A program made the translations under genes and the position numbers. From Thermoanaerobaculia bacterium (GTDB taxonomy: Bacteria > Acidobacteriota > Thermoanaerobaculia > Multivoradales > Multivoraceae), in contig OY761158.1 of NCBI GenBank assembly GCA_963664405.1, positions 5,120,001 through 5,184,000 of the forward strand: 64,000 nt of DNA, given 5' to 3'. The notes under the pieces were generated by a model. That model was not told where the DNA came from. It was given only the letters and a program-made list of their open reading frames with translations, and made no database searches. Below are positions 1 through 64,000 of this stretch, piece by piece (position 1 is the first letter of the stretch; each line of letters starts with the position of its first letter).

Positions 1-312
1 GGGGCCGACCTGGCCCGCGGCGATGAAACTGTCGAAGCCGGCTCCGGAGCCGAGATCGACAACCCGCTCGCCTTTGGCCAAGCGGCGGAGGGCAAAGGGG
101 TTGGCCACGCCCGCGAAGCTCTCGACAGCGACGTCGGGGAGCGAGTCCACGGTCGCCTGGTCGTAGCCAAGCCTGGCGGCGAGGGGTCGGCCGGTGTGAA
201 AGTGGTAGGTCGCGTTGGGCTCGACCGCCACCTCGCGGTACTTCTGCTTGACCTGGTCCCGCAGTGCCTCCGCGTCGACCATGATCTCCTGCTCGAGGTT
301 GGATGTGCTCAT
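1..312 (-). CDS. Class I SAM-dependent methyltransferase, ArsM-like (runs off window, 3' partial)
   Basis: Manual translation from ATG at 312: MSTSNLEQEIMVDAEALRDQVKQKYREVAVEP...YHFHTGRPLA...ERVVDLGSGAGFDSFIAAGQVGP; SAM motif I DLGSGAG. Absent from the ORF track because no stop lies in the window. Confidence 0.8.
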   Translation of the reverse strand, partial: MSTSNLEQEIMVDAEALRDQVKQKYREVAVEPNATYHFHTGRPLAARLGYDQATVDSLPDVAVESFAGVANPFALRRLAKGERVVDLGSGAGFDSFIAAGQVGP

Positions 313-363
313 GATGCGGTTCACGCTACCGCACTGCGCGAGCTCTCGAAGCACGGCGCGCTA

Positions 364-524
364 GTGTCCCGTGTGGGAAGTTCGTTGACCACCGAGAGCG
401 TCGAGGCGCCCGCTGGGCAAGGCGCTCCGAGGCAGGCATAGCTGGGACTCTGTCGACGAGGAGCAACGCCGCCCAGCGGGATGCATCGGCGCTCGAATGG
501 CAACGAACTTTCCGCACGGGACAC
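364..524. repeat. MITE-like palindromic element, copy A (161 bp, in CTAG/TA context)
   Basis: Terminal inverted repeats ctagtgtcccgtgtgggaagttcgttg ... caacgaactttccgcacgggacactag; inner stem cccgctgggc/gcccagcggg; core shared with the element at 29810-29969. Confidence 0.8.
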
Positions 525-1486
525 TAGGCCGTGGCTTCGATCGGTGGCGGCGGGGGAGGATCCTCGGAGGGCGGGCCTGCGGGCGCCTCCGCCGGCACCA
601 GGTCGCCGTCGAACTGAGCAAGAAACTCGAGAGTGAAGCTGCGGTAAAAGACCGAGATCGGTAGCAGGACCACCGAGTTGATGTAGGGGATCATCAGCAG
701 CAGGAAGCCGAGACAGCAGGTCATGCACCCGAAAGTGAAGACGAGGATCACGACCCCCACGCCGAGAACAAGCGCCAGCAGCCCGCACAGAATGAACGCC
801 AGAGCGTTGTGCCGGAGCAGGTCGAAGAACTGGCGCCAACCGTCGAGGACTCCGAGGCCGTAGCGGTGCATCAAAGGTACGACGAAGGCGTCGAGGAAGA
901 AAATGGCGTAGAAGATGGCGAGGATGAGCGCGACGAAGCTGCTGATCGCGAGGGCGACGATCGCGATCGAGGCGGTGGTGTCGACCTTGTCCCAGAAACT
1001 GAAGCCGACCGTACCCGCGATGGCGAGGCCGGTGCTGCCGATCAGGATGATGCAGCCCAGAAAAAAGAGGATTCGGAAGAAGAAGAGGGAGTTCCCCTGC
1101 ATGCGAAACCGCTTCCACGGATCGACAACCAACGCTCGGTTGAAGAGGACATTGTCGAGAAACATGAATTTACCGCGAGAGCTGACCCAGAGCGCGGCGA
1201 CGACAAGGGCGATCAGAATGACGCAGCCGAGAGCGACGAGGGTGATCCACAGGCTGTTGCCGACGATGGTTTCCCAAAGGTTGGCGAGGCCATCGCCGTT
1301 GCTCTTGTCTCCCGACGAGGGGCCGGCGCTCGAGCCTCCTCCGCCTCCGCCGCTGGCGAGCCCGGCGAGCCATGCCGTAAACCCGAGGACGAACCACTTC
1401 TTGATACTGAAGGGCCGAAACAAGGCGTCGGTCATGCGCTTCCAGGCGCGTGACAGTGGCTCGGAGAAGGAGAACTCAGTCGTCAT
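524..1486 (-). CDS. Multi-pass membrane protein of unknown function
   Basis: 320-aa ORF with several hydrophobic segments, a Gly-rich loop and a Pro-rich tail. Confidence 0.75.
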   Translation of the reverse strand: MTTEFSFSEPLSRAWKRMTDALFRPFSIKKWFVLGFTAWLAGLASGGGGGGSSAGPSSGDKSNGDGLANLWETIVGNSLWITLVALGCVILIALVVAALWVSSRGKFMFLDNVLFNRALVVDPWKRFRMQGNSLFFFRILFFLGCIILIGSTGLAIAGTVGFSFWDKVDTTASIAIVALAISSFVALILAIFYAIFFLDAFVVPLMHRYGLGVLDGWRQFFDLLRHNALAFILCGLLALVLGVGVVILVFTFGCMTCCLGFLLLMIPYINSVVLLPISVFYRSFTLEFLAQFDGDLVPAEAPAGPPSEDPPPPPPIEATA

Positions 1487-1581
1487 GGGCGTCCTCGGTC
1501 TTATTGCGCATCGGTCTACTGACTATTCATACGTAACCGACGGCCTCTTGTTCGATGCCTGCGCTCCCGGCCCCGGAGGGT

Positions 1582-2748
1582 TCAATCCTTTGCCACGAAG
1601 CGAATGCAGATCGGCGCCGGCATTTCTATCTTGGTGCCCGTGGCCGTCAACCTGCCTGTCTTCGGCTCGATTCGAAAGACGAAGACGTCGTTCGATCTTT
1701 GGTTCGCCGCCAGCAGATACTTTCCGCTGGGTCCGATACGGAAATTCCGCGGCCAATCGCCCCCGGTCTTGACCCGTTCGACTTCGGTCAAGAGACCGCT
1801 CGACTCCTCGAGCGCGAATACGGTCAAGCTGTTGTCGCCCCTGTTGGAGCCGTAGAGAACCCGGCCGTTGGGGTGGACCAGAACTTCAGCGGTCGTACTC
1901 TTTGGACCGGAATAGTCCGGGGGCAGCGTCGTAATCGTCTGGATGTGCCTCAGGTCCCCCGTGGCACCGAGGTATTCGAGAGCGGTGACCGTCGAGCCGA
2001 GCTCGTTGATGGCATAGGCCCAGCGTCCGTTGGGGTGAAAGGTGAAGTGTCGCGGGCCGGAGCCGGGGGCCATCATGACTTTGACGTCGTGATTACGTTT
2101 CAACTCGGCGGTGGCGGGATTGATCCGATAGACCACGAGCTCGTCGGTCCCCAGGTCGGGAACCACCACCCACTTGTCGTTGGGGCTGAAGTTCGAGGAA
2201 TGGGGATGGGGCTCCCCCTGGCGGTCAGGGTTGATGCTCGATCCCACATGCTGCTCTTTTGAAACCAGCCTGCCCAGACGTCCGTCCGATTCGAGGGTCA
2301 TGGAGACGACGTTGCCGTCGAAGTAGTTGGCGGCGACGAGGGCTCTGCCACGACTGTCGACGGCAACGTGGGCCGCACCGACTCCGGTGGTCGCGACGCG
2401 GTTCAATCTCCGCAGCGAGCCATCCTCTCTGTCGATCGTGTAGGCGTGGGCAAACCCTGTCGGTCGATCGCCGTCGCTCTCCTCTCGGCCGACTGCATAG
2501 AGGAATCGCTCACTGGGATGGATGGCCAGGAACCCTGGACGTCCGACCTTTGCGACCTGCCGCGGCGCCGACAGCATCCCGGTTTCGGTGTCGAAGGACG
2601 ACACGTAGATGTGCTCGGCGCTGGTGCCGAAGTAGACCCAATAGTCTTTAGCGCTGAGCGCCTGCGTCACGAGCAAGCCAAGGAGCCAACATCCCAGGAG
2701 GAGAGCGGTCCGCAGAGACCTCGATCGCGGCCTTTCGAGGTCATTCAC
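1582..2748 (-). CDS. Lactonase family (6-phosphogluconolactonase-like) beta-propeller, exported
   Basis: Motifs HPHS, PDLGTD, GSGPRHFTFHPNG, YGSNRGDNS, GDWPRNF; N-terminal signal peptide. Confidence 0.9.
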   Translation of the reverse strand: MNDLERPRSRSLRTALLLGCWLLGLLVTQALSAKDYWVYFGTSAEHIYVSSFDTETGMLSAPRQVAKVGRPGFLAIHPSERFLYAVGREESDGDRPTGFAHAYTIDREDGSLRRLNRVATTGVGAAHVAVDSRGRALVAANYFDGNVVSMTLESDGRLGRLVSKEQHVGSSINPDRQGEPHPHSSNFSPNDKWVVVPDLGTDELVVYRINPATAELKRNHDVKVMMAPGSGPRHFTFHPNGRWAYAINELGSTVTALEYLGATGDLRHIQTITTLPPDYSGPKSTTAEVLVHPNGRVLYGSNRGDNSLTVFALEESSGLLTEVERVKTGGDWPRNFRIGPSGKYLLAANQRSNDVFVFRIEPKTGRLTATGTKIEMPAPICIRFVAKD

Positions 2749-3145
2749 CCTTGATCACGAGACCCATCACCGCGCCTCCCAGAACCGAGGCGATGATATC
2801 CATCCCGCCATGGCACCAGGCCAGGTAGTAGGGGAAGCCGTTGTACACCAGAGCGTCATAGAAGTTGAGGAAGAAGGGGACTAGACCGGCGATGAGGCCG
2901 AAGGTCGCACCGCCCGCCAGGCCCGCCGCCCACGATCCGCGGGTTTTGGCGAAGAGGATCGCGAGGGCGATGCCGATCGCGATCGAGACGACGAAGAACC
3001 AGGCGACGCCACTACCGGTTTGGTCAAAGAGGTCGGGAAGACCGGTGTAGGCCGACCCCATGATGACGCCGTGCATCACGAAGTTGGCGATGTTCATAAC
3101 GACGCCGGCAATCACGCCGGCGAGAAGAGTCTTCGACCAGTTCAT
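2741..3145 (-). CDS. Small membrane protein (about 4 TM), unknown function
   Basis: 134-aa hydrophobic ORF overlapping the lactonase start by 8 nt. Confidence 0.75.
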   Translation of the reverse strand: MNWSKTLLAGVIAGVVMNIANFVMHGVIMGSAYTGLPDLFDQTGSGVAWFFVVSIAIGIALAILFAKTRGSWAAGLAGGATFGLIAGLVPFFLNFYDALVYNGFPYYLAWCHGGMDIIASVLGGAVMGLVIKGE

Positions 3146-3205
3146 GGCGATCCTCCCGAGACCAAGTCAGAGTTGTGGGGGCCCGGCTAGTATACGCTGC
3201 CGCCC

Positions 3206-4819
3206 ATGAGTGACAGCGATGGCGCTTCGACGCCGGAAGCGGCGCCCGCGGCCATCGGGGCTGGCGTTACCAGCTACTCGTGGTACGCGCTCTCGATCCT
3301 GGTCGTCTGCAAGCTCTTCAACTACCTCGACCGCAACATCCTGTCGATCCTCGCCGAGGAGCTGAAGCTGGATCTGGGTCTGTCCGATGCCCAGATCGGC
3401 TTCCTCTACGGCACTGCCTTCGCCGTCTTCTTCGCCGTCTTCGGCATTCCCTTCGGACGCTTGGCTGACGCCTGGGTGCGCAAGAACCTCATCGCCTGGG
3501 GTCTGATGTCCTGGAGCTTGATGACGGCCCTCAGCGGAACGGCACGCAGCTTCGGGTCGTTGGCGGCGTACCGCATCGGAGTCGGGGTTGGAGAGTCGAC
3601 CCTGGCGCCTTCGGCCTACTCGATGCTCGTCGACCTCTTTCCCGCGCGACTGCGGGCGACGGCCCTGGCGCTCTACTCGAGCGGCACAACCATAGGCGCC
3701 GGTGTTGGGTTCTTTCTTGGCGGTTGGATTCTCGACACCTGGAATAGCTCCTTTCCGGATGGCTCAGCCCCCTTCGGCCTCCGGGCCTGGCAGGCAGCCT
3801 ACCTCTTGGTCGGCCTTCCGGGTGTGCTGATGGCGATGTGGGTGTTCACCCTCAGAGAGCCGGTGAGAGGACAACAGGATCCAGTGCTCGCCAAACCGAT
3901 GGATACGGTTCATCCTTGGCGCGAGTTCGCGACGGTCATTCCACCGCTGACCCTGTTCAATGTTTGGCGCGCTGGCGCCGGCGCCAAGGGGCTCGCGATC
4001 AACCTGGCGGTCGCCTCCGGCCTCAGTGTCACCGCATGGCAGATGACGGCCCGCCTCGGCGAGCCGGCGCAGTGGTGGGCTCTCGGCCTCGGACTCTACG
4101 CCGGCTTCTCGTGGGCGCAGGCTCTGCGCCTCCGCGATCCGGAGACCTTCCGTTGCATCTTCCTCAACCGCGCCTATCTGAGCGCCACCATCGGCTTCGC
4201 GGGACTCGCCTTTGTCACCAATGGTCTCGCCTTCTGGACCGCACCCTTCTTACTCCGCTCCTACGACACCACTCCGACGCGGGTGGGGTTGATGATGGCG
4301 GTCGGCTCGATCGTCGGCGGGTTCATCGGCATGTTCGTCGGCGGTGTCCTCTCCGACCGCCTCAAGGCTCGTCGGCCCACCGGTCGGGTCGACATGGGTT
4401 TGCTCTCCGCCGCCCTCGGTGTGCCTCTCTACATCTTGATGGTCCATGCCCCCAGCCTCGAGGCCGCCTTCGTCTATTTCATGCTGATGATCGCTTCGGC
4501 TTCGATCTGGCTGGGCCCTGGAGCGGCCAGCTCCACCGAGCTGGTACCCGCCGAGATGCGATCGACGGCGGCTGCGGTCTATCTCTATGTCGCTCTCTAT
4601 CTCGGTTTCGGATCGGGTCCGTACACGGTCGGCAAGGTGAGCGACTTGTTGGCGGCGGCCGGCCAGACGCCCGCCGAGTCGCTGGGTAATGCCATGCTTC
4701 TGAGCCTGCTCTTTTGGATCCTACCGGTGACCTTGCTATGGCGGTCTCGAAAACTGATCGGACCGGCCGAGGCCGCCCTGGCAGCGATGAATCGACCCGA
4801 TGAGTCGCAATCGCCATGA
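3206..4819 (+). CDS. MFS transporter, Spinster-like
   Basis: FNYLDRNILSIL, GRLADAW-R (motif A), RIGVGVGES; about 12 TM segments. Confidence 0.9.
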   Translation: MSDSDGASTPEAAPAAIGAGVTSYSWYALSILVVCKLFNYLDRNILSILAEELKLDLGLSDAQIGFLYGTAFAVFFAVFGIPFGRLADAWVRKNLIAWGLMSWSLMTALSGTARSFGSLAAYRIGVGVGESTLAPSAYSMLVDLFPARLRATALALYSSGTTIGAGVGFFLGGWILDTWNSSFPDGSAPFGLRAWQAAYLLVGLPGVLMAMWVFTLREPVRGQQDPVLAKPMDTVHPWREFATVIPPLTLFNVWRAGAGAKGLAINLAVASGLSVTAWQMTARLGEPAQWWALGLGLYAGFSWAQALRLRDPETFRCIFLNRAYLSATIGFAGLAFVTNGLAFWTAPFLLRSYDTTPTRVGLMMAVGSIVGGFIGMFVGGVLSDRLKARRPTGRVDMGLLSAALGVPLYILMVHAPSLEAAFVYFMLMIASASIWLGPGAASSTELVPAEMRSTAAAVYLYVALYLGFGSGPYTVGKVSDLLAAAGQTPAESLGNAMLLSLLFWILPVTLLWRSRKLIGPAEAALAAMNRPDESQSP

Positions 4820-4835
4820 TCGGAATCGGGGTCCC

Positions 4836-7800
4836 GTGAGCGCTCTCGACGATCTACATGTGCTCGACCTGACGACCTCGATGGCCGGTGCCTGGTGCAC
4901 TCGCCTGCTCGCCGATCTCGGCGCCGATGTCGTCTTGGTCGAGCCGCCGGCGGGGCATCCACTGCGCCGGCTGCGACCGCTGACGGCCGACGGCTCGAGC
5001 ATTCCCGCGCGCTACGTGCAGGCCAATAAGCGATCGTTGGCGGCCGACCTGGAGACCGATGACGGACGTCGAAGGGTGGCGTCAGTGGCGGCGACGAGCG
5101 ATGTCGTCGTCGACAGCCACTCGCCGGGGGAGCTCGCCCGCTTCGGGCTCGACTTCGAGACCCTGGAGCGGCAGCGGCCGGGTATCGTCGTCGCTTCGAT
5201 CACGCCGCATGGGCAGAGCGGCGAGCGACAGCGCCACGCCGGCAACGAGCTGACAGCCTTCGCACTCTCCGGTTGGGCGTCGATTAACGGCCGGGCCGAG
5301 GGTCCGCCGTTGAAGGGTGGTGGCCACCTGGGCTCGTACCTCGCCGGTACCGCCGCCTGCGGCGCTGTACTGGCGGCGCTGTGGGCGCGCGACGAGCGCG
5401 GCATTGGGCAAACCATCGATCTAGCCGAGACCGAGCTCCTCTTGGAGATGTTTGCTCCTGGTGTGCTGTCGGCGCTGCACAGCGGCCTGCAGTCGCGCGG
5501 GGGCAGACGGGATCTTCACGGCGGGGCGATGCTGAAAACCAAAGACGGCCACTTCGCCTTCTCTTTGACCCGTGGAGCACGCTGGGCGGAGGCGCTGGTG
5601 GCTCTCGGCCTCGAAGAGCTGGCTGCCGACGAGCGCTTCGGCTCCGAGGAGGGGCGCACCAGCGCCGACTTCATCGCCGCGGTCGAGGCCCGGGTCGCGG
5701 AGCTCGACAAAATGGAGATGTTCGAGAAGCTGGCGCCCGTGCGCACCGCCGGGGGGCCGGTCCTGAACCTAGCCGAGCTCGCCTCCAACGAGCATCTGCG
5801 GGCGAGGTGCTTCTTCGTGCGACCTGACGACAACGAAGACGGGCCCGAGTTTCCCGGCGCTCCTTTTCGCATGCCGCACTCACCTTGGCGTCTGCGGCGC
5901 TCCGCGCCGGCGCCGGGCGAGCACAGTGAAGAGGTGTTGGCGGAGCTCGAGGGGCGGGAGATGCGGTTGCCCAACGCATCGTCGCCGGCGGCTGAGCCCG
6001 TCTCGGACGACGCTCCGCCGCTGGCCGGCCTGCGCGTGATCGCCTTCACCCACGCCTGGGTGGGGCCCTTCTGCGCCGAGCTGCTGGCCCTGAACGGCGC
6101 CGACGTCGTCCAGGTCGAGTCGCGGCAGCGGCCGGATGAGTTCCGAGCCGGCATCTTCGAGGGCGAAGTGCCGCCCAAGCTGAGAGATGTGACGAGCGCG
6201 GTCAATTCGTGGAACTGCCAGCCGCAGTACAACGCCGTCAATCTCAACAAGCGTGCGATCACTCTCGATCTCAAGACGCCGGAGGGTGCCGATCTCTTAC
6301 AGCGCCTGGTCGCGGAGGCGGATGTCGTGGTCGAAAACTTCTCGGTGCGAGTGAAAGAGCGCCTCGGCATCGGCTACGAGGCGCTGCGTTGCACGAATCC
6401 CGACCTGGTGATGGTGAGCATCAGCGGCTATGGCCAGACCGGTCCGTGGCGGGAGCGCCTCGCCGGTGGCGGCCAGATTGAGGCGAGCTGCGGCATGTCG
6501 TCGCTGATGGGAGATGCCGAGGAGCCGATGAATTACAGCCGCACGATCGCAGATCCGACGGCCGGCTACTACGCCTTCGTGGCGGTGCTCGCCGCACTGC
6601 GCCATCGCCGGCGAACAGGGGAGGGGCAGCACGTCGACCTGGCGATGCAGGAGGCAAACCACTGTTGTGTCGGCGATGCCATGCTCGAGTACTTCGAGAC
6701 CGGCCGGGTGCGCGAGCGCATGGGCAACCGGCATCTGAGCTTCGCGCCACACGGCGTCTATCCGGCGCGGGGTGAGGAGCGCTGGGTGGCACTGGCGGCG
6801 GAGAACGAGGCGCAGTGGCGGGAGCTGTGTAGGATCGCGAAGCGGCCGCGGTGGCTGGAAGACCCTCGCTTCCTCGGCAACGGCGGGCGCAAGCATAACG
6901 AAGACGCCCTCGACGAGGCGATTGCCGAGTGGACGGTGACGCGAGGGCGAGACCGGCTGGCGCAGGAGCTAGCCGGTGCCGGGCTGCCGGCGGCGCCGGT
7001 TCTCGACGCCGTCGAGGTCTCGGCCGACACGGTCTTCCGGCAGCGAGGCGTCGTCGCCGACGTGGCTCACCCGGAGACCGGAAGCTGGCCCCAGGTCGGG
7101 ATCCCGTACCATTACTCGCGGACGCCGATTTGGGTCGACCGCCCGGCGCCGCTGCACGGCGAGCATTCGGCCGAGGTCTTCGCGGAGTGGGTGGGAATGG
7201 AGGAAGCAGCCTACCGGGAGCTGGAGGCGAAGGGAGTTACGGGAATGGGACCCCCGGAGGGGTGGAGAAGAGTGGTCTTCGAGGGTCGGTGGCGGAGGAT
7301 CGACTACAGTCGCCCGATCGCCAACGTTTCGATCCACGACGACGCCAAGGCGAGGGAGTACGGGTTTAGTCGCGGCTTCGGCTTCGGCGACGCGGCGATC
7401 GACGCCGTCATGCCGGCGATACTCTCCCGCTACGGTGCGCCGTGGCTGGAGGGCGGGTGGTTCGATCTCAAGCTGGTCGGTCCTCTCTACGGCGACGAGG
7501 AGGTGCGGGAGGTCGCCTACAGCGACGATCGCGAGAACGAGGCTCTGACCCTCGAGCTCGTCACCCGCGACGGACGGTTGATCTGCGTCGGTCACGCCGG
7601 GCTGGGCGTCAACCCACCCTGGGATGGATTGGAGGTCTCGCCGCAGAGCTCGGAGATCTTTCCTCAGGCTCGGCTCGGCCACAAGACCGAGGAGACAGAC
7701 TTCGCAATCCGCCGGGAGGACTACCTGGCTCTGCTCGATGCCTCCGGCAACGACTCAGCTTGGTTCCGTGAGGCCTCTCCCTGGGGCGACCCGGTGGCTC

Positions 7801-8069
7801 CACCGACAGCGCTGTTCTTCAAGATGCACGATCCCTGGCACGATCTGGGTGAGGGCATTATCGACTCTCCGCCGATCAACGCCGGCCTGCAAATGGTGAT
7901 CGATCGTCCGATCGCCCTCGGCGAGACTTGCCGAGCCAGAGGTGAGCTCGTCGACAAGGGAATATCTGGGCGGTGCTGGTTTCGGACCGTGGAGTTCGTC
8001 GTTCGTGATGCCGAAGGTCGCCGCTGCGCCGCTCTACGCCAAAAGGCCAAGTGGTTCGCGCCTGAGTAG
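4836..8069 (+). CDS. Tandem family III (CaiB/BaiF) CoA-transferase fused to C-terminal hot-dog/MaoC-like domains
   Basis: Two CaiB repeats (LDDLHVLDL...LADLGADVVLVE...NKRS; LAGLRVIAF...GADVVQVE...NLNKR) plus a ~265-aa tail (IHDDAKAREYGF, SPWGDPVAPPT). Start taken as GTG 4836. Confidence 0.85.
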   Translation: MSALDDLHVLDLTTSMAGAWCTRLLADLGADVVLVEPPAGHPLRRLRPLTADGSSIPARYVQANKRSLAADLETDDGRRRVASVAATSDVVVDSHSPGELARFGLDFETLERQRPGIVVASITPHGQSGERQRHAGNELTAFALSGWASINGRAEGPPLKGGGHLGSYLAGTAACGAVLAALWARDERGIGQTIDLAETELLLEMFAPGVLSALHSGLQSRGGRRDLHGGAMLKTKDGHFAFSLTRGARWAEALVALGLEELAADERFGSEEGRTSADFIAAVEARVAELDKMEMFEKLAPVRTAGGPVLNLAELASNEHLRARCFFVRPDDNEDGPEFPGAPFRMPHSPWRLRRSAPAPGEHSEEVLAELEGREMRLPNASSPAAEPVSDDAPPLAGLRVIAFTHAWVGPFCAELLALNGADVVQVESRQRPDEFRAGIFEGEVPPKLRDVTSAVNSWNCQPQYNAVNLNKRAITLDLKTPEGADLLQRLVAEADVVVENFSVRVKERLGIGYEALRCTNPDLVMVSISGYGQTGPWRERLAGGGQIEASCGMSSLMGDAEEPMNYSRTIADPTAGYYAFVAVLAALRHRRRTGEGQHVDLAMQEANHCCVGDAMLEYFETGRVRERMGNRHLSFAPHGVYPARGEERWVALAAENEAQWRELCRIAKRPRWLEDPRFLGNGGRKHNEDALDEAIAEWTVTRGRDRLAQELAGAGLPAAPVLDAVEVSADTVFRQRGVVADVAHPETGSWPQVGIPYHYSRTPIWVDRPAPLHGEHSAEVFAEWVGMEEAAYRELEAKGVTGMGPPEGWRRVVFEGRWRRIDYSRPIANVSIHDDAKAREYGFSRGFGFGDAAIDAVMPAILSRYGAPWLEGGWFDLKLVGPLYGDEEVREVAYSDDRENEALTLELVTRDGRLICVGHAGLGVNPPWDGLEVSPQSSEIFPQARLGHKTEETDFAIRREDYLALLDASGNDSAWFREASPWGDPVAPPTALFFKMHDPWHDLGEGIIDSPPINAGLQMVIDRPIALGETCRARGELVDKGISGRCWFRTVEFVVRDAEGRRCAALRQKAKWFAPE

Positions 8070-8409
8070 GTTCACGATCCTCGAAGAAACGAGCGAGGTC
8101 GAAGCCTTGGGAGGGAACAACCTGTGCCAGGTTGCTGCCTTCCACCAGCTCCATCGTCAGGTAGCGGAGTCCATCACTCTCCTCGATCGAGTGCAGGATG
8201 ACGATATTGGGATGGTTGAGAGAAGCGACCGCCTTCGCCTCGCGCTCGAAGCGCTCGCACCGATCCGCGTCGTCGGCCAACTCTCTTGGGAGAATCTTCA
8301 GGGCCACCTTGCGATGGAGCTTGTCGTCCATCGCCGCGTAGACCTCACCCATGCCTCCTTCGCCGAGCTTGGCGAGGATCTCGTAGTGGTCGATGCGGCT
8401 ACCGATCAC
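8070..8409 (-). pseudogene. Truncated Hanks-type Ser/Thr kinase (N-lobe only)
   Basis: GTG 8409: IGSRIDHYEILAKLGEGGMGEVY...VALK...RFEREAKAVASLNHPNI...MELVEG; homology stops before HRD/DFG where it meets the 3' end of the convergent CoA-transferase gene. Confidence 0.85.
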
Positions 8410-9368
8410 TACAGTGCAAGCTTCAGCCACGCGGGATCGTGCTCGCTGCCGTTGCCTCCGTGCAGAGTACGGCGATCGATCCATGCCTCCTGGACGGTAT
8501 TGGCAAGTGCCGGGCTAACCCATATCTGGTCGTAGAGACTGAAGCTCGCCGGCTCTCCTGTCTCCTTGCTGCGATGGGTCCAGGCGGTCGTCAGCGGTCC
8601 GGGCCCACCCTTCTCCTCCTTGGCTGGGTTGGTCTCCTGCGGATTGGCGAGGGCGTCGACCAGTCCGAGCCCAGGAGCCCGCACCATCGGCGCCAGAGCG
8701 GTTGATCTCGGTGGATCTTCCATGTCGCCGAGAATGATGTAGCGACTGCCCTGGCCCATCCGCGCTCCTACGATTCGAGCGACGGTCTCGGCCTGGCGCC
8801 GCCTTCTCTGGTCATTGAGAGCTTCGGCTTCGGGGTCGTTCTTATGGTGCTGATAGTGGCTCTCCAGGTGATTGTTGTAGAGAGTGAAAAGCACGACCGA
8901 GCGGTTGGGGCTCAAGACCTCCACCTCCTGAAGGTCACGCCCGAAGACCGGCTGCCCGGGGGCGTCGGGATGGACCGCGCTGCGGTGAGAGGTGACGGCG
9001 CCGAGCGGAAGCTTCGAGAGTACGCCGAGGTCGATCAGGCGCGGATCGTTGCCTTCGAGCACCGAAATGTGGGAGTAGAGCCCACCGAGCTGGTTGCGGT
9101 TGAAATCTTCGAGGGTGTCGAGATTCTCGACCTCCTGTACCGCGAGGACATCGACGTCCATGGCCAGGATCCGGTCACGGATGCGCTCGGTGTCCAACGT
9201 CTTTCTGGCCTTGACGAGCTTTCCGTTGTAGGTGCGCAAGCGAAAGTCCATCGGGTCGCTGAACTCGTAGCGCAGAGTTAGGCCACCCTTGAGCTCTTCA
9301 GGGGTGGCTTTGAAGTGGAACCTCGAGTAGAGATTGTTGAGGTTGAAGGTACCGACGCTGACGTGCAT
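8409..9368 (-). CDS. Endonuclease/exonuclease/phosphatase (EEP) family protein
   Basis: GTFNLNN, AVQEVE, GDMED, YDQIWVS, SEHDP; ATG 9368 preceded by a GGAG RBS. Confidence 0.85.
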   Translation of the reverse strand: MHVSVGTFNLNNLYSRFHFKATPEELKGGLTLRYEFSDPMDFRLRTYNGKLVKARKTLDTERIRDRILAMDVDVLAVQEVENLDTLEDFNRNQLGGLYSHISVLEGNDPRLIDLGVLSKLPLGAVTSHRSAVHPDAPGQPVFGRDLQEVEVLSPNRSVVLFTLYNNHLESHYQHHKNDPEAEALNDQRRRRQAETVARIVGARMGQGSRYIILGDMEDPPRSTALAPMVRAPGLGLVDALANPQETNPAKEEKGGPGPLTTAWTHRSKETGEPASFSLYDQIWVSPALANTVQEAWIDRRTLHGGNGSEHDPAWLKLAL

Positions 9369-9496
9369 GGAGTCCTCCTTACTCGAGGTCCTGGAGAGGA
9401 GCATCGCCGCGCAGGAACACCCGCCCTGCTCGAGGACGGCTTCTTCTCAAGGCTGGTTATTGACTAATCTGTCTAAGAGTATACGCCAAACAGGTG

Positions 9497-11761
9497 CTAG
9501 CGGTGATCTGCGCGTCCCAAGCTCACGTCCACGCCTAGGCGAATGGCGAAGGGAGCTCCGGGACTGAAGAAGCGAGGGTCGTCGAATTCTTTTCCCAGGA
9601 CTCCCTGGGGGTCGCCGAGGACGCCGAAAGTCTCGTAGTCGCGATCGAGGAGGTTGTTGAGGGTGAGGTTGACGGTCAGGCGGCGGTGAAGGGGTAGGGC
9701 CAGCCAGGCATCGGCGACGATGAAGCCGGGAACTCCATCGAGGAGGCCGGCTTCGTCGCCTCTCATCGTCCGCTCCGACGAGGCCCGCAGATCGAGCCCG
9801 ACATTGGCGCGCTTCAAGGAGATCGAGACTCCAGCCTTTACCAGGTGGCGAGGAATACCGGGCAGCGGGTCGCCGGGAAGCACCTGGATCTCACCGCCGT
9901 CAGCCAGTGGGTGGGTGGGGCTCTGGACTCGAAAGGGAGCCTCGAAGGTTGCGTCGACGTAGGTATAGCCACCATGCCACCGCAACCGACCTGTGCCTCC
10001 GCCGGCTGTAGCTTCGAGGCCTAGCCTGCGGGTCTCTTCGACGTTGGTGAAGTGGCCGGTGTTGGTCAGGCGGCCGCTCGAGATGAAGATGATGTCGTCG
10101 TCGCTGCGAGCTCCGAAGGCGGCAAGGCTCCATGAGTTGGCCCCTTGGCGACCGCGCAAGCCGAGCTCGAGGGTCGTGGTCACGACATCGGCGAGAGGTG
10201 GGTCGGCGACGAAGGCGTTGGGAAGGCGGCATGGATCTTCAGGGTCGGCGCAGGTCAGCTCCACTGGGTTGGGGGTGCGTGAAGATTGAGCCAGGCCGGC
10301 GAAGATCTGGAGTGAGCTCTCGCGCCCGGGCCGCGGCTTCCATACCAAGCCTGCAGCCGGGTGGATGCGCTCGAAGTCGTGATCGCCGTTGAGCTCGGTG
10401 CCGAGACGATCGCGGAGCTCGATGCGTGTCTCGTTGTAACGCACCTGGAAGTTGAGCGCCAGCGCTTTCCCGACAGTGGCGTTGTCGACCAGGTAGAGAG
10501 CCGTCCTCCGAACTCGCGTGTCGACATCGACGAAGCCATCTGGGTCGAAGAGCCCACTGCCGACGGTGGTGCGATCGGGGGTGAGGATGGCGAGCTCGGT
10601 CGAGGAGGCGAAGTCGGCATTGCCCTCCTCCCAGGAGGCGCCGGCGACGAAGAGGTTGCCCTCGCCCAGCCAGTCGACTCGGGTCATCTCCACTGTCAGG
10701 CCGAAGGACGACTGCTCGGTTCGGCTGCGATTGTCTGCCGCATTGAAGAAGTCGGGGCTCTCCTCTCCCTCGTCTTCCTCTTCGTTATCGAAGTCGTCGG
10801 CGTTGAGAGTTTCGATGTCGGAACGGCGATGAAAGGCGGTCGCTCGTAGGTAGTTGAGCCCGCCGAGCGATCGCTCGACGTAGAGCCGCGGGAAGACCAG
10901 CCGATTGTCGGTTTCGTCGGGGTAGGTGAAGATCTCCGATCGGTCGCGCTCGAGCAGTTGCACCGGGGCGGCTCCGTTGCCGGTCAGCTGATTGTCGGCG
11001 AAGTCGATCGCCAGCTCGACCCGGCTCTCCGTCCCCACGCGGCTCAGCTTCGTCGAAGCTTGTCGAGTGGTCGAGGGCGAGAAGTCTCTCCATCCGTCCT
11101 CGTCGAAGAGAGTGGCGGCGGCGAAGTAGGCCAACGCACCTTGCGACCCGCCGCTCTCGATGCCCAGCCGGCGCTGGCCCCATGATCCGCCGTCGAGAGC
11201 CAGCTGGTGGCCGGCTCGTCGGAAGCCATCGTCGGAGCGAAGGTGCACGGCTCCACCCAGAGTGTTTACGCCGTACCCTGCCTGACCGCCGGCGACGATC
11301 TCGAGCTCGCCGAGTGAGTCGAGCTGGATCAGGTCCCACTGCACGATGTCGCCGAAGACCTCGTTGATACGCACGCCGTCGTGAAAGATCGACAGACCTT
11401 GCGCCGCGCCGACCAAAGGCGAGGTGGAGAAGCCTCGGAAGAAGAGGTCGGGCTGCAGCGAGCTGCCCTGCACCTCGGTGAGATGAACTCCAGGCAGCTT
11501 CCGCTCGAGCACCGTGGTCAAGCTCGCCGAGCCCTCGAGATCCTCTCGGTCGAGGCGCCCCGAGCTCCAAGGCGCTCGGTCGCTCGGCAGATCCCGACCG
11601 AGCGGGGTCGAGGAGATGACGTCGATCTCCTCGCGGATCTCTGTCTTGGGCTGCTCGTTCGCCGCGGGGGGAGACTCCTCGGCGCCCTCGCCGGCGTCTT
11701 GGCCCTGACCCTTGGTTGGGCCTAGAGAGAGCAGAAGGCAGAGTGCTACGACAGTGCGCAT
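9497..11761 (-). CDS. TonB-dependent receptor
   Basis: Signal peptide, plug domain (FFRGF, DGVRINE, NTLGGAV), beta-barrel with NNLLDRDY near the C-terminus. Confidence 0.9.
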   Translation of the reverse strand: MRTVVALCLLLSLGPTKGQGQDAGEGAEESPPAANEQPKTEIREEIDVISSTPLGRDLPSDRAPWSSGRLDREDLEGSASLTTVLERKLPGVHLTEVQGSSLQPDLFFRGFSTSPLVGAAQGLSIFHDGVRINEVFGDIVQWDLIQLDSLGELEIVAGGQAGYGVNTLGGAVHLRSDDGFRRAGHQLALDGGSWGQRRLGIESGGSQGALAYFAAATLFDEDGWRDFSPSTTRQASTKLSRVGTESRVELAIDFADNQLTGNGAAPVQLLERDRSEIFTYPDETDNRLVFPRLYVERSLGGLNYLRATAFHRRSDIETLNADDFDNEEEDEGEESPDFFNAADNRSRTEQSSFGLTVEMTRVDWLGEGNLFVAGASWEEGNADFASSTELAILTPDRTTVGSGLFDPDGFVDVDTRVRRTALYLVDNATVGKALALNFQVRYNETRIELRDRLGTELNGDHDFERIHPAAGLVWKPRPGRESSLQIFAGLAQSSRTPNPVELTCADPEDPCRLPNAFVADPPLADVVTTTLELGLRGRQGANSWSLAAFGARSDDDIIFISSGRLTNTGHFTNVEETRRLGLEATAGGGTGRLRWHGGYTYVDATFEAPFRVQSPTHPLADGGEIQVLPGDPLPGIPRHLVKAGVSISLKRANVGLDLRASSERTMRGDEAGLLDGVPGFIVADAWLALPLHRRLTVNLTLNNLLDRDYETFGVLGDPQGVLGKEFDDPRFFSPGAPFAIRLGVDVSLGRADHR

Positions 11762-11807
11762 TTCGCTCGAGCTTCTGAGAGCCGTCCGCTGGTGTATGAG
11801 CAAGCGG

Positions 11808-14150
11808 TCAGAGAGGCCAGTAGATAGGCAGGAAAACGAGCACGACGAGCAACGTAACGATAGCCAGCGGCAGGCCGACCTTGACGTAGTCAACGAAGCG
11901 GTAACCCCCGGGACCCATAACCAGTACGTTGGCGGGGTGGGTGACTGGACTGATGAAGGAGGAGCTCGCGCCGACGGCGATCGCCATGACCATCGACAGC
12001 GGCGAGATGCCGACGCGAGTGGCGGTGTCCATGGCGATGGGTGCGAGTAGCAGAGCCACTGCAGGGGTTGGCATGATCTGCGCCCCGGCTAGCGCGAGGA
12101 CGAAGAGGCCGCCGACAATCGCTAGCGGGCCGAAACCACCCACGGCGCCGACTAACGCCTCGGTCACGTAGAGGGCCGCTCCGGTCTTCTCCATGGCGAT
12201 GCCAAGGGGCAGCATGCCGGCTATCAGGAAGACGGCTCGCCATTCGATCTCCCTGTAGGCCTCTTGGATCGAGATACAGCCGGTGAGAATCATGAGGGTG
12301 GCGCCGAGGATAGCTGCGATGTAAATCGGCAGCCAGTTCGACAGGGTCACGGCCAGCACCAAGGCCATGCTCAGCAGAGCCCAGGGCGCCCTGTCGACGC
12401 GCGGCGCCTGCTGCAGCTCCTCGGTGAGCACAAGGAAGTCGGGCTCCGCGGCCAGCACGGCGAGTTTCTCGCGGGCACCGTGGAGAAGAAGAGCATCCCC
12501 GAAGACGAGTTTCTCGCTGGCAAGGCCGGTGCGCAGTACGCGTCCCTGGCGCCAGATGGCGAGCACCGAGAGAGCGTATTTCTCACGAAAATGAAGCTGG
12601 CGGAGCGTCCTGCGCGCGATACCGCGGGCGTTCGGAGCAATGGCGACCACTGCCAGAGCGACTTGCTCCGACTCCAGGTCGTCTAGCGACTGCTCCACTC
12701 GGCGTTCCAGACGCAGGCCTTGAAGACCGAGCATGATGCGCAGGGCCCGCGAATCACCTTTCACCACCAGCGCGTCGCCGGCGCGAAAGACCTCGTCGGG
12801 AGCGGGTCGCTGGATCACGTTGCCGTCGCGCTGCAGAGTCAAGAGCATCAGGCCGAATGCGAGTCCGAGCCGCGTCTCGACCAGGGTCTTGTCGACCAGA
12901 AAAGAGTCCTGGGGTACTCGAAGCTTCATCAGCAGGCTGTCGAGCTCGGAGGCATCAGTCTCCTCCGCGTTGGCAGGCTCGAAGTCGCTGCTGCTGACCA
13001 GAGTCTCGATCTCGGCGGCACTGGCCTGCAGAAGCAGGAGGTCGCCGCCTTGGAGGGCAAGCTCATCAAAGCGAGTCGCGAGCAGCTTGTCGCGGCGGCG
13101 AATCGCGACCACGACGGCGCCGCCCGAACTGCGTCGAAAGTCGAGCTCGCGGAGAGTGCGCCCGATCAGCTCAGCCTGGTCCGCGACACGCACGCCGGCG
13201 AGATGAATGTTACCCAGACCCGTGGTTTCGACAGTGAGCTCGCTCTCTGCGAGCTTGAGAGCCGGAGAGTGGCGCAGCTCCTCGAGCTTCACCGGTCGCC
13301 CCTCCACCAACAGCTGGTCACCGGCCTGCAACAGGTCGTTCGGGGCGGGTGCTAGACGAGTTCGTCCGCCGCGTACGATGCCGATGACGGTCAAGCCCAG
13401 GGCCTGTTGAATGCGGCACTCGGCCACAGTGAAGCCATCCAGCTCGGAGTCTTTGGGGAGGCCCAGGATCAGGAGGCGTTTGTGCAAGCCGAAGAGACCG
13501 CGAAGATCGCCGCCAGCCGGAGTATCGAGTGCGAGATCACGCTCCGGTAGCAGGTGGCGCCCGATCAGCACCATGTAGACGATTCCGGCGAGGAGCACTG
13601 TGCCGCCGAGAGGAGTGAAGGCGAACATGCCGAGATCTCCGAGGCCGCGCTCCGAAACGGCCTCCGAGATCAAGATGTTCGGCGGCGTGCCGATGAGCGT
13701 CAACATGCCCCCGAGCAGGGAGCTGAACGACAGGGGAATCAGCAGCTTCGAGGCCGCAATGCCGGTGCGGCGCGCCAGGTCCATCACCACCGGCAGCAGC
13801 AGAGCCGTGGCACCAACGTTGTTCATGAAGGCCGAGAGCACGGCCGAAACAAGCATGATCAGTACCATCAGCCGGACTTCGCTCGTGCCGCCGACGCGTA
13901 ACAGTTGGCGCCCGAGCAGGTTGGCGACGCCGGTCTTCGACAGGCCACCGCTCAAGATGAAGACTGCCCAGACGGTGATGACCGCCGGGCTGGAGAATCC
14001 AGACAGGGCTTCGACTGGCTCGACGAGGCCGGTGACGGCGAGCCCACCAAGGAGCATCAGAGCAACGACGTCGGAGCGCGGCCGCTCGACGACGAAGAGA
14101 GCGACCGCGGTCGCCAGCATTCCCAGGACGAGGGCGATCTCGAAGGTCAC
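11808..14150 (-). CDS. SLC13/CitMHS-type permease with multiple TrkA-C domains
   Basis: SAFMNNVG, TLIGTPPN, SPVTHPANVLVMGPGGYRFVDY; central repeated RCK-C domains. Confidence 0.9.
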   Translation of the reverse strand: MTFEIALVLGMLATAVALFVVERPRSDVVALMLLGGLAVTGLVEPVEALSGFSSPAVITVWAVFILSGGLSKTGVANLLGRQLLRVGGTSEVRLMVLIMLVSAVLSAFMNNVGATALLLPVVMDLARRTGIAASKLLIPLSFSSLLGGMLTLIGTPPNILISEAVSERGLGDLGMFAFTPLGGTVLLAGIVYMVLIGRHLLPERDLALDTPAGGDLRGLFGLHKRLLILGLPKDSELDGFTVAECRIQQALGLTVIGIVRGGRTRLAPAPNDLLQAGDQLLVEGRPVKLEELRHSPALKLAESELTVETTGLGNIHLAGVRVADQAELIGRTLRELDFRRSSGGAVVVAIRRRDKLLATRFDELALQGGDLLLLQASAAEIETLVSSSDFEPANAEETDASELDSLLMKLRVPQDSFLVDKTLVETRLGLAFGLMLLTLQRDGNVIQRPAPDEVFRAGDALVVKGDSRALRIMLGLQGLRLERRVEQSLDDLESEQVALAVVAIAPNARGIARRTLRQLHFREKYALSVLAIWRQGRVLRTGLASEKLVFGDALLLHGAREKLAVLAAEPDFLVLTEELQQAPRVDRAPWALLSMALVLAVTLSNWLPIYIAAILGATLMILTGCISIQEAYREIEWRAVFLIAGMLPLGIAMEKTGAALYVTEALVGAVGGFGPLAIVGGLFVLALAGAQIMPTPAVALLLAPIAMDTATRVGISPLSMVMAIAVGASSSFISPVTHPANVLVMGPGGYRFVDYVKVGLPLAIVTLLVVLVFLPIYWPL

Positions 14151-14169
14151 GGTTGGTGCGGCGCCCGGC

Positions 14170-14742
14170 TCAGTCGCCCACCTCGTGGGCCATGATCACC
14201 AGGTCGTGGGTGTCGCCCGCGGTATCGATCACCCAGTCGGCCAGCATGGACTCGAGGTCGAATCCCAATTTGCGAAAGACACCCCTGGCGGCCTCCTGGT
14301 CGCGAGGCATCTGCGCAATGATCTTGCGCAAGCTCGAGTGGCGAGCCACGTCGAGGATCTCGTCGGCGAGAAGAGAGCCAAGCCCGGTCCCCCGATAGCC
14401 GGGACCGACATTGAGGCGGATCTCACCCAGATGCCGCGACCATTGGGTGGGCTGACGATTGAGACTGCCGTAGCCGGCGAGGGTTTGCCCGTCGTAGGCC
14501 AGCACCGTGAAGGTCTGACCGGCTTCGATGTTTCTGACCCACTCCGCAACGACGTCCTGGCGAGTGATGTCCAGGGGCAGGAAGAGTAGATCCTCCTCCT
14601 GCAGCCCGCGCGCGAATTCGACGATATCACCGCATTCCGCCTCGGTCAGCGTCCTCAGCTCCAGATCCTTCCCTCGGGCTTTGACCGTGCGCGGGTAGGA
14701 ACGGCCGGCTTGGAGCGAGGGTATGATCGGCCTTGTCGTCAC
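14170..14742 (-). CDS. GNAT family N-acetyltransferase
   Basis: Motif A VGPGYRGTGLGS; FRKLGF. Confidence 0.85.
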   Translation of the reverse strand: MTTRPIIPSLQAGRSYPRTVKARGKDLELRTLTEAECGDIVEFARGLQEEDLLFLPLDITRQDVVAEWVRNIEAGQTFTVLAYDGQTLAGYGSLNRQPTQWSRHLGEIRLNVGPGYRGTGLGSLLADEILDVARHSSLRKIIAQMPRDQEAARGVFRKLGFDLESMLADWVIDTAGDTHDLVIMAHEVGD

Positions 14743-14798
14743 CCGAGAAAACTATCAGAACAACCGGCGCCTCACCTCCGCTCTGTTACGCTGCCGTT

Positions 14799-16748
14799 AT
14801 GGAAGAGCGGGTCTTCGGTCACTACCGCGTCGTCGAGGAGTTGGGCCGGGGTGGCATGGGTGTTGTCTACAAGGCCTTCGAGGAGTCGCTGAACCGCTCC
14901 GTCGCGATCAAGGTCCTTGCAGATCATCTCACTGAGGACGAGGATTTCGTCAAGCGCTTCAAGCGGGAGGCTCAGAGTGCGGCGGGCCTGTCGCACCCCA
15001 ATGTCATCCAGATCTTCTTGATCGGCGATGAGCAGGGGGTTCCGTACTTCGTCATGGAGTTCGTCGAAGGGCCGTCAGTGAAGGATGTTCTGAAGAAAGA
15101 GGGGCCCATGGCCTCGGGAGTAGCGGCGAGGCTTGCTCGCCAAGCGGCTTCTGGGCTCGCGGCGGCCCACGACCGGGGTCTGATCCATCGTGACATCAAG
15201 CCCGGAAACCTGATGGTCGCGAGGGGCAATCAGATCAAGATCGCCGACTTCGGCCTGGCCCTCCAGCCCGAGGACGCGGCGACACGATTGACCGCCACCG
15301 GCATGCTGATGGGTACGCCTGGATATCTCTCGCCGGAGCAGTGCGGAGGAGCCTCGCCGGACTCCCGCAGCGACATCTACTCGCTGGGCATGACTCTGTA
15401 CGAGATGCTGGCCGGCTCCGGCCCTTTCGAGGGCAACAGCCCGCTCGCCATCATTCGCCAGATTCTCTACGAGGAGCCGACGCCTCTGGATGAGCTCGAC
15501 ATCGGCGTCAGCCCGCAGCTGAACGAGATCGTGGCGAAGATGCTTGCCAAAGCGCCGTCAGAGAGGTACCAGAGCTGCCGTGAGGTGATGGATGCTCTCA
15601 AGGTCTACATCGAGCGGATTGCACCGTTGGAGGAAGCGAGCGGCCTGACGGTGCCGGTGACAATGCCGGCACTTTCCGGCTCTGCAGAGTTGCCTCCCCT
15701 CCCGGAGCTCCCGTCGGCCGCGAGCGCTGTTCGGGCGCCCACGACGCCGCTGCCGGCAGGTGCGACCCAGCGAGTCGAAGACATTCCTCCGTCCGGAGCT
15801 TACGGCTCGCCGGGTCGTCGTCGGCTGCTCCTGGTCGCTATCCTCGTGCTGCTCCTGCTCGCGGGCGCTGCAGGTATCGCCCTGGTGGCGGGCCCACGTC
15901 TGCAGTCGGCCTGGGCTGACTTCCGAGGAGAGAGAGAGAGGCTCGAAGAGCCCCTGGTCGAGGAAGCAGTCGCGGCCCAACCAGAGCGCCCGGTTGCCGG
16001 CGAGGTGGAGGAGGCGCCGGGACCCGAGCCCGCAGTGCTCGCGGAGCACGCAGACACGGCACCGCCATCCGTCACGGAGAGCCCGCTGGCGTCCGAAGCG
16101 CAACTCGCTGGAACGGCTGGGGAGTCCTCGGTGCAGGAGGCTCCTGGGGCACCTTCATCCCACAGTGGAGTGGTGGATGCCGGGGATCCGATGCCGACTC
16201 GCCTCCGCGCCGAGGCGGCTGTGGCTCCGACCACCCGCGAGAGCCGAGATCGTCCTCCGCCTCTACCCGCTCTTCCGCGGCTGATGGTACTCGGCACCGG
16301 TGAAGCCGCGCTGGCCACCGCCGTCGAGCAGGCGCTGGAAGAGGATCTCGGCCGCCGCGGCTTCGAAGTCGTGGATGAGCGCTCCATGCCCGAGATTGAC
16401 GACCTACTGAAATCGGGCAATGGGAGCGTGACCCACCTTGCCCCCTATCTCGCCGTCAACGATGTGCACGTCCTGGTGGTGGCGGAAGCTGAGTTCCTCG
16501 GAGAGCGAGAGCTCCGCTATTTGGGGCGCCGCAGTTTAGGGCTCAGCTCCGAGCTTCGAATCCACAGCTTTCTCACCGCCGGTCAGCGTGCCCTCGGGCA
16601 GGGTTGGAGAGAGCGCCTGGAGTACACCGGACTGACCGCAGCGAAAACTGCGGATCAGGCGTTGGAGGCCGCTGGCCCCGAGCTCGCCGATGCGATCCGA
16701 GACGGTTGGGCCCTCTTCCGCGAGGAGCGCGGCGCGCCCAGGCTCTAG
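14799..16748 (+). CDS. Membrane-anchored Hanks-type Ser/Thr protein kinase
   Basis: LGRGGMG, VAIK, HRDIKPGN, DFG, GTPGYLSPE; TM segment followed by an extracytoplasmic region. Confidence 0.92.
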   Translation: MEERVFGHYRVVEELGRGGMGVVYKAFEESLNRSVAIKVLADHLTEDEDFVKRFKREAQSAAGLSHPNVIQIFLIGDEQGVPYFVMEFVEGPSVKDVLKKEGPMASGVAARLARQAASGLAAAHDRGLIHRDIKPGNLMVARGNQIKIADFGLALQPEDAATRLTATGMLMGTPGYLSPEQCGGASPDSRSDIYSLGMTLYEMLAGSGPFEGNSPLAIIRQILYEEPTPLDELDIGVSPQLNEIVAKMLAKAPSERYQSCREVMDALKVYIERIAPLEEASGLTVPVTMPALSGSAELPPLPELPSAASAVRAPTTPLPAGATQRVEDIPPSGAYGSPGRRRLLLVAILVLLLLAGAAGIALVAGPRLQSAWADFRGERERLEEPLVEEAVAAQPERPVAGEVEEAPGPEPAVLAEHADTAPPSVTESPLASEAQLAGTAGESSVQEAPGAPSSHSGVVDAGDPMPTRLRAEAAVAPTTRESRDRPPPLPALPRLMVLGTGEAALATAVEQALEEDLGRRGFEVVDERSMPEIDDLLKSGNGSVTHLAPYLAVNDVHVLVVAEAEFLGERELRYLGRRSLGLSSELRIHSFLTAGQRALGQGWRERLEYTGLTAAKTADQALEAAGPELADAIRDGWALFREERGAPRL

Positions 16749-17833
16749 AGCGACCCGACCTCATGCCCCATGGCGCGAAGTCGATTCGCCATATCGGGCT
16801 TGTCGACGGCCTTGTAGTAGGCGTCTTTCGGATCGGCGGCACCTTCGCGCACGAGACGTTGGAGATCGTCGTTGAGTAAGCGCATGCCGTGGCGTTGACC
16901 GACCTGCATGGCCGATGGCAGCTGGTGGGTCTTGGCCTCACGGATCTGATTTGCCACCGCCGGCGTACCGATCAAGATCTCCAAGGCCGCTACCCGGCCG
17001 CCACCGCCGGGGCGTCGAAGGAGGGTTTGAGAGATTACTGCGGCCAACGATTGCGACAGCATCGAGCGGATCTGCTCCTGTCGCTCGGCGGGGAACTGGC
17101 CGATGATGCGGTCGATACTCGAGGACGCGGTCGTCGTATGGAGGGTGCCTATCACCAGATGTCCGGTCTCGGCGGTGGTGATGGCGGTCTCGGTGGTTTC
17201 CAGATCCCGCATCTCGCCGATCATGACAATGTCGGGGTCCTGGCGCAGAGCCGCGCGTAGGGCACGCCTGAAGCTGGTTGCGTGGACTCCCACCTCACGT
17301 TGGTCGATCAAGCAGCGCTCGCTTTTGTGGACGAACTCGATCGGATCCTCGATGGTGATGATGTGATCGGAGCGGCTGCGGTTGATTCTGTCGATCATCG
17401 CAGCAACGGTTGTGGTCTTGCCGCAGCCGGTGGGCCCGGTGATCAAGACGAGACCCTTGTTGAGCTCGCAGAGCTCGGCGAGCACCGGTGGCATGCCGAG
17501 ATCCTCGAGAGTCAGGATCTTGCTTGCAATATGACGAAAGACGCCGCCCATGCCCAAGCGGTCGCGAAAGACGTTGACGCGGAAGCGTCCCAAGTCGGCT
17601 TGTTCGTAGCCGAAGTCGGTGTCCGCCTTCTCTTCCAGCTCCTTGGCGTTGCGCTCGGGCAGGATCTCTCGGAGCAGTCGCTCGGTCTCTTCCGCCGACA
17701 GCTTGGCGCCCGCCTCTCCGACGCCCACCATGCTACCCGAGACTCGGTAGACAGGTTGCTCCCCTGGGCTCAGATGAAGATCGGAGGCCTCGGTGGCGAC
17801 TTGGACCTTCAGGTATCGATCTATGTCCGGCAT
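16745..17833 (-). CDS. pilT: Type IV pilus retraction ATPase PilT
   Basis: ASDLHL, GPTGCGKTT, TIEDPIE, ALRQDPD, GEMRD, AETGH, TLHT, QIRE. Confidence 0.93.
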   Translation of the reverse strand: MPDIDRYLKVQVATEASDLHLSPGEQPVYRVSGSMVGVGEAGAKLSAEETERLLREILPERNAKELEEKADTDFGYEQADLGRFRVNVFRDRLGMGGVFRHIASKILTLEDLGMPPVLAELCELNKGLVLITGPTGCGKTTTVAAMIDRINRSRSDHIITIEDPIEFVHKSERCLIDQREVGVHATSFRRALRAALRQDPDIVMIGEMRDLETTETAITTAETGHLVIGTLHTTTASSSIDRIIGQFPAERQEQIRSMLSQSLAAVISQTLLRRPGGGGRVAALEILIGTPAVANQIREAKTHQLPSAMQVGQRHGMRLLNDDLQRLVREGAADPKDAYYKAVDKPDMANRLRAMGHEVGSL

Positions 17834-17840
17834 GTTCCCG

Positions 17841-18530
17841 TCACTTGATCCTGGGTGTCTCGGGGTGGGGCGTGATGCATAAGATTGCGTGATAGGGCAC
17901 GAGGTGCAAGCGGCCGTCGGCATCGCGAAGCCGTAACAGATGGCCGGCGGGACCGGGCTCGAAGCCCACCAGGTTGCCCTCGAGATCGCTGCCGTCAGCG
18001 AGACGCAGAGTCGCCTCGTTGTGACTGTCGACCAGCTCGCGGAGGCCTAGCTGGTCGAGACCCGACGTTTGCAGGTTCCACTCGATGCTGGCGCGAAGAA
18101 GGTCGAGAAGGAGTCGAGCATCCTTCGACATGAGACCGAGAAAGTGCTCGAGGAGGTGGTCCCTGGTCGCCGGCGAACGCTCTCGTAGCTCGCGAAAGGA
18201 CCCGGCATCGAAACGCAGGAGCCGGGTCGGCTCGATTGCCGTCGAGGTTGCGGCGGCTTGCTCCGAATCGATCGCGGAGGCCCAACCGAAGATGTCGCCG
18301 GCGCGCTTGGTCGCTAGAGTGCGATTGAGCTCGCCACCGGCGATAGGCATTACGATCTCGACCGCTCCCGACAGTACGACATAGACCGAACCGGCTGCCG
18401 CGTCCCCCGCGGTCTGGATTACTTCGCCTGTCGCTCGTTCCTCGGTCTGACTCAGAGAAAGGATGAGCTCGAGCTCATCGGATGCCATGCCTGAGAACAA
18501 GGGGTTGGTGCGGAGGTCGTCTGCCGTCAT
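17841..18530 (-). CDS. Cyclic-nucleotide-binding domain protein with C-terminal Sm/Hfq-like segment
   Basis: cNMP domain (PLFSGM...VYVVLSGAVEI...GDIFG...AT..AIEPTRLL); C-terminal TLRLADGSDLEGNLVGFE...LHLVPYHAILCI resembles Hfq Sm1/Sm2. Confidence 0.8.
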   Translation of the reverse strand: MTADDLRTNPLFSGMASDELELILSLSQTEERATGEVIQTAGDAAAGSVYVVLSGAVEIVMPIAGGELNRTLATKRAGDIFGWASAIDSEQAAATSTAIEPTRLLRFDAGSFRELRERSPATRDHLLEHFLGLMSKDARLLLDLLRASIEWNLQTSGLDQLGLRELVDSHNEATLRLADGSDLEGNLVGFEPGPAGHLLRLRDADGRLHLVPYHAILCITPHPETPRIK

Positions 18531-18588
18531 CGGTGCGCCATCTTAACTCGTGCCGGTTCTAGGAGTGCTCAATGCGAGGCTTCCCGGC

Positions 18589-18729
18589 CGCGCCCGTGAG
18601 GCGTATTTGAACGGCATTACTTTGCAAGCGCGCTCCGGTTTCAACCCGTTTCAGTTCGGTCTGTCGGGCGCCTCCGACTACCATTCGGGTGTCTCGGCGA
18701 TCGAGGAAGACAACGCGTCGGTGTTCAGC
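18589..18729 (+). pseudogene. Internal fragment of a DUF3604 gene
   Basis: AREAYLNGITLQARSGFNPFQFGLSGASDYHSGVSAIEED aligns by eye with [40 protein letters not shown] of the DUF3604 gene at 62465-64000. Confidence 0.75.
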
Positions 18730-18807
18730 GGCCCCTTTTCCGATAGCTCGGCGGAGCAGCGCATGTCGCGGGCGACGAGTGGTTGGGTAGCGCGGCCGAA
18801 ATAGCCT

Positions 18808-20154
18808 TCAGGCCCCCGGTGGTGAGTCCCCGCTGGTGCGGGTTGCGATTCTCTGTCGCCCATCGGGATAGAGGATCACGATCTGGGAACCTGCTCCCGC
18901 CTCCGACCTGAGCTCCAAGCGGCGGTCCTCCATCTCTTCGAAACAGAAGAGACCACCGCCGAGGTGCAATAAGCGCCGGGCCGGGCGGGAAGCAAGCCGA
19001 TACCAGAGGGCGCCGTCGCGGAGGCTGACCGTTTCGTCGCCGTAGGTTCCGACGTACTGGCGAAGAGTCGCTTCGTCGAGGGGAGTCTCCTCTCGGCTGA
19101 GAGTCTCGTGGACCCATTCCAGGGAGGTCGGGGCCTCACTGCCGTTGTTGGTGAGTAGAGTCGCGACGGCGTCCCGATGCGCGAAACGGAGTGCGTCTTT
19201 CTGTGGCAGATCAACGTCGGGAGCGACGCCTGTCCCTTCCCAGTTGGTGCCGGTGATCGGATTGATTGCGCGTCCGAATGGCATCGAGATCTCGATCCCC
19301 AACTTGGGGAAACGGCGCATCGTCACCGGGTGGGCGCCGCCGCCGGTCGTCTCTCCCACGATCTTCGCCCGCTTCAGATTCTTGAGGTTGTAGGTGAACT
19401 CTTCGGCGGCGGAAAAGGTAAAAGCGCTGGTGAGAACGTAGACAGGGATCTCCGTCATCCGTGGCCCGTCGACTTCCTCGTGGGTCCAGAACTCCTGGCG
19501 GCGATCGGTGGCGCGGATGTAGAAGGTATTGAGGTGCACCTTGCCTTCGAAGAGGTAGCTCGACAGCAGCTGGATCATCGAGGGTGAGCCGCCACCGTTG
19601 CGTCGCAGATCGAAGATCAGAGCGTCGCAACTGGCGAGAAAGTTCATTGCTCCGACGGCGGTAGCTCGGGCGCCTCCCATCTCTGCAGCGGCGAAAGAAC
19701 GCAGATCGACATAGCCGACATTCCCTGGCAGTCGCCGTACGCTCTCGAATCCGTAGTTCGTTCGCCTTGCCGCTTCGGCCGGCGACACCCGGGTCGTGCT
19801 GGAAGCCTCGGCCGACGGCTCCGCTGCCGGCGGTAGCTCGCGAACGCGGAGATGCTTGTCGTGGCTGATCGATTGCAGATCCGCAGTCAGGGTTTCCGCC
19901 AGTGGGCCGAGCTCCGCGATCTCTGCGTAGCGTCCGGCCTCGAGGTTGGCGGAGAGCAGCTCTCCCATCTCCGCGGCCTTGTCGGGGAAGACGTAGGTGG
20001 TGTCGAGCGCGGCGACGATGCTTTTCACGATCTCGGCGCGAGAGCCGTCCTCGACCGGCTGCGCCTGCGCAGCACCGGCCGAGATGAGGATCAGGGCGAG
20101 GGAGCAGAGACTGTGCGTCGGGGAAGGCCGGCGGTCGTGGTTCAAGCTCGACAT
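18808..20154 (-). CDS. S41 family peptidase (IRBP-like)
   Basis: DKHL, GNVGY, DLRRNGGG, TFSAAEEF, VGETTGGGA, WEGTGVAPD; signal peptide. Confidence 0.92.
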   Translation of the reverse strand: MSSLNHDRRPSPTHSLCSLALILISAGAAQAQPVEDGSRAEIVKSIVAALDTTYVFPDKAAEMGELLSANLEAGRYAEIAELGPLAETLTADLQSISHDKHLRVRELPPAAEPSAEASSTTRVSPAEAARRTNYGFESVRRLPGNVGYVDLRSFAAAEMGGARATAVGAMNFLASCDALIFDLRRNGGGSPSMIQLLSSYLFEGKVHLNTFYIRATDRRQEFWTHEEVDGPRMTEIPVYVLTSAFTFSAAEEFTYNLKNLKRAKIVGETTGGGAHPVTMRRFPKLGIEISMPFGRAINPITGTNWEGTGVAPDVDLPQKDALRFAHRDAVATLLTNNGSEAPTSLEWVHETLSREETPLDEATLRQYVGTYGDETVSLRDGALWYRLASRPARRLLHLGGGLFCFEEMEDRRLELRSEAGAGSQIVILYPDGRQRIATRTSGDSPPGA

Positions 20155-20342
20155 CGGTACGTCTTGGAGGTTAAACGAAGCGGCAGGCAGAAAGTTGCAC
20201 TCGGAAGCACGGGATCGAAAGAGACAAGCGACGCCGCTCCCGCGATGACCGCAGAGAGAGGCCAGGGCGTCGTCGAAGAAGGCCAGAAGAGGGACCTATT
20301 GGAGACGGGCGGTGTGAGGGCCGCGGGTCCTGCCAAATACGA

Positions 20343-20609
20343 TCAGTACGCGTCTCCGCGGGGGAGCATCGCGTAGACCTGGAGCACCCGGGCCTTTCGA
20401 TCGGGCGTCAGGAGGATTCGCCAGCCACCCACCCTGACTCGGTAGTCCCCCTTGAGCTTTCCCGTGAGAGGGCGCACGCGGGGGTGGAGCAGGGGCTTGT
20501 CGGCGTTCTCGAGGCTGAGCAAGCTCTCCTTGACCCTGCGGCGAGTTGTTCTGTCGAGCTTGAGGTACTGCTTCTCGGCCGACGGCTTGACCTCAATCCG
20601 CCAGCTCAT
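20343..20609 (-). CDS. RelE/ParE family toxin
   Basis: MSWRIEVKPSAEKQYLKLD...RPLTGKLKGDYRVRVGGWRIL...PRGDAY. Confidence 0.88.
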   Translation of the reverse strand: MSWRIEVKPSAEKQYLKLDRTTRRRVKESLLSLENADKPLLHPRVRPLTGKLKGDYRVRVGGWRILLTPDRKARVLQVYAMLPRGDAY

Positions 20610-20832
20610 CGAGTCCTTTGCCCTCGACCCCCTCTGCGACCTCCTTCTTGCCACGAGCGATAATGTCGACCCATTCGGGCCGGGAAAGAAGGTCGAGCGT
20701 CTCCTGATGCCGCTCGATGTACTCGTCGATGAGCTCGGAGAGAATCTCCTTCATCTCGGTCTTCTCAACACCCGCGATGATTCGCAGGATGTCTCGCTTT
20801 TCCTCCGGAATTCTCACTGTTGCCGTCGCCAT
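20593..20832 (-). CDS. Cognate antitoxin (RHH-like)
   Basis: 79-aa ORF overlapping the toxin start; ATVRIPEEKRDIL...ETLDLL...ARGKKE. Confidence 0.8.
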   Translation of the reverse strand: MATATVRIPEEKRDILRIIAGVEKTEMKEILSELIDEYIERHQETLDLLSRPEWVDIIARGKKEVAEGVEGKGLDELAD

Positions 20833-20999
20833 GCATGCTCCTTTGCGGTCCACTAGTAGCCTAGGCGCCTGAGGGCATAGTGTCAACCAGGGGCCCCTAG
20901 CTTTTCGGCTGAGCCAACCGCTCGGCGCCTTGGCCCGAGGCCGGGGTCGCTACCAGTCAGAGTAGCGCGACGTGGCGGCCGTCCGGGCTGGCACCGCCC

Positions 21000-22754
21000 T
21001 TATTCCTCGCGCCCGACCATGAACGAGAGGGTCGCCACCGAGTCCAAGCCCGACGTTCGATCGTGGACTCCGATCGCCAGAGTCTGTTGGCCCTCCCTCA
21101 TCGCCAGCTCGATCGGATAGCCGGCGGCATTACGCCGGGCTTCGTCCAGTCGTTCTGAGGGCACGACGATTGGAAGCAGGTCGCGGTGGGACTGCGAGGC
21201 GTTTCCGTCCGCGTCGACTGCGACAAGGACGAGGTCCAACTCCGCAACATGACCCTGTGCCGTTTGCTGGAATGTCAAGTTGGCCATCGGGATAGCCAGG
21301 ACCACCGACACCTGGTAGCCCTTCTTCTCACTTTTCGTCTGCAGTCGCTCCTGGATCAGCAGGCCGAGCGGATTGGTGTCGACTCCGTGGATGCCGGCTG
21401 CGGCGGCCAGCGCCTCGAGTCGAGCAGCGACTCCCTGGTTGGCGAAGCCGTCGACGTGTCGCAGGCGTACTCCCGGTCTCTTCTCCTTCAGCGAGGCTTT
21501 GATGTTCTTGTAATCCTCTCCCCAGTCGTCGGGTGCAGCAAAGCCCAAGGAGTAATAGTTCGAAAAGTCGCGACGAAGATCTGTCAAGAAGTTCGCCAGC
21601 CCCGCCGAGTTCGTCGACAGCCGTCCCCCGGTCTCGTCGGCAGCCATCAGTAGTGGTCCCATCAGGGTCTCTTCTTCTACAGACTGGCTGAAACGGCTGA
21701 CCGAGCGAGCCCCCGCCCCTTGCATTCTCGTACCGGCGCTCTCTACCGAGCTATGCACGATCGGGTAGAAGATTGCGCCGACCTCACTGGCCTGGCGGGT
21801 CAGAGTCTGCATCGCTTGCAATGTGGAAGTGAGGAACGCCGAGTCGAGCTCGTCACGTATCGGATCGGTACCGTTCTCACACTGATCCAACGCCCAGGGC
21901 TCGATCCTCTCCCTGTAGATCTCCACGAGCGAGTCGAGAGGTCTTTCGGGCAAGCCGTCGCTGACGAAGATGACGGCCTTTCGCCCGGGAATGCCGCGGA
22001 TCGAGGAGAGGAATCCACTCGTGGCCGAGAGTGTTCCAATGACCTGCCGGTATCGACGCTCGCCGAGGTGGTTGCGCCTCCCGGCCAGCTCGTGGGCAGC
22101 GGCTATCGATGACTCGTTACACGGCAGGAGCATCATGCCATCGAGACCTCGCAGGTACGCGGAGTGCTCGAGATCAAGGTTCCGCATCGGTGCCGGACCT
22201 GAAACGACTCGATCGATGGCGCGGGCGATCGCCACGCGATCCGAGGTAAAGCCCTGCACGATCTCGAGGCCTTGACGAATGCGAGCGACGAACACGCGAT
22301 CACCCGGTCGCAGAGTGCCGTCGAGCTCATCCTTGAGTTGTGCAAAGACCGCTGCTCGGCTGCGGTTGGTGATGTGCGTCTCGTCTACGATCACTGCCAA
22401 GTGGAGTCCTCGCGTACTGCCTGCAGGAGGAGCGATCGGCCCATCGACGTCCGACGCCGATTCCAGAATGCCTCCGCCGACTTCGAAGAAGTTGGCGATC
22501 TTCGTCGACTCACCTTCGACTTGCAGCTCGAAGTCTTCACGGGTCAAGCCCGGGACCGGGTTGTCGTGTGAGTCGGTCGCGACCACTTCGACATTGATGA
22601 TCCGCACCTCCACGATCTCGCCGAAAGTAGCGGCAGGCTCCTGTGCTCCTCCAGCAACTGGCGAAGCGATCAGCGCGGCGGCCAGAGACCATGTGAGTCG
22701 TCGCGGATTCATCGGGGCTCCAAAAGTCGGGAGCGCAGCTGGCTCGAGGTGCAT
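21000..22754 (-). CDS. VWA domain-containing protein (acidobacterial type)
   Basis: INVEVVATD...PVPGLTREDF, GRKAVIFVSDG, ETGG, YYSLGF. Confidence 0.85.
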   Translation of the reverse strand: MHLEPAALPTFGAPMNPRRLTWSLAAALIASPVAGGAQEPAATFGEIVEVRIINVEVVATDSHDNPVPGLTREDFELQVEGESTKIANFFEVGGGILESASDVDGPIAPPAGSTRGLHLAVIVDETHITNRSRAAVFAQLKDELDGTLRPGDRVFVARIRQGLEIVQGFTSDRVAIARAIDRVVSGPAPMRNLDLEHSAYLRGLDGMMLLPCNESSIAAAHELAGRRNHLGERRYRQVIGTLSATSGFLSSIRGIPGRKAVIFVSDGLPERPLDSLVEIYRERIEPWALDQCENGTDPIRDELDSAFLTSTLQAMQTLTRQASEVGAIFYPIVHSSVESAGTRMQGAGARSVSRFSQSVEEETLMGPLLMAADETGGRLSTNSAGLANFLTDLRRDFSNYYSLGFAAPDDWGEDYKNIKASLKEKRPGVRLRHVDGFANQGVAARLEALAAAAGIHGVDTNPLGLLIQERLQTKSEKKGYQVSVVLAIPMANLTFQQTAQGHVAELDLVLVAVDADGNASQSHRDLLPIVVPSERLDEARRNAAGYPIELAMREGQQTLAIGVHDRTSGLDSVATLSFMVGREE

Positions 22755-22820
22755 TCTACTCCGACCCCAATGCCGAGAAATCGACCCTTCCCCCCTTTCG
22801 ATGCGAATGATACTCCGGGT

Positions 22821-23855
22821 TCACTCGTCGATCGTGAGGCGCAGGCGAGCCATGCCGATGCCCTGCTCTCCGGCGACGGAGTAGAGCAGCCATAGGCGCT
22901 CCTTGTCCTCGAAGATGGCTGGATCTCGCAATTGGTGGGCCGGCCCGGTGACGTGCCCGGTTAACGAGGGCTCGATCGGCAGCTCGGCGCCCTCCCAGGG
23001 GTGCTCGGGCCGCAGCACTGACATTGGCGGCGACGACGTCCATTCGCTCCAGTCCGCCCGGAGGTCCACAGTCGACAGCAGGATGTGCTCGGGCGCGTCG
23101 CCGGACCGGCTGAAGAAAACGAATAGGGTGTGGCCTCGGACCACGACCCCTGCATGCCTCAGCCGAGGGTCGAAGAGCGTCGGCCCCACCTCGAAATCAC
23201 CTAGCCCGTCCGCCGAGCGGTAGAGCACCCCTGGCTTGGCCAGGCCGTACACATGTCCCTGCCAGCGGAAGACCCTCAGATAGGGCTGTGTCAGTACTTC
23301 TTCGCGGGCTTCGAAGCGCAGGCCGTCGCGCGACACCGCCACCCGAGTGGCCTGCCGGCCGTTGGGCAGGATGCCGTGGTAATAGAGTCGGATCTCGCGC
23401 CGCTCCTCGTCGACCACGGCGTCGGGTGAGGCGATATGGGGGATGGCGTTCTCGGGATTGCGGGCGACGGCGGCTTCATAGCGTCGCCGCGCCTCCTCCG
23501 ACAGGGTGGCCGGATCGGGCACCTCAGCCAGGAAGAGACTTTCCTCGAGCCGTAGGGAGCCAGGTGCATGAACGGTCCAGGGACCCTCGGGGTGCGAGGC
23601 CCAGGCCAGGCGGATGAAGGCGCCTTTGTGGTGCGCGAAGTAGAGGTAGTAGTCGCCCAGACGATCCTCCACCCAGTCGGGTACCCGGATCATCGACGGA
23701 CCGTTGATGTTGGTGCCGATCGACGCCTCCATCTGCGGCCGCACGATCGGATTGGCGCTCACCCGCTCGACCTCGACGCCCTGTCCCGCCACCTCGATGG
23801 CGCCCACCAGCGCGAGCGCCGCGAGGGCACCGAGGGTGCGCTTCACAGTGGTCAA
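22821..23855 (-). CDS. Exported glycoside-hydrolase-like beta-propeller protein
   Basis: Signal peptide; NINGPS...YYLYFAHHKG, HIASPD, QLRDPAIFE, YSVAGEQGI. Confidence 0.7.
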   Translation of the reverse strand: MTTVKRTLGALAALALVGAIEVAGQGVEVERVSANPIVRPQMEASIGTNINGPSMIRVPDWVEDRLGDYYLYFAHHKGAFIRLAWASHPEGPWTVHAPGSLRLEESLFLAEVPDPATLSEEARRRYEAAVARNPENAIPHIASPDAVVDEERREIRLYYHGILPNGRQATRVAVSRDGLRFEAREEVLTQPYLRVFRWQGHVYGLAKPGVLYRSADGLGDFEVGPTLFDPRLRHAGVVVRGHTLFVFFSRSGDAPEHILLSTVDLRADWSEWTSSPPMSVLRPEHPWEGAELPIEPSLTGHVTGPAHQLRDPAIFEDKERLWLLYSVAGEQGIGMARLRLTIDE

Positions 23856-23900
23856 GCCGCGACCCTGCGTTATGCCCGAAGGCCTTGGCGAAGACCATGC

Positions 23901-24006
23901 GCGGGTCCTGCGAAGTACGATCAGTATGCGTCTCCGCGGGGAAGAATAGCGTAGACGTGGAGCACCCCGGACTCACGATCGGGTGTCTGAGGGCATCGTG
24001 TCAACC
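23901..24006 (-). pseudogene. Deletion remnant of a second relBE-type module
   Basis: 23901-23987 is a diverged copy of 20323-20409 (toxin 3' end, ...VLHVYAILPRGDAY*), joined directly to tgagggcatcgtgtcaacc, which matches 20870-20888 upstream of the antitoxin. Confidence 0.85.
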
Positions 24007-24078
24007 GTTGACGAAGACTTTCCCGTCGACTCGCCTGCGGCCTGCGTGGCCTGCGTGGTGTAGCGGAAGGGTGGGGTC

Positions 24079-25095
24079 TCAGGTACCGCCGCTCGAAACC
24101 GACAAGCGAATACTGCCGTCCGACGAACGTGCCCGGAGACGACCGCCGCCGCCGTTGAGCTCTCCTGCCCGGTACCCGCGACGCTCTTCTGTGATCGCTT
24201 CTTCGGGAGCGTCGACGACCAGGCGTCCGTCGTCGCTGGCAAGGGAGAAAGAGAGCGCTATCGACGAATCCAGCTCGACCTCGATTCGACCATCGTCGCT
24301 CTCGAGGTTCACATCGTTCGGCTTGCCGCCGACGAGCTCCAGGTAGATATTGCCGTCTTCGCTGCGTACGTCGAGCTTGGAAGTCTGCATCGATCGCATG
24401 CGCACGTCGCCGTCATCGCTCACCACGTCGAAGTCGCCGACACAGTCGCTCATCTCGAGATCCCCGTCTTCCATCCGCAGGCGCCCCGAGGAGACCTTGC
24501 AGTCAGAGATCGTCAGGTCGGAATCGTCCGCGGTCACGAACAACTCGGCCTCGAGACCTCGAATCTCGAGATCACCGTCCGCCATTTCGATCGTCACTCG
24601 CCCAGTCTGGATGTCTTCGAGTATCACGTCGCCGTCATCGACTACGGTTTCGACATCGGCTCGCCAGCCTCTGATTCGCACGTCGCCGTCTTCACCCAAT
24701 GACTCGAGCTCGAGGTAGCTCGGCGCCTTGATCGTGTAGGTGTACTCGTAGCGCCTCTTGGTGTTGATGCCGATCAAGATGCCGCCTTCGGCGGTCTCGC
24801 GACCGATTACCGAGATCTCGTCTCCACGCTCCCTGAAGTCGACGACGAAGTCGGCGTCAGTGCGACCGAAGCCGATGATCGTCACATCTCCGCGATAGTG
24901 CACCTCTATGTCGAGCACGTCCCGGTCCCAGGGCTCGACGCTGACGTCGCCGTCGCCGTGCTCGAGATGCAGGCGCATCCCCTCGCGGACATCGAAACTC
25001 TCGTGGAACTCCCGTTCGATCGTCTCAGCGAAGGCCGCCGAGCCCAACATTCCTAGTGCAAGCGTGGCAACGCACGCGGGCAGAAGCCTGGTCAT
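24079..25095 (-). CDS. DUF4097 beta-strand repeat (adhesin-like) protein
   Basis: Signal peptide; repeated DDGDV/EDGDL units; terminal LRARSSDGSIRL. Confidence 0.85.
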   Translation of the reverse strand: MTRLLPACVATLALGMLGSAAFAETIEREFHESFDVREGMRLHLEHGDGDVSVEPWDRDVLDIEVHYRGDVTIIGFGRTDADFVVDFRERGDEISVIGRETAEGGILIGINTKRRYEYTYTIKAPSYLELESLGEDGDVRIRGWRADVETVVDDGDVILEDIQTGRVTIEMADGDLEIRGLEAELFVTADDSDLTISDCKVSSGRLRMEDGDLEMSDCVGDFDVVSDDGDVRMRSMQTSKLDVRSEDGNIYLELVGGKPNDVNLESDDGRIEVELDSSIALSFSLASDDGRLVVDAPEEAITEERRGYRAGELNGGGGRLRARSSDGSIRLSVSSGGT

Positions 25096-25268
25096 GGGTA
25101 CACCTCCTTGCTAATCGATACGACAACTGATCGAAAACGTTCCAATGGATTGCGAGAACGCGGAGGAAGCGGAGCCACCCGGAGGGCCGGCCGGCCGAGA
25201 AGGTGGCCGGCCGAGAAGGTGCCACCCGAATATTCTCGAGGCCGCTAGGGGACTGACCCGTGAGAGCC

Positions 25269-25679
25269 TCAACCGGTGCTTCGAAACCATATGGGTGTTC
25301 CGAGCCCGACGGCCACGAACAGCGCCGCTGCCAACACGAAGATCCCTGAGCCCAGCTTTGGGTAGAGCATCGCGCCGGCCAGCAGCCCGAGGATGCTGGC
25401 AACACTGCTGGCGCTGGTGATGGCTCCCTGGACGGCTCCCTGGTCGCGAACCCCGGCGGCTCGGGCTACCCGAGTCTGGAAGGTGGGCCAGGCGAGGCCA
25501 TTGCCCAAGGCGAAGAGGGAGGCTCCGGTGTAAAGCAGAGCACCAGAGTGGAATCGATAGCAGAGAAACGCTGCGGCCAGGGAGCTGATGCCAAGTGCGA
25601 AAACGGTTTTCGGGGCCCAGCGTCGACTGGCGTAGCGCAGAACTGGACCTTGGGCGATGATCATGGCGACGGCAGGCAC
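25269..25679 (-). pseudogene. C-terminal fragment of an MFS (TetA-like) transporter
   Basis: Only about 4-5 TM segments (GNGLAWPT...DQGAVQGAITSASSVASILG); N-terminal half absent. Confidence 0.7.
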
Positions 25680-25788
25680 CGAAGGTTGCCCAGGCAGCCT
25701 GCGGCAGCCAAAGGGTGTCAGGCGTCAACCCGTCAGAGCCCTGCTGGACGCAGAGTTTTTCTGTAATAAGCGAACGACCAGGCAAGCA

Positions 25789-28116
25789 TTAGAGGCGCGA
25801 ATACGAAGCGTTGCCTATTGCTTGGCCATGGCAATCTTGAGCTCCAATGCGGGGTCGTAATAACCCTTGCCGTCGGTCGTTACTGTCACACGGTCGATTT
25901 TTTCCGCTGAATTTGAAAGGTGATGAATAATCATCCACAACCGGGGACTGGCTGTTGTATCCGCAGCAGAAGCCGCTGTCCGCCAAGTGGTAGCGAACAC
26001 CGATCGTGCGCGGAATTCTCCCCTCGCCGACCTTCTTCCCATTGATCAACAACAGCCCTTGTCCACCGGGACCGATGCCTTCGACACTATCTTTCTCAAA
26101 CCTGAATTCTAGTTTCACTGCTCCTGACGGGATGACATCACTGGACACCATTCGGTGGCGTTCCATGTTCAAGAAGTTGTAGGCGTAGCGGAGCCGTTGG
26201 TCTTTCACATAGAACGTGTAGCCGCCGTATCTTCCTCCGTGGCACAGTAATACCCCTTCAGCACCGTCCGGTGGGATCTCCACCTCGGCCACGATAGTGT
26301 GAGACCGATTCTTTACATTAACCGCGACTCCTTCACCAATGGGCGCTCCATCGGGAAAGTAGATGTACTCCTGTTTATCCTCATAAGGCTTCGGACGTGG
26401 CTCGAACATACGTTCCATCGCCCTATCGTCCAAAGGCAGCACGTTGTACCGCCCTGCCTCAGCCCACCACAGGTCCTGCAATTCTCGAAGCCTGTCCGGG
26501 TACTCGCCCGCCAGGTCTCTATATTCTGAGAAATCCTCAGCGACGTGGTAGAGCTCCCAGACGTCATCATCAAATGACCTACCTTCCAGTCCGCGAATCG
26601 GAGCGGCTTTACGATGCCAGGTGACGGCCTTCCATCCACGGTGATAGATGGCCCGACATCCCATCATTTCGTAGTATTGAGTCAGGTGACGCCCGTCGGC
26701 TTCGGCCTCATCCAGTGAATAGCCGAAGCTTGTTCCTTCCAACGGTTTCTGGGCATGGCCGTCGAGATCGTCGGGTGCCTGCAATCCCAGCAACTCGAGC
26801 ACTGTTGGTACCAGATCAATGGCGTGGACGTACTGTCTTCTCATCTCTCCCTTTGCCTTGATGGCATTCGGCCATTGGACAATCATGGGGTCCGCTACGC
26901 CGCCCTCATGGGTCTCGGTCTTCCAGCGTTTCAGCGGCGCGTTTCCTGCCCACGTCCATCCCCAGGGATAGTTGCAGTAGGAATCGGGGCCGCCGAGCTT
27001 GTCGAGCTCGGCAAGGTTCTCATCGAGGGTAAACGGAACGGCATTGAAGAGCCGCGCCTCGCTGGTGGACCCGTCGGGCCCTCCTTCAGAGCTGGCTCCA
27101 TTGTCAGATACCAGCATGATGAGGGTGTTGTCGTATTGATCGATCTGCTTTAGATATTCAAGCAGTCTACCGATATGGAAATCCGTGTGCTCCAGAAAGC
27201 CGGCGTAAACTTCCATGAAGCGAGCGTAGACCCTTTTCTGAGTGCCAGACAAAGTCTCCCAGTCTTGAACCCATTTAGGCCGGGGCGGCAGCTGGGTGTT
27301 TTCCGGGATAACCCCATCCCTTAACTGACGTTGATAGATCTCTTCCCGCCATTTCTCCCAGCCGTGATCGAATTTCCCGCGATATTTTTCAATCCACTCG
27401 GCGGGGGCCTGGTGAGGAGCGTGCATGGCACCCGGTGCGAAGTACATGAAGAAGGGTTTGTCCGGCTCCACGTTCTTGAGGTCTGTAATAAACTCCTGGG
27501 CCTTCTCAACCATATCTTCCGTGAGGTGGTAGCCCTCCTCGGCGGTTCTTGGCGGCGTAACAGGATGATTGTCGTAGATCAGATTGGGGTCGAACTGATC
27601 TGAATGGCCGCCCAGAAAACCGTAAAAACGTTCGAATCCGCGTCCCAGGGGCCAGCGCTCCTTGGTGGCGGCCATATTGGTTTCCTCGTCCGGTGTCAGG
27701 TGCCACTTCCCGAGGGCAAAGCAGGAATAGCCTTCTTTTGACAGCGTCTCGCTGAGAAATCCGTTTTCTTTTGGGATGGTGCAGTTGTAGCCAGGGTAGC
27801 CCGTGGCGAACTCAGTGATGCAAGCCATGCCGTTGGAATGGTGATTGCGCCCCGTCAGTAAACAGGACCGGGTTGGCGAACACATGGCGGTGGTATGGAA
27901 GTTGGTATACATCAGACCTTCTTCGGCCATGCCATCCATATTTGGAGTGGCGATATCAGACCCATAGCAGCCCAATTGGGCAAACCCAACATCGTCAAGC
28001 ACGATGAAGAGGATGTTGGGTGAACCGGCGGGAGACTTTGGAGGCGGGTCCCAATGGGGTTTTGACTCTTCTCGGAGTCTACCGATTATTGCTTTGACTT
28101 CGGCTTGCTCTTCCAT
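25789..28116 (-). CDS. Arylsulfatase (cytoplasmic, AtsA/AtsD-like) with a probable frameshift close to the 3' end
   Basis: LDDVGF, CSPTR formylglycine motif, GKWHL, SDNG; the natural-looking tail KIDRVTVTTDGKGYYDPALELKIAMAKQ* (stop 25815) lies in another frame after the T6 run at 25898-25903. Confidence 0.9.
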   Translation of the reverse strand: MEEQAEVKAIIGRLREESKPHWDPPPKSPAGSPNILFIVLDDVGFAQLGCYGSDIATPNMDGMAEEGLMYTNFHTTAMCSPTRSCLLTGRNHHSNGMACITEFATGYPGYNCTIPKENGFLSETLSKEGYSCFALGKWHLTPDEETNMAATKERWPLGRGFERFYGFLGGHSDQFDPNLIYDNHPVTPPRTAEEGYHLTEDMVEKAQEFITDLKNVEPDKPFFMYFAPGAMHAPHQAPAEWIEKYRGKFDHGWEKWREEIYQRQLRDGVIPENTQLPPRPKWVQDWETLSGTQKRVYARFMEVYAGFLEHTDFHIGRLLEYLKQIDQYDNTLIMLVSDNGASSEGGPDGSTSEARLFNAVPFTLDENLAELDKLGGPDSYCNYPWGWTWAGNAPLKRWKTETHEGGVADPMIVQWPNAIKAKGEMRRQYVHAIDLVPTVLELLGLQAPDDLDGHAQKPLEGTSFGYSLDEAEADGRHLTQYYEMMGCRAIYHRGWKAVTWHRKAAPIRGLEGRSFDDDVWELYHVAEDFSEYRDLAGEYPDRLRELQDLWWAEAGRYNVLPLDDRAMERMFEPRPKPYEDKQEYIYFPDGAPIGEGVAVNVKNRSHTIVAEVEIPPDGAEGVLLCHGGRYGGYTFYVKDQRLRYAYNFLNMERHRMVSSDVIPSGAVKLEFRFEKDSVEGIGPGGQGLLLINGKKVGEGRIPRTIGVRYHLADSGFCCGYNSQSPVVDDYSSPFKFSGKNRPCDSNDRRQGLLRPRIGAQDCHGQAIGNASYSRL

Positions 28117-28385
28117 TTCCGCTCCTTCTCAATCGAGGCACTGTCAGATGTCGCTCGGCCAGGCCTGACCCCAACCGCCCCGCAGCTGCTCCGCGAGCCT
28201 CTCCTCCAGGGCGCCATGCTCGGTCCGACCGGCGATCGGTGCCGACAGATCCTTCGACTCGCTCATGTCCTCGTCGGCATCCTCTTGCTCGAGTGGGCTC
28301 TTGGGGCTCGTGCGGACAATAGACGGGCCCGCCTGGACTTTCAAGCGGACGCGCGAAGATCGGGTGTGAGAGTGTAAGGCACTGC

Positions 28386-29801
28386 ATGAGAACCCTGATC
28401 GGCTCCCTCTTCCTGTCGGCCGCCGCCGCATTCGCTGCGCCGCCCAACGTCCTCTTTGTCAGCGTCGACGACATGAACGACTGGGTAGGCGCGCTGGGCT
28501 ACGAGGCTGCGCACACGCCCAACATCGACCGCCTGGCGGCGCGCGGCACCCTGTTCACCAATGCGCACGCTCCCTCGCCCAAGTGCAATCCTTCTCGCAC
28601 CGCCATCCTCTCCGGTCTGCGGCCTTCGACCACCGGTGTCTACGGCAACGGCGAGTGGTGGAGGCCCAATCTTCCCGACGTCGTGATGCTGCCGCGTTAC
28701 TTCAAGGACAACGGCTATATCGCGGCCGGCGGGGGCAAAGTCTTTCATCACACGTCGGGCTTCAATCCCCCGGAGTCCTGGGACGAGTACTTCGACCTCG
28801 TAGACGACCTGAAGAGCGAAGGATTCCTCGTTCCCTATCGCCGCCCAGACCACATTTCGAGCTTCGACTGGGGACCGTTCGACAAGACCGACATGGAGAT
28901 GGGCGACGGCGCTACCGTGCGCTGGGCCGAAGAGTTCTTGCGACGGACGCACCCGCATCCCTTCTTTCTTGCCGTCGGGCTTTTCCAGCCGCATCTACCC
29001 TTCTATGCGCCGCGTGCGCACTACGACGCGGTCGGTCCCACGGGAGCGCCCATCCCCGAGGCGAAAGACGGTGATCTCGACGACGTGCCGCGAGCGGGTC
29101 GCAAGATGGCGGCCTCTCGCCGTAATGACCTCGAGCTGATCGAAGAGCACGGCGATCTCGGCGACGTCGTGCGCTCCTACGCGGCGGGCATTCGGCATGC
29201 CGACGCGCTTGTCGGCCGCGTTCTCGATGCTCTGGATGGGAGCAGGTACGCTGAGAACACCATCGTCGTCTTCTGGTCCGACCACGGCTACCACTTCGGC
29301 GAGAAGCGCCACTTCGCCAAGGACACACTGTGGGAGCGTGACTCCCACGTTCCGCTGGTAATCGTCGCCCCCGGTGTCACCGAGGCTGGCACCAAGAGCG
29401 CCCGTCCGGTGAGCTTGCTCGATCTCTACCCGACCTTGGTGGATCTCTGCGACCTACCGAACCGACCCGAGCTCGAGGGCGTCAGCCTGCGGCCACTACT
29501 CGAGAGCCCCTACCGCGAGTGGCGAAGACCCGCGCTCATGACCTTCGGGCGCGGCAACCACGCCGTGCGCTCGCAGCGTTACCGCTACATTCGCTATGCC
29601 GACGGTGGCGAAGAGCTCTACGATCACCAGCATGATCCGCACGAGTGGACCAACCTTGCCGGTACCCCTGCCTACGAAAGAGTGATTGCCGATCATGCCC
29701 GCTGGCTGCCGCAACGGAACGCACCGGGTGCGCTGCTGAAGTCTGCTTTCCATTTCGATGCGCAGAGCTACACCTGGCGCCGCAAGGCGGGAGAAGGGTG
29801 A
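28386..29801 (+). CDS. Sulfatase, iduronate-2-sulfatase-like, exported
   Basis: VDDMND, CNPSR, GKVFH, PHLPF, SDHGYH; signal peptide. Confidence 0.92.
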   Translation: MRTLIGSLFLSAAAAFAAPPNVLFVSVDDMNDWVGALGYEAAHTPNIDRLAARGTLFTNAHAPSPKCNPSRTAILSGLRPSTTGVYGNGEWWRPNLPDVVMLPRYFKDNGYIAAGGGKVFHHTSGFNPPESWDEYFDLVDDLKSEGFLVPYRRPDHISSFDWGPFDKTDMEMGDGATVRWAEEFLRRTHPHPFFLAVGLFQPHLPFYAPRAHYDAVGPTGAPIPEAKDGDLDDVPRAGRKMAASRRNDLELIEEHGDLGDVVRSYAAGIRHADALVGRVLDALDGSRYAENTIVVFWSDHGYHFGEKRHFAKDTLWERDSHVPLVIVAPGVTEAGTKSARPVSLLDLYPTLVDLCDLPNRPELEGVSLRPLLESPYREWRRPALMTFGRGNHAVRSQRYRYIRYADGGEELYDHQHDPHEWTNLAGTPAYERVIADHARWLPQRNAPGALLKSAFHFDAQSYTWRRKAGEG

Positions 29802-31426
29802 GGACCCTAGACCAGCGTTTCCAAAGTTCGTGCTGCATAGCTCGAGGTCATTCTGTTCGCTGGCTAGGCGCGCTGACGCAGGCATATTGGGCAATATGTC
29901 GAGGAGGCGAAACGACGCCAGCGGGCAGAAGGGCCCGAGATATGTGCGCGAACTTTGGAAACGCTGGTTTAGGGACGCTAGTCGTCGCCCTCGCGCTCGC
30001 AACTGCGGCGTTTGCCGACCGGCCCAACTTCGTCTTCATTCTCGCCGACGACCTGGGTTGGCGTGATCTGGGTGTCTACGGCAGCCAGTATCACGAGACG
30101 CCCCATCTCGACCGGCTGGCGGCGGAGGGTGCCCGCTTCACCGATGCCTATGCGGCGGGCAATTCGTGCTCGCCCACGCGGGCAAGCATACTCACCGGCA
30201 GGTATCCGGCGAGAACGCACCTGACCGATTGGATCCCCGGGCGCACCCCTCCGGGGGCAAAACTCTCGATCCCGCGTTGGACCAACTATCTGCGGCACGA
30301 AGAGACGACCATCGCGGAAGTGCTCGCCGATGCCGGCTACGTGACCGCCGAGATAGGGAAGTGGCATCTGGGCAAGGAGGGCTGGTGGGCGGAGGACCAT
30401 GGCTTCGACGTGAGCATCGGCGGCAGTCATGTTGGAGCGCACGGCAGCATGTTCCCGCCCTACTGGCCAGCCGACAAGGCTCATCGGCTTGGGTGGCGGC
30501 AGTTCCCCGAGGAGGACCGCGGCGAGTACTTGACCGATCGCCTCACCCGCGAGGCGGTTGGCTTCCTCGACCGCCACGGCCACGAGCCCTTCTTTCTCTA
30601 CCTCTCTCACTACGCCGTGCATACTCCGATTCAGAGCCGCCCGGAAGTCGCTGCAAAGTATCGCGCGAAGAAGGCGGTGGGACCCCAGAAGAACCCCGAG
30701 TACGCGGCAATGGTCGAAGGGCTCGACACCAGCGTGGGCACGGTGCTGACAAAGCTCGAAGAGCTGGGGATTGCGGACCGAACGGTGGTCGTCTTCTTCT
30801 CCGACAATGGCGGGCTGTCGAGAGGCAACACCCTCACCTCGAACGAGCCGCTGCGCGGAGAGAAGAGCACGCCCTGGGAGGGCGGTGTCAGAGTGCCTCT
30901 GATCGTCAAGTGGCCTGGGGTCACACGACCCGCAGCTGTGATCGAAGAACCGGTGACGAGCGTCGACTTGTTCCCGACAATGCTAGGTATGGCGCGTCTC
31001 GAGGTCGGCGACAACATCGACGGCCAAAGTCTCGTCTCTCTCCTGAGAGGCGACGCGGACTTCGAGCGCGGGCCGATCTACTGGCATTATCCGCACTACA
31101 ACGCCCACACGCCGGTCGTCACCTGTACGCCTTACGGTGCGGTGCGCGAGGGCCGCTTCAAGCTCGTTGAGCTCTACGAGGACGATCGTGTCGAGCTTTA
31201 CGATCTGCGTGCGGACATCGGAGAGACACGCAACCTCGCCACGGCGATGCCCGAGAAGGTGAGTGAGCTGCGTCGCAAGCTTCACAACTGGCGCGAATCG
31301 GTGGGTGCGCAGATGCCCACGTCCAACCCGAGTGCCGACCCGGCGAAGTACCGCGAGTACAAAGAGAAGCGATTGTGGAGGCCGGTGGGGCCCTACGATC
31401 AGCAGACCTCGTTCGACGTGCCGTAG
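29798..31426 (+). CDS. Sulfatase, GALNS/arylsulfatase A-like; signal peptide carries an in-frame 162-nt insertion
   Basis: ADDLGW, CSPTR, GKWHLG, SDNGG; GTG 29798 overlaps the upstream TGA. ATG 29942 inside the insertion is an alternative start. Confidence 0.9.
   Translation: MRTLDQRFQSSCCIARGHSVRWLGALTQAYWAICRGGETTPAGRRARDMCANFGNAGLGTLVVALALATAAFADRPNFVFILADDLGWRDLGVYGSQYHETPHLDRLAAEGARFTDAYAAGNSCSPTRASILTGRYPARTHLTDWIPGRTPPGAKLSIPRWTNYLRHEETTIAEVLADAGYVTAEIGKWHLGKEGWWAEDHGFDVSIGGSHVGAHGSMFPPYWPADKAHRLGWRQFPEEDRGEYLTDRLTREAVGFLDRHGHEPFFLYLSHYAVHTPIQSRPEVAAKYRAKKAVGPQKNPEYAAMVEGLDTSVGTVLTKLEELGIADRTVVVFFSDNGGLSRGNTLTSNEPLRGEKSTPWEGGVRVPLIVKWPGVTRPAAVIEEPVTSVDLFPTMLGMARLEVGDNIDGQSLVSLLRGDADFERGPIYWHYPHYNAHTPVVTCTPYGAVREGRFKLVELYEDDRVELYDLRADIGETRNLATAMPEKVSELRRKLHNWRESVGAQMPTSNPSADPAKYREYKEKRLWRPVGPYDQQTSFDVP
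29810..29969. repeat. MITE-like palindromic element, copy B (160 bp, TA flanks)
   Basis: Inverted ends accagcgtttccaaagttcg / cgaactttggaaacgctggt; core ggcgc...gcaggcata...tgtcga...aacg..gccagcggg shared with copy A. Confidence 0.85.
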
Positions 31427-31692
31427 CTGCGTGACGATCGACGGGCGGAATGAAACCGCCCCCAAAACCGCCTTCGCTGAGTGCCAGCCGAAGGGAATTG
31501 ACGCCGAGTGCGGCCGCCGCGTCTTCGGAATATTCGGGCGGCGCCATAGCAGCCGTAGGCTGGAAGGGCAGGCGCATCCAAGGCGCCAACGCCCGGCTTC
31601 GTCGGCTGCTCCGGCCGCTACTTGGAGAAATTTCGAGCTGCTATCATGCGAGTCCTCAACGTAGGACGAGCTGGAAACTAGATGAGAGTTGG

Positions 31693-31779
31693 ATGGGAGT
31701 CGCAGTTTTGGCGTTCGCGGCGGTCACCGCGCCGGCCTCAGGCCAGGATGCGGCAGGGTTGACGAAACAGCTAGCAAAT
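31693..31779 (+). pseudogene. N-terminal stub of an exported/outer-membrane protein
   Basis: Signal-peptide-like MGVAVLAFAAVTAPASG followed by QDAAGLTKQLAN, after which the similarity is lost. Confidence 0.35.
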
Positions 31780-31880
31780 CGATCGCTCGGCGTTCGGTCG
31801 ATGCCGATGCTGCTTTCGCAAGTGATCCCCTCAGATCTGTCGAGTCGGTGGCGCACCGCGTACTGAAGAGGTGCCTGGTG

Positions 31881-32900
31881 ATGCGTATTAGTTTGAAAGA
31901 CGTCCTTGCGTTCGTCGCCGTCGCTCTTGTTCTCGCTCTTTCGGGCGCCAGTAACGGTCTCGCTCAATCCCTGGACGATGGCCGCCCCGGCCCCGAAGGC
32001 GTGCCGACTCGCATTGACGTTGCGGCCTACCTCCTGGATGTCGAAAGTATCAACGACTTGGAGCAGACCTTCAAAGTCGACTTCGTCCTTCGTCTACGCT
32101 GGTCCGATTCGCGCCTGAGCGGCAAGGGGCCGAACCTCCCTCTCGAGAATGTCTGGCACCCCAACGTCACGATCCTGAATCAACGTTCCGCCGACACCCT
32201 CAGGGCTGAAGTCGTTGCCGTGAATCCCGAGGGGCAAGTCGAGTACACGCAGAGGTACCAGGCAAAGCTCTATACGCGTTTCGATCTGCGGCCGTTTCCC
32301 CACGACGAGCAGCAGCTGCCGATCATCCTCCTAGCGGCCGGATACAGCCCGGCCGAGGTCGAGCTCGTTGTCGGATCGGTCGGGGCTCAGCCGGAGTTCT
32401 CTATTCCTGGATGGGCGGTAGAGGTTGCCGGCGCCGAGAGCGGAACCATGGTGGCTACGCTGATCTCCGACGAAGAAGAGCCGATCGAACGCCCGACCTT
32501 GGAGATCCAGCTCAATGCCCGCCGCCAGCTGAGCTACTACCGCTGGAAGGTACTGGTTCCGTTGTCGCTCGTCGTCCTCCTTTCGTGGACGGTGTTCTGG
32601 ATTCCCCCGACCCAGCTCGGGGTACAGCTCGGTGTCTCGTCGACTTCGGTACTGACCACCATCGCCTTCCTGCTCAGCCTACAGAATCTGATCCCACCGG
32701 TCCCGTATCTGACGCAGCTGGACCGATTTGTCTATACCTGCCTGATTCTCATCTGCGCCGCCTTTGTAGAGGCGGTCGCCACCATCCGAATAGCGGCGGT
32801 TCCGGAACGCCACGACCTCGCGACGAGAATCGACCTCTGGTGTCGAGTCCTCTTCCCGATAGCGTACGGCTCGATCGTTGCCGCGACGTGGCTGACGTGA
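31881..32900 (+). CDS. Prokaryotic pentameric ligand-gated ion channel (GLIC/ELIC-like)
   Basis: LRWSDSRL, WHPNVTILN, Pro-loop DLRPFPHDEQ, four C-terminal TM helices (YYRWKVLVP.., QLGVSSTSVLT.., PYLTQLD.., CRVLFP). Confidence 0.88.
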   Translation: MRISLKDVLAFVAVALVLALSGASNGLAQSLDDGRPGPEGVPTRIDVAAYLLDVESINDLEQTFKVDFVLRLRWSDSRLSGKGPNLPLENVWHPNVTILNQRSADTLRAEVVAVNPEGQVEYTQRYQAKLYTRFDLRPFPHDEQQLPIILLAAGYSPAEVELVVGSVGAQPEFSIPGWAVEVAGAESGTMVATLISDEEEPIERPTLEIQLNARRQLSYYRWKVLVPLSLVVLLSWTVFWIPPTQLGVQLGVSSTSVLTTIAFLLSLQNLIPPVPYLTQLDRFVYTCLILICAAFVEAVATIRIAAVPERHDLATRIDLWCRVLFPIAYGSIVAATWLT

Positions 32901-33094
32901 GGAGAGAGGCTGGCTATTGCGCTAGGCCCGGGCCCTGTTCGTCCTTCTCCTGATTGCGCTGCCCCAACGCCCCAGTAAAGACGGATCGCAGGGTCCTCGG
33001 CGGGTTTCGCGCCGAGCTCGACGCCAGCAGAGTCTGAGCGGTAAAGCCCTCTTTTCGACTGGCAACCTATTTCATCGCCTCTTCACCTCCGAAG

Positions 33095-33425
33095 CTAGAG
33101 GAGCCCGAGCCCTTTCTTGAGTAGGCCCGCGTTGTCTCCGCCGAGCTGTTTGAGAGCGATGGGTACGAACTTCTGGAGCATTCCGGAGTCCATGCCGAGA
33201 TCTCCGAAGGCGCTCGTGAGGCCGGTCAGTGACGACAGCTTCCCGAGATCGAGATCGCCGGCGAGGCTGCTGCCGGCGACCGCCGCCAGAGCGCCGCCTG
33301 CGCCAGCTCCCTTGTCGTCGTCGCCGCCCAGGGCCGAGGCCGCCGACGACAGGAGGTCTCCGCTCTTCTCGGAGCTCGAGAGGCTCGACCCTAGCTCGCC
33401 GCCGCCGTGTTCTCGGGCCTTGCGC
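33095..33425 (-). pseudogene. C-terminal fragment of a DUF2780-like Gly/Ser-rich protein
   Basis: Manual translation ...LSSLTGLTSAFGDLGMDSGMLQKFVPIALKQLGGDNAGLLKKGLGLL*; no start codon. Confidence 0.6.
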
Positions 33426-33846
33426 CTAGAACCAACGGGTCACAGGTGAGAGCCAAGTAGTTGATCTTCGAGAAGTACCGGCGCTCCCCACACGACTCCA
33501 GGTTGTCCGGTACGCCGATTCCCGCCCCAAATAGCACCACGGGCCTGCCCGCTTGGGACACATTCTTGCTTAGGCGCAGCAAGAGGTCGAAATGGTCGAT
33601 GTCGGCGTCGTCTCCGAACCAGAGAATGTCGCCTTCCAGCAGAACGGCTTCCGAGACGGTTCCGATAAGCCGCTGGAGGACGGTTGACTTCCCCGTGCCG
33701 CTGGCACCGGTGACGATCAGTAGCGGTAGCATTAGGAAGGGGTGCTCGTGCTCGCACACCGGGCACTTAGCTACGGCCCGCTCACCGTGGGCGGTGACGA
33801 TCTTGTCAGTGCGATACTCACCGCATCCGTAGCAGACGTTCAGCAC
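33391..33846 (-). pseudogene. Zn-ribbon plus P-loop (nucleoside kinase/AAA-like) protein, C-terminally truncated
   Basis: CYGC...CPVC, Walker A GASGTGKS; the frame runs into the DUF2780-like fragment and stops early. Confidence 0.65.
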
Positions 33847-34023
33847 GAGGAGCTCCGGGGCACAAGAAATCCCGATTGAAACTGATCCTACTCCCGGCGT
33901 TGATCCATCGAAAGGTGCCGTGTGGGAAACGGGAAGCTTCGGGCCTGTGTCACCTTGGGGGCAACAAGCCGCGCGTTAGACCGTAAACAGTATGGAGGGC
34001 CGCGAAGGTCGGTCTTCTCCAGC

Positions 34024-34674
34024 ATGTCGATGTCTAAGAAACGACTCTTGCTCGCGCTGCTTCTCGTCGTCGTTCTCGGCGCGCTACTGGCTCTTGCCAA
34101 CGAGGATGTGCGAAAGCTCGATCTGCGCCGTCTGCTCACGCGTGCCGGCTGGCAACTCCCGGCCAAAGTTCTTCAACACCTCGCCCTCGAGGCTGGTGAT
34201 CGTGTCGCCGATCTCGGAGCCGGTGATGGCTACTTCGTACCCTTCCTTTCCGATGCCGTTGGTCCTTCGGGCCGGGTGTATGCCGTCGAGATCGCCGGTG
34301 AGGCTGTTGCGGCGCTGCAACGGCAGGTTGCCGAGGGTGGCCTGGAGAATGTTGAAGTAATCGAGGGTCGTGCAGAGGATCCCCTTTTGCCCAACGGTGA
34401 GATCGACCTCGTAGTGGTGGTCAACGTGTATCACCACATCAGCGGGCAGATCCTCTACTTTGAGCGGCTGCGCGGCGACCTTTCTCCGCGGGGGAGGGTG
34501 GCGATGCTCGAGCCACGGGCGCGCGGCTTGGGGCGGTGGCTCTCCCTCGGTGGCCACTACACCGCGCGTGAGCAACTCATCTCTGACATGGAGCGGGCTG
34601 GTTACCGACACCTCGGCAGCTTCGACGACTTCCCGGTCCAGAATCTCGAGATCTTTCGGCCCATGGCGCGCTGA
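34024..34674 (+). CDS. Class I SAM-dependent methyltransferase with N-terminal signal/anchor
   Basis: VADLGAGDGYF, GRVYAVEI, VNVYHH. Confidence 0.88.
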   Translation: MSMSKKRLLLALLLVVVLGALLALANEDVRKLDLRRLLTRAGWQLPAKVLQHLALEAGDRVADLGAGDGYFVPFLSDAVGPSGRVYAVEIAGEAVAALQRQVAEGGLENVEVIEGRAEDPLLPNGEIDLVVVVNVYHHISGQILYFERLRGDLSPRGRVAMLEPRARGLGRWLSLGGHYTAREQLISDMERAGYRHLGSFDDFPVQNLEIFRPMAR

Positions 34675-34699
34675 GCACCCTGCTGGGTGCAGATGAGAC

Positions 34700-34835
34700 C
34701 ACCGCACGGCGGACCTCACGTGCACCCTGGCTGCACTCTCGGGGAAACGTTCGATCTGGTCGATGACGCTGAAGACACTTTGCCGGAAGCGCTCACCAAG
34801 TTCGAGTCGCTCGCCCTTGTACCTCGCGAGTCGCC
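34700..34835 (-). pseudogene. ParE-like toxin fragment
   Basis: YKGERLELGERFRQSVFSVIDQIERFPES resembles ParE N-terminal helices; both ends missing. Confidence 0.5.
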
Positions 34836-35073
34836 TCGCGAACGAGGTGCCACCCAGATATTTCAGGGACGCGGCGATAGGCCCCAAGACGTAATGGGAC
34901 ACGTGCTCCCTCTGACAGTGGGCTCGCCACCGATCGAAACTCCAGCATTCTAAGCTCACGACGGAGCCATGCGAGGTGGAGTGGAGAGGCGCCTCGCGCC
35001 TATTCCGATGGAGCGTCGCCGCATTGACTCTGCGGGATGTCGCCGCCCCACGACGACCAGAGAAACCTGAAGT

Positions 35074-35390
35074 TCAGGTCGTCACGAAGGGCAGAGAGGG
35101 CGGGAAAGACCCCGGAGGAAAGTCCACAGGCACACACGCCCTCAGTTTCTCGCAGGCCTCGCGATAGACAGCCACGAAGCGTCGATAGGCTGCTTGGAAT
35201 TGTCGCGCGCTCTGCCAAGTCGCCGCATGCACGAGCGGCGCCGGGGACTTGGCGCTCGATCGTGGCCTCCCATGAGGATCCTGGCGCAGGATCCCCTCTC
35301 TCCCAAGAGGTCGCCTGCCACTCCGTCGCTGCGTTTCCGCAATGTGGTGAGCACGCTCCTGGAACCAGGCAACACGATCTTCTGGCTCCC
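35074..35390 (-). pseudogene. C-terminal fragment of a Y1/RAYT-like (IS200-related) transposase
   Basis: PLGREGILRQDPHGRPRSSAKSPAPLVHAA...YRRFVAVYREACEKLR...FPPGSFPPSLPF; cut at the left end of the adjacent IS. The HUH motif itself is not retained. Confidence 0.6.
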
Positions 35391-36719
35391 TGTCCCTACC
35401 AGAAACTCCATCCGCGCAGCAGTTTCGGACGTCACACTTGCCAGGAGTATCCTTGGTGTGATGATTCATCTTCTAGGACTTGGTGTGATGATTCGTCTTC
35501 TAGGAGTATTGCTTCGCTCAGTACTGGCGGCACTCCAGACTCGCCGCCAGCTCGCCCTCGAAAACCTGGCTCTTCGACAGCAGCTCTCAGTGCTTCAGGC
35601 GGCGCGGCGGCCGTCTTTGACCAACCTCGATCGGGTCTTCTGGACCATTCTCCGGCGCCGATGGAGTCATTGGACGCACGCGCTCGTGATCGTGCAGCCC
35701 GAGACCGTCGTCCGCTGGCACCGGCAGGGATTCAGGCTGTACTGGCGATGGAAGAGCCGAAATGGCAGCGCTGGACGGCCGAAGATAGACCCGGAGACCC
35801 GAGCCTTGGTTAGAAGGATGAGCTTGGCCAACCCGTTCTGGGGCGCACCGAGGATTCATGGCGAGCTCCTCAAGCTAGGGATCGAGATCTCGGAGACGAC
35901 GGTCGCCAAGTACATGCCGAGGTCGCGCCGGCCACCCTCTCAGTCCTGGCGAGCATTTCTGGACAACCATCTCAAGGATCTGGTCTCGATCGACTTCTTC
36001 ACGGTCCCCTCGGCGACATTCCACGTCCTTTTCGTCCTCATCGTCCTCAGCCACGACCGCCGGCGCATCCTTCACTTCAACGTTACCGAGCATCCCACCG
36101 CGGAGTGGACCGCTCAGCAGATGGTTGAAGCGTTTCCTTGGGACACAGCACCGCGCTATCTCCTCCACGATCGCGATGCGGTTTTCGGAAACAACTTCCG
36201 GTCGCGTGTGGCTGGGCTCGGAATGGCCGAGGTGCTCATAGCACCACGATCGCCTTGGCAGAATCCCTATGCTGAGCGCGTCATCGGCTCCATGCGGCGA
36301 GAATGTCTCGATCACGTTATCGTGCTGAACGAGGCCCATCTCCGCCGGATTCTGCGTTCCTTCGTCACCTACTACCATCGCTCAAGAACCCATCTCTCCT
36401 TAGACAAGGATGCTCCTGAGGCACGAGAGGTGCAGGCTCCGAGGATGGGACGCGTGGTGGAGTTGCCCGAGGTCGGTGGGCTCCATCACCGGTACGAACG
36501 CCGGGCGGCGTAGTCATCCAGCGGGGTTTTCAGAGCCGTCGGGAATCTTGCTGCGTGTTCCGCTGCTACTCGGGAGGGGCGCTCTCGCACGTCGTCCCGT
36601 TATTCGAGTGCTGAGCCTCCACGCCGTTCACCCTGAGCCTGCAGGCCCCGGAGAAAGTGCTGCCATCGTGTGCAAGATCCGGTGCGCCAAACGCCCGGAC
36701 GGGTTTCTTGGTAGGCACA
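35391..36719 (+). mobile_element. IS element with integrase-core (rve) transposase, IS481/IS3-like
   Basis: Imperfect TIRs tgtccctaccagaaactccatcc / ggacgggtttcttggtaggcaca; no target duplication visible. Confidence 0.85.
35488..36513 (+). CDS. Integrase core domain (DDE) transposase
   Basis: ENLALRQQL, WGAPRIHGELLKLG, IDFFTV, HDRD, SPWQNPYAERVIG, GGLHHRY. Confidence 0.92.
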   Translation: MIRLLGVLLRSVLAALQTRRQLALENLALRQQLSVLQAARRPSLTNLDRVFWTILRRRWSHWTHALVIVQPETVVRWHRQGFRLYWRWKSRNGSAGRPKIDPETRALVRRMSLANPFWGAPRIHGELLKLGIEISETTVAKYMPRSRRPPSQSWRAFLDNHLKDLVSIDFFTVPSATFHVLFVLIVLSHDRRRILHFNVTEHPTAEWTAQQMVEAFPWDTAPRYLLHDRDAVFGNNFRSRVAGLGMAEVLIAPRSPWQNPYAERVIGSMRRECLDHVIVLNEAHLRRILRSFVTYYHRSRTHLSLDKDAPEAREVQAPRMGRVVELPEVGGLHHRYERRAA

Positions 36720-36721
36720 GG

Positions 36722-37451
36722 TATCGCGCAAACAGCAGGGGCTATTGAACCCATTGATGTTGGAATCAATTCGGCGGGTCTCGTGAATGCCTATGCATTG
36801 GACTTGGCGAAACAGCGTGCCGCAGAGCAACAATACTGGGCATCCTTTTCCTGCCTACCCAGCGAGCCGGTCTGCGAAGAGCTGTTTCAAACACGGATGC
36901 AGCATAACCCGCCCAAATCGCCAGGCACAGTTGAGCTTATTCAGACAGAAATCACACGGCTCAATGCGTCATTTGAAACTCGTTTTGGAGAGCCGGTTCA
37001 CAACGACGTTCCTCCCCACGAAAAGACCATGCAGCGGCTAAGCGTGGGTCCGCTTGAGGAAAACTGGGACGAAGTCGCTGAATTGGCAAAGGACTTGTAC
37101 TCTTGGGTGGCTGAAGGTCTTCGTATTGCAACTCTCCGCAAACCGCTGGACCCAGAATCGTTCGACAAGGACTGGAAACAGTTTAAACTCCTTGAGACGT
37201 TCATGGCGTGCGTATTGGGTTGCGGACAATCGGATCTCACGGCAGCGATGGGTCCCCTTAAGGATCTCAACAGCCTGAGAGTTACCCACGCCCATAACCT
37301 CCTCATTGTGGACCGGTTCCGGCATTTTGATCTGAAGGATCGGCGCGTGCGCGAAGCGTGGTTCATCGTTGTCGATGGCATCGCCCGCGCTCTCCGCCTG
37401 TTATCAGACCACCTTGAATCAAATCGAGAGGTGTCGGGACAGACGAGCTAG
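36722..37451 (+). pseudogene. 5'-truncated hypothetical protein with a HEPN-like RxxxxH motif
   Basis: The open frame starts at the IS right end; visibly lower GC; LNSLRVTHAH near the C-terminus. Confidence 0.55.
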
Positions 37452-37620
37452 ATCAGAGCTTATGTCGAATGTCCCTTAGGACCTTTCACGCGCAAAGAAC
37501 CGCTTCATGGTGGGAGCTTTGAAGCGACGGTGCTTTCCGGAAACAGAGAATCAAATCTGGCAACTCTTTTCTACTCACTTCCAACCTTCTAGGCAAGCGC
37601 TTGCCTGCTTTCTCGAACAC

Positions 37621-38310
37621 GGGGTACCGCCCAGATTGCTGCAAAAATATCCTTTAAGGGCGATGTGCCCGTGGCTGCGGCTGTGAAGCCTTGGGATCGA
37701 GTTTTCGCGAGTCAATAAAGTGATGCAGGGCGGTTCTGGAGACGCTCACGGTCTTGGCAATAGAGGCCCTGGAAACTTGTTTCTGTAGGAGTATGCGGAT
37801 CTCTTCCTCCTTGCCGTCGAGCTTGGACTTGCCCAGCGCGCCCTTGGGGTGGGCGGCGCAGTCTGCCCTTGGCCCTTGCCGCGGCCAGCCCTTCCTTAGA
37901 CGGGCGTGGTCGAGAATGGCCGGTTTCTGTCTGCGAGATCCTGAGAATCAGTCGAAGCGCGCAGGTAAAGCAACGGTTTTCACGGCGGTGTCCAAGAAAA
38001 GGTGAAACGGGGCCTGTTTCGGACTGTTAACGACTATAGTATCCAGCACATTGCATAGTCCACAATCGTCTAGAATGACGGACGTTTATTCCTGACAGAA
38101 CCGTGCCGGTCTCCGACCCCGACGTCTCCCGCCCCCGCTTGATGCGCGATGCCAGCTTCCTCGAGGCCGACCGACGCGATATCGCCCTGCGGCGGACTTC
38201 CCGTTCGACCCAGACTTGCGGCGTCATGTCAGCCCGATCGAGTGGAAGAACGTCATCCTCTACGGCGAGATCAAGATCGACCCCGCCAAACTCAAGATGC
38301 GCGACCCTTA
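37621..38310. mobile_element. Internally deleted Tn3-family remnant (IR - delta-tnpR - res - delta-tnpA)
   Basis: 38-bp IR ggggtaccgcccagattgctgcaaaaatatcctttaag (37621-37658); divergent resolvase and transposase remnants around an AT-rich spacer. Confidence 0.8.
37654..37983 (-). pseudogene. Serine resolvase remnant (N- and C-termini fused, frameshifted)
   Basis: MKTVA-YLRASTDSQDL joined to KEGLAAARAKGR..PKGALGKSKLDGKEEEIRILLQKQVSRASIAKTVSVSRTALHHFIDSRKL. Confidence 0.75.
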
Positions 38311-38311
38311 G
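38103..38311 (+). pseudogene. Tn3 transposase remnant (N-terminal stub fused to extreme C-terminus)
   Basis: RLMRDASFLEADRRDIALRR then, in another frame, DFPFDPDLRRHVSPIEWKNVILYGEIKIDPAKLKMRDP*. Confidence 0.7.
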
Positions 38312-40315
38312 GGTCGGCGCGGAAATAAGTTTCCAGTATCTGGGGTGACCATACCACTGCCCCCTTCTTCAGCCACCGCATAATCCTCCGGTACGCGCCT
38401 TGTTTGCAAGGTTTAGAGCTAGCATAGCCCTGCCCGCATTTGGTATAGTTTCCCCTGTCACCTCTTTTGGAAGGGGAACTATACCAAATGGTACGAGCCG
38501 AAGATCGTGATGCAACAGTGCGCGAGCTCTTGATGAGCGAACAGATGGCCACCATGGATGAGCTCAAGGACGCCATGGGAACCCGAGCCACCATGACGGT
38601 CTACCGTTCGCTGTCTCGATTGGGCTATTTGGCCAGCTACTCGGATCGAGGGCGGTTCTATACCTTGAACGAGATTCCCGATTTCGACGATCTGGGTTTG
38701 TGGTCGTGCGGTTCGGCGAGGTTCAGTCGGCATGGCAGCCTCCTCGAAACTGCGGTGGCTGCCGTGGACCGGTCCGCTGCCGGCTATACGGCTTCTGAGC
38801 TCGAGCTCCTGCTGCAGGTCGAGGTCAAGCACGCGATGTTGCACCTCGTTCGTCGCAAGAGAATCGTAGGATCCAGAGTTGGGAAGAGGTTCGTATACTT
38901 GTGCTCGGAAACAGGGCGCCGTCGTCAGCAGAAGCTGATGCGCAACGAACGGCAGGCTCTCCAGGATGTAGCTGCCAGCCTCGTTCCAGAAGTGCTCCCC
39001 GAGGAGCTCAGGGCTGCCATCGTTTTATTCTTCAGCCTGCTAGACGAACGCCAGCGGCGGCTATTCGCTGGCCTGGAAGCGACCAAGCTCGGGCATGGCG
39101 GCGACCGGAAGATCGCCGATCTTCTGGACCTGGACCCTCATACAGTCGCAAAAGGACGTCGCGAGCTCTTCGGCGGCTCCGTGGAGCGCGGAAGAGTTCG
39201 AAGAGCAGGCGGTGGCAACCAACGAGTGGAAAAAAAACGCCCGCGATAGTCGATGGAATCCATTCCATACTCGAGGCCGATATAGCTGGTGATCCCATGT
39301 CATCAAGAAGATGGACGCACGAGACCGCTGCAAGGGTGGCCCAATGCCTTGCCGAACGCCTTGACATCATCGTATCGGCTACGGTGGTGCGTCGATTGCT
39401 CGCAGACCTGAACTATTCCCTCAAGAGCAATAGGAAATGTCTGTCTTCGGGGAACTCCCCAGATCGTGATGCACAGTTCAAGGCCATCAAGCAACTGCGC
39501 GAGGATTTCACAAGCGCTGGCGACCCGATCATCAGCGTCGATACGAAGAAGAAGGAGCTGATCGGTCGGTTCAAGAACCAGGGACAGACATGGTGCCGCG
39601 AGGCCAAGCGGGTCAAGGATCACGACTTCCGGTCCGAAGCTCTCGCCATCGCCTCCCCCTATGGGATCTACGATCTTCAGAGGAACTTCGGCGTTCTCGT
39701 CGTCGGACAGTCGTCGGACACGCCGGAGTTCGCCGTCAACAGCATCGCGACCTGGTGGCTCAACTACGGTCGATCTCAGTATCCGGCGGCTCAGCGTCTC
39801 CTCATTCTTGCTGACAGCGGCGGAAGCAACGGCGCACGGCTTCGAGCCTGGAAGAAGTACCTCCAGGAGAAGCTCTCAGACAAGTGCGGCCTCATCATCA
39901 CCGTAGCCCACTATCCAACCGGCACCAGTAAATGGAATCCCATCGAGCACAGGATGTTCAGCGAGATCAGCAAGAACTGGGCCGGAGTTCCTCTCGAGAG
40001 TTTCGAGATCCTGGTCAACCTCGTCCGCAACACGACGACATCCACCGGACTGCGCGTCGAGCCGTGCCGTGATCAACGCCAATACGAGAAAGGGGTCAGG
40101 GTATCGGACAAGGAAATGCTGCAGCTCGCGGTGGCCAGGAGCGACTTCCTAGGAAAGTGGAACTACACCCTCTCGCCGAGACCGCGAACCGAGCAGGAAG
40201 AGCTTGCCCCACAGCCTGGGCTCAGCTCACCACCACCTCCAATGCAGCGACCGCCCTGTGGCGCCTCGGCCTCACACGCTCCGGCGATAATGTGAAGTTA
40301 TTTCCGCGCCGACCC
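38311..40315 (+). mobile_element. ISAzo13-family element
   Basis: Perfect 18-bp TIRs gggtcggcgcggaaataa / ttatttccgcgccgaccc; TTA on both flanks. Confidence 0.9.
38467..40295 (+). CDS. ISAzo13 transposase, two ORFs joined by a -1 frameshift
   Basis: LDERQRRLFAGLEA..GHGG in ORF A; A8 run at 39230-39237; ISVDTKKKELIG, DHDF, ADSGGSN, SKWNPIEHR in ORF B. Confidence 0.9.
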
Positions 40316-40318
40316 TTA

Positions 40319-40497
40319 GGTAGGCGCGGATCTCGGCATGCGCGTCGGGCGGAGCCGAGGAGGAGGGCGGCCTGGAGGACGGTGAGAGGCAGGCCTTGGT
40401 CGAAGAGCTGGTCGACAATGAGACGGTCGCCGTGGTGGAAGCGGTGAGGGGTGTCGGGAAGGAGTCGATAGAGGCGGAGTAGGTGGCTTCGGGTCAT
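40319..40497 (-). pseudogene. Small ORF downstream of istB, truncated by ISAzo13
   Basis: [17 protein letters not shown]...LLLGSARR; start overlaps the istB stop; frame runs into the IS end. Confidence 0.55.
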
Positions 40498-40796
40498 GAG
40501 CGTCGTCGTGCTGCGCTCCGCTTTTTGGCCCGGTCCTTGGCCTTTTTTTCAGCAGCCTCCTTGGCCTCCTCGCGGCGATAGGAGTTAGCCTCGATCTTGA
40601 CGATCTCGGCGTGGTGTGTGAGTCGATCGACGAGGGTAACGACGCAGGAGGCGTTGGGAAAGACCTCGCCCCATTCGGCGAAGGGCTTGTTGGTGGTGAG
40701 AAGAATGGGCTTGTTGCCGTATCTCCTGGAGACGACCTCGAAGAGGAGATCCGCGTGGCGGTGGTCGTAGGAGAGATAGCCGAGCTCATCGATTGC
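40494..40796 (-). pseudogene. istB: IS21 helper ATPase IstB, C-terminal fragment
   Basis: [41 protein letters not shown]; Walker A absent. Confidence 0.88.
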
Positions 40797-41058
40797 CAAA
40801 AGCCCCTCGGCTACGGCTCAAGGCGGCTGGTATGACCGAAAGGTTCCCTTTCGGCCCGGCAAGCACGGCCCGAAGCAACCCGACAACCAGGACCATCCAC
40901 CCCCTTTCCCTCATAAACAGCTATCCCTTCGGATCGGCCCGCAGCAGTCCAGGTCGCGAAGCGGCGCAGCGAACCCTTGACGGCGAGGACCGATTGATTT
41001 TTCTTTGCACCCCTGTTATAACTACAAATTGTAGGTGTTACGGGATGATGGAGTTTGG

Positions 41059-41334
41059 ATGGAATTTGAATGGGACGAGACCAAGAACCTAGCCAACATC
41101 CGCAAGCATGGCGTCAGCTTCGACACCGCCAAGCGCATCTTCGAGAGACCCATTGCAACTTGGATCGACCATCGCAAGGACTACGGCGAGGATCGCCGTA
41201 TGAGCATTGGACGGTTGGAACATGGGGCGCTAATCGTGGTTGCCCATACCGATCGGGACGGGCGTATCCGCTTGATCTCCGCCCGTCCGGCGTCCCGCAA
41301 GGAAAGGCAGGCTTACCATGAGCGGATACGATAG
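41059..41334 (+). CDS. brnT: BrnT family toxin
   Basis: FEWDETKNLANIRKHGVSF...YGEDR...IRLISAR. Confidence 0.92.
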   Translation: MEFEWDETKNLANIRKHGVSFDTAKRIFERPIATWIDHRKDYGEDRRMSIGRLEHGALIVVAHTDRDGRIRLISARPASRKERQAYHERIR

Positions 41335-41599
41335 CCCCCTCACTCCCGGACAGATCGCGGCCATGAAGGACGAGAGCATCGACTTCAGCGATATTCCCGA
41401 ACTGGACGAGGAGTTCTGGAAACGGGCGAAACTCATCGAACCCGATCACACCGAGCAAATCACCTTGCGTGTCAAACGCTCCGTGTTGGCTCATTTCAAA
41501 GCCTCGGGAAAGGGCTACCAGAGCCGCATTAACCGCGTGCTCGAAAGCTACGTGCGGGCCACTCAACAGGAGTCCCGAGGGGGGGGAGTGAGAGAATGA
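41318..41599 (+). CDS. brnA: BrnA family antitoxin
   Basis: IDFSDIPEL...ITLRV...FKASGKGYQSRINRVL; overlaps brnT. Confidence 0.92.
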   Translation: MSGYDSPLTPGQIAAMKDESIDFSDIPELDEEFWKRAKLIEPDHTEQITLRVKRSVLAHFKASGKGYQSRINRVLESYVRATQQESRGGGVRE

Positions 41600-41711
41600 G
41601 CCGAACGGATTGGGAGGAAGCATGAGTGTTGAGCCAATACGAAGGACGACGACAGCGAAGTAATTATCGCCGCAATCTGGGGAAAGCTCTATGATTCAGT
41701 CACTTGAAGGG

Positions 41712-41951
41712 ATGGACTTGACCGACCGCATCCGCGAGATGTCCGGACGGATCGCGAAGCGGCTCAACAGCATCAAGACGGAAGAGGCGACAAAGACCGC
41801 GCTGGTCCTGCCGTTCATCACGCACGTGCTTGGGTTCAACGTATTCGATCCGGACGAGGTCGTCCCCGAGTACACGGCCGACGTCGGCACCAAGAAAGGC
41901 GAGAAGGTCGACTACGCCATCGTCTCGAACGGGTCCCCGATCATGCTGATT
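41712..41951 (+). pseudogene. HsdR-N-type (PD-(D/E)XK) restriction nuclease, truncated
   Basis: TEEATKTALVLPF...LGFNVFDPDEVVPEYTADVGTKKGEKVDYAI...PIMLI; breaks just before the expected ExK. Confidence 0.85.
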
Positions 41952-41989
41952 CTCTTTCTGGGGACACCACGTCGATCTGTCGCAACATC

Positions 41990-42153
41990 GTTTCTCGGTC
42001 GCCCGATTGTACGCCGACGCAGACAAGGAGATGCAAAGGGTGAAGGCGGATACGGTCGCGGCACCCGACGCGCTGACACAGATGTGGCAACGACAGCAGC
42101 GTGAGCGAGAACGGCAGCGCGGGCCGGAGCGGGACTTTGGCCCGAGCCGGTAG
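41990..42153 (+). pseudogene. Possible relaxase/mobilisation protein C-terminal tail
   Basis: Manual translation ...QMWQRQQRERERQRGPERDFGPSR*, typical of Mob/Tra relaxase termini; compositional evidence only. Confidence 0.4.
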
Positions 42154-42472
42154 CGGCGGCAGCCAGACAGCGCCCGACCGCCCAGAAAGGCGCCTGGCGA
42201 TTTACCTCCGCGATGACATGGCCTGCGTCTACTGCGGGACTGGTATTGAAGAATCTTGCAGCCTGACGCTTAACCACGTCCGACCACCCAGCAAGGGCGG
42301 CACTAACGCCGCCTCAAATTTCGTCACAGCCTGCCGCCGCTGCAGCTCATCACGCGGCGTCAAGAGCGTGCGAGCCTTCGGCGGCCAGCCCGCCGTGACT
42401 CGCGTCAGACGTCAGACACGGCGGACGCTTCCGCTGGCAGAAGCTCGACGCTTGATTGCCTCGCGCGGCTAG
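42154..42472 (+). CDS. Small HNH endonuclease (degenerate; start uncertain)
   Basis: RRLAIYLRDDMACVYCG...LNHVRPPSKGGTN...VTACRRCS; DH->NH and CN->CS substitutions. Confidence 0.7.
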
Positions 42473-44181
42473 AAATGACCGCCTACGTCCGCGACGCACG
42501 CCGTTCACGCTGTTGGCGCAACGGAGCTAACCTGTCTACGAAAGTGAATCAAGCCCAGCGCAGGACTTTCCGCCGAAGCGATGTGCGGCGGGTATGGGAG
42601 CGCCAAGGTCGAGTATGTGTGCTCTGCGCGCGAGCGATTCCATTCGACCTTATGCACGGCGACCACGTCAAACCATGGAGCCATGGCGGAGCCACCTCCC
42701 TGGAGAACTGCCAAGCCCTGTGCGGAAGCTGCAACCTCAGAAAGGGCTCGCAGCCGCAGCAAGTGACCGAGCGATCCTTCAAAGCGAACCAGATCGCCGC
42801 AGGATGCGGTGAGTTGCGGCGTTGGCAGAAGGAGGCGCTTAGTGAAGTCTTTACCAAAATCCTGAAAGAACCAGTACTGGTTGAGGCGTGTCCTGGCGCT
42901 GGGAAGACTCACTTTGGGCTTGAGGTTGCCTACAGGATGATTCAAGACGATTCGATTAGCCGGGTATTCGTGTTTGTCCCGAGCCTGGGAATCGCAGACG
43001 GCTGGCTGGACGCGGCGTCCTCAACTAATGAGACTTCACCGACGGTGCCATTACTTGGGCCACGCAAGTGGAGGCCGGTACAGCCAATCTTGGAACGGTG
43101 GGCAGGAGCAGTCGCTACTTATCAGAGCCTATTCGCCGCCCCCGACATGTTTTTGGCCCATGCTGCTGATCCAGGGCACCGAACGCTCGTGATCTTCGAC
43201 GAGATTCATCATGCGGGGGCTGACTCTGGCTGGGGGATCAGCGCACAAGAGGCATTCGGACGAGTCGCGACCGCGATTCTGAGCCTGACTGGTACACCGT
43301 TTCGCACCAATCGCGATGCGATCGTCCTCGTCCCAAGTGAGGGTGGGTCAGCAAGCCCTCACTATCGCTACGGGTATGATTGCGCCCTTGATGATAACGC
43401 CTGCCGACCGGTGCAATTCGTCTTCGGGCGCGGAAGCACGATGTTTCGATCCGAGGACGGAGTTGTCCATGAGGTCAGTTTTGATGACGAGCTAACCGCG
43501 CTTGGCGATCGTCGCCGCCTCAGGACCGCTCTCGAACACGTTGAGACAGGATCGATCGCCCATTTGTTGCTGGCGGATGCGAATGAACACATCCTGAATC
43601 TACGCCGAAGCGGTGATGCGGATGCGGCCGGACTCGTAGTGTGTGTGGATTGCAGCCACGCCGATCGCGTTGCCGAATTCATGGGAACCGAAGTGTTGAG
43701 CCGACGTCCCGTTGTGGCTTGCTCGAGGCTCTACGACCCCGGCGATCCAGAACCAGCGAACGCGATCAAGAGGTTTCGCAGGAGCCACCAGCCCTGGATT
43801 GTGGCGGTGAACATGGTGTCGGAAGGAATCGACATCCGCCGATTGCGTGTGGTGGTCTACCTGACAAACAGGCTCACCGCGCTGAGCTTTCGACAAATTG
43901 TCGGTCGTGTGGTGCGTATCGATCCAGCCAATGTTGATGACCACGGAAGAGTGTACCTACCGGCAGATCCGAGCCTAACATCGATGGCGCGCATGATAAC
44001 GACGGAGGTCAAGCTTCTGCCTCCACCGATGGTGCTCGAACGTAACGGAAGAGAAATAGGGCCCGTTCGCATTAGCGATGATGGTAAATCGGTTGAACGC
44101 GTTGCGTTCGAGTCGCTTCGCTCTGTGGGGCAGCGCGGTGCTGTGGCGGATTCCAAAGGACGTCGGGCGGATGAGCGACTA

Positions 44182-45420
44182 GTACACGTGAACACAATTA
44201 GTGGAACGTATTATCTGTGGCATACTAGACACCGAGGAGGTCCTCGGTATGCCCAGAAAGAGCCCCTTTACTATCGTTCTTTCCCCGGGAGAACGTGCGT
44301 CCCTGGAGACGAGAGCACAGAAGTATACGTTACCGTATCGGGATGTCATGCGGGCCAAGCTCGTCCTGCTGGCCGCCGAAGGCTGGGAAAACAAGGACAT
44401 CGCGGCCGCCCTTCAACTCACGCGGCCCAAGATCTCGAAGTGGCGAAAACGCTTCTTCTATCAACGACTTTCGGGATTAGAGGATCAATCCCGCGGAGGC
44501 CGCCCCTCCGATTTCCCCCCCTGCGATCATCGCTGAAGTCAAAGCGCTGGCCTGCCAGCTGCCCGCCACGCAGGGACTTCCTCTGTCGCGGTTCAGCCGC
44601 CGCGAGTTGCGTCGCCATGTCCTCGAGCAGGGCATCGTCGCCGAGATCTCGGGCACGACCATCTGGCGCTGGCTGTCGCAAGACGCGATTCGACCGTGGA
44701 GCTACCGGAGCTGGATCTTCCCTCGCGATCCCGATTTCGCCGACAAGGCCGGCCGAGTCCTGGATCTGTACGACGGTCGGTGGAAAGACAAACCCCTCCA
44801 GGAGGGGGATTTCGTCCTCTCCGCCGATGAGAAGGCGGGCCTGCAGATCCGCAAGCGACGCCATCCGAGTCGGCCGCCTGGCGCGCGCCAAGCGCTTCGC
44901 TTCGAGCACGAGTACCGCCGCCGCGGCACCTGTGCGTACCAAGCGGCCTGGGATGTCCATCGGGCACGCCTCTTTGGCCACGTCGTCGAACGATCGACGA
45001 TCGACTGCTTTGATGCCCTGGTCGCTTCGGTCATGGGCACCGAACCCTACAGATCGGCGAAGCGAGTCTTCTGGATCGTCGACAACGGCACGGTCCACCG
45101 CGGCCAGCGTGCTGTGGACAGGCTCCACTCCCAGTGGCCCAAACTCATCCTCGTGCACTTGCCCGTGCACGCCAGCTGGCTGAATCAAATCGAGATCTAC
45201 TTCTCCGTGCTCCAGCGAAAGGCCCTCACACCCGACGACTTCGACTCCCGCGAAGACATCACCCAGCGAATCCTCGACTTCCAAGATCACTACCAGACAA
45301 TCGCTCAGCCATTCCAGTGGAGCTTCACCCGTAATGACCTCGAACGCCTCCTCCAACGGTGCCCCTCTTTCGCTCATGCAGCTTGAGAGAATACGTTCCA
45401 GAACTTCCGTCCCGGAGTAC
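44182..45420 (+). mobile_element. IS630-family element
   Basis: TA duplication within CTAG; ends gtac...ggaacgtat / atacgttcc...gtac. Confidence 0.9.
44249..45386 (+). CDS. IS630 transposase (frameshifted ORF A/ORF B)
   Basis: HTH ORF A (KWRKRF...GLEDQSRGGRP), slippery tttccccccc at 44512-44521, ORF B with ADEK, IVDN, ASWLNQIE. Confidence 0.9.
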
Positions 45421-45537
45421 TAGTCGAGCTGGCGCGAGCCTACATCAGGAGACAGGGACTGACGGGAACCGATCCCGTGAGTCTGGCGCTTGCTGCTTCG
45501 GAGAATGAGAGGCTCCGTCATGCACTGGAACAGTGCG

Positions 45538-47013
45538 ATGTCTGAACAAGTCAAGGGTCCAACGGTCGTCCTCGTTGGAGGCGCTATCACCCTCGATTCA
45601 GGGGAGCGAATCGACTCCAGGCAACCCCTAGCAGATGACAAGTGGGACTTCATCCTTCGGTCAGCACTGGCTGGTTCTGAGCTTTGGTGGGAGGCCGCGC
45701 GGAAGCTGGTGGATGTCATCCTCGACGAAGACCAAACGGATGGAGCTTGGGCGCTTACCTGGGCGCCCAAGACGCTGTGGCAGCCGAAGGCTGACGGTTC
45801 CGCGAAACGCATTCGGATACGGGCCGCTCTCCAAAAGTGCGTGTCGTTGATGGATCTGCGGTATCAGATAGAGATAGGCGGCTACGGTAAGGTAGTGCCC
45901 CGTCAAGTCAAAATAAACGCATCCAAGACGACAGCGCGATACCGTGTGCTAGAACACCCCTTCCGGTACGAGCACTTGGTAGCCTCTCGGCCTCCGACGG
46001 TCTTCTTTGGTGCACACCCCACGGCGTGGGACCAGGAAGGGTTATCGCCATTTGGTGATGTTCTAAGAAAGTGGCCGAACACGGTGTTCGTGCTGGCCCA
46101 CACGCCCCTGATGGAAGCCACGATTGCCAGGGTGCAATCCTGGTTCTCGAACGGACGAAAGCCGCGAAACAGGAATTCTAACGTTAGTAGGAGACAGGAG
46201 AAAGCAGATGAAGAGTTCTTCGCATCGATGAAGGATTTCAGCCACCACAGGCCAATGGTGGTGGATGCGGATTTCAGCCTTACGTATTTCCTTGACAGCG
46301 GGTCACCAGGAAGCGCGGCTGACCTGGACGCTGCGCTAACCTTCGTCTTGAGCCGTTATGACCTGAATATTGGACTGTGGGATCTCGCTCGTGATCCGGG
46401 ATTGCGTGAGAGCTTGCTGTCTCCTGAAGAACTTGAATCTGCGCCGTCCCATCAGGCCTCGATGCCGGTCAAGCTGAGTGCTATCGCGACTGAAGCGAAG
46501 TTGGCATGGGAGAAGCAACGGCGATCGGAAAGGGTTGCCCGACGACAGCTTCATAACTCGGTGTGGCCCCTTCTCAAAGACCGGGAATGGCGAACCTTGA
46601 ACCGCAAATCTGAAGGTAGGACCTACGTGCTTCCGAAGGGTAAGCCCGTCAAGTGGGCCGATATATATGATCCGTCACCAATCCTCTACTTTGCGCTGGA
46701 TGTGACCATGCAACAGGCGGTACTGCGCCTAAAGGCAGCACCGTTCGGATTCGAAGGCATACCGGAGTACCTTCATGAGCACGGCGACGGACTACGAAGA
46801 ATAACTGGCGAGAGGCCTACTGAAATGGTCATTTGTCGCTTTCAAGATCATGGATGGAAAAGAGAACTTGGTGACTGGGATCAGACGGTCCAAGTCGTAG
46901 ATGCCGTCGTCAAGTTTCTTGATCTTACGATTTCCACTTTGAGGTCGAAGGCGGAAGAGCAGTTTGCCGACTTCAGATCGAAGAACCCACCGCGAGAAAC
47001 GACCAGGTCATGA
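45538..47013 (+). CDS. Hypothetical protein (about 490 aa), coupled to the HNH-helicase gene
   Basis: Long ORF; ATG 45538 overlaps the restored helicase stop by 8 nt; no motif recognised. Confidence 0.75.
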   Translation: MSEQVKGPTVVLVGGAITLDSGERIDSRQPLADDKWDFILRSALAGSELWWEAARKLVDVILDEDQTDGAWALTWAPKTLWQPKADGSAKRIRIRAALQKCVSLMDLRYQIEIGGYGKVVPRQVKINASKTTARYRVLEHPFRYEHLVASRPPTVFFGAHPTAWDQEGLSPFGDVLRKWPNTVFVLAHTPLMEATIARVQSWFSNGRKPRNRNSNVSRRQEKADEEFFASMKDFSHHRPMVVDADFSLTYFLDSGSPGSAADLDAALTFVLSRYDLNIGLWDLARDPGLRESLLSPEELESAPSHQASMPVKLSAIATEAKLAWEKQRRSERVARRQLHNSVWPLLKDREWRTLNRKSEGRTYVLPKGKPVKWADIYDPSPILYFALDVTMQQAVLRLKAAPFGFEGIPEYLHEHGDGLRRITGERPTEMVICRFQDHGWKRELGDWDQTVQVVDAVVKFLDLTISTLRSKAEEQFADFRSKNPPRETTRS

Positions 47014-47213
47014 AGTCCAGCGCCTCAAGGCCCGCGGTTTCCCTAGTCAGGGTACCGACCAGATCGGGGTCTGAACTCCTGGCCGGAAAGAAGCTAGACG
47101 CGCCGCCGCCACGCCAGATCAGCCGGACGTACAAGCAGGCCCAGAAGGCGCGTCACAAAGGGACCACACCGCTGCCATTGGACTTAGGCTCGACAACGAC
47201 CAAGCCGAGATGA
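47010..47213 (+). CDS. Small basic hypothetical protein
   Basis: 67-aa ORF with ATGA overlap to the upstream gene; no other support. Confidence 0.35.
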   Translation: MKSSASRPAVSLVRVPTRSGSELLAGKKLDAPPPRQISRTYKQAQKARHKGTTPLPLDLGSTTTKPR

Positions 47214-47313
47214 AGGCCAAACTGAACCGCCGGCTGGCGAGGCGCTCGCTGAAAGCATCGCGCGAGAACACGCCGCCATGAGTCGCCTGAGCAACCAGCT
47301 GCACGAGGACGCC

Positions 47314-48694
47314 GAGCTATGGTCGAAAGTTGTGTATGCGGAGGTTGAAGGCGGCGTATCCTGAGGTTGTTCAACGACCTTGGGACCTTCCGGAGAAGGA
47401 GGATACGCCGTGGTTCAGGGTAACGCAGAGCGCTTCAGAGAGCCAGGTACAGCGAGTGTGGATGACGCCTTGACCGAGGTGCTGCGACAAGGAGCCCAGG
47501 AGCTGCTCCGGGTGGCGGTCGAGGCGGAAGTGGGCGAGCTGCTCGAGCACTACGCAGAGGAGCGCGACTCAGCCGGTAGACAGAGGCTGGTGCGCAACGG
47601 GCATCTGCCGGAGCGGTCGATTCAGACTGGAATCGGCGACGTCCCGGTGCGAGTCCCGCGAGTGCGGGACCGGGGTGAGACAGAGGAGCCGATCCGCTTC
47701 GAGTCGAAACTGGTGCCGCGCTACCTTCGCAAGTCCAAGAGCATCGAGGAGCTGCTTCCGCTGCTGTACTTGCGCGGCATCTCGACGGGCGACTTCGGTG
47801 AGGCACTCAGCGCTCTGCTTGGGCCCAACGCGAAGGGTCTGTCGGCCTCCACGATCAGCCGGCTGAAGAAGGACTGGCTCCAGGAATTCGAGAGCTGGTC
47901 CAAGCGCGACCTGGGTCGCCAGCAGATTGTCTACCTGTGGGCCGACGGGATCTACTGCAACGTCCGCTTCGACGACGCCCGGCTATGCCTCCTGGTGCTG
48001 ATCGGCGCTGACGAAACGGGCAAGAAGCGACTCTTGGCGGTTCAGGAGGGCTATCGCGAGAGCGAGCAGTCTTGGCGGGAGATCTTGATGGATCTCAAGC
48101 ACCGCGGCGTAGCCGTCTCGCCCAAGTTGGCGGTCGCGGATGGTGCCCTGGGCTTCTGGAAGGCGATCACGAAGGTATTCGGCGACACCCGCACCCAGCG
48201 TTGCTGGATGCACAAGACCGGGAATGTCCTGAACTCCCTGCCGAAGTCGACGCAGCCCAAGGCGAAGAAGGCCTTGCACGAGATCTGGCAGGCGGAGACG
48301 AGGGCGAAAGCCTATGAGGCGTTCGATGCCTTCGTAGAGACCTACGAAGCGAAGTACCCGCGAGCCGCCGAGTGCCTGACTAAAGACCGGGACGAGCTCC
48401 TCGCCTTCTACGACTTTCCCAGCCAGCAGTGGCCTCATCTCCGAACGACCAATCCCATCGAATCGACGTTCGCCACCGTCCGTCTTCGCACTGCCAAGAC
48501 CAGGGGATGTCTGTCGCGAGAGACCATGCTCACCATGGTCTTCAAGCTCACTCAGAGTGCCGAGAAACGATGGCGACGACTCAGAGGGTTCCACCATCTC
48601 GCTGAAGTTGTCGGGGGAGTCCAGTTCGTCGACGGAGAACATCCATCAACCATCGCCGCCTGATGCCCCCGTACCCAACATTTGACAATAACTC
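47314..48694 (+). mobile_element. IS256-family element
   Basis: Imperfect TIRs gagctatggtcgaaagttgtgta / tacccaacatttgacaataactc; perfect 9-bp TSD gaggacgcc (47305-47313, 48695-48703). Confidence 0.93.
47410..48663 (+). CDS. IS256 (Mutator) transposase
   Basis: RNGHLPER, YLRGISTGD, WADGIY, ADGALGFW, QRCWMHK, RTTNPIES. Confidence 0.93.
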   Translation: MVQGNAERFREPGTASVDDALTEVLRQGAQELLRVAVEAEVGELLEHYAEERDSAGRQRLVRNGHLPERSIQTGIGDVPVRVPRVRDRGETEEPIRFESKLVPRYLRKSKSIEELLPLLYLRGISTGDFGEALSALLGPNAKGLSASTISRLKKDWLQEFESWSKRDLGRQQIVYLWADGIYCNVRFDDARLCLLVLIGADETGKKRLLAVQEGYRESEQSWREILMDLKHRGVAVSPKLAVADGALGFWKAITKVFGDTRTQRCWMHKTGNVLNSLPKSTQPKAKKALHEIWQAETRAKAYEAFDAFVETYEAKYPRAAECLTKDRDELLAFYDFPSQQWPHLRTTNPIESTFATVRLRTAKTRGCLSRETMLTMVFKLTQSAEKRWRRLRGFHHLAEVVGGVQFVDGEHPSTIAA

Positions 48695-50063
48695 GAGGAC
48701 GCCAGACGGCGGTTCGAAGACCTGGGGCGGATTCTACTGGGTCGCGTTACTACGTTCCGGGATCATCCCACCGCTCAGGTACGTCCCGACTTCTCGCCGA
48801 ACGTCTTCACAGGCCGATCAGTTACCGACGCAGACATCACCGGCGATGTACATATTGGTTATCAGAACAACCACGGGGAGTTAACAGGCATCGCCGTTGC
48901 CGAGGTGGGAGGTTCACGCACTGGTCTGATCGGGCCCGACTACGAGAAGCTGGAGGCTCTCGCGCTATCGATGGCCAAGGTCCAGCCGTTCCAATTAACA
49001 GCGAGCCTCAAGTTCTTGCGGAGGCAGATCTTCGAGTGGATACTGGAACGCCATCGTGGGCAGAGTTCCGTAGGGTGCGTGGACTATGTTCTGCGGGTGT
49101 TGGAGAGCAAGGCGGCGGAACATCGCCTGCTCTTTCCGGTGTCTGACCTCCACGTGCAGTCCACACTGACGCTCGGGTCGGTCACGGTGTCGACTTTCCC
49201 GGAGAGCATCTTCGAGAGGCTTGAATCCAAGCAGATTGATGGCCAGTCTTCCGCCGCACATGCTGAGTTGTGCCAGTCGATGCGGAGAGACTTTCAGGGT
49301 CTCGCGGTCGCGGAGACGTGCGTATTCGGAGAGCCGATTCGAGCGAAAGAAATCGCTAGTGACCGAGTGGAGTTGGCGGTCGGAGTACTTCGCTTCTTTG
49401 CACCAAGCCATATAGTTCCTGGGGTTACATCAAGGGTTGCTCTCTGGGGTTACGCGCCGATCCGGACCTCCCGGGTGTTCGTTGTCGACGCGTCGGGGAA
49501 GTTCTTGATGACTACCGGTGCGATTATTGACCGCCCAGGGACCATGGTAGTTGGCGATGGTACGCGTGACATCTTGCTCGATGCTGGCCTTTCGGAAGCA
49601 TGCGATATCGTCGGCCGCGATTCACGCACCGACCTTGAGGAGGCGCTTCTGACCGGTATGGTTACGTTCGGTCGGGCTGCACTCACCCCAGATCTCGGAG
49701 AAAGGATGATCTGGTACTGCGCGGGGCTGGAGTCGATTCTGCTGAAAGATAGCTCAGAAGCGATTCTGAGCAACTTGAGCGACCGACTGGTGATGTTTGG
49801 CTATGACACGGTTGACGAGCGCACTGCCGCGTCGAAGGATATTAAAAAGGCGTATTCGCTTCGGTCACGGTTCGTCCATCACGGTGGCGAGATCGAAGAT
49901 GGTGAGATCGTGACCCAATTCGCTCGTCACGGTCTGCTGCTCTTCAGCCGAATCGCCAAGGACGTCGCCCGCTTCAGCAGTAAGGTCGAGCTCCTTGACT
50001 ATATTGACCGCATGAGATTGTCAGGTGTCTCGCAGTGAGTGCCTTCAGCATGCACAAAGGATC

Positions 50064-50149
50064 GGTTTTGCAACGATTCGGTGACGGACGTGGTTTCAAG
50101 GGCTTAGGCGTTGCAAAACCCTATTGCAGAATCAATGTATTTTGCAATA
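50064..50149. promoter_or_regulatory. res-like site / resolvase promoter
   Basis: Inverted repeats ggttttgcaacg (50064-75) / cgttgcaaaacc (50109-20) and tattgcagaat / attttgcaata (50122-50149) immediately upstream of the resolvase. Confidence 0.7.
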
Positions 50150-50159
50150 CCATTACGCA

Positions 50160-50714
50160 ATGTTGCTTGGTTACGCTCGCGTTTCCACCGATGAGCAGGA
50201 CACCGCCGCTCAAGTCGCCGCGCTCGAAGCCGCTGGCTGCGAGCGCATCTTTCGCGAGAAGGCTTCCGGCGGTCGTTGGGACCGCCCCCAATTCCTCCGG
50301 CTCCTCCATCAACTCCGCGCCGGGGATGTGGTCGTGGTCTGGAAGCTGGATCGCCTGTCGCGCTCTCTGCGCGACCTGCTCACCATCATGGAGCAGCTCG
50401 GGGAAGCCGGAGCCGGATTCCGCAGCTTGACCGAAGCCATCGACACAACCACTGCGGCAGGCCGCATGATGATGCAAATGGTGGGAGCCTTCGCGGAGTT
50501 CGAGCGCGCCATGCTGCGGGAACGCACTCAGGCCGGAGTCGATACCGCCCGGCAGCAAGGCCGCGTCGGCGGTCGCCCCCCCAAGCTCTCCCCGCAACAA
50601 CAATCCGAGATTCGTAAGATGGTTTCCGAAGGCGGGAAAACAGCCGCCGCTGCTGCACGCCTCTTCAACGTCCATCCAGCCACCGTCTCGCGGCTGCTGG
50701 AGCGAGAGCCCTAA
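50160..50714 (+). CDS. Serine recombinase (resolvase/invertase)
   Basis: GYARVSTDEQ, VWKLDRLSRS, AEFER, GGRPP, C-terminal HTH. Confidence 0.93.
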   Translation: MLLGYARVSTDEQDTAAQVAALEAAGCERIFREKASGGRWDRPQFLRLLHQLRAGDVVVVWKLDRLSRSLRDLLTIMEQLGEAGAGFRSLTEAIDTTTAAGRMMMQMVGAFAEFERAMLRERTQAGVDTARQQGRVGGRPPKLSPQQQSEIRKMVSEGGKTAAAAARLFNVHPATVSRLLEREP

Positions 50715-50720
50715 CAGCCT

Positions 50721-51257
50721 GTGTCCCTCGACCCTCAAATCCCGCTCTGCTGCCCCTGCGGGAGTCTGCGACTCTTTTGCCGGGGGTGGTGTAGGACTTG
50801 CTACGAGCGCCGCCGCCGCTCGCGCGGCCGCTTCGGCGGCTTGCGCGAGAGAATCCTGGTCCGCGACCACCATCGTTGCCGCGTGTGCGGGGCCCGAGAA
50901 CCTCTGGTCGTCCATCACCGCCACCGGCGCAATGTCTTCGCGGTCCTGATCACCCTCTGCGCCGCCTGTCACTCACGGCTACACCGGCTCGGGGCCATCG
51001 ACCGCTGGGTCCCCGAACTCCTCGCAGAGTTGTGGGCCGAGCAACACCCCGGCGTGCCGCTTCAGATCCAGTTCTCCGAGGGTGTCGGAGGCTATGAGCG
51101 AGCCGCAAGCACTGATGCGAACCCTGCCGGGACTGGGGCTGATCGTGACCGGACCACCATACGCGACGCTGGCAAGGAAGGGACCAAGAAGCGCCCCACG
51201 GAGCGTGGGAAAGAACCTGTCGGCGGTGCACAGAGCATTCTGCCCGGCGCGTTGTAA
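50721..51257 (+). CDS. Cys-rich HNH endonuclease-like protein
   Basis: CPCG...CRTCY; RDHHRCRVCG...VHH...LITLCAACH. Confidence 0.75.
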   Translation: MSLDPQIPLCCPCGSLRLFCRGWCRTCYERRRRSRGRFGGLRERILVRDHHRCRVCGAREPLVVHHRHRRNVFAVLITLCAACHSRLHRLGAIDRWVPELLAELWAEQHPGVPLQIQFSEGVGGYERAASTDANPAGTGADRDRTTIRDAGKEGTKKRPTERGKEPVGGAQSILPGAL

Positions 51258-51411
51258 GAGGGAGGGGAAGGACTCCGACGGTGCGGCAGTACAGGGAACT
51301 GGTTCGTTCAAGAACGACAACATACTTTTATCGTGCTATAAAAGAGGGTAGATTTACTACCCCGGGCTGTAGGCCCCATTGAGCGTATACTTGTAACGGG
51401 TAACGCGCGTT

Positions 51412-51534
51412 ATGGCAAAGACTCCGAAGTTGACTGACTCGAAGGCACGCGCCGCCGAACGCCAGCGCCGCTTTCGAGCGCGGCGCAAGGTTGAAAAGTT
51501 GGCAGCCGAGCAGAGCGCCCAAGGACGACCCTAA
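51412..51534 (+). CDS. Small basic protein (40 aa), possible DNA-binding regulator
   Basis: MAKTPKLTDSKARAAERQRRFRARRKVEK...; below the ORF-track cutoff; AERQRRFR pattern seen in mobile-element regulators. Confidence 0.45.
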   Translation: MAKTPKLTDSKARAAERQRRFRARRKVEKLAAEQSAQGRP

Positions 51535-51679
51535 GGCCGCTACGGTCATAAGGCTCGGCAATTCCGGTTGGCACGGTTTTCTTACGTCGTCTCGATTACG
51601 AAGCGATTACGAACAGGAACTAGCCGAGGTTGATGTAGTCGAGATGTATCTATAAACCGTTGTAAATAATGATTTTATA

Positions 51680-51754
51680 TGGAGCCGACGGGCGGATTTG
51701 AACCGCCGACCTGCTGATTACGAATCAGCTGCTCTACCACTGAGCTACGTCGGC
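51680..51754 (-). tRNA. tRNA-Thr(CGT)
   Basis: Reverse complement gccgacgtagctcagtggtagagcagctgattCGTaatcagcaggtcggcggttcaaatccgcccgtcggctcca folds as a cloverleaf with encoded CCA. Confidence 0.97.
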
Positions 51755-51828
51755 TAGAGGTGGGATCCCCTCGCGAGGGCTGGGGAATTGTAAGGGGTTT
51801 CGCTGTGCAGCGGCAAGATCGCGTCGGG

Positions 51829-52809
51829 TCAATCGCCAGGCTTGAAACGAAGAGTTCCGTCCGCCGGCTCGAGCTCATGATCGAAGCCCCCGCTCCGCAG
51901 CCAGGCTGCCGCCTGAGGGTCTTCTTTCAGCAGCATGTCCCAGAAAGCGACGGCGGCCATCCGCACTAGTTCGTGGTGACGAGCGGCCTTGTCGCGCGCG
52001 GGACCCGGCTGCCCAATCTGGCGGCCACTGAAGGTCATGTGGATGCCGTCCTCGAGGACCAAGAGCCATTGGTCGCGACCCTCGATGGTATCGAAGGGAA
52101 AGGAGCGAGTCTCGACGGTCTGGTCTCCAAGCGGCGAGGCGTCCGCCGTACCGGTGAGGTGAAAGAGCGGCATGTCCATGACCGCGAAGGCCGTCGAGGG
52201 GTCTTCGGAACGGGGCTTTGACGGACTCATCGCGAAGGCCCCGCGGAAGGCTGGCACGGCGAAACGACGGCCAACGAGCGGCATGCTCTGACCGGCGGCA
52301 ACGAGCGTCGTGATCGCGCCATAGGAGTGCCCCGACATTCCGATGCGGCTGGAATCGAGCCTTCCCGCCAACTCGTCCGTCGCCATCTTCTCGATCTGCG
52401 ACACCGCGAAGGGGACGTCTCCCAGGCGAGCTATGACGACCTGAGGGTCGCTAATCTTATCCAGCATGCCCTGGGCCCCGTGCTTCCTCAGAACCCCGAT
52501 GTCGCTGCCGGCGTGCTGGATATGGAACGCCGCGAAGCCGTGGCTCGCGAGGTGTCGCCCCAGGTACTCGGCTCCGTCACGCGAGCCGCCTGCGCCATGA
52601 GACCACACGACGACCGGGATGAGCCCGAGGTCTTCCCGCGGCCAGTAGAGCTTCCAAGGCACGACGCGTCCCTGGCGCCCTGCATCACTCCACTCACCAA
52701 GACGAACTTCGACCTGGTGCGGTCCGGATGCCGCCTTGTACGGTGCGGCCACGGCATAATGGACAACCGGCACGAGAGCGAAGAAGATGCAGAGAATGAG
52801 GCTTCTCAT
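51829..52809 (-). CDS. Exported alpha/beta hydrolase
   Basis: WSHGAGG, GHSYG nucleophile elbow, TGTAD, HMTF. Confidence 0.88.
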   Translation of the reverse strand: MRSLILCIFFALVPVVHYAVAAPYKAASGPHQVEVRLGEWSDAGRQGRVVPWKLYWPREDLGLIPVVVWSHGAGGSRDGAEYLGRHLASHGFAAFHIQHAGSDIGVLRKHGAQGMLDKISDPQVVIARLGDVPFAVSQIEKMATDELAGRLDSSRIGMSGHSYGAITTLVAAGQSMPLVGRRFAVPAFRGAFAMSPSKPRSEDPSTAFAVMDMPLFHLTGTADASPLGDQTVETRSFPFDTIEGRDQWLLVLEDGIHMTFSGRQIGQPGPARDKAARHHELVRMAAVAFWDMLLKEDPQAAAWLRSGGFDHELEPADGTLRFKPGD

Positions 52810-52847
52810 GACGTTGACTTCCCCAGGCCTGACTTTGCTATCTCCCA

Positions 52848-55370
52848 TCACCAAGCATCGCGTCGGAAAACCTCACGCCAACGTTCCCCAGGATCCTCGA
52901 AGCGGACGCCGGCAGGGTCGAAACGCTCGGGCTCGAAAGGCTTGCCGCCGAGCCACTCAAGGAGCATCTCGCGCTCCGGATGCCTCTCGTCGGCCATTGC
53001 GGCGACGAGCTCGAGATAACCCGGAGTGCTACCTACGTCCTCGGGCGGGCAAGCCCTCTCGCCTCCAGTGCAACGAGGATAACCCTCATCCGCCTCGCTG
53101 GGTACGATCGCCTCCAGCGAGATCTCGTGCTGCCAATTGTCCCCGAAGTCGTACTGGTAGGTGATCGAGGGCTGATCAAAGGTCAGGAAATCGGCGATCG
53201 GCTGCTCCCAGCCCGGCAGGCACTCGACGTCCTCGTCGGGCATTCCGATCTCCACTTCCTCGCCGGTTTCGGGGCTCTGAACGAAGAAGCCGTGCAGGTG
53301 ACTATCGGTCCACCCCATGGCGTTCTGGACGGCCACGTGCAAGTCCCAGAACGAGCTTGCGTAGGGCAACTCGATGCGCCGCCAGATCACTGGGGCGATG
53401 TCGAGGAGCTCGATACGAAGCCGGCAGATACCGCTTGCCACCCGGCCAGTGACTCCGCGGGACCGGCTGCGCTCACGCGCCGCCTTGCGACCCGCTGCGT
53501 CAATCTTGCCGCGAGTCTTGCGCAGCCACTCGATGGCGCCCGGGACCGATCTCCAGCTCTCTTTCAATTCCTCGCACTCGAGCCACGCGAGCATCGATTC
53601 GCTCAGCGGACCATAGCTCGACTTGGGCTTCTTCTTCTTGCGGCCGGTTAGGAAGTCTGCGATGAGAGGTGCATCGCGGTAGGCGGGCTCTAGCGCGCGA
53701 CGTGCTGCTTTGGTGTCGCCGAGCGCGAAGTGAGCCAGCGCCTCGCTGAATTCGAGGCTGAAGAACCGTCGGGAGCCATCGACCGTGTGAATGATCGCCA
53801 GGGCTTCTGTGTAGGCACCGTCGCAGAGCTTTTGAGCGACTAGGATCGGGCGGACACCCGAGCGATCGGCCGGGTCGAGCTCCAAGAGGACCGAGATCAA
53901 AGAGTCATCCCCGCTCTCGCTCTCCTCGTTGGGATTCTCGATGCCGAGCTCGAGCAGGAGAAGCGCGGCCTCAGAGGAATCGAGATCGGCAAGGGGTGGC
54001 AGTGACGAGCTTTCGCCGGCCCGCGACCACGCACCGGTGATGATCGCTCGACCCCGCTTCAGCAGAGGCAGCAATACACCTCGTGTATGCCAGCGCGCTC
54101 CGGACGACGGCAGCTCGAGGGCGGCGAGAGTCACGTCGCGGAGGATCGTCAGGCTCCCCAGGCCCCCCGGAGTCTCTTCGAGGTAGTCGAGCCAGGTTTC
54201 GACGACGCTCGGAAACCAGTACTGGAGAGCGAGGATCGTCGTCTCGTCGCGGGGCCATGGTAGGTTCCGCCATCCCTCTTCGAGCCTCGCCTGCTGAGTC
54301 GGAGCAGTCAGGACACTGCCTAGGGGCGTGACCTCGACCTCGTAGCGCGGCACCGGCAGGGCTACCTCCCGCTGGACGAGATCCCAGAAGCGTGCCAGAA
54401 CCTGCTCTTCCGGCCACGTCGAGGTGTTGAGGAAGGTGGTGCGGTAGGGGGCTGCGATCACTTCGCGCATCAGGCCTGCGGGGCCGCCTTCGTCGTCGAG
54501 TCCGGCACGTTCGAAGCGAGCCAGCCAGAATCTAGCGCGGGCTTGCGCACGATCCGGCTCGTCGCAGGAGAGCAGCATGGTGACCTCCAGTGACGACAGC
54601 GCCGGGTGATCGGGATCGTCGCGCTGGGCGTTGGCGAAGCACTCCCAGGCGAGATCCCAGTCTCCCGAGTCCGCTTTGATGCTCGCTCTTCGCATCCAGA
54701 CTGCTGCGCGCAAAGGCGGGCGAAGCTCTTTCGTGAGCCGCTCGAGCGCCTGCTCCTTCTTGTGTCGGTATTGGAGGCGGTCGTAGGTATCGATCAGGAC
54801 GTCGAAAGCGTCTTCGTAGCGAGCTCCCAGGCGCGCAAGTCGGTCGGGGGGCTGATCGAAGATAGGCTCGACGAGCGCAAGCGCCCGTTTCGGTTGGTCC
54901 AACGAGAGGCAACGTTTGGCGAGGTCGCAGCGCACCTGAGCTGGCACGTTAGCGCTGGCCCCCGCGCGCTTCAGTTGCTCGACCGAGAGCACATCGCTGA
55001 CGAGGGGCCACAGCTCCTCGGTGGTGAGGGCAGGGGTGTCGGCTGCGAATCGTGCGCAACAGCGCTTGTACTTGATTCTCGAACCGCAGCTGCAGGGGTC
55101 GTTTCGCCCCGGCTTGGGCAATGGGGACGATTGAAAACCGTGAGAAGGGAGCGGTGTTACATCCCAGATGGTCGCCGAGAGATTCGTAGCGAGGGCTTTG
55201 AGCCGACCCGGCTCGACCTGGGCCGCGTGGGGCAGCGTTTCGGCCAGCGACGTCTTCACGTGCATACGAAGATGCTCGAAATCCTCTCTCGACACAATCT
55301 CGCGAACGCTACTCTCAATCAGACTGAGCAGTACGTCAGGATCGAGGAGGGGGTCGTTCGCGGTCGTCAC
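52848..55370 (-). CDS. SEC-C motif + TPR-like + pRiA4b ORF-3 domain protein
   Basis: GRNDPCSCGSRIKYKRCC; C-terminal IWRRI...LHVAVQNAMGWTDSHLH...YDFGDNWQH...CPPEDVG. Confidence 0.85.
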   Translation of the reverse strand: MTTANDPLLDPDVLLSLIESSVREIVSREDFEHLRMHVKTSLAETLPHAAQVEPGRLKALATNLSATIWDVTPLPSHGFQSSPLPKPGRNDPCSCGSRIKYKRCCARFAADTPALTTEELWPLVSDVLSVEQLKRAGASANVPAQVRCDLAKRCLSLDQPKRALALVEPIFDQPPDRLARLGARYEDAFDVLIDTYDRLQYRHKKEQALERLTKELRPPLRAAVWMRRASIKADSGDWDLAWECFANAQRDDPDHPALSSLEVTMLLSCDEPDRAQARARFWLARFERAGLDDEGGPAGLMREVIAAPYRTTFLNTSTWPEEQVLARFWDLVQREVALPVPRYEVEVTPLGSVLTAPTQQARLEEGWRNLPWPRDETTILALQYWFPSVVETWLDYLEETPGGLGSLTILRDVTLAALELPSSGARWHTRGVLLPLLKRGRAIITGAWSRAGESSSLPPLADLDSSEAALLLLELGIENPNEESESGDDSLISVLLELDPADRSGVRPILVAQKLCDGAYTEALAIIHTVDGSRRFFSLEFSEALAHFALGDTKAARRALEPAYRDAPLIADFLTGRKKKKPKSSYGPLSESMLAWLECEELKESWRSVPGAIEWLRKTRGKIDAAGRKAARERSRSRGVTGRVASGICRLRIELLDIAPVIWRRIELPYASSFWDLHVAVQNAMGWTDSHLHGFFVQSPETGEEVEIGMPDEDVECLPGWEQPIADFLTFDQPSITYQYDFGDNWQHEISLEAIVPSEADEGYPRCTGGERACPPEDVGSTPGYLELVAAMADERHPEREMLLEWLGGKPFEPERFDPAGVRFEDPGERWREVFRRDAW

Positions 55371-55432
55371 GGCGGCAGCTTCGAGTGTATGCGCATACGC
55401 CCTGAGTCCGCTAGCAGGTCTGGGGCAGCGTC

Positions 55433-56791
55433 TTAGGCGCTCTCGCGCTCCTCCATATCGCTACAGGCGCCGATGGCGGCGGCGTAGACCTCTTTGAGCG
55501 GCACTCCGTGCTCGAGCGCGGCAGCACGGCAGGCCTCGAATTCGGGCGCGACGTTCCTTGGTAGGCCGTCGCCATCAGCCACCTTGACCGGAATCGATCC
55601 GAACGCGGTCTCGACCTCGATCATTCGGCGCGGCCGCTCGAGGCGATAGGAGGGACGCACCCGCACGCCGAGGGTTGTGGTCTCGGCGAAGAGAATGCGC
55701 CCAAGGCTCTGGACGTCTCCTCGTCGGGCAAGCGCCGAGATCATCATCGCGGGCCGGCCCTTCTTCATGCCGATGGGCGAGGTCCAGGCATCCAAGGCAC
55801 CGGCCTCGAGAGCGCGCTCCACCGCGTAAGCCGCAATCTCTGCACTCATGTCGTCAACGTTCGCTTCCAGAATGGCGAAGGGCGTCTCGATCCCCCCACT
55901 CGTGCTGCTGGCGGCATCCGGCGAGGTCCCGAGGACGGCGCGCAACAGGTTGGGTCGATCTTCGAGCTCTTTGGTGCCGCCGCCCCATCCACTGCGCTCC
56001 GGAGCCAGGTCGGGCCACCTCGAGAACTCACTGGCGATGGTGGCGACCAGGCAGGCGCCGGTCGGCGTCACCAGCTCGCCGTCGATGCCTGCGTCGTAGG
56101 TGGGCACCCCCCTCAGACAAGAAACAGTGGCAGGCGCCGGCAGGGGGAGCACTCCATGCTGGGCGCGGATGCGACCCTTGCCCATCGGCAGCGGGGAGGC
56201 AATGACGCGGGCGCCGAGAAAGTCGATCGCGGCCGCCGCCGCTACGATGTCGACGATCGAGTCGACCGCCCCGACTTCATGGAAGTGAACATCCTCCACC
56301 GGCATCCGATGGATGCCGGCCTCGGCTTCCGCGAGCAGTCGGAACGCGTCTAGAGCGATCTTGCGGCAGCCCCCGGCAAGCGCCGCCGCCTCGAGCATCT
56401 CGCGGATCTGACGGTAGGTGCGCTGCGGCTGTCCACTCTCGACTTCGACGATGAAGCGGCGGGCACCGATGCCCGAGCGCACCAGAGGGACGACGTCGAT
56501 GCGATAGCCGGTGAGAGGCAGAGCTGCCAAGGGCTCCTCGATCGCTCGGCGCGGCACGCCTAGATCGAGAAGGCTAGCCACCAACATGTCACCGGCAAGG
56601 CCGCTCGGGGCATCGAGAAAAAGGATCTTCCCGATTCCCGCCCCGCGCTCGAGATCGCCGTCGGGCAGGGGAGCCGGGGCAGTATCGGCCTGCGACGAGT
56701 CGCCGGCCCCGGGTTGGTGATGGTGATGAGAGTGACTATGAGCCTCGTCTCCGTCGTGACCGTGATCGTGATCGTGGGGTCCGGCGGTCAC
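55433..56791 (-). CDS. larC: Nickel pincer cofactor biosynthesis protein LarC
   Basis: His-rich N-terminus; GLAGDM, AEAGIH, VHFHEVGAVDSIVDI, PAPAT, ELVTPTGA, MKKGRP, ETTTLGVR. Confidence 0.95.
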   Translation of the reverse strand: MTAGPHDHDHGHDGDEAHSHSHHHHQPGAGDSSQADTAPAPLPDGDLERGAGIGKILFLDAPSGLAGDMLVASLLDLGVPRRAIEEPLAALPLTGYRIDVVPLVRSGIGARRFIVEVESGQPQRTYRQIREMLEAAALAGGCRKIALDAFRLLAEAEAGIHRMPVEDVHFHEVGAVDSIVDIVAAAAAIDFLGARVIASPLPMGKGRIRAQHGVLPLPAPATVSCLRGVPTYDAGIDGELVTPTGACLVATIASEFSRWPDLAPERSGWGGGTKELEDRPNLLRAVLGTSPDAASSTSGGIETPFAILEANVDDMSAEIAAYAVERALEAGALDAWTSPIGMKKGRPAMMISALARRGDVQSLGRILFAETTTLGVRVRPSYRLERPRRMIEVETAFGSIPVKVADGDGLPRNVAPEFEACRAAALEHGVPLKEVYAAAIGACSDMEERESA

Positions 56792-57552
56792 GAGGTGTCC
56801 TCTCCGATGCGGTTGATCATCGCTGCCGCCCGCCCGGCGCCGAAGCCGTTGTCGATGTTCACCACAGTTACTCCGGCAGCGCAGCTGTTGAGCATGCCGA
56901 GGAGCGCAGCGATTCCTCCGAAGCTGGCTCCGTACCCCACTGAGGTGGGCACCGCGATCACCGGCTTGCCAATCAAGCCCGCCACCACGCTCGGAAGCGC
57001 TCCCTCCATGCCGGCGACGACGACAAGGATGGTTGCTTCGTCAAGCTCTTCGCGACGGCCGATTAGGCGATGAACGCCCGCGACGCCGACGTCGTTGACG
57101 CGCTTCACTTCATTGCCAAAAGCCTCGGCCGTGATCGCCGCCTCTTCCGCAACCGGAAGATCGCTGGTGCCGGCAGTGACGATGGCGATGGGTCCGCGCC
57201 CGGTACGCGGCGAGGGGGTGCGTTGCAACAAGGCGGTGCGCGACAGCCGGTCGAAGCTCACCTCGGGGATGGCGGCGAGAAGGGCCGCTCCCGCCGCTTC
57301 GGAGACGCGGGTCGCGAGCACGGTCTGGTCGTGCTTGTCGATCTCGTGGAAGAGGGCGATCAATTGCTCCTGCGTCTTGCCGGCGGCGAAGATCACCTCA
57401 GGGTAACCGCTGCGCAGAGCGCGGTGATGGTCGACGGTGGCGAAGCCCAGGTCGGCGAAAGGGAGATCACGTAGCGACCCCATCGCTTCGTCGACAGCGG
57501 TCTCTCCCCGCGCGACGGCTTCGAGCAGCCGGCGTATGGCTTCGGGATCCAT
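56788..57552 (-). CDS. larB: Nickel pincer cofactor biosynthesis protein LarB
   Basis: DHHRALRSGYPEV, AGTSDLPVAEEA, DVGVAG, AGMEGAL, PTSVGYG, VNIDNGFGA. Confidence 0.95.
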   Translation of the reverse strand: MDPEAIRRLLEAVARGETAVDEAMGSLRDLPFADLGFATVDHHRALRSGYPEVIFAAGKTQEQLIALFHEIDKHDQTVLATRVSEAAGAALLAAIPEVSFDRLSRTALLQRTPSPRTGRGPIAIVTAGTSDLPVAEEAAITAEAFGNEVKRVNDVGVAGVHRLIGRREELDEATILVVVAGMEGALPSVVAGLIGKPVIAVPTSVGYGASFGGIAALLGMLNSCAAGVTVVNIDNGFGAGRAAAMINRIGEDTS

Positions 57553-57566
57553 GACGAACGGCTATC

Positions 57567-59135
57567 TTACCCGAGCCGTGACGCCGACGGCCCCGGCCGG
57601 CGACGCATCAGGACGACGAGAGGGAGCATGCCGACGAAGAGGTAGCCGAGCATCTGGAAAGCGTCCAGAAAGGAAAGGAGCTCAGCCTGCTCCGCGATCA
57701 AGGCGGCGACCGAGGTCTTGGCGCGGGTGGCGGCGTCGACGGGGTCGGCGCCATGCCGGGTCCAGGCCTCGCCCAGGCGCTCGAGAGTGGCTCGAGAGGC
57801 CGGGTCGTAGAGGTCGAAGTGGTTGGCCAGAAGCTGTCGGTGACGGGTAGCGCTGCGAGTGAGATAGGTCGAGACGATTGCGATGCCCATCGACGAACCG
57901 AGATTGCGGGTCATGTTGAAGACACTCGAGGCGTTGCCCATCTCCTCCTTGGGGAGCGACGCCATGGTCAGAGTCGTGAGCGGGATGAAGAGGAGGCCGA
58001 TCGCCCAACCCTGCACGAACTGCGGCCAGAAAACATCCCAGAATCCGGCGTCGAGGCTCATGCGCGACATCCAGAACATGCTCGCCGCCCCGAGGACGAG
58101 GCCGGCTACCAGGAGTCTGCGGTTGCCGTAGCGATCCGTGGCGATCCCCGCGAAAGGCATGACGATCATCGAGCCGATCCCACGGGGCGCCATCGCGAGC
58201 CCCGCCGCGTAGGGGGTGTAGCCCAGCAGGGCTTGCAGCATGAAGGGAAGCAGCATCAGGCTGCCGAAGAGCATGAAGCCGAGCAGGGCGGAAAACAGGG
58301 CGCCCGTCGCGAAGGTCCTGTTGCGGAACACACGGAGCTCGACGACCGGGTGGGGAGTCGTGAGCTCGCGCAGCAGAAAGAGGAGGGCTCCAGCCAGCGC
58401 AAGGACGAAGCAAACCTGGATCAGTCTGGACGAGAACCAATCCTCCTCTTGTCCCTTGTCGAGGAGGAGTTGGAGAGCGCCGACGCCGACGACAAGGAGG
58501 CCCATTCCGAGATAGTCGATGCGCTCGGAGCGGCGGCGGATGTAGGGAGGGTCGAAGACGTGGAGTGAGATCAATAGGATCGAGAGCACCCCCACCGGAA
58601 CATTTATGTAGAACACCCAGCGCCAGCTGTACTCCATCGTCAGCCAGCCGCCGACGATGGGACCGCTGATCGGCGCGAGGACTACACCGACGGACCAGAA
58701 GCCCATTGCCTTGCCGCGGTCACCGGGCGGAAAGCTTTCGAGAATGATCGCCTGCGAGAGCGGCATCATCACTCCGCCGGTGAGTCCCTGAATGACGCGG
58801 AAGAAGACCAGAGTCGGCAGAGTTGGAGCGACGCCGCAGAGAAGCGAGGCGACGCTGAAGGTGGCGATGCTCCAGATCATCAGGCGTCTGCGGCCGACGT
58901 AGTTGGCGAGCCAGCCGCTGATCGGAATGACCACCGCATTGGCTGCGAGGTAGGAGGTCAAGGCCCAGGTAGCCTCGTCGACCGAAGCGGAGAGACTGCC
59001 GGCGATGTAGGGCAGTGACACATTGACCACCGAGGTGTCGAGAAACACCATGAAGCTCGCGAGCATGACCGAGATGGCCACCACCCAGCGGTTGGCTTCG
59101 GGGAGCCCGGTGGGAGCCGCTGGAGAGCTGATCAA
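57567..59135 (-). CDS. DHA2 (EmrB/QacA) MFS efflux permease
   Basis: LDTSVVNVSLP, RVIQG, WRWVFYINVPVG, LDKGQEEDWF. Confidence 0.92.
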   Translation of the reverse strand: MISSPAAPTGLPEANRWVVAISVMLASFMVFLDTSVVNVSLPYIAGSLSASVDEATWALTSYLAANAVVIPISGWLANYVGRRRLMIWSIATFSVASLLCGVAPTLPTLVFFRVIQGLTGGVMMPLSQAIILESFPPGDRGKAMGFWSVGVVLAPISGPIVGGWLTMEYSWRWVFYINVPVGVLSILLISLHVFDPPYIRRRSERIDYLGMGLLVVGVGALQLLLDKGQEEDWFSSRLIQVCFVLALAGALLFLLRELTTPHPVVELRVFRNRTFATGALFSALLGFMLFGSLMLLPFMLQALLGYTPYAAGLAMAPRGIGSMIVMPFAGIATDRYGNRRLLVAGLVLGAASMFWMSRMSLDAGFWDVFWPQFVQGWAIGLLFIPLTTLTMASLPKEEMGNASSVFNMTRNLGSSMGIAIVSTYLTRSATRHRQLLANHFDLYDPASRATLERLGEAWTRHGADPVDAATRAKTSVAALIAEQAELLSFLDAFQMLGYLFVGMLPLVVLMRRRPGPSASRLG

Positions 59136-59156
59136 ACGCTTGCCAGACGAGCCGCC

Positions 59157-60578
59157 CTAGGCTACGAAGCCCACCGGCGGTGAGGTCTCGAAGGCCGGGT
59201 AGAAATTGCGCAGATTCGGCAGGATCGTCTCCAGCGTGTCGTCGTTCTCGATGCCGAACCAGAGTGCGAGCTCCGCGTTGTACTCGTCAACCGACGTGGT
59301 CGGGATGAGTCGCCCTCGGCCGATGTCGAGCTTGTTCCCCGGGGCGAGTGACTCGGGGAAATCGCCATGGATCCGCCCGCCATCGACCGCTTCACCCATC
59401 ACGATGTGGTTGCCTCCCCAGGCGTGGTCGCTGCCATTGCCGTTGGTGGTGAGGGTACGGCCGAAGTCGGAGATCGAGAAGGTGACGACGTCACGAGACA
59501 CGCCGAGCTCCACGGTGGCGTCGTAGAACGCCTTCATCGCTTCCGCGATCTCCGGCAACATCGCCGCCTGACGGGTGAGGACGCCGTCGTGATGATCCCA
59601 GCCGCCTCGCTCCACGAAGAGCACTTGACGCTGCTGACCGAGACTGTCTCGAGCACCGATCGTTCTCGCGGCCTGGTAGAAGGCCCGCCCCATCTGGGTG
59701 TCGGGGAACGTGGTGTTGAGATTGACACTGCCGATCGCCTCGTTGAAGTCCACCGCGGCATCGATCGACTGACGCCGCATCTGGGCGTGAGTCACTTGGA
59801 GCAGATCGGAGTACTTCTGCTCGAGGAGGCTGTCCGTCGCCCGGGTCATGATGCGATCGATGGGGTTCGAGTTGCCGTAACCCGCCAGCAGCTCCGCTCC
59901 GTTTGCACCGTCGATCACATAGGGGATGACGCCGTCCCCGGTTTGCAGGATGTTGAGGTGCTCGAGCGCGATGTTCATCGACACCACCGGGTTCGAGTTG
60001 GTGCTGTCGCTGAGTATGTCGGCCATACGACCGCACCAGCCGGTGATCTGGGTGCGCGACTGCGGCACCGAGGTCTGCCAGTGTCGCTGCTGGTCACTGT
60101 GGGAGAAGAGGCCGAGCGGCAACATCGCGGTGTTGTAGCTCGAACGGGTTATCGGCTCGACCAGGGTTCCGACATTGGCGACGAAGGTCAGGTTGCGGTC
60201 CTCATAGAGCTGGTGCAGGGCCGCCATGCCGGGGTGAAGGCCGTACTTGCGACCGTCGCGGCGATCCGAGATCGGGAGAAGATCGCCCTTGGCGAGGGCC
60301 AGGTTGCCACGGGCGGTCTGGTAGTCGGCGTAGGCGCCGGGATCGGTCGGCACCAGCATGTTGAAGGAGTCGTTGCCACCGTGCAGGAAGAGGCAGACGA
60401 GAGCCTTGTAGCCGCTGACGGTCTGAGCGGCGGCGGCCGATCGGGTGAGATGGAGATTGAGCAGAGTCGACAGGATCGAGGTCGATGTGAGGGCGGCGCA
60501 GCCGCCGCTGGCACGAAGAAAGTCGCGGCGTGAGAGAAACTCGGGATTCGCCAGCTTTGTATATTTCATTGAGCTCAC
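59157..60578 (-). CDS. DUF1501 protein (Tat signal)
   Basis: SRRDFL; YKALVCLFLHGGNDS, LFSHSDQ, GGWDHH, SDFGRT, GSDHAWG. Confidence 0.9.
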   Translation of the reverse strand: MSSMKYTKLANPEFLSRRDFLRASGGCAALTSTSILSTLLNLHLTRSAAAAQTVSGYKALVCLFLHGGNDSFNMLVPTDPGAYADYQTARGNLALAKGDLLPISDRRDGRKYGLHPGMAALHQLYEDRNLTFVANVGTLVEPITRSSYNTAMLPLGLFSHSDQQRHWQTSVPQSRTQITGWCGRMADILSDSTNSNPVVSMNIALEHLNILQTGDGVIPYVIDGANGAELLAGYGNSNPIDRIMTRATDSLLEQKYSDLLQVTHAQMRRQSIDAAVDFNEAIGSVNLNTTFPDTQMGRAFYQAARTIGARDSLGQQRQVLFVERGGWDHHDGVLTRQAAMLPEIAEAMKAFYDATVELGVSRDVVTFSISDFGRTLTTNGNGSDHAWGGNHIVMGEAVDGGRIHGDFPESLAPGNKLDIGRGRLIPTTSVDEYNAELALWFGIENDDTLETILPNLRNFYPAFETSPPVGFVA

Positions 60579-62377
60579 TCGTGGATGGCGCAGTCAGGTG
60601 AGGTGAGGAGGCTGAGAATTGCGCCGCGGGCGCGGGCGGTAGGGTTGTCGGTCTCCGACGCGACGATCTTGGTCACCTTGGCGCGCGCTTTGTCGTTCAT
60701 CGTGCCTTGACAGAGCAGGAGATCGAGATGCCTCATGAGCGCAGCGGGATTGGCCGTGAGCGCCTCCTCTTCGCTGAAGTCGAGCAGAATCTCGTAATCG
60801 AAGACCACTCCGTTCGCATCGAGGCCGCGGAAGTCCGCGGCGGCGTCTATTACGTCACTCCTGAAACGGTTGGCGATGCGGTTCGCGGTCACCGAGTCGA
60901 AGATCTCGAACTCGGGTGTATACAGCGTGCCGTTGGGGATCTTCGTGCTCGGCACGTAGCTCTGCACCGGGCCGGCGGCGCGATGGTTTGGCAGGTAGAA
61001 GTTGAAGACGTGGGGGGCGCGGAAGACCTCCTGGTGGAGGAAGCCGTACATATCGGGAATCAGAATCCGCCCGGTCGGATGGTTCGAGACCGGGTCGAAG
61101 GCGCGCAGGAACGCGGTGTAGCGTAAGACGGGCTCTTGCATTCGCGAAGCCTCGGTCCCTCGGGTCTTGATCTTCAAGCGCCATGGTTTCTTAAGATGCC
61201 TGTACTTGAGCGACTTCATCGCTTCCTTGTGAAGGAGGATCGCCCTCAATACGGCTCTGAAATTGCCGCGCTCGCCCCCTTCGAAGGCCCGAGCCACGCT
61301 CTTGATGTAGCTCTTGGTGGGGTTAGATTTGACGAAACGCTGGATCAGCAAGCGGCTGATGAAAGGTGCGACGTTGGAGTGGTGGAAAAGATTGTCGAGG
61401 GCATCGGAGATGTCCTTCATCCCCGGCTGACCTGGAGGAAGGACGGCACCGCGGTGAAGCCTCTTCGCTCCGGTGTCGTGGTAGTCCTCGAACATCACCA
61501 TCGGATCGTGGTAGTTGATCCCCGTTCGTTCGAAAGAGCGGCCTCCCGCATAGTTGAGGCCGGTAAAGACACGGGCAAAATTGCGGATGTCGTTGTTGTC
61601 GTAGGCGTCGATGGGCTCGCCGGACGAATTGGTCTTGATCTCCCCTGAGATCTTGAGCTCGTAAAGGCCGATGCTGAGGAGCTGCTCCACTTCGCGCGCG
61701 TAATTCTCGTCGGGAAACTGCCCGGTTGCCGGATCGCCCTTGGGATTGCGAACGTGGCTGAGGAAGACACCCATGATCGGGTGCAGGGTCACGTCCTCGA
61801 GCAGGTCTCGGTAGTTGCCGAAGGAGCTCTCGATCAGCATGTCGTAGTAGTCGACGATGCCGAGATACTGGGGCTCTCCCGATGCGTCGTTTCTTCGATT
61901 ACCGAAGCCGGCGGGGCTCTGGTTGATGACGAAGATCTGCGAGAGGGCCCATGCCATGCGCTGACGGAGCTGATCGGGGGCGGTGAGGGCGGCGTTCCAC
62001 CAGGGGTAGTGGCGGTAGCGACCGGCGCGGGTCACGCCCTGTTCCAAGAAATCGGCGTAGCCGTCGTCGAGGATCATCTGCTTGGCCAGCGGATGATGGT
62101 AAGTCGGAGGCATCGAGAACTGATCGTCGATCCACTCTCCGAAAGCCTTCTTGTCGCCGACCTCGACGACCCGGGCGGCGAGCTCGGCGATCTCGTCCTT
62201 GGTGGGGCCGAAGGTCGCTCGCGACAGGAACTGTGCTGAGCGGACCAAGGCCTCGATCTCGTCGATGTGGGCCTCGGTAGCGGCGGGGAAGGTCCCCGCC
62301 AAGGCAGCGCCTCGAGCGAAGAGAAGAGAGCACAGGCCGAGTGCGATTAATCGTCCTGCGACCCTGGGTTCCGTCAT
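60575..62377 (-). CDS. DUF1800 protein
   Basis: FLSRATFGP, DQLRQRMAWALSQIFV, PDENYAREVEQL, ARVFTG. Confidence 0.9.
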   Translation of the reverse strand: MTEPRVAGRLIALGLCSLLFARGAALAGTFPAATEAHIDEIEALVRSAQFLSRATFGPTKDEIAELAARVVEVGDKKAFGEWIDDQFSMPPTYHHPLAKQMILDDGYADFLEQGVTRAGRYRHYPWWNAALTAPDQLRQRMAWALSQIFVINQSPAGFGNRRNDASGEPQYLGIVDYYDMLIESSFGNYRDLLEDVTLHPIMGVFLSHVRNPKGDPATGQFPDENYAREVEQLLSIGLYELKISGEIKTNSSGEPIDAYDNNDIRNFARVFTGLNYAGGRSFERTGINYHDPMVMFEDYHDTGAKRLHRGAVLPPGQPGMKDISDALDNLFHHSNVAPFISRLLIQRFVKSNPTKSYIKSVARAFEGGERGNFRAVLRAILLHKEAMKSLKYRHLKKPWRLKIKTRGTEASRMQEPVLRYTAFLRAFDPVSNHPTGRILIPDMYGFLHQEVFRAPHVFNFYLPNHRAAGPVQSYVPSTKIPNGTLYTPEFEIFDSVTANRIANRFRSDVIDAAADFRGLDANGVVFDYEILLDFSEEEALTANPAALMRHLDLLLCQGTMNDKARAKVTKIVASETDNPTARARGAILSLLTSPDCAIHE

Positions 62378-62464
62378 CTCGACTCCCCCTTGGTTCGGTT
62401 CAAACGCCTTGCCTTTGAAGAGGCAAATATGTCAAATCAGCAACTTTGATTCAAGTCGGGCCTC

Positions 62465-64000
62465 TCACATCCGAGGCTCATACCAGATGGGTGAGCTCCA
62501 GGCGCGCTCCTGATGGGTCGCGGGCAGATCGGGATTCGGCTCGATTCCCAGGCTGAGCGCGTCCCACGTCGACCATCGACAAGAAGGATTCTCCAGCACT
62601 CGTACATAGTAGAAGGCGCGCTGCGCAGGATCGAAGTCCGGGTCGGTCCACAGGGTCTCGAGCGTCCCTGCCCCCTTGTCACGACTGACACTGCAATCCG
62701 ACAGTCTGACCCTGGCGCCGTTGTCGGGACATCGATGGGATCCGGGATCCGGCTTCAGGCCATCGGAGCAGGCCACATCGAAGACCTGCTCCTTGGCCGC
62801 TCCGCCTTCGATCCACCCCTTGACGACCTGGGCGCGTTGCAGCCAGCCGGCGTTGGGGTCGCGCAGGGCCCAGACCAGGAAGCTCGGCGCGCCGTCGGAA
62901 GCTCCTTCGATGACTCCGCCCATTGGAGTGCCGGTCTGATAGGCCTTCGCAATCGGGTCCTGATCCGCGATCAACCCCGCTTCGAGGTTGAAGCCTCCGA
63001 AAAAACGTACCTGCATGCGATTCCCGGAGGTGCCGAAAGTTTCTTTGCGACGAAAGGCGTCGTAGATCGACTCGCGAGTATTCTCCTCGGCCCAAACCCC
63101 GGCGAGGCCACCGGTGCCGTGGGTGGCTTGGCGCGGGGTCCAGAACCCCTCCCATGAATCTCCGTCGGGTGCGGATCCACGCCCTTGCGGCGTGTCCTGA
63201 CCGCTCGAGAAGCGGCGGTCTTCTTCGTAGGCGCCCGCCGACACGTGGCTGTCGCTGGACCCGATGAATCCGAATTTGTAGGGGTTGAAGCCGTCTCGCT
63301 CTTCCATCTCCAGCCCGGTCTTGAGGGCATCGCGTACGTAGCCGCCCTTGAAGACAGAGACGGGGTCCTTGTTCTCGATTCGGTTGAGGTAGTACTGAAC
63401 GATCTGGAAGTCCGCCCATTCGTCGTTCGGCGATAGCGACGGATGGGTCTCCGAGGTCCCCTTCTGCTGGGAGATCTCGACCAGGGGCTCGTTGCGAATG
63501 CGCTGCTCGGCCCACGCGGCATCGATTGCCTTGCCTTCAAAAGTCTTCTCTTGGAAGGCGAGGCCGTCGCTCTGGTTGGTGTTGTGGGGGATGGCAAGCA
63601 CCTCGATGCCCTGCTTGCGTTGATCGTCGAGCCAATCCCACAGATCTTCGGGGTTCAGCGAGTCGAGAGTACTGAAGGGCAGATCGGGTCCCTTGCCGCG
63701 AAAGATGACGTTACGGTGCAGGTGCAGCCCGCCCTCGGTCGGTGTGAACTCGTAGCCGATGAAGGTAGTGAAGGAGCCCGGCTTGTAATGGCGCTCGGCT
63801 GCCTCCATGATCTTGTTCCAGACACCTCCAACGACACTCTTGTCGATGAGCTCGGGGTATTCGTCGACCAGATCGAGAAAGGCGGCCCTTCCGGTGATCA
63901 TGCCTGTAGCAGTCTCTGGAATCAGCTGAGGGGTCGCTGGGTGGTTGTAGGTCAGGCTACCCGGCAGCCGCAAGGAAGCATGGGTGCCGAGATACTTGGC
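62465..64000 (-). CDS. DUF3604 protein (5' partial)
   Basis: TFIGYE, LHRNVIFR, AIPHN, KGTSETHP, FYYVRVLENPSCRWS, QERAWSSPIWY. Confidence 0.9.
   Translation of the reverse strand, partial: AKYLGTHASLRLPGSLTYNHPATPQLIPETATGMITGRAAFLDLVDEYPELIDKSVVGGVWNKIMEAAERHYKPGSFTTFIGYEFTPTEGGLHLHRNVIFRGKGPDLPFSTLDSLNPEDLWDWLDDQRKQGIEVLAIPHNTNQSDGLAFQEKTFEGKAIDAAWAEQRIRNEPLVEISQQKGTSETHPSLSPNDEWADFQIVQYYLNRIENKDPVSVFKGGYVRDALKTGLEMEERDGFNPYKFGFIGSSDSHVSAGAYEEDRRFSSGQDTPQGRGSAPDGDSWEGFWTPRQATHGTGGLAGVWAEENTRESIYDAFRRKETFGTSGNRMQVRFFGGFNLEAGLIADQDPIAKAYQTGTPMGGVIEGASDGAPSFLVWALRDPNAGWLQRAQVVKGWIEGGAAKEQVFDVACSDGLKPDPGSHRCPDNGARVRLSDCSVSRDKGAGTLETLWTDPDFDPAQRAFYYVRVLENPSCRWSTWDALSLGIEPNPDLPATHQERAWSSPIWYEPRM

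Follow-up and report, generated by a model that had tools for sequence, protein, structure and literature searches.

A gene pair encoding a cNMP-binding/Hfq-like fusion protein and a dedicated PilT paralog in a Thermoanaerobaculia bacterium

The gene pair and the architecture of the fusion protein

The window analyzed here, a 64,000-nucleotide stretch of the genome of a Thermoanaerobaculia bacterium (contig OY761158.1), carries two adjacent genes on its minus strand. The upstream gene encodes a cNMP-binding domain fused to an Hfq-like domain, and the downstream gene encodes a PilT paralog. Their features are as follows, each with the evidence on which it rests.

18531..18807, minus strand: upstream intergenic region of 277 nt, presumed promoter of the two-gene unit (gap between ORFs)
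17841..18530, minus strand: cNMP-binding/Hfq-like fusion gene (229-amino-acid ORF; AF2 model and about 68 full-length relatives)
18177..18449, minus strand: cNMP-binding beta-roll, residues ~28-118 (PF00027, Foldseek, PDB sequence match)
18237..18290, minus strand: degenerate phosphate-binding cassette, residues 81-98, FGWASAIDSEQAAATSTA (column counts in the 69-row alignment)
18060..18173, minus strand: long connecting helix, residues 120-157, 38 residues (DSSP of the AF2 model)
17868..18044, minus strand: Hfq-like Sm barrel, residues 163-221, a short helix and five strands (models, Foldseek, VIA, hhalign)
17883..17897, minus strand: PYHAI motif, residues 212-216 (placed by hhalign on the Hfq Sm2 motif YKHAI)
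17834..17840, minus strand: 7-nt spacer from the fusion stop to the pilT start (sequence read directly)
16745..17833, minus strand: dedicated pilT paralog, 362 amino acids (TIGR01420 match)

The fusion gene ends in TGA at 17843-17841 and pilT begins with ATG at 17833, so the 7-nt interval on the same strand given in the original prediction is correct. No sigma-70-like site was found upstream of the fusion gene in a consensus scan, and for that reason the promoter of the unit is placed in the intergenic region by presumption only.

The 229-amino-acid ORF had been read as opening with a cNMP-type beta-roll, and it matches PF00027 (cNMP_binding) over residues 33-118 (E 6.7e-14; 52.1 bits, cut-off 27.5), as do 69/69 members of the fusion family. 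With the whole model as query, Foldseek returned cNMP domains of CRP and PKA-R, among them Thermus CAP (4ev0, E 6e-12), which was also matched in a PDB sequence search (E 9.7e-13). The AF2 model (from 69 sequences; pLDDT 90.7) consists of the beta-roll, the helix of residues 120-157, a short helix (163-168), and five strands; R139, R146, and W151 are conserved in the connecting helix, W151 in 60 of the 69 alignment rows. A beta-roll followed by a long helix is also the N-terminal plan of CRP/FNR proteins, but the fusion protein has an Sm barrel where their helix-turn-helix (HTH) stands, and the cassette of the window copy is without their Glu and Arg. The earlier claim that a Crp HTH is missing is borne out: no HTH family of Pfam matches the window protein, neither HTH_Crp_2 nor another HTH is among the 25 most frequently matched of the 32 families found across the 69 members, and the C-terminus is all-beta in the models. 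The fusion protein is best read as a two-domain signalling protein without a DNA-binding domain. A search among longer proteins with the C-terminal profile alone gave 88 matches, 87 of which have PF00027 as their sole Pfam domain. One longer frame, of 823 amino acids (L140), has an N-terminal extension; the cNMP domain is its sole Pfam domain, and the extension most likely reflects a frame that stays open by virtue of GC-rich DNA.

In CRP and PKA structures the cyclic phosphate is held by the Gly-Glu and Arg-Ser/Thr of the phosphate-binding cassette. The window copy reads FGW...DSEQAAA, with W at the Glu position and A at the Arg position of the 69-row family alignment; it is not a canonical cassette, as had been noted. 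Family-wide, Glu is present in 42 rows and Arg in 57 of the 69, both are present in 42, Ser/Thr also in 37, and neither in 12, the window included. Having lost these residues, the window copy is probably insensitive to cAMP and cGMP or responsive to another ligand, and ligand sensing may not apply to it.

A diverged Hfq-like barrel

A model of the C-terminal domain (pLDDT 76.8 overall, 83-90 in the barrel) has the same helix and five bent strands as Hfq. When the barrel was compared with the PDB by Foldseek, Hfq ranked first (E 1.8e-4), and the matches listed to E 1.7e-3 were Hfq from at least nine species and one Sm-like protein. The top Hfq matches have TM scores of 0.67-0.73 by query and 0.76-0.86 by target; the rmsd is 1.4 over 65 columns for Hfq 6gwk, at 31% identity, and 1.6 for Synechocystis Hfq (3hfo). 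Hfq also takes ranks 1-6 (Z 10.0-10.8) in a VIA-align comparison with 48,161 chains. At the profile level, hhalign aligned the C-terminal domain with Hfq of 25 relatives over 50 columns (96.1%, E 3.6e-9), against 3.6% for a reversed alignment and 6.8% for the best of 20 column shuffles (21 scrambled controls in all). On these profiles and models the domain is a diverged homolog of Hfq, of Sm fold, and the resemblance to Hfq first read from the letters holds for structure as well as for sequence; the C-terminal residues quoted at that point are present in the ORF.

The divergence is considerable. Subthreshold Pfam matches at residues ~162-217 occur for Hfq_1 in 12 and for Hfq in 9 of the 69 members (best Hfq E 5.6e-5), and the window copy has no match to Pfam Hfq (PF17209, gathering score 27 bits) at E up to 1. 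A genome-wide search with PF17209 recovered a separate canonical Hfq (60.7 bits) and not the fusion gene. The barrel further differs from Hfq in forming the C-terminus of a larger protein that starts with a cNMP sensor, and in a beta2-beta3 loop that is four residues longer. It is acidic where Hfq is basic: the net charge is -6 in the window, -2.3 on average in the family, and negative in 55 of 69 rows, whereas Hfq of relatives averages +1.3 and is positive in 21 of 25. A basic RNA surface was looked for on the window barrel and not found.

The Sm2 motif of Hfq, [YF]KHAI, contributes the Lys and His that line the proximal pocket, and a Phe of Hfq stacks uridine. The corresponding PYHA[IV] motif is common to the fusion family (P in 66, Y in 58, H in 52, A in 56, and I/V in 63 of 69 rows), with PYH in place of YKH: the Lys has become Tyr in 58 rows, and the H-A-I stretch with its His is kept. 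At the position of the stacking Phe, H, Y, W, or F is found in 39 of the 69. Retention of the His and of an aromatic residue or His at these two positions would also be expected of a nucleotide- or RNA-binding pocket.

The PRC barrel of RimM is likewise a small beta-barrel, with subthreshold Pfam matches in 8 of 69 members (best E 4.2e-5) and a local hhalign match to 26 RimM sequences (63%, E 7e-5) that takes in the longer Gly-rich loop. This match, over 30 columns, is weaker and shorter than that to Hfq; the window protein scores 12.2 bits against PF24986 (PRC_RimM), for which the gathering score is 27, and no PRC barrel appears among the top structural matches. A PilZ-like barrel was considered and rejected: it is absent from the 25 most-matched of the 32 families in the 69 members and from the top structural matches, and the family consensus G-x4-G presumably does not fit the PilZ motif.

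Linkage to a distinct PilT clade

About 68 full-length cluster representatives of the fusion family were found, and their alignment has 69 rows; a word-index search with the single fusion protein gave only 2 matches. Within the window's own phylum the family is rare: full-length matches were present in 2 of 401 sampled genomes, three further unpublished genomes of that set (G083, G108, and G209) having matches to the cNMP domain only.

Gene context was sampled in two subgroups of the family only, that of Victivallales and that around the protein of genome G040. The original prediction had proposed adjacency to pilT as something to look for in homologs across genomes, and a same-strand pilT follows the fusion gene in 32 of 32 informative loci. 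Many of these are close kin, and the independent lineages among them number closer to six to eight. The loci are the window, G040 (a genome of the same order as the window's), seven Victivallales/Lentisphaerae metagenome-assembled genomes, and 23 metagenome contigs (25 found, 23 informative, 23/23 with pilT); the fusion proteins of L117 and L118 are 100% and 97% identical to that of G040. The linkage spans at least two phyla. The spacer between the genes is -1 to 11 nt in six of nine loci and 106-161 nt in the other three. Besides pilT, no flanking gene is conserved across lineages; a gene for an HD-domain phosphohydrolase overlaps the start of the fusion gene in four Victivallales loci.

The linked protein of the window belongs to the PilT/PilU family, scoring 450.3 bits against the model TIGR01420 (cut-off 319.1; model positions 2-341 of 343), with GPTGCGKTT (Walker A) and TGHLVIGTLHT (His-box region). 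It is 55-64% identical to fusion-linked PilTs elsewhere and 40-46% identical to the PilT/PilU paralogs, five in number, that the same genome encodes besides it. The nine fusion-linked PilTs form one clade among 35 PilT/PilU sequences (support 98/82), a clustering that 0 of 500 label shuffles matched. The gene pair is conserved, its PilT belongs to a dedicated clade, and the two genes stand by themselves, away from pilus gene clusters. Given the rarity of the family in the window's phylum, the pair may spread horizontally and serve a function separate from the main pilus of the host.

Two minor observations concern these PilTs. Eleven residues are specific to the linked clade, which is a lead only, and a 182-amino-acid ORF that precedes the sister PilT of G040 was tried as a relative of the fusion protein and rejected (hhalign 0.3%).

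Proposed function and alternatives

We consider it somewhat probable that the fusion protein, as a cNMP sensor joined to an Hfq-like domain, forms one unit with a specialised PilT-family ATPase and acts on or with it. Under this model, the two proteins would be made from a two-gene unit, probably by translational coupling, and the Hfq-like domain would serve as a protein-docking module, possibly oligomeric like Hfq. By binding the hexameric PilT paralog, this module would adjust how active the ATPase is or where it is placed, and thereby pilus retraction or some other process that PilT drives. In most family members the interaction would be governed, by way of the connecting helix, by the state of the cNMP domain. 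A more specific version, in which a cNMP-gated ring derived from Hfq sits on the hexamer of the dedicated PilT and acts as its on-off switch, is put forward tentatively and is the less likely of the two. The helix, being of CRP type, suggests a dimer, and a six-fold Sm ring does not sit well with that. Prediction of a 1:1 complex of PilT and the fusion protein, run twice without controls, gave no answer (score 0.00) and speaks neither for nor against binding. From the earlier proposal of a ligand-sensing Sm-ring adaptor that regulates PilT, the Sm barrel, the link to pilT, and a PilT clade of its own stand; we infer the ring, with its oligomeric state, the direct contact with PilT, the direction of regulation, and control by a ligand, as well as the identity of that ligand. 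Two outcomes named beforehand as refuting that proposal, a C-terminus that does not model as an Sm/SH3-like barrel and homologs unlinked to pilT, were checked, and neither was observed.

There are partial parallels. PilZ proteins acting with PilB and c-di-GMP binding of the MshE type are examples of second-messenger receptors that act on pilus ATPases. FimX is another, acting on PilB (PMC5595344). Like these, the fusion would couple a nucleotide-messenger sensor to a pilus motor ATPase; it differs in using a cNMP domain rather than PilZ, EAL, or GGDEF, in its Hfq-like output, in a target of PilT type, and in forming a pair with pilT apart from pilus gene clusters. A closer precedent for the barrel, invoked in the original prediction and indeed in print, is cyanobacterial Hfq, which is reported to co-precipitate with the pilus ATPase PilB and with EbsA and to be required for piliation; the co-precipitated set (Data Set S1) is reported to include a PilT homolog (PMC8092324). 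Both cases associate an Hfq-type domain functionally with a type IV pilus ATPase, although the fusion is linked to PilT and the precedent concerns PilB (PMC8092324).

Alternatively, the protein could be a cNMP-controlled RNA-binding ring acting, for example, on the pilT message or a small RNA, with the link to pilT reflecting operon regulation rather than protein contact. Homology to Hfq, the retained Sm2 His, the residues at the uridine-stacking position, and a fusion-pilT spacing tight enough for translational coupling would all suit such a role. We nevertheless regard it as unlikely: the acidity of the barrel, so unlike Hfq, argues against RNA binding, as do the loss of the YKH Lys and the sequence ELVDSHNE that the window copy has in the helix region where Hfq carries its basic rim. 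The genome already has a canonical Hfq, and cyanobacterial Hfq, the partner of PilB, is itself reported to have no identified RNA substrates (PMC8092324).

Less likely again is a cNMP receptor whose barrel holds a small molecule or nucleotide in a pocket or serves for dimerisation or oligomerisation; its partner would lie elsewhere, and PilT would be co-expressed without contact. Sm-like and WYL barrels are ligand sensors in other regulators, and the WYL proteins DriD, BrxR, and CapW were matched at Z 7.1-7.7 in VIA; conservation is strongest in the pocket-like PYHA motif and at G185 and G196, and the overlapping HD-domain phosphohydrolase gene suggests nucleotide metabolism. Unless the two genes share a function, it is difficult to account for pilT being the sole conserved neighbor and for the linked pilT forming a separate clade that travels with the fusion gene. 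An ordinary CRP/FNR-type transcription factor with a DNA-binding domain too diverged to recognise is very improbable, despite the database labels and the best whole-protein PDB match to Thermus CAP, because the CRP matches end near residue 147 or extend poorly (rmsd 9-14), no HTH is found among the family's most frequent matches, and the C-terminus is an all-beta barrel modeled at pLDDT 83-90.

The fusion of a cNMP-binding domain to an Hfq-like domain was thought to be undescribed, and we found no published description of it; sources call the proteins "CRP-like cAMP-binding protein" or "CRP/FNR family transcriptional regulator". Several hundred proteins labelled in this way are probably not transcription factors. 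The preferred reading, of a sensor acting on or with its PilT, suggests a mode of type IV pilus control not described before. Regulation of PilT-type motors is poorly understood compared with that of PilB, and the window's genome and those of Victivallales each hold five or six PilT paralogs, mostly without assigned roles; through the conserved sensor-PilT pair, one of them becomes accessible to experiment. If this reading is true, the pair would be a second, independent case of an Hfq-type domain partnering a pilus ATPase, which would support a role for bacterial Sm domains as protein adaptors. Should the cNMP-gated ring also prove true, second messengers would control the pilus retraction motor directly in a manner that forms a new class, and the partnership of cyanobacterial Hfq with a pilus ATPase would be one example of Sm rings serving ATPases as adaptors instead of acting as RNA chaperones, a use both older and more widespread.

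A gene pair encoding a cNMP-Hfq-like fusion and PilT

The fusion gene and the linked pilT lie together on the minus strand of the window, next to a convergent kinase gene:

17841-18530 (-): fusion gene, an ORF of 229 residues
16745-17833 (-): pilT, encoding a 362-aa PilT/PilU-family protein
14733-16748 (+): convergent neighbouring gene for a 671-aa Ser/Thr protein kinase

In the fusion protein, Pfam recognizes a cyclic nucleotide-binding domain (PF00027, residues 33-118, E 6.7e-14, 52.1 bits against a cut-off of 27.5) and returns no other significant match; the sole C-terminal hint, PRC_RimM at residues 185-214, is sub-threshold (E 0.15). The TGA stop codon (17843-17841) is followed by a 7-nt spacer and then by the pilT ATG at 17833. 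The pilT product scores 450.3 bits against TIGR01420 (PilT/PilU; cut-off 319.1). Its frame is also open from 17923, which would give a longer protein; alignments of homologs begin at Met 17833. All the features described in the original prediction are present in the sequence.

The 3' ends of pilT and the convergent kinase gene share 4 bases (16745-16748). Further neighbours in the window encode a GNAT acetyltransferase, a CitMHS/TrkA-C transporter, an S41 peptidase, and a ParE-type toxin pair; there are no pilus genes among the neighbours listed. The ParE-type toxin gene (PF05016, E 7.8e-6) is overlapped by an upstream 97-aa ORF with no Pfam match (20343-20886), and the two probably constitute a toxin-antitoxin pair.

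The C-terminal barrel and its relationship to Hfq

The AlphaFold2 model of the fusion protein, built from a 69-row alignment (mean pLDDT 90.7), predicts a beta-roll, a helix (120-157), a short helix (163-168), and five strands, in that order, with PYHAI forming a 3-10 turn between strands four and five. Foldseek matched the whole model only to CRP, PKA-R, and other cNMP domains (best, Thermus CAP 4ev0, E 6e-12), and both here and in the accompanying sequence search the good alignments to cNMP proteins stop near residue 145. The C-terminal 79 residues were modelled separately from nine sequences translated from the window and other loci, giving a pLDDT of 76.8 overall and 83-90 within the barrel. 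This isolated domain has at least 30 Foldseek matches in the PDB at E up to 0.001. Apart from one Sm-like protein, every match listed down to E 1.7e-3 is an Hfq (from Listeria, Staphylococcus, Caulobacter, Synechocystis, Aquifex, Bacillus, Pseudomonas, Neisseria, E. coli, and Herbaspirillum), and many of these matches have an rmsd of 1.2-1.6 Å across 63-69 columns at 18-31% identity. VIA-align, an aligner independent of Foldseek, placed Hfq chains at ranks 1-6 among 48,161 representative chains (Z 10.0-10.8), followed by YaeO (9.9) and a T4 neck-Hfq complex (9.7); archaeal and eukaryotic Sm/Lsm proteins (7.2-8.7) and WYL domains (7.1-7.7) ranked lower. As had been proposed, the C-terminus is modelled as a barrel for which Hfq is the best match in both searches.

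The original prediction had also drawn a parallel to Hfq in sequence, including an HAI motif, and profile comparison bears this out. When the C-terminal columns of the family alignment were compared by hhalign with canonical Hfq from 25 related genomes, the probability was 96.1% (E 3.6e-9, 50 columns, 30% identity), with PYHAI aligned on Hfq YKHAI; the controls gave 3.6% (reversed Hfq alignment) and 0.1-6.8% (20 column shuffles). Comparison with the RimM PRC barrels of relatives reached just 63% (E 7e-5, 30 columns). Pfam scans of the 69 individual members yielded matches to Hfq_1 (12), Hfq (9), PRC_RimM (8), and LSM (6), all below cut-off; in the members inspected these span approximately residues 162-217, in line with the models. 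Our conclusion is that this is a diverged Hfq homolog within the Sm/small-barrel group but no member of Pfam's own Hfq family.

Several features distinguish it from Hfq. The domain is fused, whereas Hfq is free-standing, and it carries a four-residue insertion in the beta2-beta3 loop. The Lys of YKHAI is replaced by Tyr in 58 of 69 rows, the His is retained in 52 of 69, and 39 of 69 rows have H, Y, W, or F at the position aligned with the stacking Phe of Hfq. The family barrel is acidic (mean net charge -2.3, negative in 55/69 rows, -6 in the window copy), in contrast to the Hfq of relatives (mean +1.3, positive in 21/25).

A canonical Hfq is encoded elsewhere in the window's genome (60.7 bits). 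Outside the window, the same genome has a second, weak Hfq-like match (G000:C1:3783738-3783890, 27.2 bits, model positions 11-60) within a 131-aa open frame with a basic tail, and comparable second matches are present in several relatives.

When 1.84 billion cluster representatives were searched exhaustively with HMMER, 4509 matched at E up to 0.001, the majority limited to the cNMP domain; the full-length family amounts to about 68 cluster representatives of 215-250 residues. Its members, labelled in databases as "CRP-like cAMP-binding protein," "cyclic nucleotide-binding domain-containing protein," or "hypothetical protein," share the C-terminal motif hydrophobic-[IV]-P-Y-H-A-[IV] and the nearly invariant spacing W151-x5-G157-x27-G185-x10-G196. 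A profile of the C-terminal 79 residues, used in a word-limited search of proteins 154-2000 residues long, found 88 proteins. Since 87 of these (174-284 residues) have PF00027 as their only Pfam domain, the barrel is known in one architecture, as far as such a search reaches. The exception (P0268, 196 aa) combines an aconitase-B N-terminal domain (PF11791) with the barrel alone, without the cNMP domain. Known from a single member and a single metagenome contig (L137, 2248 bases), where pilT still lies downstream, it probably reflects a deletion or an assembly chimera and not another architecture.

Linkage to a dedicated PilT

Just one of 60 relatives, G040 (same order, different family), encodes a full-length homolog (35% identity), followed by an 11-nt spacer and pilT. 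Across 401 sampled genomes of the phylum, including three unpublished ones (G083, G108, and G209), only the window's genome and G040 have full-length matches. A scan of one genome per species with the AT-rich subgroup alignment identified seven loci, all in Victivallales/Lentisphaerae MAGs and all (7/7) with a same-strand pilT downstream whose product is 55-57% identical to the window PilT. Spacer lengths in this initial set of nine loci are -1 nt (a TAATG overlap, twice), 6, 7, 10, 11, 106, 118, and 161 nt. A metagenome scan with the GC-rich subgroup alignment added 25 loci; two contigs end before any downstream gene, and in the other 23 pilT starts 21-142 nt past the last aligned codon. The adjacency to pilT seen in the window therefore holds in 32 of 32 informative loci, the window's own included. 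Many of these are closely related (e.g., the L117 and L118 proteins match that of G040 at 100% and 97% identity); judged by identity bands, they may represent six to eight distinct lineages, from two phyla or more. By clustering of flanking ORFs, the fusion gene and pilT are the only genes common across lineages.

Directly upstream of the fusion gene, four Victivallales loci have a gene for an HD-domain phosphohydrolase of roughly 200 aa:

L060:3393-3986, overlapping the fusion-gene start by 4 nt
L061:3396-3986, overlapping the fusion-gene start by 4 nt (PF01966, E 5.6e-9)
L063:2855-3544
L064:3325-3930 (PF01966, E 6.3e-8)

The HD-domain protein may be a nucleotide phosphodiesterase of the fusion/PilT signalling unit.

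The window's genome has six PilT/PilU-family genes above cut-off, and each of four Victivallales genomes has five or six. The window PilT shares 40-46% identity with the other five of its own genome and 55-64% with homolog-linked PilTs in other phyla. A maximum-likelihood tree was built from 35 PilT/PilU sequences of the window's genome, G040, the four Victivallales genomes, and three additional loci. It unites all nine linked PilTs in a single clade (ultrafast bootstrap 98, SH-aLRT 82), which is present in 99% of bootstrap trees and has an unlinked PilT of G040 as sister; none of 500 label shuffles scored as low. Because the Walker A and His-box region is intact, the linked PilT is probably an active ATPase. 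Eleven positions (59, 65, 72, 126, 156, 190, 219, 220, 235, 246, and 270) are clade-specific, with conservation of 90% or more among 24 linked PilTs and sharing by at most 10% of 26 other PilT/PilU proteins; they are candidate contact or specificity residues.

The sister PilT (L079:1171-2577, G040:C212) has its own small neighbour, a 182-aa ORF (L079:615-1163) ending 8 nt upstream of the open frame. This ORF is unassigned to a family (weak DUF6812 match, E 0.0011), has no similarity to the fusion family that hhalign could detect (0.3%), and may be a different small partner of a related PilT. Elsewhere in the window's genome, two PilT/PilU-family genes lie in tandem (G000:C1:5514629-5516705).

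A possible sensor-adaptor for PilT

The phosphate-binding cassette is mostly canonical in the family (consensus FGE...RSA.A), with 42 of 69 rows keeping both Glu and Arg, and 37 also having Ser/Thr. The window copy (FGW...QAA) has W for the Glu and A for the Arg and is among 12 of 69 rows with neither residue; the original description of its cassette as non-canonical was therefore right. Such degeneration marks a minority of members rather than the family as a whole. Cyclic-nucleotide control of the window copy is doubtful.

The original prediction pictured a ligand-sensing Sm-ring adaptor regulating a stand-alone PilT. CRP-type helices usually make dimers, which cuts against a simple ring; so does the pocket of conserved His and aromatic residues, which would also be compatible with binding of nucleotides or RNA. 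Four lines of evidence agree: the two genes are conserved as a unit, their PilTs form a dedicated clade, the Hfq-like barrel is acidic, and cyanobacterial Hfq is a published partner of the pilus ATPase PilB and of EbsA (PMC8092324). Together they suggest a sensor-adaptor that would dock on its own linked PilT, the cNMP domain setting its state via the long helix.

A literature search that excluded most subscription journals, and is therefore not proof of absence, turned up neither a described cNMP-Hfq/Sm fusion nor a described Hfq-type partner for PilT. Second-messenger receptors acting on pilus ATPases are already known, as is Hfq-PilB; what would be new here is the cNMP-Hfq-like architecture, PilT as the target, and the self-contained gene pair.
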